NCBI GenBank assembly: GCA_951406725.2
Contig: OX597838.1
Location: 8,122,001-8,186,000 of the forward strand
Source: Octopus vulgaris
Lineage: Eukaryota
Length of the DNA stretch: 64,000 nucleotides
Direction: 5' to 3'
Notes under the pieces: model-generated
Databases searched by the model: none
What the model was told of the DNA's origin: nothing
Seen by the model: the letters and a program-made list of their open reading frames with translations, nothing else
Made by a program: the position numbers and the translations under genes
In this document: positions 1 through 64,000 of the stretch, piece by piece
How positions within the stretch are numbered: the first letter of the stretch is position 1
Layout: each line of letters starts with the position of its first letter

Positions 1-408
1 TACTATATCGATCCTTATAGTTGTTTCGGTCTCGTTACTTTCAGATACCAAAATACTGTCCTGTGTATGTAAGAAGTAAGAAATTTACGCTGATGACGTC
101 ACCAGACGAGTCAGTTAACCGCTGTCTTTTGGGGTTTTTTTTTGGGGGGGGGGGGCGCGCAGGAAACACAGTCTGTGTCCGGAGAACGTACTTAACATTA
201 CAAACCAAATCACTCGCAAAACACACACGCTCATATATTTACATATATGGTCACACATTTAGGTCTATATATGTTTACGTAGATAGATAAACAGGAAGAT
301 AGAGGTATAAATACCTACGTTTACAGAGAGAAAGAGAGAGAGAGAGAGAGAGCGATTTTTCAGTACACATTCGTCTTAAACCGTATTTCATCATATTATG
401 ATCATAAA

Positions 409-461
<53 letters not shown>

Positions 462-642
462 CACATTTTTTTTTTACTTCAGTTTATACATATACATACA
501 AACATATATATATGCACTCACTTATAAGTGCATAATTTGTATATATACATACATATCTATATATATATACACATACATGTACATACATATATATACTTAT
601 ACCTAAATATACATATACATATACATATATGTGTGTGTGTGT

Positions 643-679
<37 letters not shown>

Positions 680-1327
680 CAGACATATACATATATATAC
701 ATATATATATATGCATATATATATACACACACACATATATATATGTATATATGTATATATATGTGTATATATATGAATATATATGTATATGTCTGTATAT
801 GTATATGCATGTATATGTATATATATACATATTGGGTGAGAAATATAGTGTTTGTATGCGTGTATGCGTGTGTATATATAAATATCCGTATGTATGTATG
901 CATATGTGTATGCATATACATATATAGATAGCTCTGAACTTGCTTACTATTATGATACATTTTGCGTAGCCTCGTGTTCTTAAATGAAATCACTGTTTAC
1001 TTCCAAACAGTAGAATTTACCTTTCATAAAAGACAAAATATAATATAATAAACAGAACAACCACGTATAAAGGAAAGGATTTTGATATTTGACTGAAATG
1101 CAGCTTCGTTGGAATGCTCTTCATGTTTGTAATTCTTATAAACCATTATTCTGTCCAATTCTGGTCAGAACCGATGAAGGAAGACAATGTGTGACTCCAT
1201 CTTGAAGTTACGAGTTTTACTGTTTCGTTTGGTTTTTATTATTATGCACGAAATGAATAATGAAAATATAACAGTACCGCTGTTATGTATATATGGATAC
1301 TTGCATATATGTATGTATATAAATACA

Positions 1328-1361
<34 letters not shown>

Positions 1362-1445
1362 ATATTCCTATGAGGATACATATGTGCATATATGTATATA
1401 AACGTATATATAATATATATTTTTTGTATAAACATATTCATATAA

Positions 1446-1480
<35 letters not shown>

Positions 1481-1726
1481 TATGTTGATAAACATACATA
1501 CTTATGCGTGTATAGATATATGTATATCTCTCTGTGTGTATGTATTTGTGTTTATGTATTGTTTGAAGAAGTCATATTGAGCGAAACGTATGGCCATTTG
1601 TAAAGAATCGCTTTAATTTAATTTTATATATGTATGTGTGTTTAAATACACCAGTCACTATATATGTATACCACTCAAGTATGCATGTGATGTGCATACT
1701 AGAAGAATGTGTGTAAGTTACTTGTG

Positions 1727-1911
1727 TTACAAAGTAACTTGTGAACTTAATGTACCCCTATCAGGAAGGGCACTGGCAGCAAGTGCTTCCGAATGTTCTC
1801 TAGCACGCCGACGAAGCTCGGCTACACTCGTAGTTCTCTGTTCATGCGCAGCAAACACACTAGGGCCGGCTGAGTTCCTCGGTGTACAGCAAGCACACAG
1901 CGGTAGACAAC
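1727..1911 (-). CDS. Drgx: Drgx-like last coding exon with OAR/aristaless motif
   Basis: Acceptor ttttccttgcAG. Encodes (G)CLPLCACCTP...RTTSVAELRRRAREHSEALAAS...VTL*, matching the recalled DRGX motifs LKGGPLCSCC and RTASVATLRMKAREHSEA. TAA at 1727-1729. Confidence 0.92.
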
Positions 1912-2417
1912 CTGCAAGGAAAAATATAACAAAATTAAACGAAAACATAGAAATGTCTTACGTAAAGTATACTAGCCATCTCAATATGGCTAACCACTGT
2001 AACTTTTAGCCCCAGGAGATCATCGTCTCCAGCTGGCTTTAGACACACTTTCTGTGCACTTATGGTATTTGCAAAGGGAGGTCATCCCTCTCTCGTAAAC
2101 CTAAGTGACATGCACGGACTGCGGTTTCTAAGTATTTGCCTGTCTTCGGCGTACGGCAGTCACCGGTTTTCGATCTCATTCACCGGTTTTACATCTCATT
2201 CAGAGATTTATTATAGAAATGTCTATGTGCGGTGTATTGTTTTATGCTTGCTTGAAACGTTTGTAAAAGAAAAAGAAAGGGTGATTGTTAATGAAGCCTG
2301 AAAATCAAGTATCTCTGTGATCATTTGATTGTCTACAAACCTCTGCAAAACAATAGGTAGCTATCTTTAAAAGGGAAGGACAATTTTGGTAGTATTAGAT
2401 AAGCCTAAACAGAATTA

Positions 2418-2632
2418 GCAAGTGATTTAATCTGAGATCGTGTGCTGAAACGAAAACAATTGCAGCGTGGAAGGTGTTTGTAAGCCATTTAAGAAACACA
2501 CAAAAGCCGTTCGATTCACTTCAACATTTAAATTTAATTTGTCAAAATATTTTCGTCGCTTTAAGACCGCGACCTGTTCACTGACAAAAATGCGTGCTGC
2601 ACGGCTTACAAACACCTTCCACGCTGCAATTG
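2418..2632 (-). mobile_element. 215-bp non-autonomous insertion with internal 30-bp inverted repeat and hammerhead-like fold (Penelope/retrozyme-like)
   Basis: 13-bp direct repeat ctaaacagaatta at 2405-2417 and 2633-2645. caattgcagcgtggaaggtgtttgtaagcc (about 2457-2486) recurs inverted at 2603-2632. Confidence 0.7.
2538..2588 (-). ncRNA. Minimal type I hammerhead ribozyme candidate, G3:C8 core variant
   Basis: Minus strand: UUUGUCA (stem I), GUGAACA, G, GUCGC-loop-GCGAC (stem II), GAA, AAUAUU (palindromic stem III), U17, UGACAAA (stem I'). Confidence 0.6.
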
Positions 2633-2950
2633 CTAAACAGAATTAACGGGATCTTATAGCTTAAAATCTTTGGTAATATCTCAACTGGATGAATGCTATC
2701 GTGGAGTTCTAGAACAACAGCCAAAATACGAGCACCATCCAACAAAAAATGCGAAATGACAACAAAAGAGTCAAGTGTAGAAGATGATGACCCAGGAGGG
2801 GGTTTCTAAACGTTGGCTTTCATTGTTGAAAATAGCAGCTAAATAGGTTTCAATATAAATTTAAATGGAAGACTCGTGAAGAAATCTATGTGGCGTGTAC
2901 TTGCAAAGAGACAGGATGGCCACTGAAGGAATTTTAATCATAGCCTAGTA

Positions 2951-3151
2951 CAGTGCTTTTCAAACTTTTTGCTGGAGCGGAACCCCAAGGAAACATTCCA
3001 CTGGCTCGAGGAACCCCTGTGCAATAATTTAATAGTCTTATGCACACATATCTGCACAGGAGAATTAAAAATTACTGCCGATTTTAGCAGCTTTGTAACT
3101 TCTTGCGGAACCCCAGGACTGTACTGGCGGAACCCTGGTTGAAAACCACTG
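2951..3151. mobile_element. hAT-type MITE
   Basis: Termini cagtgcttttcaa / ttgaaaaccactg; 8-bp TSD gcctagta (2943-2950, 3152-3159). Confidence 0.85.
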
Positions 3152-3301
3152 GCCTAGTACAATCGCAACAGACTTGCAATTAAAGAAGCGATAATAGAGA
3201 AACATTACCAACAAAAGATGTAAAGCATACATAAAGACGGCCAACTAAAGGAGGTACGAATACGCCAGGAGTGTAACTGAGCAATATCGGAGACTACATA
3301 C

Positions 3302-3384
3302 CTTTGAGAGCAGGATGTGAGGGTAACTGATGGAAAAACTGTCGTGGAGCCATGAAGTTCTCGAAGCAGGATTTGTAGACATTC
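3302..3384 (-). CDS. Drgx: Drgx-like 83-nt penultimate exon
   Basis: Acceptor (ct)n-tccttaaacAG, donor aaag|GTATGT. Phase 2 in and phase 1 out exactly bridges the flanking exons. Encodes (G)[27 protein letters not shown](G). Confidence 0.85.
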
Positions 3385-3629
3385 CTGTTTAAGGAAGAGA
3401 GAGAGAGAGAGAAATAAAGAATTACAAATATGAGAAAGCGTGAGTTTGTGTACAAGAGACAGGGTGAGAGAGATTGGGTGAGAAATATAGTGTTCGTATG
3501 TGTGTATGCGTGTGTATATATAAATATCCGTATGTATGTACGTATATGTGTATGCATATACATATGTGAGTATTTATGTATATGTGTGTGTATATGAATG
3601 CATATATATATATATATGTATATGAATGC

Positions 3630-3663
<34 letters not shown>

Positions 3664-3725
3664 GTATGTATGTATGTATGTATATATATATATATATATG
3701 CATTCATATACATACATATATATAT

Positions 3726-3799
<74 letters not shown>

Positions 3800-3846
3800 A
3801 TATATATATATTCATATACATACATATATATATATACATACATATA

Positions 3847-3886
<40 letters not shown>

Positions 3887-3992
3887 TGTGTCCATTTCAA
3901 TGTACACAAATTTGACATTAAGTATGGCATCCTCTACTTTCAAATATAAAAAAAAAGAACATACGACGTTCTTTCAGCGCCATGCTGCTTAC

Positions 3993-5605
3993 CCATCTAA
4001 AAACGAGAAGAATGGTCTTGACGTCTGTCCCACGGCACCAAGATCTGTGAACATTGACTGTATCATGGGTGGAAAACCTGTGGAACCTGTTCCGGCTGTG
4101 GTAGCTAAAGATTTGTCTCCAAATAACTGTTGGTAAGTAGAAGCTTGAGTTGTGTTAGCACGTACGGTCATTTCCGCTGCAGGTCGTACACTCCCGACCA
4201 AAGTTCCGGCGGCACCAATTTTACCGACTGTGAGACGGCTGGCTTCTGTTTTCACCATTTCCGAATCGTGTGCCGGCGACTGGCTTGGGGACCGATCCGA
4301 ATCTAATGTGTTGGTGTTGGTGTTGGTGTTGGTGTTGGTATTGGGAACGGTCAGAGCAGCGGTGTTAGTTGTGTTGATGGATATTGCTGACGGGAGCCCA
4401 CTTTTCTCTGAAGATGTCAGAAGGTGTGAGGCTGCGGACGACGAAGAGGAAGAGGATGAAGAGGAAGTAGATGAGGAAGCAGATGATAGAGAAGAGGAAG
4501 AAGATGATGAAGACGAAGATGACAAATTAAAAGTGTTATAGTTGTTGCTATTACTTGTGTTATTATTATTAGTATTATTATTAGTATTAGTATTATTATT
4601 ATTGTTGTTATGAGTACTGTTGTTGCTGTTGTTGTTGTTGTTGTTACTGTTAGAGGTGTTATTGTTTATATTATTATTATTAGTATTATTAGTATTATTA
4701 CTATTACTATTGTTATTTTCAGTACTATTGTTGTTATTGTTGCTGTTGTTGACTCCGGTTGTAGAAAATTTCTTGCAATCGTGGTATTCCTGAATATATT
4801 TTTCGGCAATGGCACTGGCCGTTAGAGCGGCGCCGCTATAGCCAGACATGACATGCGCAGCTGTCACTTCCTCTATGACCGCATCAACATTCAAAGGCGA
4901 ATTTTGGCGCCGAATCGCAACGGAATTCTTTAGAGCCACACTCAGTTCTTTAGCGTTGCTACTGTTGTTGCTGGTGCTGTTGTTGTGGGTTTTGCTGTTG
5001 TTGCTGCTGCTGTTGTTGTTGTTGTTGTTGTGGGTTTTGCCGTTGCTGCTGGTGCTGCTAGTACTGCTGCTGCTGCTGCTGTTGCCCCCGTTGTTGTTGT
5101 GTTGAAGAATGAGAGCCTCGCTTTCGTAGGAAGAATCATCGTCGTCGTCGTCGCCATCGTGCACCATAACCGACGAAAACGAGGCTGCCGACACTTTTTC
5201 CGAATCGTTCATACTAAGAGGGTGAGCAGCAACGCCATCTATATCTACTGTCAACAGGGAATCGGTCATTTCCTCTTTCAGCGTAATGCAATCTGATTGG
5301 TGAGGTTGATGTTGGTTGCTAGGAGACAGATGGCGCTGACGCTCCAGTTGTCGTGTTTCCGTTTCGTCATCACTGTGTAAGTCTGCCATGGCAACATCGA
5401 CCAGGGAATCCTTGTCCTTGGCGATCAAAACTTGACCATCCGGACTAAGATGGTCAACATTCCTCAGTGATTTTTGGTCGTCTTGTTGCTGCTGCTGTTG
5501 TTGTTGTTGCTGCAAATGTGCTTGTGTTGTTTGGTTAGGGTGCTGTTGTTGTTGAGCAAACCGTTCACTTTTACGCCATTTTGCTCGACGGTTCTGAAAC
5601 CATAC
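3993..5605 (-). CDS. Drgx: Drgx-like large exon: helix 3 ([16 protein letters not shown]50) plus poly-Q/N/S/D linker
   Basis: Polypyrimidine acceptor (tttcttttccAG) at 5606-5607, then an open frame [21 protein letters not shown] that runs into ORF 3989..5515. Donor GG|GTAAGC, phase 2; 1613 nt. Confidence 0.93.
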
Positions 5606-5955
5606 CTGGAAAAGAAAAAAAAAGAAAGAGAACTAATAAACACAGCGAAAAAGAGAACCACGCGGAAATAAACTAAAACAAATTTACTCAGGGACATCAT
5701 CTGGAGGAAAACTAGATAGCTAGGTAGATTAGTAATATATTAAATACAACAAACATTGATTACAAACTTTGGTAAAAAGGCCAACAAGTGGGGGTTAGTG
5801 GATTACATCGACCGCAGGGTCCATCCGATACCTGCTTTATCGGCCTTGAAAGGATTAAAGGTGAAGTCAACCTTGCCGTGATTTGAACTCAGAATGTATA
5901 GATAGACGAAATGCCGTTAAGCATTTTCTCTGACATTATAGACAAATACTTATAT

Positions 5956-6340
5956 ACTCTTTACTCTCTTTTACTTGTTTCAGTCATTTGACTGCTGCCA
6001 TGCTGGAGCACCACCTTTAGTCGAGCAAATCGACCCCGAGACTTATTCTTTGTAAGCCCAGTACTTATTCTATCGGTCTCTTTTGCCGAACCGCTAAGTG
6101 ACGGGGACGTAAACACACCAGCATCGGTTGCCAAGCAATGCTAGGGGGACAAACACAGACACACAAACACACTCACATACATATATATATACGACAGGCT
6201 TCTTTCAGTTTCCGTCTACCGAATCCACTCACAAGGCATTGGTCGGCCCGGGGCTATAGCAGAAGACACTTGCCCAAGATGCCACGCAGTAGGACTGAAC
6301 CCGGAACCATGTGGTTGGTTAGCAAGCTACTTACCACACG
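5956..6340 (-). mobile_element. tRNA-derived SINE family B (internal TA/TG microsatellite, gtaaaagag tail)
   Basis: Near-identical to copies at 34947-35410, 47372-47777 and 55278-55686. B-box-like ggttcagtcc followed by a CORE-like ttgggcaagtgtcttct. Confidence 0.85.
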
Positions 6341-6384
6341 CAGAGAAATTACTTGTAGTTTAATTATGGTTAAGATTATGGTAA

Positions 6385-6588
6385 AAACTAAGAAGTTTCT
6401 GGCTTCGGGTAAAAGAAAATGGAGGAACAAGTAATTATGATTTTATTCGAAATATTCCCCTCTCAGATTCATACACTTATTGCAGCGGTCCTTTAGCTTT
6501 TCTGAGCCACAAGGCGGAGGGTTGGGCTCCCGGCCAGGCGTTTTACGACATCTTGAAAGACGGGAACTTTTCAGCATGCCTTCGTATA
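6385..6588. mobile_element. Tc1/mariner-type MITE, degraded copy
   Basis: Homologous to 21865-22078; right end gaacttttcagcatgccttcgta followed by ta. Confidence 0.6.
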
Positions 6589-6717
6589 ATTAGGTGGGAA
6601 CATAGCTATTATTAGAACAAGAGATGGAGAAAACCGGAAGTATATTACACACACACACAAGCGCACACGCACACATAAACATATATTATACATGTGCAGG
6701 CTTGAAAATATGTCTTC

Positions 6718-6783
<66 letters not shown>

Positions 6784-7001
6784 ATAACAATTTAACAATA
6801 AAACTGTAGGTATGTACATATATGTATGTATGTATGCATATGTTTTATTGTTAAATTGTTATTATATGACTGAACGCCTCGCGTTGCTTCTTATCCTCCA
6901 AGTAAGTTTTTATTATATATACATATATATATATATACACACACACATATTCATATGCAAGTCAGTATACGCATGTACACATACATGTGCATATGCATAT
7001 A

Positions 7002-7085
<84 letters not shown>

Positions 7086-7209
7086 CATATATATATACAC
7101 ACATATATATATATACACACATATATGTATGTAAGTATTATGTATGTATGTGTGTGTGTATGCATGTATGCTTGTACGTATTCCTGTATGTATGTATATG
7201 CATCCATAC

Positions 7210-7311
7210 CTGTACTCTAGCTTCTGTTAAGTTAATTCTCATGGCCAAGTCTTCTCGGGTGAAGACATCCGGATAATGTGTTTGTGCGAATGCTTTCTCT
7301 AATTCTTCCAG
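7210..7311 (-). CDS. Drgx: Drgx-like exon, homeodomain helices 1-2 and start of helix 3
   Basis: Acceptor tttccatttcgtttcAG, donor cag|GTATGG. The 102 nt encode [34 protein letters not shown] and end at the canonical PRD-class intron between homeodomain residues 46 and 47. Confidence 0.95.
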
Positions 7312-7429
7312 CTGAAACGAAATGGAAACAACAACAACAATAATAATAATAATAATAATAACAACAACAACAATAATAATAATTATAATAATGATAATTC
7401 TTTACACTAGAAGCACAAGGCCTCAAATT

Positions 7430-7866
7430 TGGGGGCAGGGATTAAGTCGATTACATCGATCCCATTGCGTAACTGGTACTTATTTTATTGACCCCGAAAG
7501 GATGAAAGCAAGTCGACCCCCGCGGCATTTGACCTCAGTACGTGAAGACAGACGAATGCCGCTAATCATTTCACCCGGTGTGCTAACGATTCCTATTTCT
7601 TTACTAACCACAAGGGACTAAACACAGAGAGGACAAACAAGGACAGACAAACGGATTAAGTGGATTATATCGACCACAGTGCGTAACTGGTACTTATTTA
7701 ATCGTTCTGAGTTGAAATTCCGCCGAGGTCGACTTTGCCTTTCATCCTTTCGGGGTCGATTAAATAAGTACCAGTTACGCACAGGAATCGATGTAATTGA
7801 CTTAATCCGTTTGTCTGTCCTTGTTTGTTCCCTCTATGTTTAGCCCCTTGTGGGTAGTAAAGAAAT
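7430..7866. mobile_element. Cluster of SINE family A fragments including an inverted pair
   Basis: Minus-strand tail at about 7594-7700 and plus-strand copy at about 7704-7866. They share the gtaccagttacgcac...tttagccc...gtaaagaaa 3' region. Confidence 0.8.
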
Positions 7867-7882
7867 AGGTATATAAAACTGC

Positions 7883-8349
7883 AGCGGAATCCTGGTTTAA
7901 ACATCCCCACCTAACTCCTCATTCCTCGGAATTTTCAGAAAAGTTTTGAGAACTTGTATTCTACGCACGGAAATTGATACGATTATGAAAAGCAAATTTT
8001 TTTTTTAATTTTCAAAAACCCTTCTCAATAAATCCTAAAATTTTTACTCTATTTCGAATTTCTTCATTTTATTACATGTGTTCATAGGGAGAAGAAAAAT
8101 ATTAAAAAACATCAACACGTGCCATAATGACAGAGAAACGAGGTTACGGTATCAGGTGGTCGTGGGATGCGTTAAAAACAACAACTAAATCGTCCTTAAA
8201 TCACACGCACACGTACATTTTTATTTTTTTGCTTTTCTCATAATAGTATGAATTCCCGTGTGTAGAACATAAATTCGCAAAAATTTTTTGAAAATTCCAA
8301 AAAATAAGTTATGAGAAGTTATACGGGATGCTTAAACCGGAATTCCGCC
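7883..8349. mobile_element. Non-autonomous DNA transposon with about 115-bp imperfect TIRs and 8-bp TSD
   Basis: Left end agcggaatcctggtttaaacatccc..., right end ...gggatgcttaaaccggaattccgcc. TSD aaaactgc at 7875-7882 and 8350-8357. Superfamily uncertain; the termini look more Merlin/MULE-like than hAT-like. Confidence 0.75.
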
Positions 8350-8743
8350 AAAACTGCTTTCTGCAGTTAAGAGTAATTAAATTGTTAATGGATATATCTG
8401 ATTTCCTCAGCAGAATAATTAACCAATGATAGCAACAATGACGAGGATGATTAGACAAATGAAGTTGATTACGGCGTTGATGACATTCCTTATTAATTTT
8501 ATATTGTAATTAACTAATTTTAATCCTTTAAATGTGAAATTAATTTCATGGTTATTCTAGAATTAATATCAAACATCTACCATCAAAAAAGAATTGGTAT
8601 TTTCTGCAAGCCACGTTGCCTCAATAAGCTTGACATATCTCTACAGAAAATAGTTCCAAACATGACCTTCCCCAACCAATATAGATTGGTATATAAAACT
8701 GCTTTCTGCAGTTTGTTAAGTAGATGAAATTTTGAATGAATAC

Positions 8744-10596
8744 GTTAGTTAGTTAGTTAGTTAATTTGGCTCAAAAGCAAATAGCAAGGCCATGTAGGGG
8801 GACATGGAGTTAGGTACAGGGTGGTGTTCATGTAAAGAGTTCAGGCCACTTGAGGTCAAGGGAGGCTTTGAACAAAGCGGTCGTCGGCATCTTCACCATC
8901 TCGTCTGGCAGCTTGTTCCACGGATCCGCAACCTGGACGGAGAAAGCTCCTCTCCTTCGATTGAGATGAAATCGTCACAGGTAGAGCTTTTCGGAATGAC
9001 CCCGCTCTGGAGCAGGAGTGAAGAACAGCTCTTTCGAGAGGTTACACTTTCCGCTTATGATGTTGTGGGCGATAATGAGATCACCACGGCGGCGGCGTTT
9101 TTCAAGAGAATAAAGGTCGAGCGTCCTCAGCCTTTCTTCGTAGGACAAATTTTTGAGACCATGAACCATGCGGGTAGCCAGCTTCTGGACTCTTTCGAGA
9201 TGCTGTATGTCTTTGAGGAGATAAGGAGAAGAGGCTTGAATCCCATACTCCAATATGGGTCTCACCAGCGTGACATAGAGTGGTAGGAATATGGCTGCTG
9301 TGAGCATTCCGAATGACCGTCGAATCAAGAACAGAATTCCGCGTGCTTTGTTGGCAGCATGGACGCACTGGGCCGAAGGCGAAAAGGAGGAATCCACCAA
9401 GATACCTAGGTCCTTTACCTGATCGGTCCTCTCCAGCAGCAGACGAACCGGCTCGAAATCAAGTTGAGTTGCAGGAGTAGAGCCGACAGGCAGATGACAG
9501 CACTTTGACACGTTCAGACACAGGTCCCAATTGTTAGACCACTTCCAAATTTGGTGGAGGCATCGACGAAGATCCTCTATATTACCGCGAGGAGCGACCA
9601 GTTTGATATCGTCGGCAAATAGAAGGGTGTGTTGCGTGAGGTCGTCGGGCAAGTCATTTATGAAGACTAAGAACAACAAGGGCCCAAGCACTGAACCTTG
9701 AGGCACGCCACTGCTCGCACTGGAGACGTCGGACCGCGAACCCTTAACTTGGACTTGGAAGGAGCGATCTGAGAGGAAGGCACCAACCCATCGTACAATA
9801 TCCGGATGGAAACTATATGCTTGAAGCTTGACAAGCAATAGGCGGTAGTTTACCGAGTCAAAAGCTTTGGCAAAGTCCAGTAAAACGATGTCAACAGCAT
9901 CACTATCATCGAGGATGCGCGTCACCAATTCTTCCATTACTAGTAGGTTGGTCAAGCATGATCTCTTCGGCACGAAGCCGTGTTGGGAATCAGAGATAGA
10001 GGCTGTGTTTAGGAGGTGGAGCATCATACTTTTCTTAAGGATGGTTTCGAACATCTTGCTGATAATTGATGTAAGGGAAACCGGTCGGTAGTTAAGCGGG
10101 TCTTCGCGGCTCCCTTTCTTGAAAATTGGGCAGATTATCGCTGTTCTCCAGTCTGCAGGTATAACACCCGTCGCCAATGACATATTGAATAGTCGTGTTA
10201 AGGGCTCGCAGATGACCGGAGCCAACGCTTTGATAACCCGTGGGTGTATGCCGTCAGGGCCGTGACCTTTGTTGACATCGAGGTCTTGAATAACACGTTT
10301 GACTTCGTCCCGCGTGATGACCAATCGAAGCATTGGAGGTACCGATCTATCAAATGGAGGGGGTTCACGACCATCATCTTGTTTGAAAATAGTTGAAAAA
10401 GCCTCGGCAAATAATTGACTCTGTTGATAAGGGTTCTCAATCGATACGCCTGTTGAGTCTACCAACGTTGCAATCTGGTTGTTCAAGCGGGAATTCCGCT
10501 GGACATGGGCAAAGAAGGTTTTTGGATTGCTACTGGCGTTTGCCGCGATTTTGTATTTTCTGAAGCGTTCTTTCTTTTCAATTTTCACGGCTCTGA
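8744..10596 (-). mobile_element. 5'-truncated CR1-type LINE (RT domain) with (TAAC)n tail
   Basis: ORF 8975..10588 has GPDGIHP, NYRPVSLTS, QHGF, LDFAKAFDSV, GVPQGSVLGP and FADD. The frame continues past a TGA at 8975-8977 to WNKLP...FKASLD and a stop at 8828-8830. gttagttagttagttag tail at 8744-8763; no endonuclease domain. Confidence 0.9.
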
Positions 10597-10699
10597 TCTC
10601 TACAGTAAAAGGACTAAATACTTATTTTTTTCAAACGTATCCAGCGAGAGACCTCTACTGTGATGGTAGGTTTTCAAAACAGCTAGCAGGCCATGCTAC

Positions 10700-10741
10700 T
10701 CCAGACTGATGACGAGCAAGAATCAGAAACATGTCTTTGGA
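10700..10741 (+). ncRNA. Minimal type I hammerhead-like motif (weak stem II)
   Basis: UCCAGA, CUGAUGA, cgagcaagaauca, GAA, ACAUGU (palindromic stem III), C17, UUUGGA. Confidence 0.5.
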
Positions 10742-10749
10742 TGCTAAAA

Positions 10750-10970
10750 GGTGGTGAGCTGGCAGAAACGTTAGCACACCGGGCGAAATGCTTAGCGGTA
10801 TTTCGTCTGCCGCTACGTTCTGAGTTCAAATTCCTCCGAGGTCGACTTTGCCTTTCATCCTTTCGGGGTCGATTAAAAAAGTACCAGGGGTCGATATAAT
10901 CGACTTAATCCATTTCTCTGTCTTTGTTTGTCCTCTCTGTGTTTAGCCCCTTGTGGGTAGTAAAGAAAGA
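10750..10970 (+). mobile_element. Full-length tRNA-derived SINE family A
   Basis: Head ggtgagctggcagaaacgttagc, B-box gagttcaaatt, central gtcgactttgcctttcatcctttcggggtcgat (resembles a MetaSINE-type central domain from memory, unverified), tail tttagccccttgtgggtagtaaagaaa. 17-bp direct repeat at 10665-10681 and 10971-10987. Confidence 0.85.
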
Positions 10971-11044
10971 GGTAGGTTTTCAAAACACGATCTATGTTAT
11001 TAAATAAGTTGACCGAAGAACTGGTCAACACTGAATAAAGAAAA

Positions 11045-11520
11045 GCGTGGCTGTGTGGTCAGAAGGTCGTTTCACAATCATGTGGCCAACGGTTCAATTC
11101 CACTGCGGTTCAGTTCCATAAAAACGGTTCGATTCCATAAAAACCGGACTTACAAAAGCCTTATGAGTAGAGTTAACAGAGGGAAACTGAAAGAAGCCCG
11201 TTGTATATTATATATGTGTATGTGTGTGTGAATGTGTGTGAATGTGTGGGGGGTAAGGTGCGTGGCTTAGCGGCAAGGGTATTCGGCTCACAATCGTAAG
11301 GCCGTGAGTTCAATTCCCGGCGTCGCGTCGTGTCCTTGAGCAAGACACTTTACTTCTCTTTGCACCTCTAGCTGAAAGGGTCAGCCTAGTCGCTCTCTGT
11401 GATGCGTTGAATCTCTTAGAGAAGTAATTTAAGGGTACGCGTGTCTGCGGAGCACTCAGCCACTTGTATGTTAATTTCACAAGCGGACTCTTCCGTTGAT
11501 CTGATCAACAAGAACACTCC
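11045..11520 (+). mobile_element. Degraded SINE B head followed by a third tRNA-derived SINE family (C)
   Basis: 11257 onward: tggcttagcgg (A-box), gagttcaattcc (B-box), gtgtccttgagcaagacacttta. Related minus-strand fragments at about 38680-38830 and about 63440-63510. Confidence 0.65.
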
Positions 11521-11777
11521 TACGGAGAGTCAAACCGTAAGTATATGCGAGTCAGTGTGTGTGTGTGTGTGTGTGTGTGTAAACGTACAGAATCACACGC
11601 ATACATACATACATGTATACATGTTTATGTGTGCGTGTCTATGACTGTGTATACGTTTGTGTAAAAATGTGTGTGTGTGTGTGTGTTTGCATTTCTTCAA
11701 TTCTTGTCCTGTCTTTCCGATTCTGTATCTCTCCTCTCCCTTTCCCTCTCTCTCTCTCCTCTCTCTATTTCACTTCC

Positions 11778-11845
<68 letters not shown>

Positions 11846-11954
11846 TCGAGATGACAAGGGAATGACCACAAGGAAAGAAAATAACCGCGCGATGCCATGT
11901 TGAAGCCGGGAATTTACACAGATTGGATTTGATGTCTCGTGTTGCTATGGAAAC

Positions 11955-12247
11955 GTCACTGTCACCATCGACATCGTCATCGCCATCACCATCGTCGTCG
12001 CCGTCATTGGCATCATTTTCATCGTCCCTATCCTCATCGTCGAGGTAGTTGACATCGACATCGACATCGTTGTTGACATCATCATCATCATCATCATTGT
12101 CATCATCATCATCACAATCAACGTCGTCGACGTTATCATCGTCATTGATTTTGACCTCATTGTCATCATCATCATCATCATCATCGTCATCGTCATCGTC
12201 ACCATCATCACCATCATCATCATCATCATCGTCGTCGTCATCGTCAC

Positions 12248-12289
<42 letters not shown>

Positions 12290-12375
12290 TATCATCATCA
12301 TCGTCATCATCACCATTGACATAATCATCACCACCACCACCATCATCATCATCGTCGTCATCGCCGTCATCGTCG

Positions 12376-12414
<39 letters not shown>

Positions 12415-12470
12415 ACAGCAGCATAATCGTCGCCATCATCACTAGCATCTTTCAACGCCATCACCAATAC
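11955..12470. repeat. (CAT/CGT)n trinucleotide array
   Basis: Direct reading; source of the poly-D/M/S ORFs. Confidence 0.95.
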
Positions 12471-12849
12471 CCACACAAACCCCCACGCTGATAACTGGTA
12501 CCTAGACGCAGTTGATCGACCCGTTAGTCATAGCAGTTTGAATTTCCCTCCAATCATAGCCTGACGTCTTAAATGTGGAACGACACTTTAGACAATGTAA
12601 TTCTTTAATATATTAAGACATGATGGTCATGGCCAGCACGCCTTTCCTCACCACCGCATCACCAACAGCCTCGCCACTGCATCAGGTCCATGCAGAGTCA
12701 CTCAACCTGCTAAAACTAGCAGCCAAATCTCCTCCTTCAAATTGCGCCGTTGTTGCTTTAAACTTGGACGTAAGGAATAATGAAGTGGCCAGACGTTCCG
12801 CTGTAAATAAGGTGGGATGGTCACGGCTGGAATGCCTTAGGTCATAGCC

Positions 12850-12878
12850 TATTGGTGGTGGTGGTGGTGGTGGTGGTG

Positions 12879-12938
<60 letters not shown>

Positions 12939-13574
12939 TCGTTGGTAGTGGTTGGGAGAGTGACTGCTGAGGTATTGGTGTGGTGGTGGTATTGGTGGTG
13001 GTGAGTGGTGGTGTTGATGGCGGAAACGGTAGTGCTGCTGCTGCTGCACCTGGTGGCGGTGGTGTTGCTGACGATGACGGTGGTGGTGGTGGTGGTCGGT
13101 GGTGGTGGTGTTAGTGGTGGTGGTGGTGGTGGTGGTGGTGGTGGTGGTGGTGGTGGTGGTGGTGGTGGTGGTGGTGGTGTTAGTGGTGGTGGTGGTGGTG
13201 GTGGTGGTGGTGGTGGTGGTGGTGGTGGTGGTGGTAATTTGACTGAGGTTATTGGTGAAGGGTAGAGGAAGGGTTAGGGTAGACGGATGGGTGAGATGGT
13301 GGTGTGGGTGGCGGAGGTGACTGTAATGTGACAGAGAAGGGATCGGGGTGGGGTAATATTAGAGGTGAGGTGGAGCTACTGTAGATGTTTTTTTTACTGG
13401 TACTGATGATGGTGGCGATGGTTGTGATGGTGGTGGTGGTGGGGGCACAAGGGTGGTTCTGAGGGTTGTTGAGGGAGGCGGGCGGGGAGCGATTGAAGGT
13501 GAATGAGATAAACTGGGGAATGAATGAGTGAACGATAGAGATGAATTGAGGCAGAATAAGAGAGAGAGAGAGAG

Positions 13575-13621
<47 letters not shown>

Positions 13622-13790
13622 GAGAAAGAAAGAAAGAAAGAAAGACAGAAAGAAAAAAGAAAGAAAGAAAGCAAGTAAACAAAATGAAAGAGAAAGAAAG
13701 ACAGAAAGAAAGAAAGAAAGATAGAAATAAAAAAGAAAGAAAGAACGAAAGAAAGAAAAAAAGAAAGAAAGAAAGAAAGAAAGAGGGACA
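12850..13790. repeat. (GGT)n/(TAG)n arrays followed by (GAAA)n purine tract
   Basis: Direct reading. Confidence 0.9.
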
Positions 13791-14281
13791 ACGAAGCGAA
13801 GCGGGAGAGGTTTAGGCGACAAGTCAGAAATGGCCTTCCACTTTCGACAAATTCCCGGCATGCTCTGCCAATATCACGTGTCATATCCAATTTGGATGCG
13901 ACTAATGCATTTTAGTGATTCGATTAGGGTTGGCCCTGGTCGCTAATTGCTTTTGCCTAGACGTCAGTTGGGTGGGGGTGGCGGTGGCGATGAGGGTGGA
14001 AGCGGTGGCGGCGGCGGTAGGTGGTTAGTGGAGGTGGTGGTGGTGGTGATGGTGGTAGATGTGGAGGTGGAGGGCAGTGGACCTTTTTGCTCACCGTGAT
14101 GTGTGCACAAGATCTAGGGGTAGTGGGACAGATCGTCACCCGCCTAATCTAGCCGACCTTTTAGTATAGTTGCGCACGACAGCACGCTCACGGACACACT
14201 GACACACACACACAACACACGCACAACACATTCCATGTATACACATTTTCACGTACATTCACTCATATAAAAACCTCCTTC

Positions 14282-14321
<40 letters not shown>

Positions 14322-14633
14322 CACACACATACACGCATGACCTACGTGCGCATTTATTCGTAAGTTCAAAGCGAAAGAGATAACACGAAAAACCGTGTTG
14401 TACAAAGCCAGGCGCGGTTATAGAGTCACGTATGCATATCCATGCACTCATGTGTTTATACAAGCATGAATAAATTAGGTTTCCGCGTGAACATATGCAT
14501 GCGTGCAAGGGAAGTGTGTGTGTGGGTGCATATATGCATCTATAAGTATGCTCACATGCATACGTATGTGCATATATATATCCACATGCATGTATGTAGG
14601 TATGTGTACGCATATATATGTGTGCGTGTATGT

Positions 14634-14646
14634 ATAGATAGACAGG

Positions 14647-14687
<41 letters not shown>

Positions 14688-14746
14688 TGATAGATAGATA
14701 GATTGATAGATAGATAGATAGATAGATAGATAGGTAGACAGATAGG

Positions 14747-14795
<49 letters not shown>

Positions 14796-14818
14796 TGATA
14801 GATAGGTAGACAGATAGG

Positions 14819-14854
<36 letters not shown>

Positions 14855-14919
14855 CAGACAGATAGATAGATAGATAGATAGGTAGACAGATAGGTAGATA
14901 GATAGATAGATAGATAGAC

Positions 14920-14978
<59 letters not shown>

Positions 14979-14999
14979 CAGGCAGACAGATAGACAGAC

Positions 15000-15060
<61 letters not shown>

Positions 15061-15091
15061 CATACATAGATAGATAGATAGATAGATAGGC

Positions 15092-15126
<35 letters not shown>

Positions 15127-15136
15127 TAGATAGATA
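14634..15136. repeat. About 500-bp (GATA)n/(GACA)n microsatellite forming the 3' flank of the LINE
   Basis: Direct reading; GATA repeats resume at 21278-21332 on the other side of the LINE. Confidence 0.95.
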
Positions 15137-15435
15137 ACTTTCTTTTATTAGCCACACAGGGCTGAATACAGAGGGGACAAATACAAATGCAGAGCTTTTC
15201 TTTTCGAGGGTGGAAAAATAAAAATGTAAGATTGCGATCAAAAGGGATCGAAAGGAGGAAAAAAAGGAAAAAAAAGAAAATCGTGTATCACAGAAATAAT
15301 GGTGTAAACATTGATATAACAAGATTGGGTTCATCCGTGGGAAGAAAAGCCTACAGAAAAGACCACGGGAACCCCAGTCAGGGAGAAAATAAACACATGA
15401 GGTCAAAAATGCTCTCTTTCTTTCTTTTTTACGAT

Positions 15436-18400
15436 CTACAGGATCATGCTCAAAATGGTTTCGTTACTAGCACGCACCATCTTTGCAACATTCACCCATC
15501 TTTTTTTGAATCTTTCGCGAGACAAAACTTCCCTCTCCATTCTCACCTTCCTTTTCAAGTGGTACTTGAAAAAGTTGATGAGCGATTGGCCAGAGAGGTA
15601 AGTGTTTGTCTCTAATCCTTTCGCTCGAGTCCACCACACACATTCTTTCACCATGGCCACCAGTACGATGAAAACTGCCTTGCCTTCCCGGTTGAGGGAA
15701 GGGGGCGGAGCAATTCTCACGATAGACTCGGCCGATAGGCGGATTCGTCCCACACGTGACAGCAGCCGTTCGGCATAAGCCCACAGGTCGGAAATGGTTG
15801 GACATTGCACAAGTGCGTGCAGAACGGTTTCGTCGCTCTGACCGCATCTCGGGCAAGTCGGTCCAGTGTGTCTGGAACCGTGTCTGTAGAGCTTATCCCG
15901 AACAGGTAATGCTTCTCGATATCACTGCCAGGCCAGGGATCTTTGGTGATTGTTCATAGGTCCCGGCCCGAAAGTTGTCCTGAACAGGCGGGTCAGGTGT
16001 TCCTCGTCGACGCCCAGACTCTGCCCGAGTTCGTCGTCGCACCTCCCCTCCACTAATCCTCTATAGAATGCCTTTGTTGTGATGGAGTCGCACAAGTTCG
16101 ATCCCGGACGGCAGAGTTGCTTGAGAGCAACGCGACACTCACGGTGCCATTCGCCTAGCCTCGGTCTCTGCTTGATCCATGACTGTAGTTCGTCCAAGGA
16201 GACGAGCTGCGGGAAAGCGCGCCGCACAAAAGGCGACCACCCCTGTTCACCGTTGTCTATGAAGCGCCGGAGATGTCGCAGTCTCAGCGCATGTCTGCGC
16301 ATCATCAACCACGGCATGCCCAGCCCTCCATTTAGCGGGTGTTGGCAGCAAATGGATCGCCTAACCATCGGAACGTTTCCCTTCCACAAGAAGCGGAAGA
16401 GTATGCGTTCCAGTTTGGTGATGGTAGGGTCGGGACAAGGCACGACGGTCAGACGGTACTCGATGACGGATGCGATGTACGCGTTCGCCACCTCCGCCCG
16501 ACCTTTTAGGGATAGCTTTCTCTCAGTCCATTTCTGGGTGAGAGTAGCCACCCTAGTCGTTATCTCGCCCCAGTTCTTCTCCATTTGGAGGTCCGGACCG
16601 AACCAGACCCCGAGCAATTTAACCGGTCCGTCCGTCCAGCGTCCCACGATGGAGACGCTGTTGGACGGCATGGGCTTGCTTCTCCAGGTGCCGAGCCGCA
16701 AGCCCACTGACTTTTCCCGGTTAATTTTTGCTCCCGTTACCGCTTCGTATTCTTTCAGTGTCTCGCCGACCAGCTCGATGTGCTCGTAGCTCGACACTAT
16801 GACGGTGACGTCATCCGCGTATGCAGACACGCTCCTCCCGCATCCCAGCTCTCGTGGGATGCCCCTCAGCGTCGCCAGTTTCCGCAGTAGTGGCTCAAGA
16901 GTCAGTACATACAGCAGCGATGAGAGGGGGCATCCCTGACGAACCGAACGCATGATGTTAAAAGGTCTGGATAGATGACCATTTACGCGAACTACTGAGC
17001 GGATGCCGCTGTATAAGGCAGCGATCCAACCGCGGAAAACTGGACCGAAACCAGCCGCTTTGAGGACAGCCTCCAAGTAGTGATGGTCTACCCTATCGAA
17101 GGCTTTTGATTGATCCAAATTGATCAGCGCCCCACCCATGCCAGGATTTTTAACTACCCTGTCTATGATGTAGCGCATCAGATGGAGGTTGTCATGAATA
17201 CTTCTACCCGGCACGGCGCATGTTTGCGCCTTGTCGATTAGTTTCTTGATGACAAGCGCCAACCTCTCGGCTAACACCTTGGCCAAAATTTTCAAATCTG
17301 CGTTGAGCAGAGTGATGGGCCTGAAATTATCTATGACGTCCCCCTTGTTTGGGTCTTTCTTGATCAGTGCCACTGCTCCTCGCTTTACAAAAGCAGGAAT
17401 ACTCCCGTTCTGCTGCCAGTTGCAGTAGACAGCTGCCAAGACGCCTCCAAACAAGTCTGGCATATGAAAATAAAATTCGTAGGGCAGACCATCCAAGCCT
17501 GGTGACTTGTCTCTCGCGCAGCCTACCATCGCATCCTGTACGTCCGCAGCTGTGATAGGCTTTTCACAAGACTCCACCTCCCTTGCTGAGAGTCGTGGCA
17601 AGGCATGCAGGTAGGCACTAAAGTCCACTCTGCTTTCTGACTCACCACTTGTCCCAAACAGTTGGGTGAAGTGTTGTTGAAAAACCCCACACATCCTTTT
17701 AGGCTCGAGTAATTCGCGCCCCTGTTCATCTATAAGAGACTTGATGGTGGCTCTGTTGCCTCGTTGCGTCTCCACCACTCGGGCCTCTTGGGCGGCTCCA
17801 ACTCCTTCGTTCCTCAGAGCACGCATCCTAGCTCTGACAACGCATCCCTCGTGTTTGGCGTTGAGGTGTTGGTCGAGGGCCAATCTCGCCGCCAGTACGT
17901 TGGACGCGATGCCAGTTCTAAGTGCCTCTTCTAAAACCTTAACTAATTCTCCCTCTACTCTATTTCGGTCTAATGCTAGGGCTCTACTGTATCTGACTGA
18001 TTCTGCTTTAATCGCTTTTTTTAGGGCATACCACCATCTGTTGTTGATGATGGTACCCGTCAAAGCTCTCTTAACTAATGTGCTGATCCGGTCCCTGTAA
18101 ACCTGTCGTGCTGTAAAAGACGCGTTCAGTTTCCAGTAACCAGGACCCTGCCTATGTGTCTTATCTAAGTCAAGTGTACAAGTCACAAACTTGTGATCTG
18201 TGTAACTGACTATATGAAATTGTGGACAACCTACACTATTTTTATCTATTGTCCTACAGAATACTCTATCTAAGTATGATCTGGACGACCCGATGCGGTT
18301 ACTCCATGTCCACATTGGCACATTCGGGTGGTCCAGTCGGTACCTGTCAGACAGTTGGAAACGTCTGAGCAGGTCTTTGAGGCATTTGCATCCCCTTCTA

Positions 18401-18873
18401 TTGCTATCTCTGCCCACGTAGTCTAGATGCGTGTCCAGGGTGGCATTCCAATCCCCCACTAAAAGTAAAGGACGAGACGTTCCCATGAAAGACTCTAGAC
18501 GTCGAAAGAAATCTGGTCGGCCTGTTAAGGACGGAGCATAAACTGCTATCAGTCGAAAAGCACACTCATTGCTGCCATCGACATCCAAAACGACCAGCCT
18601 ACCCTCCGGGTCTAGGAAATTTGCTCTTACTTTGAGATCCAGACTCTTCCGGATAAGCACCGCGGTGCCACCTCCGCCCATTCTCGGTAGACACGGAGAA
18701 AAATAAATGTTGAAATGTGTACCGAAAATGTGCTGGAGTGCCCGCAAGCTGTGGAGTCTGGTCTCACTGATGGCTATGATATTCAGATTTAGTGACTTGA
18801 TGTCATTTAACAGGTAGCCTTGTTTCCAAGGCGACCCCAAGCCACGTACATTTATACTACCTATTCTGAGCAT
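15436..18873 (-). pseudogene. LINE ORF2 (AP endonuclease, reverse transcriptase, zinc finger) with one in-frame stop
   Basis: SINVRGL, SETR, VYAP, GDWNATLD, YLDRVF, TDHK (APE); GPGYWKLNAS; KSPGLDGLPYEFY, DQSKAFDRVDH, RQGCPLS, YADD (RT). TGA at 15922-15924, then in-frame YREALPVR...CPRCGQSDETVLHALVQC to a stop at 15436. Confidence 0.9.
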
Positions 18874-18915
18874 GTTCCGATAAAAGTGCAAAAAAGGAAA
18901 AGGAGAGAGAAAAGG

Positions 18916-21055
18916 TTACTTGTTTTCCGAAAGTTCTTTGTCTTTCACCTCACGGTCTTCTTCTATGAGGCTTTTATACAGTTTTTTTGATGAGTACTTT
19001 TGAAATCTCCCTACTGCATCAGGGTAAAGAGATTTCAGGGTGCTGTATGTGTTCTGTGTCACGTGTATTATTTTAATGTGTTGTGGTGGTGTTGTGTGTG
19101 GGTGGTTACTTGTTTTTATGTCGTTTTCAGTAATGTTAGTGTTTGACCTAATGTGTTCCATTAGGTCGTGGTTGTTTGTGTTTATGGCTGTCAACATTTT
19201 TGGGGGGTTTGATGATGGTGTGTTTGTGTTGATGTGTGTGTTTTCTGTGGATGTTTTTGTTTCGGGAGTGGTGTATCTTCCCGCTTTGTTTGTTGTTTTT
19301 TCTTTTCTTTTTTTCCCCTTTTTCTTCTCCCCCCTGTGGCTATTTGCCAATCTTCCGTGTCTTCTTCGTCTAATGACAGATCAGACGAATCGGAGTCTGG
19401 AAGAGGGAAAGTATTGGGGTCTATTGTCGACTGTGTTGGTTTTGTTGTTGGTGTTGGTTGGTGAGCGTTTGGTTGTGGTGTATGCGGTTTTGGATGTGGG
19501 GTTTGGGTATTTTGTGTTTGAGTGATTGTGGGTATTGTTGTGTTGTTTAGGGTCTCAATTTTGTGGGGATTTGGAGTTGTAATTGTTTCTTCATTTATGC
19601 TGGGTGTCTTTTGGCAGATGTCCTTGGTTTGGGAGTTGGTATATTCTTGGTTGTTGTTGTTGGTGATGCTGCTTCTGTTCTTGGTGCTGCAGTTGGTGTG
19701 GTTGTTTGTTTGGTGAGGTTTGTTCCTGCAAAAAGTGGTGTGGGTAGTAGACCTTGTTTATTTGTTTTTGTTTCCGGCTGCTGTTGTTTTCTTGCGGCAG
19801 ATTTGCAGTCTTTTTTGAGATGTTGCTCACTGCCGCATATGTAGCAACGTGGTCTTCTGCCATCGACGACCACATATAACTTGTGGTCGTCTGATACACA
19901 TATCTGGGTGGGTATTTTTTTTATATCTTCATGATGTATATGTAGAAGAAATTCTATTTTCTTTCCCACCCAGTTTTTATGCTCTGTGACTGTGGTTTCC
20001 AAAATAGTATAATTCGCCATTTTTATGCATAAAGCCTTTACAAGCCATAGACTATTGGCTATTTTGGGGACATTGTTTAGAGTGATCTTAGTCACTTTCT
20101 GTCCCCGATAGCTTGGTGTAAGTTGGAGTTCATCTGAGTGAAGAGTTAGCGTTGAGAAATGTCTAGCTAACTCTTCGGTGTAGAAAACGACTTGTATGTG
20201 GGCAAATTTGTTCCACCAGGTTACATATTCTTTGTGATCCCAGATGGGTTTCAGGCACTTCTCTATTTTGCCTGTGTTGGCCTTCTCTGGGATTTTTGTT
20301 TTTTTGTTAACTATTTTATAAATGATTGTTCGTCTTTTTTCATTTTCCAAAATATCTTCTGGTATGTTAATTTTTACGATACCTTCTGATTCTGTTATTT
20401 TGATGTTCGTGTCCTGTAATTGTTGAGCCGTAAAGTATATTGTTGTTTTTTTTTCTTTAATCGCCTCAGCGAAATTTGTTGTTGTTTTGTTATTGTTGTT
20501 GCTTGTGGTGATGTTGTTGTTGGCTGCAGTTTGTAAAATTGGTGTGTTAGGTTCGATCGTGCAAGTAGGAAGGGGTGGAAAATTGCCTGCGTACTTTAGT
20601 CCTGCACTAGGGCAAAATTCGACATTTCGTTTGCTTGTCGTCGTTATTTTTTCACTTGTTGGTGATGGAGTGAGCAGTGGTTGAAGGGAGTTGTTGTTGT
20701 CGTCGTTGTTGTTGTTGTTATTGTCGTTCTTGGTGACGGCTGTGGTGTTGGTAGTATTTGTAGCATTGACGGCACGGTCTTTGGTGGCGGTGATGGTGAT
20801 GTTGGTGTTGTTATTGGTGGCAATATCTTTAGTAGGGATAGCAGTTTTAGTAGCAGATTCTGCCATGGTGTTGGTGGTGGTGGTGGACTCACTGATGGTG
20901 TTGACGGTGCTTGGCCTTGCGACCTTTGTTTTGTATTTGTTGCTGTTGGTGGTGGTGGAGTTGTCAGGTTCGGCGTATGCTAACAGAGCATCCTGTTTTT
21001 CTGTTTCTCCGTCACGCTTGACTTGCAACTCAGCCTCGTGGTGGTCAGTGGCCAT
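18916..21055 (-). pseudogene. LINE ORF1 (gag-like, CCHC zinc knuckle) with two apparent frameshifts
   Basis: ATG at 21055 (MATDHHE) and RCYICGSEQHLKKDC knuckle. The frame stops at 19595, but T/P-rich coding continues in another frame (SINEETITTP...DEEDTEDWQIATGG) and shifts again near 19330 into ORF 18916..19350. Confidence 0.78.
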
Positions 21056-21277
21056 TTTGGAAATAAAATGGCTAAATGAAACCACGAAGGCTATGAGAAT
21101 TTTTTCTTTTAAATTTTGCCCACAAGGGGCAAAATTTTGTGTCGATATTTATCAAAGGTTTACAGTGGATGTTGTTGTACAACTTTTAAGCAAAAAATGT
21201 TTGTCAATATACACTTTTAAATAGTCAAAATAAATGATTACCTTCGGAGCCGAAACGACATCACATCCGTCAGTCAG

Positions 21278-21332
<55 letters not shown>

Positions 21333-21333
<1 letters not shown>

Positions 21334-21557
21334 TTCTTTACTACCCACAAGGGGCTAAACATAGAGGGGATAAACAAGGACAGACAAAGGGATTAAGTCG
21401 ATTACATCGACGCCAGTGCGAAACTGGTACTTTATTTATCGACCCCGAAAGGACTAAAGGCAAAGTCGACCTCGGCGGAAGTTGAACTCAGAACGTAACG
21501 GCAGACGAAATACGGCTACACATTTCGCCCAGCGCGCTAACGTTTCTGCCAGCTCAC
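21333..21557 (-). mobile_element. SINE family A copy in the same GATA/GACA array as the LINE
   Basis: Full head-to-tail homology with 10750-10970; flanked by (GATA)n and (GACA)n. Confidence 0.88.
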
Positions 21558-21561
21558 AGAC

Positions 21562-21596
<35 letters not shown>

Positions 21597-21628
21597 TAGG
21601 TAGATAGACAGACATTGAGATAGATAGG

Positions 21629-21678
<50 letters not shown>

Positions 21679-21775
21679 CAGACAGACAGAGACAGAGATA
21701 GGAAATTTAACTGGCGACTGTGGGTACTGTTACAGTTGATTTCGGAGTAAAGGCGAGTGAGAAAGATGGGTTACT

Positions 21776-21861
<86 letters not shown>

Positions 21862-21864
21862 CTA

Positions 21865-22078
21865 TACGAGAAGGTACTGAAAAGTTCCTGGTTTTGGGTA
21901 AAATAAAATAGGGGAGGACCAGTTAATTATGACTTTATTCAACATTTTCCTCTCTCAGATTCACAAACTTATTGCAGAGGTCCTTCAGTTTTTCTAAGCC
22001 CTGTATAAAAGAACTCGGAAGGATGGGCTTCAAACTAGGCCTTTCGCAATAGCCAAGAACTTTCCAGCGCTCCCTCGA
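21865..22078. mobile_element. Tc1/mariner-type MITE
   Basis: ta followed by tacgagaaggtactgaaaagttc, and inverted gaactttccagcgctccctcg at the right end; second copy at 6385-6588. Confidence 0.7.
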
Positions 22079-22238
22079 TCCCTCTCTTCCATCCTTTCTC
22101 CCTTTGTCTCTTAAAATCTTATCCTTTCTCTTCGTATAACTTCCGTTTACTTATTGTGTGCCACCAAGCCTAGGTTTTGCACCCGTCCTGCATCCTTTGC
22201 GTAAACTCCTCTCTGTATCCTCCATTCTACACTTTATG

Positions 22239-22294
<56 letters not shown>

Positions 22295-22309
22295 TCCTAT
22301 TCTTTACAC

Positions 22310-22598
22310 CAGTGGTTTCCAAAGTGAGGAGTACCACCCCCACCCCCACCTCCACCGTGCGGGTGGTGGAAGTTCCAGGAGGCATTGAAGAATAATGGGA
22401 TGACCAAAACGGGACAATGGATGTAAAAACAACAAACAAAATAAAGGGTTAATTAGGGTAGGTTCTATTTGTGAAATACTGTTGTTTTGAATTTGCTGCA
22501 GAAAATGGTCAATGTCTGCGATGGTGAGTGGAGGGGGCGCTAAGAATGTGGCCTTAGAACCAAGGGGGCGGCAGCCTGAAGACCTTTTGGGACCACTG
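22310..22598. mobile_element. hAT-type MITE
   Basis: Termini cagtggtttccaaa / tttgggaccactg; 8-bp TSD ctttacac (22302-22309, 22599-22606). Confidence 0.85.
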
Positions 22599-23709
22599 CT
22601 TTACACGAAGTGTGTCCAACTAACAAAGATTTCAATCATTTCTGATTGTGTATGGACAATAAGGTGGTGAGCTGACAGAATCGTTAGGATGCCGTGCACA
22701 ACGGTCAGCGATATTTCGTCTGTGTTCGAGTTCTGAGCTCAAATTCTGCCGGGGTCGACTTTGCCATGCTTCCTTTCGGGGGTGAAACACAGAGGTGGAT
22801 CTAATCGACTAATCCCCACCCAAACCTTGTGCCAAAATTTGAAACCATTATATAGAGACAAGAAATAGGCCTTTGTTCCACTTTTATTTTCGGTATAAAA
22901 TCGTTCACTGATTCGGATTTGGTTAATAGTCAGTCGTCACGCGCGAGCGAGTAGGGCTTACAAACACATACCATGTTTTTCTATGTCTCTTAGGTGTTTA
23001 TGTAGTAGTCCCAGGAAGACGCAGGCAACTACATTCACGGGCCCACACTTTGACCCAGCGGCACATAGAAAATGTGACATGTGAAAGCAGGGGGAGCTAC
23101 AGAAGAACTTGGTCGGTACTGAGTACATATATTCATACGTTCATATATAGACGCATACTTACATCCACACACATACACACATACATATGAATATTCACAT
23201 AAACACATACATACATACATACATACATACATACATACATACATACATACATACATACATACATACATACACACATACATACGTACGTACGTACATTGGA
23301 ATCAGGCGCAAAAGTTGACGACAATGGCGTGAGTTGGAGAAGCTACTTTTCGAACGATATCGGTTTAAGATGGCGGCGTGTCCGTCGCATGATCAACCGT
23401 CTGCACCTCCGCCATCTTGTTTCTACTCCCTCTCCCTCTTTCACACTCCCCCTTTGTAATTACGACTGAGGCGGTGATGGCGCTGGTGATGGTAACGTCG
23501 ACATGCTTACATTAATCGACGGCTCTGATATACTGGTGGTGTATGTGCGTGTGTTTGTGTATGTATGTGAGCGTATGTGCTTATGTGTCCACGTGTGTGT
23601 ATGTGTGTGTTTCTGTATGTATGTGTGTACGTGCGCATATGACCGTACGTGTATAAGTGTATGTACGTGCTTATCCGTATATGTGTATATATATGCGTGT
23701 ATGTATGTG

Positions 23710-23741
<32 letters not shown>

Positions 23742-24407
23742 TAAATATATATGTGTGTGTGTATGTGATTTTATCTATGTGTATATTTATTTCTGTTCGT
23801 TTATCAGTGTCTATATCTACATGTGTATATATATTCATGTGCGTTTATGTGTGTATATATATACGTACATTGCTCTGTGTGGTGGTTGTTGTTCTTGTTA
23901 TGATTTCTGAAACAGAGCGACCCGTGTTAGTTTGGGATACAAGAGCAGTGATGGAGATACGGCACCGTCGATGAAATTCGACCCTTCAATCCTTCTTCTC
24001 CCTTTTACCTCCCACTCCACACTCACTCCACATCTCCTTTCACCAACATCTATTTCTATGTTTTATTTCTTTTATTTCTTTTATTTATTTATATTTATAT
24101 TTTCACATTTCCATCAAACTTCTCTACAAACTTTCACTTCACAACCAAATGTTCAACTCGAAACCTGATCTCTTTACCACTGCTGTTCGCTCTTCAGCAA
24201 TAAAGAATCCCAGTTCTGTCGTTTTCTTCCTCTGAACCCTTTCCAAACCGGTGTAAAAAAAAGGGTATTTTTATTTTTCATTTAATATTTTGTTCTTAAT
24301 GATTTTTACATGTTTTTTTTTACTTCGCAAATAGATTTTTTTGTTCAAATCTTCTTTACATCGCTTTTCATTTTTCGTCAGCGATTTGTAACATTCAAAC
24401 TTAATTG

Positions 24408-24551
<144 letters not shown>

Positions 24552-24599
24552 CATATGTGTGTGTACATACATACATATATATATATATGTGTGTGTATG

Positions 24600-24657
<58 letters not shown>

Positions 24658-24754
24658 ATATTTATGTATATATATATCTGTGTGTGTGTGTGTGTGTTTG
24701 TTGTACACATATGCCATATACATACGCATAGATTGCTCAGTAAACTAGACTCAC

Positions 24755-24846
24755 CTGCTGCAGTGTAAACGTGGTTCGATTCCGTCTCTGCTTCCTCCTT
24801 GTGAATGTGTCATCGTGGATCTCTCCATGTAACCCGAAGGTTCCGT
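24755..24846 (-). CDS. Drgx: Drgx/Prrxl1-like homeobox gene, most 5' coding exon found (N-terminal arm of homeodomain)
   Basis: Acceptor ctttctcattgcAG, donor cag|GTGAGT. The 92 nt (phase 1 in, phase 0 out) translate to [31 protein letters not shown], matching the recalled DRGX N-terminus ([20 protein letters not shown]). Not in the ORF track in this frame. Confidence 0.93.
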
Positions 24847-24984
24847 CTGCAATGAGAAAGGAAGGAAGGATAGATAGATAGACAGACAGAGAGATATATA
24901 GATAGATAGATAGATAGATAGACAGAGAGATATATAGATAGATAGATAGACAGGCAGACAGACAAATAGACAGACAGATAGATA

Positions 24985-25069
24985 AGTTTCTTTATTGGCC
25001 ACACAGGGCTGCACACAGATGGGACAAGTTACAAGGTAGAGCTTTTCTTTTGGGGGATGAAAAAAACAA
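24985..25069 (-). mobile_element. 85-bp 3'-end fragment of a related Tx1-like LINE in (GATA)n
   Basis: tttctttattggccacacagggctg...agagcttttcttt matches LINE 3' end 15137-15215; GATA repeats on both sides. Confidence 0.85.
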
Positions 25070-25084
25070 GATAGATAGACAGGC

Positions 25085-25180
<96 letters not shown>

Positions 25181-25505
25181 GACGTTACAGCTGAAACATC
25201 AGCCAACCAATCACGAAGCAAATAAGCAATGATATAAGAAAACAATAAGAAAACAAAATGGACGCTGTGTTGCGCTAACAGAAAGTATTTCTGTTATAAC
25301 AGCCTCTGTTAGAGCAATGTAGTGAGGACTGTTTTGCTTACGATAGTTCATCTGTGGCGTAATGATAATTAATCTGGAGCAGAGAAGTCTGAATCAGAAA
25401 TGGCTGCAAGGAAAGCAACAGTCCCACCGGGTTCTGTTTCTGCTGTTAAGCACCCCCAAATGTCACCCTCAGTGTTATGCCAATATCGGCGGAATAGGCT
25501 ACCTG

Positions 25506-26106
25506 TTTCTTTACTACCCACAAGGGGCTAAACACAGAGAGGACAAGCAAGTACAGACAAACAGATTAAGTCGATTACATCGACCCCAGTGCGTAACTGG
25601 TACTTAATTTATCGACCCCGAAAGGATGAAAAGCAAAGTTGACCTCGGCGGAATTTTAACTCAGAACGTAACGGCAGACGAAATACCTATTTCTTTATTA
25701 CCCACAAGGGGCTAAACATAGAGGGGGCAAACAAGGACAGACAAAGGTATTAAGTCGATTATATCGACCCCTGTGCGTAACTGGTACTTATTTAATCGAC
25801 CCGAAAGGATGAAAGACAAAGTCGACCTCGGCGGAATTTGAACTCAGAACGTAACGGTAGACGAAATAGCTATTTCTTTATTACCCACAAGGAGCTAAAC
25901 ACAGAGGGGACAAACAAGGACAGATAAACGGATTAAGTCGATTACATCGACTCCCAGTGCGTAACTGGTACTTATTTAATCGACCCCGAAAGGATGAAAG
26001 GCAAAGTCGACCTCGGCGGGATTTGAACTCAGAACGTAGCGGCAGACGAAATACCGCTAAGCATTTCACCCGGCGTGCTAACGATTCTGCCAGCTCGCTG
26101 CCTTAA
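25506..26106 (-). mobile_element. Tandem trimer of SINE family A within one 15-bp TSD
   Basis: TSD ggaataggctacctg at 25491-25505 and 26107-26121; three about 180-bp body+tail units with one head. Confidence 0.88.
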
Positions 26107-27063
26107 GGAATAGGCTACCTGAGGACCTATAAGGTGTAAAGATGTTAATGTGATCGTCTTCAGAAACATGAAACGCAAACATCTCTCTCCCTCACACATG
26201 CGCACGCATACGCACAGAAACTAGAGTGAGGACGGCTATACTGAATGCAATCGTCACACCGATTATTACGTGTCCCCACTGGAACCGTGGATTTTATGCC
26301 AATGTTGGCCTAATATGTCACCTGAGGGATCAGAAATAGTAAACTTGCTTATCTGGGCCTCTTCAGTGACATGAAGGACGAACATCCGACTAGCGCCCAC
26401 CGTGGGATAATGAGCGTTCGGTGAGTCAAATGATTATGATAGGTCGGGCTGGGGTAAAAAGTAGTGAACAAGAACAAATGGGTGTGGTGTAGGGGGGGTG
26501 GCGGCGGCGGCGGCGGCGGCGGTGGTGGTGGTGGTGGTTGGGTGGTGGTTGGGTGGTGGTCTTGGTGGTGGTGGTAGTTGGGTGGTGGTGGTGGTGGTTG
26601 GGTGATGGTCGTATGCAACAGGTTTTGGAGTTGTTTGTTCCTTTGTTTTTGTTTGTTAGTTTGTTTGTGTTTACGATTCCACCCTGTGGTGGCGAAAGGA
26701 ATTGGGACGATGGGAGTATTTTATTTTGCACCCCGCCCACTTACAAGAAGTCGAATCAGAGAGAGAGGGGGGTGGATGTTGATGATGGTGATGATGGTGA
26801 TGATGATGATGAGGAGGAGGAGGAGGAGGAGGAGTTTTCTGTTTTCAAATTTTGGCTCATGACAAGCAATTTCCAAGGTACGGGTACAGATGATAGCACT
26901 GGTTTTTGATTCATTTTATCCATCCCTCGCGGTTAGAAAACCAAAGCGGAACTAGTCGAGATTTGAACTCGGAGCAAACAAGAACCCGAAGAAACGGAGC
27001 TAGGCATTTTGTGATGACACCCCAATGATTCCATGATTCTTCCAACTACATAAATATATATAT

Positions 27064-27133
<70 letters not shown>

Positions 27134-27134
27134 G

Positions 27135-27166
<32 letters not shown>

Positions 27167-27300
27167 AATGTATATATAGATAGATAGATAAATCTATATA
27201 TACATACATATATATATGTGTATATGTATATATTTATATATATATATACATATAGATAAACAGATATATATATATGTGTATATATATATATGTATGTATG

Positions 27301-27372
<72 letters not shown>

Positions 27373-27454
27373 TAGATACATACATACATACATATATATG
27401 TATATATGTATATATTTATATATATATATATACAAATATAGATAAACAGATATA

Positions 27455-27510
<56 letters not shown>

Positions 27511-28166
27511 CATGTATGTATGTATTATGTATATATTCGCAACTCGATAGCTTCTGTAAGATTAATGTGTCAAACCCAGCAGGCGGTCAGTCGGTCAGTT
27601 TGAGAGACCCTACGAAGGTTAGGTAGCATGGCCATTTGGTCATCTCAAGTAGATAACAATTTGATTAGGACACCCTTGACAATCCTCTGCTTCGTTTCAA
27701 ACACGATTCCCTGTCTGTCGTCGCCATTTTGTGCAAACGTGTGTGCATTTATATTTGCATTTTTATATGGACAAATATATGTGTTTGTGTGAGTGGATGT
27801 GTGTGTGTGTATGTGTGCATACATGCATATATACATATGTGCATACATGCTCACATATATATTTATATATGCATACAAACGCATACACGCACAAATGCAG
27901 GCGCACACACACACTTATAGGGTTATGGCTCTTAGAAAAAGCGTATATATTTGTAAGTAAACATACATACATACATACGTACATATAAATTTGCTTATTT
28001 TCACAAAAGTGTGTGTGTTTCGATGAATGCGTATATGTGTGTGTGTGTATAACAAAAAATATGAATACATATGATGTCTTTATGTATCTCTGTCTTTCCT
28101 TTCTATCTGTATCTTTATATTTACACACACACACACACACACACATACATATAGATAAATAGATAG

Positions 28167-28206
<40 letters not shown>

Positions 28207-28217
28207 GTTTATAGATG

Positions 28218-28255
<38 letters not shown>

Positions 28256-28375
28256 AAGAAAGAAAAATAGGGGAGGGAGAGAGAATTAGAAAGGCAGATA
28301 TACAAGCACATATACATGCATATACATACACATATGCATATATATACATATACATATATACATACATACATATAT

Positions 28376-28477
<102 letters not shown>

Positions 28478-29016
28478 GTGGTTAGCCAGACAGTGTCCAA
28501 AACCAGCTGGTCTTGGCACGGACACTGACCACCTTCAAATCTCTTTACAGCCAACGACATCGAGGAGGTCAATTGATAGCCAGGATGTCGGTCACGTGTG
28601 CGTCTGTGTCTCTGCTTTCACTTACAATAGGTTTTCAAACACCAACCACCTAACCAACCATCTCGCCAGCCCCTTCACCGATCCAGATCTTTCGTCTTTC
28701 ATAAAATTCACCAGGGCCAAATATGAAAACCGCTGGGGAAGTCAGTTCCCTAAATATTTCGGTATTTTGCGCCAACAACTCAGGAACTTTTGTTTTTTTT
28801 TTTTGTTCAATGTTATATTTTCAATTTCCAGACAAAATTGGTTACCAACATAACCAATGACCCCTTTTATTATTATATTCTACTGTATTAATTTTCCCTT
28901 GGCCTCTACAGTTTTCGGAAAGATTTGTCTTCTTCAATAGTATAATTTTATTAACTAACAACTGTCTCGTTCCCTGTTAAATCATGTGCACACACACACA
29001 CACACACACACACAGA

Positions 29017-29059
<43 letters not shown>

Positions 29060-29182
29060 TGTATACATACATATATATATATATTGCATTGTTTATACCA
29101 TTTATTCTTTTGAATAGTATCAGTGGAATTTTCGAAACATGTGTCGAAAGTAAAAATATTTGATTACACCTGCGTTAACTCC

Positions 29183-29281
<99 letters not shown>

Positions 29282-29374
29282 CGTATATATATACCGGAGT
29301 ATATATAGATCAGAGAAGGGGATGGTGAGCTGGTTGGTTAGGTGGTTGGTGTTTAAAAAATTTTGTTTTTAACT

Positions 29375-29422
29375 AAACTGTCCGACGAACGGAAACGTGA
29401 AACTCCGAGTAACAGGTTTTGT
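29375..29422 (+). ncRNA. Type I hammerhead-like motif with CCGACGA (U4C) core, copy 1
   Basis: AAACUGU, CCGACGA, ACG-GAAA-CGU, GAA, ACUCCGAGU, A17, ACAGGUUU. Second copy at 37044-37096. Confidence 0.5.
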
Positions 29423-29447
29423 TGAATTTCTGCTGCTTCTAAATAAA

Positions 29448-29490
<43 letters not shown>

Positions 29491-29631
29491 GTGTGTGTAT
29501 GTATGTATGTATGTATATGTATATATTAGATAATAAATGGTATGGTATACACCTGGTAGCTTACCAGTAAAGCACGTTTACTTTCACAGTGTTCATTTGG
29601 ATATTTGATTAATGGTAGAGAATGTTTATTG

Positions 29632-29737
29632 ATCACTACAATTGTTTCGACTCATCTGGCATCGATCCCTCACCGGTGGAATACCGAACAACTGGTTTAA
29701 GTGTTTCCGTCGGTGTAGATGTGTCTCTTCAGGTGAT
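29632..29737 (-). ncRNA. Type I hammerhead ribozyme candidate, canonical core, long stem II
   Basis: AUCAC, CUGAAGA, GAC-a-CAUCU...AGAUG-a-GUC, GAA, ACAAUUGU (palindromic stem III), A17, GUGAU. AAUAAA follows immediately; sits in an about 305-bp island (29525-29832) flanked by (TA)n. Confidence 0.72.
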
Positions 29738-29831
29738 TACAAGATATACGTCGTTAAAATAGACTCCGTTCCGCAAGTTTTCTCCTCAGTATGTGTAGAT
29801 AAAAGCAGTAAATTATGGGATTCAGCTGCAT

Positions 29832-29894
<63 letters not shown>

Positions 29895-30164
29895 GTGTGT
29901 GTATATTGGCAGGTAAATAAATAGATAACTAAATAACGTTGTTGCTGCTGTTACATTCTTAAATTACAAGCCACAGCAATAAACACCGGCTCTATATTTA
30001 AGGTCTTGTCTCTAATTATAGTCTCATCAAAAACTAATGACAAGTTTATAAAATTGTCTGAAAATAGAATATGTTTATGAACGATTTCACACCCTTGGTC
30101 CATCCTTTCCTTATTTCGCTCTCCCTCCCTGACACCTATCTCTCTCTTTCTCTTTCTCTTTCTT

Positions 30165-30202
<38 letters not shown>

Positions 30203-30328
30203 CCTCTCTCTCTTTGATGTTTTGTGTTCATTACTCACTGTAAATGCAAAACGGGTGACCTTTTCTGCTACTTTGGACTTCTGCGTCTTAGTAACAGTTT
30301 AATGTATACATACACACTCCCACATACA

Positions 30329-31100
<772 letters not shown>

Positions 31101-31943
31101 GTGCATATATAACTTAACCCCTCCACCGAAACTGTTGGCTTTGTTCCTAAATTTCAAACCAATATATCACGAATTTAATATATTCATATTGTTACTGATA
31201 TTAATACGTTCAGAAAATGTATTTCTCTTTTTTGTAACGAAATATTCGTAGCTGCAGACTCAGATATAGTTCCATAAATTCTAGTCTTTCTTTCATTAAG
31301 CCCCTACCCTGAGTCTAATATGGAACGTTTTCTCCTAAAAGACAAAACATCTCCATCAGAAGATAGCCGGGATTTACAGAAGGGCTTCATGAGGGCACAT
31401 CTCGGAATTTAATCCGATTCGTAAAATATATCAAGTGATCGACCAGACTATCAGATACTGTTGCACATCGCTGATCACAATGCGCTTTGCATCGTTTCAG
31501 CTTTCGTATGACTAGGCGAGCCGGCCAACAATGCCTCTGACCGGAAGGTCGCAAGGTCCTTCAGTTACAGTTGAGTGGAGTGGAAAAAGGTGAAATGAAG
31601 TCTTTTGCTCAAAAACACAGTGCATTACCGGTTGGAAAAACGAATGAAATACGCAAAATATGGGAAACAGGACACGTAAACACAGAGAAAGGACCCTTCA
31701 TTAGTTGTCGGCTGTCTATCTACTCCTCATTTCGAGCATTCAACAACAATATGAGTATTCAAGGACAGTTGTTCCCATAAATTCTAAAATAAAATTTAGG
31801 ATTTATGGAGGGTCAAAGTTGGAAACAAAAATATATATATATACATTGTGTATATATATACATATTATATAATATATATATTTTATATAAATTATATATA
31901 TATATATATACATACATACATTTAATTATATATATAATTATAT

Positions 31944-31981
<38 letters not shown>

Positions 31982-32024
31982 TATATATGTAATATTAATA
32001 CAATATATATATTCTTTTATTCTT

Positions 32025-32537
<513 letters not shown>

Positions 32538-33127
32538 ATATATATATATTTCTTTTTTTCCATCGTTTGCAAATCCTAATTCATTTATATAATCTGCGTG
32601 TGCGTGTATGTGTGTGTGTGTATGCACGTGCGCCTCTGTGTGCGTGTGTGTGTGTGTGTGAGTGTGGGTGTATGTGTGTGTTTGTACGTGTGAGGCGCGC
32701 ACGCATTTGCGTATCCTTCGCAACTTCTTCCCATCAGTTTCTTCTCCTTTCTGTTCTTCCATCTTCCGCTAATCTCCCGATTTCGTGTCCTTCTCTACAA
32801 ACTCTACACATTCTTCGTCAAGCACCGGTTCCTTTACGCACTTAAGCTCTAAAGAAAACGGTAAATACTCCGAAGTATCGTAATGGCTATGGTGATCTTT
32901 CCCCTCATAATTCTCCATCCTTCGAGAATCTTCCAAATAACTAGTCGCTAATGTCTAAATGTATATTTAAATATTCACAGATTAGACCAATGGAATAATT
33001 CCTTACTAAGTATATAATGTATTCCTGATAAATAGATAGAATGGGAGAGAGAGAGAGAGAAGGGGAGAGAGAGAGATTGATATAAGTATCCCTGCATGTG
33101 TGTGTATAAATGTATGTATATATATAT

Positions 33128-33164
<37 letters not shown>

Positions 33165-34044
33165 CATATCTGTATATACTTATACATACATATATGCATG
33201 TGTGTTTGTGTGTAAGTGCTTCTCTGTACGTGTCTATATGTATATATGTGTGTGTATACGTACGTCATTGATTTTTTTTTTTAGCGTTTTTGGTCTCCAC
33301 GTTTCCTTTTTAATGATATGATAAACACTTGTGCCTCCCCGACAGCGAACACATACTTTACTTATCTCTACACTGCATAGACAGAAATTCTGCCAGACTC
33401 TTTCCTCGTTGCTTCCAAGCAGATTGCGTCTCCACGAATTATCAGAATAACAATCTCTAATCTCGAACATTAGATTATTTTCATTAGAATTGTTAAAGCG
33501 TCAGAAGATGAGCCTTGCGGTATTTGTAACGATTCTTTACATTTCGAGTTCAAATCCCACCTGATTTTCATCCTTTTGGGGGTCGATAATATGACAGCTT
33601 TATTCTGGTTTGAAAGCATCACATTAAAGGCAGCTAATTCCTCCTCTTAAAATTTCTGCTCTTGTGGTGTCGATCATGAAGAACACACCTTTAGTCTTGA
33701 GGTTGTTTATATGGCAACAGAGTTAGAGTGACCAGATATTTTTAAGCTGTTTAGAAGCTTTTGAAGGTAGGTCTCATTGCTTAACGCTAGAAGGAGAATG
33801 GATGTCGTTTTAGATGCACGATGGGATAGCGGAGAGGCTATTCGATAGAAAAAGCGGGTGTAAACTACTCGCAAACATGTTCAAACTTTTCCAGCTGCCG
33901 ACAAATACCCACAGCACTTTTCGAATGTAAAATGGATCATCCAAATCGGATCATCCGGGACGTACCTTGACAGGGCATTTATTAGGTTAGATTCAGAAAT
34001 ACAGTACAAGTTCATAATTCAAAGTAACTGGTCACACAGTTATT

Positions 34045-34440
34045 CTTTTACTTGTTTCAGTCATTTGACTGCAGCCATGCTGGGCCAGCGCTTTTGTCGA
34101 GCAGATCGACCCCAGGACTTATTCTTTGTAAGCCTAGTACTTATGCTGTCGGACTCTTTTGTCGAACCGCAACATTACGGGGACGTAAACACACCAGCAT
34201 CGGTTGTCAAGCAATGTTGGGAGGACAAACACTGACACACAAACACACACATACACACTCACACACATACACACATATACACATACAAAGCATCCCTTAC
34301 AATATTGTAGTGGCTGGCGTTAGGAAGGGCATCCAGGTGTAGAAACGTTGCCAGATCAGATTCGAGCCTGGTGCAGCCGCTGGTTCTCTAGTCTTCAGTC
34401 AAACCGTCAAACCCATGCCAGCATAGAATGCGAACGTTAA

Positions 34441-34495
<55 letters not shown>

Positions 34496-35169
34496 CGATA
34501 TATATATACATATATACGACGGGCTTCTTTCAGTTTCCGTCTACCACATCCATTCACAAGGCTTTAGTCGGCCCCATGCTATACCAGAATACACTTGCCC
34601 AAGGTGCCACGCAGTGTGACTGAACTCGGAACCATGTGAGTGGTAAGCAAGTTACTTACCACACAGCCATTCCTGTGTATGCATATATTTTTTCTTTTTT
34701 ACCTGTTTCAGACAGGAGGGGAAGGAAGTTAGGTTCCTATTTCTAGCAGGACCATAGTCCACCCAGTGACGACATTGTTAATTAACTCTATTTCTAGTGA
34801 TTTATATTTAACCTCCATTCAACCCTGATTTAACAGATCTAAGAACAAAAGCGTGTCAACCGTGACCTTCCCTTCATTTTTAACATCAATGTGTATTTCC
34901 TTTTAATTTTCAAGACTGCAGGGTATAATCTAAGGGAGATTTCTCTCTTTACTCTCTTTTACTCTTTTACTTGTTTCAGTCATTTGACTGCGGCCATGCT
35001 GGAGCACCGCCTTTAGTCGAGCAAATCGACCCCGGGACTTATTCTTTGTAAGCCCAGTACTTATTCTATCGGTCTCTTTTGCCGAACCGCTAAGTAACGG
35101 GGACGTAAACACACCAGTATCGGTTGTCAAGCAATGCTAGAGGGACAAACACAGACACAAACATATACA

Positions 35170-35250
<81 letters not shown>

Positions 35251-35410
35251 GACAGGCTTCTTTCAGTTTCCGTCTACCAAATCCACTCACAAGGCCCTGG
35301 TCGGCCCGAAGGCATAGCAGAAGACACTTGCCCTAGATGCCACGCAGTGGAACTGAACCCGGAACCATGTGGTTGGTTAGCAAGCTACTTACCACACACC
35401 CACTCCTGCT
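34045..35410 (-). mobile_element. Two SINE family B copies (34045-34675, interrupted by another repeat with (GAT)n; 34947-35410)
   Basis: Homology to other family B copies. Confidence 0.8.
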
Positions 35411-35789
35411 GTTTCTAGCATACGCAATGACCACTTGACAAGGCCCTTGTTAGATCGATCTATTAAATGATCTTAACTTTGGTTGAAATTTTGTGATGGC
35501 GACAACATCTCGAGTGTATTTGTTGTCCTAATCCTTTCATTCATTGACATTCTCTTATGCTGACAACATCTCAAGTGTAAAGACGTTTCATGCCTTTTAT
35601 TTAAACACATTTTAACGCTGCTGTAGCTCAGAGGAAACAGACTGTCTTCGTAATTTGTGCATGGCAATGCTACAGCGTAATGGCGAGGCTCGCGGATTAG
35701 GACAGTTTCCTGACTATACAATGCACGGCCACCATTGGGAAAGGTAACCAAAAAAGTGTACAAGAGAATATCTAACATTTATACTATAC

Positions 35790-36630
35790 AATCCGATTAT
35801 AGGCACAAGGCCTGAAACTTTGAGTGAGAGGATTAGCCGAATGCAGTGACCTACGAGCTCAATGGTACATTCTTCATTAATTTCGACAGGATACAAGATA
35901 AAGTCGACTTCAGCAGAATTTGGTTTCTGGACGTAAAAACGGACAAACTGCTGCTAAACATTTTTGTCCGGCATGCAAACGATTCTCCCAGCCTGCTACC
36001 TTATTTTCTCGTTATAAAACAATTTACTGCACCATTTTCCCGTCTAAACTGGAACGATTTCGTTCCCAAGAAACGACTAACGAGTACCTAGTCTCAATAT
36101 CTAATCGTTAGTATGCCGGACAAAATTCTTAGTGGTATTTCGTCCGTCTTCACGTTCTGAGTTCAAATTCCGTCGAGGCAGACTTTGCCTTTCATCCGTT
36201 TGGGGTCGATAAAATAAGTACTTGTTGATTACTGGGGGGCGATAATAGCGACTTACCCCCTCCCCCAAGTTGCTGTCCTTGTGGCAAAATCTGAATCCAA
36301 TATATAATATTCTTTCAAATTTTAGCACAAGGCCAGCAATTTTCAAGAGAACGGGGATCAACCTCAATTCCCCTTCTGAAAAGAAGAATAACAAAGTCGA
36401 CCTCCGTGGATTTTGAATTCAGGATGCAAAGACGGACGAAATAACGATAAGCATTTTCTCCGGCAAGATAAGGATTCTGTCGACTCACAGCCTCAAATGG
36501 TTTTAAATTTCGGCAGAAGGCCAACGGTTTTGGAGAGGAGGGTGAAATCGGTTTCATCAATCCCAGTACTTGACTAACACTCATTTTTTCAACCCCGAAA
36601 AGATGAAGGACAAATGAGACCATCGTGAAG
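35790..36630. mobile_element. Cluster of older SINE A-related copies in both orientations
   Basis: Repeated degenerate gactttgcctttcatcc / gagttcaaattcc motifs. Confidence 0.65.
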
Positions 36631-36759
36631 ATGATTTTCATTGTTTTTCTAATAATGTTCACCATCGCCGTCTGTGTGTCCGTTTTCCGTTCGTTTGTTT
36701 ATTGTTATACGTTGTTCGACTCCTGAAAATATTATTTACATAGCGCAACGCACTCCTTA

Positions 36760-36897
<138 letters not shown>

Positions 36898-37000
36898 GAA
36901 GTAAATATATGGCACAACGAAGTACCGATATTTACTTCTATGTATAATTTTCCCTCACGGGCTATTCTTTACTGGAAAGCAATACTCTCGTATTGCATTA

Positions 37001-37043
<43 letters not shown>

Positions 37044-37044
<1 letters not shown>

Positions 37045-37096
37045 ACAAAACTGTCCGACGAATGGGAACGTGAAACTCCGAGTAACAGCTTTTGTT
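37044..37096 (+). ncRNA. Type I hammerhead-like motif with CCGACGA core, copy 2
   Basis: AACAAAACUGU, CCGACGA, AUG-GGAA-CGU, GAA, ACUCCGAGU, A17, ACAGCUUUUGUU; flanked by (TA)n and followed by AATAAA. Confidence 0.5.
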
Positions 37097-37354
37097 AAAT
37101 TTCTTCTGCTTTTAAATAAAGTATATATATATATTCCTCTCTCTCTCCCAAAAAACGAAGAAAACACACAACAAGAAAAAACTACAATGCGAGGACGTGG
37201 TACATGCAAAGTATTAGCAGACGCTCAGGGGAAGGAAAGAAAAGTGGTTTGACGTTTCGAGCAAAGCCTTTGTTCAGAAACCGGAGACAGTGGGAAGTCC
37301 AAGAGAAAAGGAAGACGGAGGAAAAAAATAGCCAACGATCGAAATATCGTTACA

Positions 37355-37763
37355 TTGTTACAGTCATTTGATTGTGGCCATGCTGCAGCACTGCCTTGAA
37401 GAATTTTAGTCGAAAGAATTGACGCCAGTATTTATTCTCGCATCTTTTGCTGAACAGCTAGATTACGGTGACGTAAACACACAAACACCGGTTGTCAAAC
37501 AGTGGTGATGGACAAACAGAGACACAAAAATACACACATACACACACACATACACAAACACACACACACACACACCTACACATGCACACACACACACACA
37601 AACATATACGATGGGCTTCTTTCAGCTTCCGTCCCAAATTCTTCCACAAAGCTTTGCTCGGCCCTAGGCCATAGCAGCAGACACTTGCCCAAGGTGCCAC
37701 GCAGTGGGACTGAACCTGGAACCATGTGGTTGGGAAGAAAACTTCTTACTACACAGCTACGCC
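37355..37763 (-). mobile_element. SINE family B, diverged
   Basis: Homology to other family B copies. Confidence 0.75.
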
Positions 37764-38531
37764 AGCATTTCAAAAATAATAAAACACTTAGCAAATAACT
37801 AACAAAATACATTCTTATAACTTCTGCTATTAATGTGACCGCATGACTGCCAGACCGGAAGTTAAACACCATTTCCGGTCGACCATTTTGTTTTAACTTA
37901 GTAACCGTTAGACTTTGCAGAAACTGGCATGCTGGGTCAGATCTATTAATTTCGTTAAATTAATTAAGACATCAGTGAAGTACTTGCTAAATATGGTATC
38001 TAAGATTCTTATAACCATCTGACTGTCTGGCTGCAGAAAACCGTTATCACTTGGTTCACTTCATCAATTTTCATAGATTAATTAAACCAACAAAAAAAGG
38101 CAATAAATAATAACAATAACAATAAAAGATTCTTAATTGGATTTTAAATTCATCGTAAAATTAATTGTTACTATTTTTAGTTTGTTTTTTATTGTGTTTA
38201 TCACATTCTGTTCGCAATTAGTCATAACTGATTGCTATTAACAATGTCTATAATCATACGAGCGAAGACAACCTGATAATTGTCGGCGACGCAGCAAGAT
38301 TAAAATATAAAAAAAGCAGAAGGGGGGAAGTGTGTGTGTGTGTGTATGTGTGTCAGTGTGTGTGTGGTAAGAAGTTTGTTATCAAACCACAGTGTTCCGC
38401 GTTCGATCTTACAGCATAGCATCTCGGGTGAGGGTCTTCCATATAGACTGGCACCAACGGAAAAGCGCTATGAAAAGATTCAGTAGATGGAAACTAAAAA
38501 GAAGCCTGTCATGTGTATATATATACACATG

Positions 38532-38580
<49 letters not shown>

Positions 38581-38829
38581 ATATACCATTGACTCTCCAG
38601 TCGTTAGAAAACGTACGAGGGTTCGGTAACCACATAGGATTTGTTTATAGTGATCAAATGTTTGTGTTCACATAAGCTCACTCCCTCTATCAAATCAATA
38701 TTTCCTGTACAGGTGTACCTTGTGCCACATGACATGTGACGAAATGACCGCAGAGCAAAGTGAAATGAAGTGTTTTGCTCAAGAACACAACGTAACACCC
38801 TGTCTGGGAATCAAACCCACGTTCTAACT

Positions 38830-39215
38830 ATAGGCACAACACCTGAGATTTTGGAGGAGGGAGTCAGGCGATTAGATCCACCCCTGTAGTCAACTGGCAC
38901 TTAATTTATCGACCCCCAAAAGAAGAAAGGCAAAGTCGGCCTAGGCGGAATTTGAACTCAGACCGTAAACACAGACGAAATACTTATTTTTTACTGCCCA
39001 CAAGGGGCTACACAGAGGGGACAAACAAGGACAGACAAACGAATTAAGTCGATTATATCGACCCCAGTGCGTAACTGGTACTTAATTTATCGACCCCGAA
39101 AGGATGAAAGGCAAAGTCGACCTCGGCGGAATTTGAACTCAGAACGCAACGGCCGACGAAATACCGCTAACGATTTCGCCCGGCGTGCAAACGACTCTGC
39201 CAGCTCGCCACCTTC

Positions 39216-39276
<61 letters not shown>

Positions 39277-39480
39277 TAATAATAATTGTCACAAAGGCAA
39301 CAAGTTCGGGGCTGGAGCTAAGACGATTACATCGACCCCAGTATTCAACTGGTACTTATTTTTTCGACCTCGGTGGAATTTGAACTCAGAACGTAAAAAA
39401 AAGGAAGAAAAAACAGCCGAAATATTGCGAAACATTTTTGTTTGGCGTGCTAATGATTTCTGCCACATCTCCGCCCAAGC
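38830..39480 (-). mobile_element. Tandem SINE family A copies with (AAT)n
   Basis: Repeated gaccccgaaaggatgaaaggcaaagtcgacctcggcggaatttgaactcag units. Confidence 0.8.
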
Positions 39481-39694
39481 AGCAGCATTCATAACAACAA
39501 CAGGAACAATAAAAACAACAATGTGATTGCACCCTTTGAGTTAAAGACCAACAACGGCAGAAGCAGCAACAACAACAACAGCCACAACAATAGCAAAAAT
39601 GGAAACGGCAGCAGAAATTGCATCGAAAGACAACAGGTTGATGGGGAGAAAAATGGTAAATGAGAGAGAGTGAGAGCGAAAGCAGAGTCAAAAG

Positions 39695-40095
39695 TAGTAG
39701 CTGTAGTAGTGGTGGTGGTGGATGTGGTGGTGGTGGTGGTGGTGGTGGTGATTGTGTTGGTGGTGGTTGTATCAGTAGGAGTTGTAGTAGTAGTGATGGT
39801 GGTGGTGGTGATAGTAGTGGTGGTGATTGTAGTGGTATTGGTGGAGGTTGTAGCAGTACTGGTGGTAGTAGTGGTGGTCGTGATAGTGATATTGGTAGTT
39901 GTTGTAGTGATGATGATGATGGTGTTGGTGGCGGTGATAGTGGTGGTGACGGTAGTAGTGGTGGTGGCAGTGATAGTGGTGGTGGTGGAAGTGGTGGTGG
40001 CGGTGGTACTGGTGTTGATTATAGTGGTGGTAAAGATTGTAGTGATGGTGGTGGTGGTGGTGGCGGTCGTCGTCGTCGTAGTCGTAGTAATAGTC
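39695..40095. repeat. (GGT/GTA/GAT)n trinucleotide array
   Basis: Direct reading; source of the poly-V/T/G ORFs. Confidence 0.92.
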
Positions 40096-41311
40096 ATTGC
40101 TTCACCACTGGTAGTAGGTGCAGAAAACAGTTTGTGTGTGTGTGTATTGAGCAGTATTAACTGCAACCGTAGCAGCAACAGCAGGGAGTCAATGGCAACG
40201 GCAAATGCAGCATGCGATATCTAGTGCTGGAAACACAAGCAGCCTCCTTCTGAAAAATGCGTTCTTTGACTTTGCTCACGTGTGAGGCGAGGGAGACTGG
40301 CTGCCATTTTTAGCATCTGAGCCCTTTCCTTCTTAACGGGCAGCACACATTATACAGAAACATATACACACTCATATATGTATGTAGACACACACACACA
40401 CACACACACGCATACACATATAAGAATGAATAAAACGGGAAAGGAATTACACAATCAACTTCATGGTCTTACGACTGTTTCTGCTGCTGCATGCAGTGCA
40501 TTCAGCTTTAAGTACACTGCTTATATTAGCAGAAACAGCTGTAAGCTAATGATGTTGATTACAAGATTCCTGTTTTCTTATCATTCATTCATTAATAATT
40601 CGCAGTGTATTAGCTTAACTCTTCACTGTAAACCTTCTATATTACATATTGATTTCGAACTGCAGTTATTAGTATCGTCATGCCAGAGCAAAATTACAAT
40701 ATATATGTCTGTGTATGTCTGTGTGTATGTGGGCGTGCATGTCTGTGTCAGTCCGTGTGGTTGTATGTGTGTGAGTGTCGATGTCAGAATGTGTATAAGT
40801 GTGTGTATGAGTGTGTGTATTTGCGTGTGTGCGTGTGTTTCTGTGTGTGTGTTTGTGTGTGAGTGTTGTTGTCAGTATGTGTATATATATGTATATATAT
40901 GTGTGTGCGCGCGTGCTCGTGTGAGTATGTGTGTGTGTGTGCGTGCGTGTGTATGTGTCAGTCTGTGTGTTTGTGTGTGTGTGTGTGAGTGTCTGTGTGA
41001 GTATATTTGTGTGTATGTGTGTGTATGTGTGTTTATTTGCGTGTGCGCATATTTGTGTGTATGTGTGTGTTTGTGTGAGTTTGTGTGTGTGTGTGTGAGT
41101 GTCTGTGTCAGTATATGGGTGTGTGTGTGTGTGTGTGTTTATATATAGCTGGAATATTTTCTTGCATAAAAAATCCCAAGGAAGCATCCCCGAAGTCGCA
41201 GACACACAGCTGACGCACACAAAATACATGCACACACACACACACACACACACCCATTCACACACCCATTCACACACACATATACATGTATATATATATA
41301 TATATATATAA

Positions 41312-41358
<47 letters not shown>

Positions 41359-41393
41359 ATATATATATATATATTATGTATATATATATATAC

Positions 41394-41429
<36 letters not shown>

Positions 41430-41752
41430 AATGTCCTGTCCGTGTTTATTGTATCGTCTTCTAAGAGTTATACGTTCTTGTCCATGTTGTATTTTTCTAC
41501 ATACCTTAATATATATATATATACATATACTGACACAGACACGAACACAGAGAGAGGCACACACACACACATCGCGCACACATGATCGTACGTACGCACG
41601 CACGAACAGATGCACAAACATATAAATATAACCGAATGATTAGTTCCAAATAACTGCAATGGTGAAACGTACGTAGGAACTAAGCAGTTAGGCTGGTGTT
41701 TTTCTTAGTTTTTCGGCATGTCCATATTCTATACACACACACACACGCGCAC

Positions 41753-41784
<32 letters not shown>

Positions 41785-41963
41785 GTATATATGTGTATAT
41801 ATATATATATGTATATATATATATGCATATGTATACATACATATATATTTATACATATATATAAATATATATACATAAACATATATATATACATATATAT
41901 ATATATATACGTATATCTATATATGCATATAAATATATATACATATGAATACATGTATATACT

Positions 41964-42014
<51 letters not shown>

Positions 42015-42854
42015 ATATGTGCATATATATGTGTGTATATATGTGTATATATGTGTGTGTGTGTGTGTGTGCATATATGTATATGTGTGTGTATATGTAC
42101 ATGTCTGTCTGTATTTGTGCCTGTATGTATATACACCAGATGAGAGCATGATCGAAAAGTCGGCGAGAAGCAACGCAATCACAAATCTCCCACCATACCG
42201 CCACCACCACCACCACCACTGCCCCCAATCACTCCCTCCGCCACCATCACAATCAACAACAACTAAACAACAACTAAAACCATACTTCCACAAAAACAAA
42301 AAAAAAAATGAAGGGAAAATAATTAAAAAAAAAAAAAATAGACAAGCAATACATAATAATACATAAAATTTTTAAAAAATTATAATAATAATAATTATTA
42401 AAAAAAAGTTTTCTTAAAAAATAGACATTGATGAAGTTCTGACATTGATGAAAAAGCACGACGGGCGGATGGTTTGCAATTCGTTAATCAGATAATTTAT
42501 CTAGGTTTAATAAAGTTTATTCTATATTAATTAGAACGTTGACTTTCAAAGTCGTTTGAGATAAGACCAGCTCTCTCCTATGTAACACGCATCCCCCCGC
42601 CACTCAGCTTTGCTAAATGCACAAAACCTCTCCCCCTCCCCTCGTCTGCACCAGCGCCGACCCGACCCTTCATCTGCCCTTCTGAGAAATACTACTTTTC
42701 TACCAGCTGTCGATGAGCATGAGGTTTGAAGCGATGAAATGGTGGGGGTGCGATGCAAGGGATGGCAATTGGAGAGTAAGAATGGCTCTTTCGGTCGCTT
42801 TAATTAGCGTTAAACATAAAGTTAATATCGTGTATTATCGTATATTTATGTAAT

Positions 42855-42986
<132 letters not shown>

Positions 42987-43321
42987 TATATATATGTAAA
43001 TATTTAAACACATCTATACAGGTTTCTGGGAATGTATGTAGGCATGTATACACATGTTTGTATATGTGGGTGTGTGTGTAAGGCATATACGTACATGCAG
43101 GTACATATATTTATATATTTATATATTTATATATGCACATACATGCATGCACATGTTTGTGGGTATATATATGTTGGCGTGTGCACACATATCTGTAAAT
43201 GTACATATTGTATACAAATACTATATATAAATATGTGTGTGTGTGTATGTATGAAAATTAATATAAACAGCCAGGCGCAATGTGTTACCATAAGGGGGGA
43301 AAATATATGTGTATGTATGTA

Positions 43322-43403
<82 letters not shown>

Positions 43404-43408
43404 AATAT

Positions 43409-43453
<45 letters not shown>

Positions 43454-44150
43454 CATATATGTGTGTGTGTGTGTGTGGATGTGTATATATATATACTATA
43501 TATCCGTGTATATATATATATATGTATAGATAGATATACACACGTAATACATATACACATACATACATACTTATACACATGCATACATATATATATACAT
43601 GTGTGCATACATAAATACTTACATATATACATACATACATACATACATACATACATACATACATACAGACATACATACATACATGCATGCATACATACAT
43701 ACATACATACATACAGACAGACAGACATACATACATATAGACATACATATATACGTGCCTGTGCGTACGTGAATGTGGTGTGTGTGTTTGTGTGGTTGCA
43801 CGTTCTGCAGGTTGCATGAACGGTTTTGTAGTTAAATGCAATTTGCAACAATGTGGTTTAGATTTTATTACTGATCAATGTGCTGTGAGATAAAATCGAC
43901 AGACGGAAACTATGCAGAAGCCTCTTATTTGTGTGTGCCTGGACATATGTATGTGTTTGTGCTTATATATATATGGGTGTGCTGATGTGGGTGTGTGTGT
44001 GTGATTTTCCGATTTAGATAGATGGCTTGATGCATGGAGGGATCGATCAATAGAGAGATAGATAGACAGACTGATGTATATAAGGTTGTATGTATAACAA
44101 TCTATTTGCTAAGAATTAAATTATATATACATATATATGTGGGTGGGTGG

Positions 44151-44362
44151 GGGGCACAATAGCCCAGTGGTTAGGGCAGCGGACTCGCGGTCATAGGATC
44201 GCGGTTTCGATTCCCATGCCGGGCGTTGTGAATGTTTATTGAGCGAAAACACTTAAAATTCCACAAGGCTCCGGCCAGGGGTGGTGGCGACCCCTGCTGT
44301 ACTCTTTCACCACAACTTTCTCTCCCTCTTCCTTCCTGTTTCTGTTGTACCTGTATTTCAAA
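44151..44362 (+). mobile_element. tRNA-derived SINE (fourth family; head resembles tRNA-Arg)
   Basis: tagcccagtggttagggcagcggactcgcgg...gtttcgattcc A/B boxes followed by a non-tRNA body. Confidence 0.6.
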
Positions 44363-44364
44363 AG

Positions 44365-44395
<31 letters not shown>

Positions 44396-44701
44396 ATAAA
44401 CGATGGCTGTCTTTCAATTTTCGCCTATGAAATCCACTTACTAGTAGAAAGTGATAACCCATGTGTTGCTATGCAATGGAATCGAAAGCGAAACCACATG
44501 GTTCTGAAGAAAACTTTTTGCCATAAATTAACTACCAGTTGCGTACTGAGGATGATCTAATCGACCGGCTCCCTCCCCCAAAATTTCGTGCCTTGTGCCT
44601 AGAGTAGAAAAGAATATTTTATTGTATATTGTATGTTTAGCTTTCTCAGTTTCTTTTTCTTTTTGCTGTAACAAATTTTGTTGGAAACCAACGCATATCG
44701 A

Positions 44702-44770
<69 letters not shown>

Positions 44771-45190
44771 CCTTTCTCTCGTCTCATTAAAAGCCAAAGT
44801 TAATTGCATTTTAATGAACAGCCAAGTCGATCCCAGCTTCTGGTCATATGCATATATATGTATCATCGACCCCTGATAAGGTCACTTCTAATTGTATTAT
44901 ATATTTATCAAAACCGACTTGCATCACACGCACACACACACACACATGACTTTACTATCATACGACAGCACACACACACATCTATATACATATGAGGTTT
45001 GAGTTTTTTCGTGGAGCAAACATGAGTGATGCAGCACCATCTATGAGCAAGAGTGTGTGTGAGAGTGAGAGAGGAAGTAAGTCTGTGTGTGTGTACATAT
45101 GCGTATGTATGTGTGTTTGTTTGTGCGTGTGTGTTATTATCTGCGTTAATATATATGTATGTGTGTATACATATATATCTACATAAATAC

Positions 45191-45244
<54 letters not shown>

Positions 45245-45275
45245 ACAGACCTTGTATCTTGGTAGGGTCATACAA

Positions 45276-45349
<74 letters not shown>

Positions 45350-45370
45350 TTATATGCATATACATATATA

Positions 45371-45423
<53 letters not shown>

Positions 45424-46148
45424 ATATATATGTATATAATTTGTATGTTTACATATATACACTTATATGTAAATGTATACATATATACAAATATATAAAT
45501 ATATATGTATGTATATATATATTTATATATATATATATATATATAATATACATACCTATATGTTTATATGTATATATACGCATATACATACATACACATA
45601 TATACACCCATACATATCCGAATTTAACTCTATACTCATAATCCTTACATTCTGTCATAAAATTTTCATAGTTTACCAAACTTACCTTTTAGATTACACA
45701 TTTAATTAATTAATTACTACATTAAATTACTAATATCATCTTCCATTTAACATCTCTAGATTAATTAATTCTCCTAATTAACATCACCTTTAATAACGAT
45801 TTATTTCGTTATTCTGAAAATGTTTCATATTTAAAGAAATATAATCAAAATAAATGTACGTTTCATTGTTGTACTTAGAGAATATTGAATATTATATACC
45901 CTCGTCTTTAGATATGAAATATTTAACTTATTCATATTACGCAACATTATATATAAATATCCATGTGTGTGCGTGCTTAAATATATATATACATATATAT
46001 ACACACATAAATGTATTCACATGCACATATACGTATATATTTTTATATATATATATACACATACACACATGTACATATATCATAATATAAATAATATGTA
46101 TATATATGTATATATGTATTTATACATACGTATATGTACATACTTAGA

Positions 46149-46184
<36 letters not shown>

Positions 46185-46597
46185 ATATAAATAATATGTA
46201 TATATATGTATATATGCATATATACATACGTATATGTACATACTTAGATCTATATGTATATATATATATATATATATACATATATATATACATGTATATA
46301 TATATACATATATATATATATATGCATATGTGGGCACGGGACGTCACGAAACGTGTACAACAATAAATAACGAAGTACGAGTACATGGAATATAAAATAT
46401 TTTTCGAACAACGAAAGACACAAATGGAAAAAAAGACAAATAACACAAAAAAACAACCCTTCGTCAGTTATATGTATATATATATGTATGTGTGTGTGTG
46501 TGTATGGATAAATGCATATGTACATATATATATACACACACATATATATGTGTGTGTATACATATGTATGAATACACATACACATATATTTATACCT

Positions 46598-46633
<36 letters not shown>

Positions 46634-46996
46634 ATATATATATATTTATGTATGTGCATAAATGTTTTTTTTTTTTTTTTTTTTTTTTGGCACCTGTTAT
46701 TATATTTTTGATCTTGTAGGTAAATTAATATATGTCCACCGTTTTTGCTTCTTGTCTTTCTACGAAATTAGAAGATACATCATTGCAGAACAGCTATTTT
46801 AACGAGTTGTATTTATTTATTTATCACCCGACGAGGTACATCTGCACCGCCGGGCGCTCCTGAACCAGTTTTTGAGTGTCCCACCCGTGGGGTTGGGAAC
46901 GATACTAGATGTGTCAAAGCAGTTGTCGTGATCAATTATAAATTCTCATATTTTCCAGTTTCCGTTTTGCATTTACCATATATATATATATATGTA

Positions 46997-47094
<98 letters not shown>

Positions 47095-47110
47095 TATATA
47101 TTTTAGATAT

Positions 47111-47326
47111 TTGTTGTGCAAGATTTTTTTATGTGAAAACGTGTGTTGGAACAGATACTGTAGTATTTCGGAATGGTCATTTTGCCAGTTTAGCCAATAA
47201 CTCTGGCCGAAATAAGTTTAAGTTTAATGTAAAAAATAAATAACACTGAAACAAAGTAACACCAAATATATAGTGCCTGTGTTTTTATTGGCTAAACTGG
47301 CAAAATGACCATTCCGAAATACAACA

Positions 47327-47330
<4 letters not shown>
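47111..47330. repeat. Fold-back element in (TA)n, copy 1 (38-bp perfect inverted repeat)
   Basis: 47163-47200 is inverted at 47285-47322; homologous to 48797-48990. Confidence 0.8.
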
Positions 47331-47359
<29 letters not shown>

Positions 47360-47371
47360 TACACATATGTA

Positions 47372-47528
47372 TGGTGGTAAGTAGCTTGCTTGCCAACCAC
47401 ATGGTTCCGGGTTCAGTCCCACTGCGTAGCATCTTGGGCAAGTGTCTTCTGCTATAGCCTCGGGCCGACCAATGCCTTGTGAGTGGATTTGGTAGACGGA
47501 AACTGAAAAGAAGCCTGTCGTATATATG

Positions 47529-47559
<31 letters not shown>

Positions 47560-47777
47560 ATGTTTGTGTGTCTGTGTTTGGTTTGTTCCCCTAGCATTGC
47601 TTGACAACCGATGCTGGTGTGTTTACGTCCCCGTCGCTTAGCGGTTCGGCAAAAGAGACCGATAGAATAAGTACTGGGCTTACAAAGAATAGGTCCCGTG
47701 GTCGATTTGCTCGACTAAAGGCGGTGCTCCAGCATGGCCGAAGTCAAATGACTGAAACAAGTAAAAGAGTAAAAGAA
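47372..47777 (+). mobile_element. SINE family B
   Basis: Near-identical to 55278-55686. Confidence 0.88.
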
Positions 47778-47796
47778 TATATAAATACATACATAC

Positions 47797-47867
<71 letters not shown>

Positions 47868-48239
47868 TGCGAGAGAGAGGGGGGAAGAGACAGCGACAGA
47901 CAACAGGTTAGATCCTGAGATGCTCAATAAAGAAATCTCGTCGTAGTGCTCAAATGAGTTGAATTTTCACTCCGAAGATTTTATCGGGGACTAAGTCCTT
48001 GAAAAAGAGTGGTTATAAGAGAAATTCGGCTATCCAGATGAGATGAGGTGAGGTGAGGTGAGGTGATGTCAGGTGAGGCGAGATAGAAATAGTGATGCAG
48101 ATAAACACACTTGACTTGGACTAGATATATAAAAATATAGATGATGTATATTTTATGTATCAAGTCAAAGCATGTTTAATTGAATTATTATCTATCTAGC
48201 AATTTATCTACCAACCTATATATATATATATATATAGAA

Positions 48240-48274
<35 letters not shown>

Positions 48275-48276
48275 TT

Positions 48277-48335
<59 letters not shown>

Positions 48336-48373
48336 GGATAGATAAATAGATATGCGTGTGTGTATGTGTGTGC

Positions 48374-48459
<86 letters not shown>

Positions 48460-48726
48460 GTCATTCTGCGTAATTTAAGAAATGGTGACGAGTGAAATTT
48501 TTTTTAAATATAATTAAAAGGTTTCGCCACACATTAACTATCAATAATAAAGTAAAAGTAGGACAATAAACCCCCCCTTGTTAATGTTCATTTATTTTCC
48601 CGTTGGGAGTTGATATGCCTACAACCTGACTCTATTTTCTATGGTCACTATACACACAGGATAAACTTATAAATATATCTACGATATACACACACACATA
48701 TATATATTCTTTATTTACTAACACAC

Positions 48727-48796
<70 letters not shown>

Positions 48797-48803
<7 letters not shown>

Positions 48804-48982
48804 GCAAGATTTTTTTATGTGAAGTCGTGTGTTGAAACAGATATTGTTATATTTCGGAATGGTCATATTGCCAGTTTAGCCAATAAATGTAAAAAATAAA
48901 TAACACTGAAGCAAAATAACACCATATATATAGTGCGTGTGTTTTTATTGGCTAAACTGGCAATATGACCATTCCGAAATAT

Positions 48983-48990
<8 letters not shown>
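48797..48990. repeat. Fold-back element in (TA)n, copy 2 (47-bp perfect inverted repeat)
   Basis: 48841-48887 is inverted at 48944-48990. Confidence 0.8.
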
Positions 48991-49019
<29 letters not shown>

Positions 49020-49131
49020 TAGATATATATATAAGTACTTTTTAAAGATAGATATAACTGTATGTACGTATGTATATATGTATGTGTGCATATATAAACA
49101 TACATATGAATGTATGTATATATGTATGTGC

Positions 49132-49173
<42 letters not shown>

Positions 49174-49271
49174 CATATAAATGTGTGTATGTATGTATAT
49201 ATGTATGTGTGTATATATAGAGAGAGATATATGAATGTGTGTATATATGTATATATGTGTGTGTGTATATA

Positions 49272-49302
<31 letters not shown>

Positions 49303-49879
49303 GATGTATATATATAAAGATGCATATAAATGTACGTATGTATATATGCATGTGTATATATATGCAGATATATAGCGTGTGTGCTTGTGTGTGTGTGTTT
49401 ATACACGCTACATTAATTTTATATATATTCTATGTTATTTAATTCAATTAATTCATTTCTCCCGATTATATTCACAATATAAAAACAATATTTTTTTCTT
49501 TAAATTGCATCATTTTCCTTCTAATTTAATCCTAAACTTTTGCCTTGGTCTTTCGCTTCTGTAGAAATCAAAATACAAACACACAAAAAAAAAAAAAAGA
49601 AATTGTTTTTCTACATAAAAGAAAATCATATTTTTCTGCACATTTAAAACTTTCGTTGATATTTTCTTATGACAATCAACACCGATTTGCCACCGATATC
49701 TCTCTTATTTATTAGGTTAATTGAAAAATATTCACTCACGTTTTGTCTCCGTAACTGCTTGACCGGTCAGATATACGTCACCACCCGGTTTACACCCGAG
49801 TACACGCACACTAACGTTAGCATTTCTGTATTTAGGATGGTGGGGAAGGACGGCGAGGGGTTATATTCTTTTCTATTTT

Positions 49880-50863
49880 AGGCACGAGGCCCGAAATTCT
49901 TGGGGAAGGGTCCAGTCGAATAGATCGACCGCAGTACACAACTGGTACTTAATTTATCGATCCCGAAAGGATGAAAGCGAAAGTCGACCTCTACTGAATT
50001 TGAACTCAGAACATAAAGACAGACGAAATACAAGGGGCTAAACACAGAGGGGACAAACAAGGACAGACAAAAGAAAGCATGAGTCCCACCGGGTTCTGTT
50101 ACTGCAGGTAAGCACCCCCAACTGTCATCGTCAGCGTTATGCCAATATTGGCGGAATAGGCTACCTGTTTCTTTACTACCCACAATGGGGCTAAACACAG
50201 AGAGGACAAACAAGGACAGACAAAGTGATTAAGTCGATTACATCGACCCCAGTGCGTAACTGGTACTTAATTTATCGACACCGAAAGGATTAAAGACAAA
50301 GTCGACCTCGGCGGAATTTGAACTCAGAACGTAACGGCAAACGAAATACGGCTACACATTTCGCCCGGCGTGCTCACGTTTCTGCCAGCTTGGCGAGAGG
50401 TTATAATTAAAATATATAACTGTTTGAAGTTTAAATTTGGTTACATGTATACCTTTGTCCTTTGCTTCTTAACTGCGACAATGCTGGGGCAAAAACAAAA
50501 AAAGAACCTTGAAAAGTTCTTTTTTTTGGTCGAACAAATTGAGACCAGGACTTATTTCTTTTTAACCTTAGTACTTATCTTATCAGTCTCTTGTGCCGAA
50601 CTGCTAAGTTACAGGGACATAAACACATCAGCGCCGGTTGTAGTCAAACAGTGAAGGGGAACAAACACGGATGAAAGATACACATATACACACATATATA
50701 CGACGGGCTTCTTTCAGTTTCCGTCTACCAAATCCACTCACAAGGCTTTGGTTGGCCCGAGGCTATAGTAGGAAATTCCGGCCCATGGTGCCACGCAGTA
50801 AAACTGAACCTGGAATCACGTGCTTGGGAAGAGAGTTTCTTAACCCACAGACATACCTGCGCC
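49880..50863 (-). mobile_element. Nested SINE A copies (full copy 50168-50395) with captured flank, followed by SINE B (about 50455-50863)
   Basis: Homology to families A and B; 50073-50167 duplicates 25411-25505. Confidence 0.8.
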
Positions 50864-51399
50864 TAAACATAGAGTTTATTGATTTGTTTATTTTTTTTTT
50901 TTGTATAAAAGGCTGTGGTTTAAAAAGCTTGTTTTGTAACCAGGGAGTTTCGAATTCAGGGTCGCTGCGTGGTGCCTTCAGCCACTGTCATCTACTCAAG
51001 CCCCGGGACGACCACAGAACACTAAGTAAATTTTATAGACACGAGCAGTGTGGAAAACTCACCTCTCTGTGTGCATATATATATGCATGTATGTATATAT
51101 ATATATATATATATAAATATATATGTATGTATATATATCTATATATTTATGTATATATGTATATCTATGTATATATGCATATATATATATATATATTTGC
51201 ATGTATGCATATATATTAATGTATATGTATTTATGTATATATATATATATATATGTATATATTTTTATGTATATATACATATATATATGTATGTATATAT
51301 ATGCATTTATATTTATGTTTATATGTATAAATATGTATGTTTAGGTATATATAAATATATATGTATAGATATTTATGTATATATATGTATATATATGCA

Positions 51400-51438
<39 letters not shown>

Positions 51439-51570
51439 GTTTATAAGGCTAATCCAAATATATAAACGGGAAAAACAGAAAAAACAACAACACGTGGAAC
51501 AATTAAAGTATTATTATTATTAGGCGCTCAGGAAAAATGGAAGAAGGAGGGTTATACACATATGTATCTG

Positions 51571-51640
<70 letters not shown>

Positions 51641-51765
51641 TATATACATATATACATACATATATATATTTATATATACATACTCAGGCCTAGTTTGTTC
51701 CGGCCCTTCTGTCTCGGGTTCGACCCGAGCACTTAAACATTTCTATATTTTTCCTAAGAAAGAAC

Positions 51766-51807
<42 letters not shown>

Positions 51808-52091
51808 CCAAGCTCAACGTTAAAATTATGATATATATGTGTGACGTTCCTAAACACTCCAAAATTTCAAGAGTTCTTTCATTTCGTCATAAAATGAGGG
51901 AAGAAAGCCATCATGGTATATTGGTTTTAGCGGGAAAATACAAATGAATAGAGAAATTGAGTGCGGAAATAAAACACTTTTGCGGTTTCTCTTATGATTT
52001 ATTAAGTTCCGGGCCCCAATCTCACTGAGGTGAATCATACCTTCTGTTTTTTGGGGTTTCTTTTTCGTCGTCGTGTCACTAAATAATGTAG

Positions 52092-52141
<50 letters not shown>

Positions 52142-52280
52142 ATACACACATATATACATACATACATATACTATTTTGACTTGAGTGTGAGAAAGAGCCG
52201 TACGTTTTAGGGACCTCGCACAAGGAGAACAATATCTAGGCGCTGGCTTTTCGTGCGCGCAGATTTTGTACGTTTGCGTG

Positions 52281-52457
<177 letters not shown>

Positions 52458-52458
52458 A

Positions 52459-52501
<43 letters not shown>

Positions 52502-52728
52502 TTAATATTGAAAGGCTATCACTTCTGGTTTTATCAGCTTCGTGTTTTGCTTTTCTAAAACAAGAAATTTGTATATAAATATTTTTTTTTCCTCTATTTA
52601 TGTTTAGTATTTTTTTTTACTTCTTTCAGGGCCATGATGGAGCTCTGCCTTGAAGAATTTTCAGCTGAACGAATCGATGCTTGTATTTAATCGTTTTGTA
52701 AACCTGACAGACAGACAGACAGACAGAC

Positions 52729-52824
<96 letters not shown>

Positions 52825-53437
52825 CTCGCGAACCATCCTTTGTGAATACGAAATAGTGTTTGTGTGCACCATAATTTACCGAAAGGTGAATGACGAATAA
52901 AAAAAAAAAGACTAGAAAAATAAAGAAGAAAGAAACAAGTCCGAATTGAAAAATATTTGGTTCCTGCAAGAAATAGAATTATTAGAGTATGAGTATGAGT
53001 GATACATTTGAGTTATACATTTGAGTGATAGTTAAACCTTGAAACAGAATGAGTTGGGTAGCGAGAGCAAATTTGGGGTCCACGAGAAGGTAGGACATAT
53101 TCAAAGGGAAAACTGTGGTTTAGAATGCTTGCGGATCCTTGTTTAAAAATTCGTTTTACTTGTACTTACCCCAGGGATTCTGGAGATTTAAAATTCAAAG
53201 TTGAACAATACCCTGATTTGAACGCAGACCGCTGGTATTCTGCTCTTTACCCTATGGTTTATCTGGTCCTGTGTATTGACTTCCGAGCCGAGCAGTAGTG
53301 CAGGGGTTTGGGGTGGATTGTTTCAGAAAGAAATAATAAAGAATAGAAGGTATGATAGAGGAAATAGGGGTATGGGGGGGAGAGAGTAAGGGATAAAGAA
53401 GGTGCCTTGAAAGGGAATAAACGGGAAGAAAGGAATG

Positions 53438-53439
<2 letters not shown>

Positions 53440-53473
<34 letters not shown>

Positions 53474-53630
53474 AAGATGAAGAAAGAAAGATGGAGAGAG
53501 AGAGAGAGAGGGATGAAGAAAAAGAAAGATAGAGAGAAAGAAAGAGATAGAGAGAAGGAAAGAGGGAGAGAATAATGACCAAGTGGAAAGAAAAGAAAGG
53601 ACGAAATAATGAAAGAAAGAAAGAAAGAAT

Positions 53631-53674
<44 letters not shown>

Positions 53675-53745
53675 GAAGAAAGAAGGGAAGAAAGACAGAT
53701 GGAAGGAAAGAAAGAAAGAAAGGAAGGAAGGAAGGAAGGAAGGAA

Positions 53746-53815
<70 letters not shown>

Positions 53816-53823
53816 GAGAAAGG

Positions 53824-53855
<32 letters not shown>

Positions 53856-54092
53856 AAGAAGGAAAGAAAGAATGAGGAATAATGGCTTGAAAACGAACGA
53901 AAGAAAAGATAGAAAGAAGGAAAAAAGAACAAGTGATAAAGGCGTAGAACGACCGAAGGAGAGAAAGATAAAAAAAAGAGAGAGAGAGAGTAAATCAGAA
54001 AGAGATAGAAAGAGAGTGGTTAAAAAAAGAAAGAAACGAAAGGAAAGAAAAATAAAACGGGAGAGAGAGAGAGAGAGAGAGAAGGAGAAAGA
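53440..54092. repeat. Purine-rich (GAAA/GGAA/GA)n tract
   Basis: Direct reading. Confidence 0.92.
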
Positions 54093-54650
54093 GTGAAGCA
54101 GGTGAGAATGAGAAAAAAAGACCGTTTGTCACCAATCTAATGTGGTGAGAAAGCCCGATGACCAGACGAAGATCAAGTTTTTGCATGTCCGTCATTTCAA
54201 ACGTTTAAACAATATTTATATCTCACTTCACTGACGAGTCCGGACGTCATTGCATATCATAACAGAAACAGTCATAACAAAAACAGAAATAAATAAATAA
54301 GAAACAAATAAAAGAATAAGAAAAAAAAATACAATACATAAAAATAAAAAATAAAGAAGCTCTAGTACCACAACCGCCACTACCGCCACCACCATCACCA
54401 TACCATCCCACCCGGCGCCTCATGAATGAGTTGACGACCAAAGCCAACAAATTTAAGCTATTGGCAACCGGATGGATTAGACATAATACAAACCAGATTA
54501 GTTATGTAAACACATCGTGAAAAGAAGCGAAATTAAATCAACACTTTCGTGCTTTCAATCGCAAACTACTGACTACGAACGAGCGGAGGATGGTGGTGGT
54601 GCTGGTGGTGCTGGTGGTGCTGGTGGTGGTGCTGGTGGTGGTGGTGGTGG

Positions 54651-54682
<32 letters not shown>

Positions 54683-54814
54683 GCGGTGGTATTTTCGGGG
54701 ACCTTTCGAGCTCTACATATATACGGATGGACCGATAGAGAGACAGACAGACGGACAAGAAAGATTAACACAGCTGACAGATAGATGGATGGGCTGATAG
54801 AGGGAGAGAGGGCC

Positions 54815-54901
<87 letters not shown>

Positions 54902-55033
54902 CGATACAAAGTCAGACTGATCGATCGATCGATAGAAACAGACAGACAGATAGATAGATAGAGGGACAGACAGACAGAAACAGATGGATGAAGGGATATA
55001 TAGACAGATAGAGAGATTGATGGTGGGATAGAT

Positions 55034-55114
<81 letters not shown>

Positions 55115-55277
55115 GCAGACAGACATATAGATAGACAAACAGACAGACAGAAAGGCAGGCAGGTAGGTAGGTAGGTAGGTAGGTAGGTAGGTAGGTTTGT
55201 AGGTAAGTAGGTAGGTAGGTAGGTTGGTAGGTAGATAGTCAGATAAAAACACAGACAGACAGATAGGTAGGAAGACA

Positions 55278-55686
55278 GGTGGCTGTGTGGTAAGTAGCTT
55301 GCTAACCAACCACATGGTTCCGGGTTCAGTCACACTGCGTGGCATCTTGGGCAAGTGTCTTCTGCTATAGCCCCGGGCCGACCAATGCCTTGTGAGTGGA
55401 TTTGGTAGACGGAAACTAAAAGAAGCCTGTCGTATATATGTATATATGTATATAAATGTGTGTGTATATGTTTGTGTGTCTGTGTCTGTGTTTGTCCCCC
55501 TAGCATTGCTTGACAACCGATGCTGGTGTGTTTACGTCCCTGTCACTTAGCGGTTCAGCAAAAGAGACCGATAGAATAAGTACTGGGCTTACAAAGAATA
55601 AGTCCCGGGGTCGATTTGCTCGACTAAAGGCGGTGCTCCAGCATGGCCGCAGTCAAATGACTGAAACAAGTAAAAGAGTAAAAGAG
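55278..55686 (+). mobile_element. SINE family B, young copy
   Basis: Complete head, internal microsatellite and gtaaaagagtaaaagag tail. Confidence 0.88.
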
Positions 55687-56119
55687 ATATATATATATAT
55701 ATATTGATAGATAGATAGATCGATAGATAGATAGATAGATAGATAGACTCGATAAAAGGACAGCTAAGGTAAAAGACAGACGAATAGATACAGAAGTTAG
55801 ATGAAGGGTGGAGGGGTGTTGGGGGTTGCCATGGTCTGCTGCAAATTTGTATACATATCATTGTCATTTGAAACCTTGGTGTAAACCTATGCAGTTGCTC
55901 AGAACTGTGCTATTTCATTAAGAGAATCTAATTTCTACTTCTAGGCTCACAATCGACTTAATCCCTTTGTCTGTCCTTGTTTGTCCCCTCTATGTTTAGC
56001 CCCTTGTGGGCAATAAAAAAATATAGATAATATAAGTAGCGTGACGGCCTAGCCCGCACCGATCCCGTGAATGTCACAGCCGCATCAGCGACTGACGGGT
56101 CCACATTTTCAAATAGATA

Positions 56120-56379
56120 ATAATAATAATAATGTTCGTCCTTCGGTTCGAAGATGACCAACTGACATCATCTGATGGAACTGCCGCCATGAGACCTGAG
56201 GTGGCTGGTGAGGCCAATCCGGGCAAGGAAGCCCCTCCCACAGGTGGGGCAGAAGTGGGTAGGGGCCGTGCTACTGGTGCAGGCGGCTCTGGCTTTACGC
56301 ATCTGACGTTTCTGCTCCGCTGACCGAATCTGTCCCTCCTCGGCTGTCCCTGCTCCCACGGTCCCTGCTCCCACGGTGA
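56120..56379 (-). mobile_element. 3' fragment of an RTE-clade LINE
   Basis: AEQKRQMRK...CPTCGRGFLARIGLTSHLRSH C-terminal zinc motif, short 3' UTR, (ATT)n tail, 12-bp TSD ttcaaatagata (56108-56119, 56380-56391). Confidence 0.85.
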
Positions 56380-56520
56380 TTCAAATAGATAGTCTGTAGA
56401 TGTCAAATGAAGCGCTCTGCGCAAGAACTCAACGGGCAAGCCCGTGCAAGAATCAGACGCACGGCTTTAAGATCGTGAGGTCAAGTCTCTAACCACAAGG
56501 CTACACGCCATCTCTCTCTC

Positions 56521-56567
<47 letters not shown>

Positions 56568-56629
56568 AATTATCTATCTATCTCGCTCTCTCTCTCTCTT
56601 TCTCTTTCACATACAAAAACACATAGAAC

Positions 56630-57045
56630 TTTTTTCATTGGATTGCGGCCATGCTGTAACACTGCCTTCAAGAGTTCACGTTACATCCATTACTTAATTT
56701 CTTTTAAACTTGCTACTTATTCTATCGATCCCATTTGCCGAACTGCTAAGTTTCGGGGAGGTAAACAAACTAACATCTTTTATCAACCGGTGGTGGGACA
56801 CTCATACTCACACACAATCATACACACACACACACACACAAACATACACACGCACACACACACGCATATGCACAAACAGACACATACACACTCGACGGGT
56901 TTCTTTCAGTTTCCGGCTTCAAAATCCACTCACAAGGCTTTGCTCAGATTGGTGCCATATTAGAAAATATTTGACCAAAGTTACGCATAGCGGGACTGAA
57001 CCCAAATCCATATGGTTGGGAAACTCGCTTCTTAAACATTGTAAT
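56630..57045 (-). mobile_element. SINE family B, old diverged copy
   Basis: Degenerate homology to family B. Confidence 0.7.
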
Positions 57046-57095
57046 TATACACACTCGCTCGTGTGTGTGTGTATGTATGTATGTATACACACACA

Positions 57096-57163
<68 letters not shown>

Positions 57164-57221
57164 TATACATATATATATTTATATATATATATACATACAT
57201 ATATATATTTATATATATACG

Positions 57222-57269
<48 letters not shown>

Positions 57270-57296
57270 TACATATATGTAAATAATATATATATT

Positions 57297-57341
<45 letters not shown>

Positions 57342-57375
57342 ACATATATGTAAATAATATATATATTTATATATT

Positions 57376-57409
<34 letters not shown>

Positions 57410-57430
57410 TATACATATATGTAAATAATA

Positions 57431-57492
<62 letters not shown>

Positions 57493-57886
57493 ATATATAA
57501 ACATATATATATAATGGTAAAGATCACTATTAGCGCATGTGCTCAAGGTTTCTGCTAGTGAAGGCCATCATCAGATGGATAATAGCCGAATAATTCGATT
57601 GAAATAAATATTATTAGATAGCGTTTGCTATTGCTGATCACGTGTTATAATCGCCGTTGAGAAATCGTTTGCTGAATATCGTTTTTCGTTCGAAATCCAT
57701 CTGAAAATTTATCGTTCATTCTAACCGGATGTTTGCATTACGTCAAATATCGTTAACCACCGTCATATATCTTCATTAGAATTGGATTATTCAGTTTTTA
57801 GACGTCTGGCCAGTGAATTGGCTGCCAGGAAACATAAAGTCATAGAGCAACAGCGATATTTAACTATTATTATTATATATGTATAC

Positions 57887-57938
<52 letters not shown>

Positions 57939-58670
57939 CACGTATGTGTGTATGTGTGTATTTATGGGTGTGTATTAATAATACGCATACGCATTGATAT
58001 ATATATATATCTATACATGTATACGTATGTATTTATGTAAACATGTGAGTGTGTGCGCACGAGGGCGAGCCCGTGTATGTGTTTGGTAGCTCGCTAGTTT
58101 TAGCACTAACCACCTTTGTAATTGTGCACTCTCAGTAAATAAATAATCCATTTACATGAACAAAAATTGTACTGACAAGTTTCATGTATATGTAGCAGAA
58201 ATATATCCAATGTATTGTACTATTTAGACGTCAGAAATTATTTTATTGCCCCAGTATATCACGGTGAATATAGTTTTTGTTACCTTTTTAAGACGAATAA
58301 TATTTCTCGTTGATATATAAAACTACCGCTTCGTTCAATCGTCCATTGTATATCAACCGCTCGTGCTGTGATAAAAGGGTTAAATACTGCATTATCAAAC
58401 GTATGAACGTTTCATTCAACACCAGCTGAAGAAGTGAGTAGTTGACGAAACTGTTACATGCCACTCGTTCGTAATTCACACAGATATAAAAATTTAACTG
58501 TACACGCAAATTAATTTGTACCCGTTTCTTAGAAGCCGCTTAAAAACACACAATCACAACATAGATGCAAACATGTGTACTTGTGCTTGTGCGTACGTAT
58601 ATCTGTGTGTGTGTGTGAGTCTGTCTGCCTATGTGGATGTGTATATGATTATTTAAAGACGTATGTTCGT

Positions 58671-58715
<45 letters not shown>

Positions 58716-58764
58716 TACACACATACATACATACACTCACACACACATATATATAAATAAATAA

Positions 58765-58814
<50 letters not shown>

Positions 58815-58943
58815 TCGACCAACTCAAAAATTCGAAAATTGAATCGTTGTATATGTGGTAAGTCTGAAGCCTAAACAGTATGGAAGAACAATACAGGAAG
58901 ATATCTAAAATTTGTAAAAGCCGATATAAAATGTTAGTTGGTT

Positions 58944-58984
<41 letters not shown>

Positions 58985-59222
58985 AGATAAACAGAGGAAT
59001 TTGACATGTTCACTGTGGTACGCACCGCTCGGTGTGATTCGTATCTCAGCGAAAAATACACATGTTTTTGAACGAAATTTTAGCAGGGGTATGTTATGGA
59101 TAGAAAAATAACAATATGGATTTTTTATATATACAAAGGTATGCTTCCAAAGTTACCTATCATATGAAGAGTAACATATATAGATAAGGAGATACATTCT
59201 TCAACGATATAAGCTAAATTCA

Positions 59223-59284
<62 letters not shown>

Positions 59285-59315
59285 ATATGTATATATATAT
59301 GTGTGTGTATGTATG

Positions 59316-59408
<93 letters not shown>

Positions 59409-59709
59409 TATGAGTTAGAGGTTGTGTAACCTTTTAAGGAATAAACGTATCCGTAAGCACTACTGGTGTATTGCCTCCCTACTGGTGTATAGGCCTTGCT
59501 GTAAGCTTAATAGTAGTTGGTAATTCAAATGGTAAAACGGTGGTTTAATATATTCAGATAAGAAAAGAAATGGAACAACAATTAACAATTAGAAGTTAAC
59601 CATCGGTGTTAAAAGGTCATAGTTTAATTGTAGTTCAAGAACATTTACAGCTGTTTCATTTTGTTATTTCGAAGTAAATTTGCATTTATCTCGTTCCATT
59701 TAACAAATA

Positions 59710-59793
<84 letters not shown>

Positions 59794-59961
59794 AGAGAGA
59801 CAGAGACAGACAGACAGAGAGCAGCGTGCAATGTTTTACCAAAAGGAAAACTATAAATATCTCTAAATATGACTAGGGTGTCAGAAACACCTACATTGCT
59901 AGAAATAAGAGCTTAGATTCTCTAACGCTGTAGTCAAAGCATATAATTGTGTATACATATA

Positions 59962-60016
<55 letters not shown>

Positions 60017-60679
60017 TATACTGGCTGGGATTATTGGTGTTTTCGGTAATTGTCCCGGTCACTATACATGCCTATAATTATGTGCGTCGACTATATATGG
60101 GGGTGCATGAACCATAGAAACGTCAGGAGGTATAAGAGGTGAATAAATTTAACCATCAGTCATCCTTAGGATAACAGCCGTTTCGCAGCCAACTTTATGT
60201 AATAATAATATATTGGATAATTAATTATGTTTATATATCTGAATTAATAAGAATGCTACGCATATTAATGTGAATATACAGTACAACTGTATATTCACAA
60301 TTCAATGCATATAAAGCTAGCTAGCTCATCAGATCAACAGAACATCATAGTTGCACCAATAGCCACACAATTTTTATGAACCCATATATTTCGCCCCTCA
60401 CACACACACACATATAGTATACACATTCAGAGAGAGAGCGAGTGAGAGAGAGAGAGAGAATATGTGTAAATATGTGCATATAGATCTTCATATATGCAAA
60501 CGCATATATACGCAATCGCATAGATAGACAGACAGATGGACGGACGGACGGACGGACGGAGAGACGGGCAAACAGACAGTCAGACACACAGACAGACAGA
60601 CAGACAGACAGACAGAAAGGCAGACAGGAAGGCAGGCAGGCAGGCAGTCAGACAGACAGACAGACTGATAGATAAATAA

Positions 60680-60744
<65 letters not shown>

Positions 60745-60745
60745 C

Positions 60746-60812
<67 letters not shown>

Positions 60813-60872
60813 TATATAGATAGACAGAGAGACAGAGAGACAGACCGACAGACAGATAGATATGTAGATAGT

Positions 60873-60949
<77 letters not shown>

Positions 60950-61503
60950 TGAAGGTGCATGAGTTGGGCTTGTAAGCAGAATGTGACTTCGGTCGGAATA
61001 AAATCGATGAAGACGCGAAAAAGAAAAACAGAATAAAAAGAAACAAAAGCGGAAAGAAAAATTATAGGAAACTCATTGAAAATTAGAGGAGAAACATTTT
61101 TGCTTCAATACAACATAATGAAAAGCGTCTTTATACACTGAGAGGAGAGCACTATTATTTTTTAACACAGTTCAGCTGGTAATAATAATTCTTGTTACAT
61201 AGCCACACGAGTGTGTATAATGGCTATTGTATATACACAATTGTTCAATAACAGCAATGTACGCGCGGCCTCACACACACACACATACAATCTTATGTAT
61301 GTATGTATGTAGTTACAATCGTGCCTACATAGCCATACATATCGGTGAAGTGCATATGTGAACGCGAATATGTACCGCCATATTTTTATTAGATCTCTCT
61401 CTCTCTTTCTCTCTCTCTCTATCTCTCTCTCTCTCTTTCTCTCTCTCTCTATCTCTCTCTCTCTCTTTCTCTCTCTCTCTATCTCTCTCTCTCTCTCTCT
61501 TTC

Positions 61504-61536
<33 letters not shown>

Positions 61537-61702
61537 GGTGTGTATACAACACGCATACACACGCACGCACACACATATATATGTATATGTAAACACGGAT
61601 GCAACCCTCCTTATCGTTATACAAAATGCTCTTTAACGTTACATAGATTTGTTTACACATAAATACATGACTGCCCTCACCCTCACTGCGTGCGAGCGCT
61701 AG

Positions 61703-61760
<58 letters not shown>

Positions 61761-61875
61761 GATGCAATTATTATCCTTATAGAAAATGTTTTTTTAAGAT
61801 TACATGGACGTATGTTTTTACACACTCACATATAAACCTATATTCCATTCTCACTGTGTGTGTGTCTGTTTGTGT

Positions 61876-61920
<45 letters not shown>

Positions 61921-62444
61921 CGTGCGTGTTTGTATGTGATCGTATTCACGAGGAGCAGCTACATATTGATCACGTTCCGCGCAAGATTCGAACCTGAATA
62001 TGCTAGTTATTGTTGCATTTCTTCTTTAGAGAACAAATTCCCGTTTCAGACAATGTTTATTCATATCACAATCGCTCCATTGAGACAGGGAGACCTCGAA
62101 ACACCCGGTGTTTCGATCTGGTTGTGCCGCTTCAGTCAAAGCTATTCCAGTATAAATGATTCCAAACAAGAAACGTAGCTTTTATTTGCAAAAGTTCGGC
62201 AAACATCTCGTTCGCTAATGTTTGTTGATGTCTGACAAACTGATGATAAATGATTCTGTATAGGAAGAACAACGAGAATCAAAAGAAATAATGTAAAAAG
62301 TCATTCTTAATAAGTTCCGGCAGAATATATACAGTGCTATAATGATGGGACATCTATTATGGTAATGTATTATACACTTTACTTAATAAATGTGCTTCTG
62401 CCAGTCCTATTTCCAATCATTATCTGACACTCTATGTATGTATG

Positions 62445-62478
<34 letters not shown>

Positions 62479-62665
62479 TGTATGTATGTATGTATGTACG
62501 TATGTATGTATGTATGTACGTATGTATGTATGTATGCATGTACGTATGTATGTATTATGTATGTATGTATCCAACTATCTATCTATCTATTTATCTATCT
62601 ATCTGTCTGTCTGTCTATCTGTCAGTCTGTCTCTCTGTATGTCTGTCTGCCCGACCGCCTGTCCG

Positions 62666-62720
<55 letters not shown>

Positions 62721-62944
62721 GCTGCACTCTTTCGCCCCAACTTTCTCTCACTCTTTCTTCCTGTTTCTTGTCCCCCGACTTCCTACGCAACCGCTGAGCC
62801 TTGATGCGCATTCATCCATCCGTCGATGCTCTCGGTGTCGGGGGTTGACCTGCTTTCTCTTCTGCGTGTCTTACGAATAGCAAAGGACTAACGTTTCGGA
62901 CTTCTCCCATCTTGCGAGCTCTGGGACGAAGACCGTTCGCTCAA

Positions 62945-63183
<239 letters not shown>

Positions 63184-63555
63184 CGGGTGGGAAGTGGGGA
63201 CATGTGTTGTAACAGTGCACCGCTGCATCGTCCATTTGTTGATAATTCCTTACTACGCCCGGCCGATTACCACTCAGGCGACAACCCTACAACCTTTTGG
63301 TCTGTTTGGGGGCAATCGCTGCTGGTGAGAGTTTTTACACGGTGAAAGTTCAAATCCTACCTCAACCTCTTTTAATCGCTTTTTATGACGCTCAGAGGAA
63401 ATGTTGGGTCCATTCTCTGACCTTCCACAGCCCTAGAGCAACGTAAAATGAAGTGTCTTGCTCAAGAATACGACACACCGCCATGTCCAGGAATCGAACC
63501 TAAACACTTGCGCACGGTCCTTCCTTACTATGGTTATTATAGAACTGTATCTAAT

Positions 63556-63718
63556 AGGTGCAGGAATGGCTGTGTGGTAAATAGTTTGCTTACCAACCAC
63601 ATGGTCCCGGGTTCAGTCCCACTGCGTGGCACCTTGGGCAAGTGTCTTCTACTATAGCCTCAAGCCAACCAAAGCTTGCTGAGTGGATTTGGTAAATGGA
63701 AACTGAAAGAAGCCCGTC

Positions 63719-63762
<44 letters not shown>

Positions 63763-64000
63763 ATGTAGGCGCAAGAGTGACTGTGTGGTAAGTAGCTTGT
63801 TTACCAACCACATGGTTTCGGGTTCAGTCCCAATGCGTGGTAACTTGGGCAAGTGTCTTCTACTATAGCCTCAAGCCTACCAAAGCTTGGTGAGTGGATT
63901 TGGTAAATGGAAACTGAAAGAAGCCCGTCGTATGTATGTGTGTGTGTGTGTGTGTAGGCGTAGGAGTAGCTGTTTTGTAAGTAGCTTGCTTACCAACTAC
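63556..64000 (+). mobile_element. Tandem array of SINE B 5' halves (at least 3 units, runs off the window)
   Basis: Units start aggtgcagga/aggcgcaaga/aggcgtagga at about 63556, 63767 and 63956; the first two end in the internal TA/TG microsatellite. Confidence 0.85.

Follow-up and report, generated by a model that had tools for sequence, protein, structure and literature searches.

The minimal type-I hammerhead at 2538-2588 on the minus strand of the window (the whole 64-kb stretch of octopus DNA analysed), which is the sense strand of the octopus Drgx gene, is best explained as the pseudo-LTR hammerhead of an abundant Penelope-like element (PLE) family that naturally carries a G3:C8 core. 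We hold this explanation with good confidence in a form in which the predicted ribozyme is likely kept for the element's own cycle, as a weak, dimer- or protein-dependent activity, and is close to inert in Drgx, where the insert probably does little in the pre-mRNA and its intronic position is incidental. Our analysis establishes the anatomy of the motif, the counts of its family, its link to open reading frames (ORFs) encoding a reverse transcriptase (RT) and a GIY-YIG endonuclease, a single origin of the swapped core and a non-coding position. The earlier note on this DNA, which described a core-swapped hammerhead in the last Drgx intron, missed that the motif is, judging from its sequence context, the ordinary pseudo-LTR ribozyme of a Penelope-like retrotransposon.

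Read from the sequence letters of the minus strand, every part of the hammerhead listed in that note is present between 2588 and 2538. Stem I comprises 7 bp (TTTGTCA at 2588-2582 with TGACAAA at 2544-2538) and leads into the swapped core GTGAACA (2575-2581), which corresponds to G3-U4-G5-A6-A7-C8-A9 with G3 at 2581 and C8 at 2576. Stem II has 5 bp (GTCGC at 2573-2569 with GCGAC at 2559-2555) and encloses loop II at 2568-2560, and the segment at 2546-2554 holds GAAA (2554-2551) and the palindromic AAUAUU (2551-2546) of stem III, which is predicted to form only between molecules. When hammerhead numbering is applied to the sequence, the predicted cleavage site falls after U17 (2545), between 2545 and 2544. 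The three-helix junction contains U4 G5 A6, A9, G12 A13 A14, A15.1-U16.1 and H17, and positions 3 and 8 can form a Watson-Crick pair, although this is G3:C8 and not the canonical C3:G8. An unpaired extra G at 2574, between A9 and G10.1, had been omitted; an extra base at 9/10.1 is a trait of PLE minimal hammerheads, with H as the consensus in the available part of the published account (PMC4209133), and the G10.1-C11.1 pair and the palindromic 15.2-16.2 with loop 3 described there are also found here. A generic core scan, which admitted any Watson-Crick or wobble pair at 3:8, returned this motif as its 1 match in the 64-kb window and 0 matches in 100 Markov resamples. The folding energy of the motif is unremarkable (z -1.39), and an Rfam scan of it found no hammerhead family at E<=10. 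Across the genome the hammerhead pattern has 4,942 exact matches and an anchor downstream of it 10,194, with 0 for the controls. CUGANGA-based searches and Rfam miss thousands of such motifs in one genome.

The motif lies within a 215-bp PLE insertion (2418-2632, minus strand), and repeat analysis of the window places it, as claimed, between two identical 13-bp target-site duplications (CTAAACAGAATTA) at 2405-2417 and 2633-2645. The insertion contains the pseudo-LTR 5' end with the hammerhead, the first 23 codons of the PLE ORF (2420-2488, minus strand, with the ATG at 2488-2486) and a short stretch of the element in inverted orientation. This inverted arm (2603-2632, plus strand), not mentioned previously, is a perfect 30-bp mirror of 2457-2486 and ends at the first common 3' end of the family. 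We rejected a MITE reading of the 30-bp inverted repeat, given that one arm is internal and that the family is linked to RT-endonuclease ORFs. Nor does the window, with its single copy, contain the head-to-tail tandem units, each with a hammerhead, by which non-LTR retrozymes are defined in the available part of bioRxiv 10.64898/2026.07.22.740005. Genomic copies are 94-98% identical across most of the insert (40 of 215 candidates scored in a genome search), and the insert is 92-93% identical to the pseudo-LTR of two copies with long ORFs, L178 and L180.

Several features connect these short copies to a parent element. Upstream, longer family copies continue into a GIY-YIG ORF, and all five of the long-ORF loci examined have the G3:C8 motif about 1 kb past the stop codon. 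L178 (G000:C25, 44.30 Mb) is a near-complete copy with about 1,000 open codons, a C-x3-C-x2-C linker (CQSNCAVC), a C-terminal endonuclease and a 1.8-kb inverted 5' segment, and with such a copy in the genome the family looks recently active. The GIY-YIG match covers residues 915-1005 of a 1,025-residue PLE ORF (E 1.8e-05). Pfam gave no RT match in the PLE ORF; its RT-like motifs were recognised by eye, and we take them to be those of an RT. In the tandem copy L180 the sequence after the hammerhead continues in frame into the RT-endonuclease ORF, which starts 56 nt past the predicted cut, and the frame over the motif has stops. The hammerhead is therefore 5'-UTR and non-coding, and coding constraint was rejected as a cause of the swap on the same two grounds. 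The family shows the features of EN+ PLEs: RT and, at the C terminus, a GIY-YIG endonuclease within one ORF, together with a tail, partial tandems and inverted 5' copies. The hammerhead sits in the pseudo-LTR as in other PLEs, and the linker before the endonuclease follows the CX2-5CxxC pattern of Neptune and Nematis elements in the available text of PMC8557442. The sequence fits a short, 5'-inverted pseudo-LTR copy of a Neptune/Nematis-type PLE, an assignment based on linker and endonuclease.

Within the family the swapped pair is close to invariant. Copies with the same flanks read G3:C8 in 5,187 of 5,630 cases, with G3 and another base at 8 in 303 and another base at 3 in 140; the check on genomic copies proposed earlier thus finds G3 and C8 fixed together in the family, and related lineages retain C3:G8. 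Single departures from G3:C8 look mostly like post-insertion decay. Among relatives with a shorter loop II (the first 100 of 331), C3:G8 was found in 51, G3:C8 in 15, G3:G8 in 2 and C3:C8 in 1. A tree of these 100 relatives and the window copy, with positions 3 and 8 masked, places all 16 G3:C8 rows in one 22-row branch (100/89), every row of which has C8 and whose old members are only 50-61% identical to the window copy. C8 needs two changes in all on this tree, one of them on a very long branch. As the tree reads, the swap happened once, on an old branch to which U17 also maps, and is not repeated covariation, and the G3:C8 state is, to judge from the same rows, kept across 40-50% divergence. 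The earlier suggestion that a compensatory double change points to selection for catalysis holds in so far as the swap is fixed and long kept, but since it is a single event on the tree, such selection can be inferred solely from one origin and long retention. Two further points govern how these comparisons should be read: the remaining core positions were set by the search patterns, which by construction makes them conserved between families, and Fisher tests on the relatives were set aside as evidence because rows and sites are non-independent.

The base at position 17 may help to explain how the swap came to be tolerated. U17 is present in 60/60 young copies, and near this position C is absent from all 22 rows of the branch and present in 52 of the 79 rows outside it, in a fixed register that was assumed because automatic assignment worked in just 23 of the 100 relatives. 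It has been stated, with data not shown, that G3-C8 is less active with C17 (PMC3884650). We propose that the swap would have preserved the 3:8 pair and would have been tolerated because, with U rather than C at position 17, stem I cannot be lengthened into the core by a G3-C17 pair.

We consider it unlikely, as an alternative, that the motif is a catalytically dead relic: the swap would then have arisen in one source element, through drift or a templated double change, and any retention of the fold would serve protein binding. The loss of C8 within the family could be read in this way. By hand count, C8-to-G accounts for 37 and C8-to-T for 46 among 100 listed of the 303 copies changed at position 8, and G3-to-C for 11 among 100 listed of the 140 changed at position 3. 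The G3:G8 copies look over-represented, and broken-core templates may also have been copied. Three young-family copies read C3:G8, and double changes at 3 and 8 may accordingly arise by templated events. An old sister lineage also seems to carry U3.G8, most copies appear to derive from uncut RNA, as discussed below, and in the available text of the respective studies mutating the hammerhead of an anole PLE leaves insertion in vitro unaffected, RNA-seq ends were not seen at its cut (PMC11167929), and Naiad PLEs thrive without canonical hammerheads (PMC8557442). Against a dead relic, both changes restore a Watson-Crick pair, and the G3:C8 state has persisted over the divergent branch described above. 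No mismatch family was found as an intermediate: among the GTCAC-stem relatives, G3 with a base other than C8 occurs in no family and in 14 scattered copies. Pairing is retained elsewhere in the motif as well, with a stem II pair that switches from A-U in 67 of 79 rows outside the branch to G-C in 17 of 22 inside it, and a subfamily difference in stem I (A to G at 2542) that leaves the pairing intact.

Two candidate routes to the swap were rejected: a G3:A8 intermediate family, represented by only 4 of the 14 scattered copies, and a micro-inversion of the TCA-N-TGA palindrome as the source of G3, for which there is no G-to-C excess at position 3 (11 of 100 listed). When the core was compared with the following 47 nt in the young family, 0 and 3 non-CpG subfamily-level sites were found, respectively, so the core is not clearly more conserved, and loop II alone stands out. 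As separate observations, a single insertion (L044; G000:C18, near 35457851) has a forward arm with C3:G8 and an inverted arm with G3:C8, which suggests a templated double change or recombination, and old relatives with a 5-nt loop II (loci L312-L341, 50 matches; an 11-row branch of the tree) mostly read U3.G8, making them a possible natural lineage with a wobble core.

The ends of the short copies bear on how these copies are made. We used an anchor lying outside the motif to select 86 copies (75 loci among the first 100 matches listed, all on one contig). Of these, 83 end at one of two 3' sites, +86 to +91 or +147 to +150 relative to the cut. An inverted upstream piece is present in 36/86, the whole motif is spanned by 60/86, and the start lies 44-74 nt before the cut in 39/86. 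The window copy also starts within this last cluster, and the first 3' site is where its inverted arm ends. Starts within -5 to +7 of the cut were found in only 8/86 copies, and the idea that 5' ends at the cut site are a fossil of cleavage was rejected on this count. Two 3' ends and inverted upstream pieces are known for PLEs (PMC11167929, PMC8557442), and the accessible part of the anole study describes an RT with two internal start sites and unprocessed RNA as template (PMC11167929). By the same logic, the short copies described here would be the uncut 5' end of the PLE RNA. This RNA would start about 55-64 nt upstream of the cut site, and the RT would initiate internally at two sites within the first 100 nt of its ORF and copy the uncut RNA back to its 5' end, giving rise to thousands of copies of 150-210 bp that contain the whole motif and often an inverted arm. 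The genomic copies support the view, from in-vitro work on one clade, that a PLE RT copies uncut RNA from two internal starts, and do so for another clade and in vivo. Long copies (L048 and L068-L097; 526 matches) contain a branch-point and acceptor-like stretch, the end of which lies about 15 nt ahead of stem I and which resembles the intron of Drosophila Penelope; most short copies begin at this stretch, so either a splice site or a start site may lie there.

Folding of the motif in its intron context, with a nearest-neighbour model that leaves out tertiary contacts, is consistent with a weak ribozyme. At 37 C the pair probability is 0.62-0.90 for stem I and 0.98-0.99 for stem II, and at 20 C that of stem I drops to about 0.34. 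The all-AU stem III has a pair probability of 0.000 in the monomer, as expected for minimal PLE hammerheads, and a G3.U17 wobble pair reaches 0.61-0.67. A double-hammerhead dimer is not favoured either (-25.4 kcal/mol at 37 C compared with -27.6 kcal/mol for two monomers). In the available part of PMC4209133, PLE minimal hammerheads are inactive as monomers and weak as dimers, and an anole PLE hammerhead, from the accessible text of PMC11167929, cuts only with PLE protein and is dispensable for insertion in vitro. The earlier assertion that the G3:C8 double swap restores hammerhead activity stands as regards some rescue, but that rescue is partial for C3G/G8C in the available parts of both sources (PMC11167929, PMC8495972). 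If these systems are a guide, the putative ribozyme likely cuts only with the help of the PLE's own protein. Cutting in trans may also occur, given that stems I and II of this copy fold at 37 C and that RNA of the family appears to be abundant.

Several known systems resemble this one, and the comparisons that follow extend to the available text of each source. The metazoan PLE pseudo-LTR minimal hammerheads of Cervera and de la Pena (2014; PMC4209133) share the type-I layout, G10.1-C11.1, the extra 9/10.1 base, the short palindromic stem III, the pseudo-LTR location and thousands of dispersed single or inverted copies. They also include a natural covariant at 3:8, U3-A8, with about 1,300 matches in Schistosoma; the octopus motif differs in its G3:C8 pair, which is not reported in that part of the paper, in having G where the extra base there is H, and in a stem I of 7 bp. 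Covariation at 3 and 8 is likewise shared with the natural core variants of Perreault et al. (2011; PMC3088659), there as U3-A8 only. In the Anolis Poseidon element (Frangieh et al. 2024; PMC11167929) C3G/G8C is the same double change and partly restores cleavage, and two internal RT starts near the start of the ORF, AT-rich targets and a mainly uncut RNA template are further points in common. The Poseidon change is, however, a laboratory mutant in an element whose ORF overlaps the hammerhead, whereas the octopus swap is natural, with the hammerhead in the 5'-UTR and a Zn-finger-like linker. The Neptune and Nematis EN+ PLEs of Craig et al. (2021; PMC8557442) share the C-terminal GIY-YIG domain, the CX2-5CxxC linker, partial tandems, inverted 5' copies, a tail and a (TA)n bias, with a tail of 30-40 nt compared with about 60 nt in the octopus PLE. 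Vertebrate intronic ribozymes (intronic hammerheads and CPEB3; PMC7761336, PMC10919898) likewise have a ribozyme motif in sense orientation within an intron, but these are single, conserved and kept by the host, whereas the octopus motif is a young repeat copy with no sign of host use.

Natural U3-A8 and the rescue of mutants by G3:C8 have thus already been published, and a natural G3:C8 PLE hammerhead appears, from the sequences and reports at hand, to be new; we found no report of a natural G3:C8 hammerhead in the literature searched, whose coverage of relevant papers is incomplete. The motif represents a natural counterpart of a textbook compensatory mutant, in a retrotransposon that looks recently active and whose sister lineages in this genome have the canonical core. 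G3:C8 and these sister lineages offer a ready comparison for asking whether cleavage is the reason that PLE hammerheads persist.

The location in Drgx matters only if cutting of the pre-mRNA is demonstrated. Homeodomain and OAR Pfam matches identify the host gene as the octopus DRGX orthologue, and both DRGX probe primers of PMC12036646 match its large exon with 1 mismatch each. The coding part of the last exon, with the OAR motif (PF03826, E 2.4e-07), lies at 1727-1911 on the minus strand, and an 83-nt penultimate exon (3302-3384, minus strand) restores the OAR frame. Joining the large exon directly to the OAR exon would break the reading frame, and this splice was rejected. Since the 83-nt exon is needed for the OAR frame, the last intron, which hosts the insert, is the 1,390-nt GT-AG intron at 1912-3301 (minus strand). 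The predicted cut is 757 nt past its donor and 633 nt ahead of its acceptor; the earlier statement that cleavage would fall just before the OAR exon is right as to order, but loose as to distance.

It is improbable, in our judgement, that the intronic copy cuts Drgx pre-mRNA enough to matter, most plausibly through pairing with abundant PLE RNA or with the help of PLE protein, and thereby lowers full-length OAR-containing mRNA. The sense orientation in the last intron and the intact core and stems would allow it, the family sequence is deeply covered in run X1, and DRGX is expressed in octopus arm neurons (PMC12036646). Contigs of run X18, which has the same organism label, reach into the ends of the insert, so more than one animal may carry it; no empty-site joint was among the 15 joints listed. 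Nevertheless, this is one of thousands of similar insertions, 92-98% identical to its relatives and without any sign of special conservation, the 64-kb window contains no second copy, and the all-AU stem III is weak. In run X1, which is only guessed to be RNA, depth is 16.4 on both exons flanking the intron and nil over part of the intron, which points to spliced Drgx mRNA; this reading is based on contig depth and not on a listed joint, in a run that may or may not carry the insert, and contigs give neither RNA ends, strand nor level. The proposal that cleavage severs the Drgx pre-mRNA therefore sits poorly with a lone copy that forms no stem III as a monomer, in a family of copies made mostly from uncut RNA, and with depth that suggests spliced mRNA. 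Similarly doubtful is a broader version in which a cephalopod PLE hammerhead with G3:C8 and U17 is activated by PLE protein or RNA, such that sense intronic copies cut only where the PLE is expressed and the OAR exon of neuronal Drgx is removed.

Other features of the locus were noted during the analysis. The same intron holds a MITE-like element at 2951-3151, with CAGTG...CACTG terminal inverted repeats and an 8-bp target-site duplication (GCCTAGTA) at 2943-2950 and 3152-3159, which is high-copy in all four runs and which we presume to be hAT-like. Another high-copy repeat lies at about 1960-2150, near the last acceptor, with a depth jump in all four runs. An upstream Drgx intron contains, on the strand of the gene, a 548-codon open frame (8975-10621, minus strand) in which LINE-type RT motifs were seen by eye, and the Drgx exon at 3989-5632 (minus strand) is very long and of low complexity, with runs of poly-N, poly-S and poly-Q.
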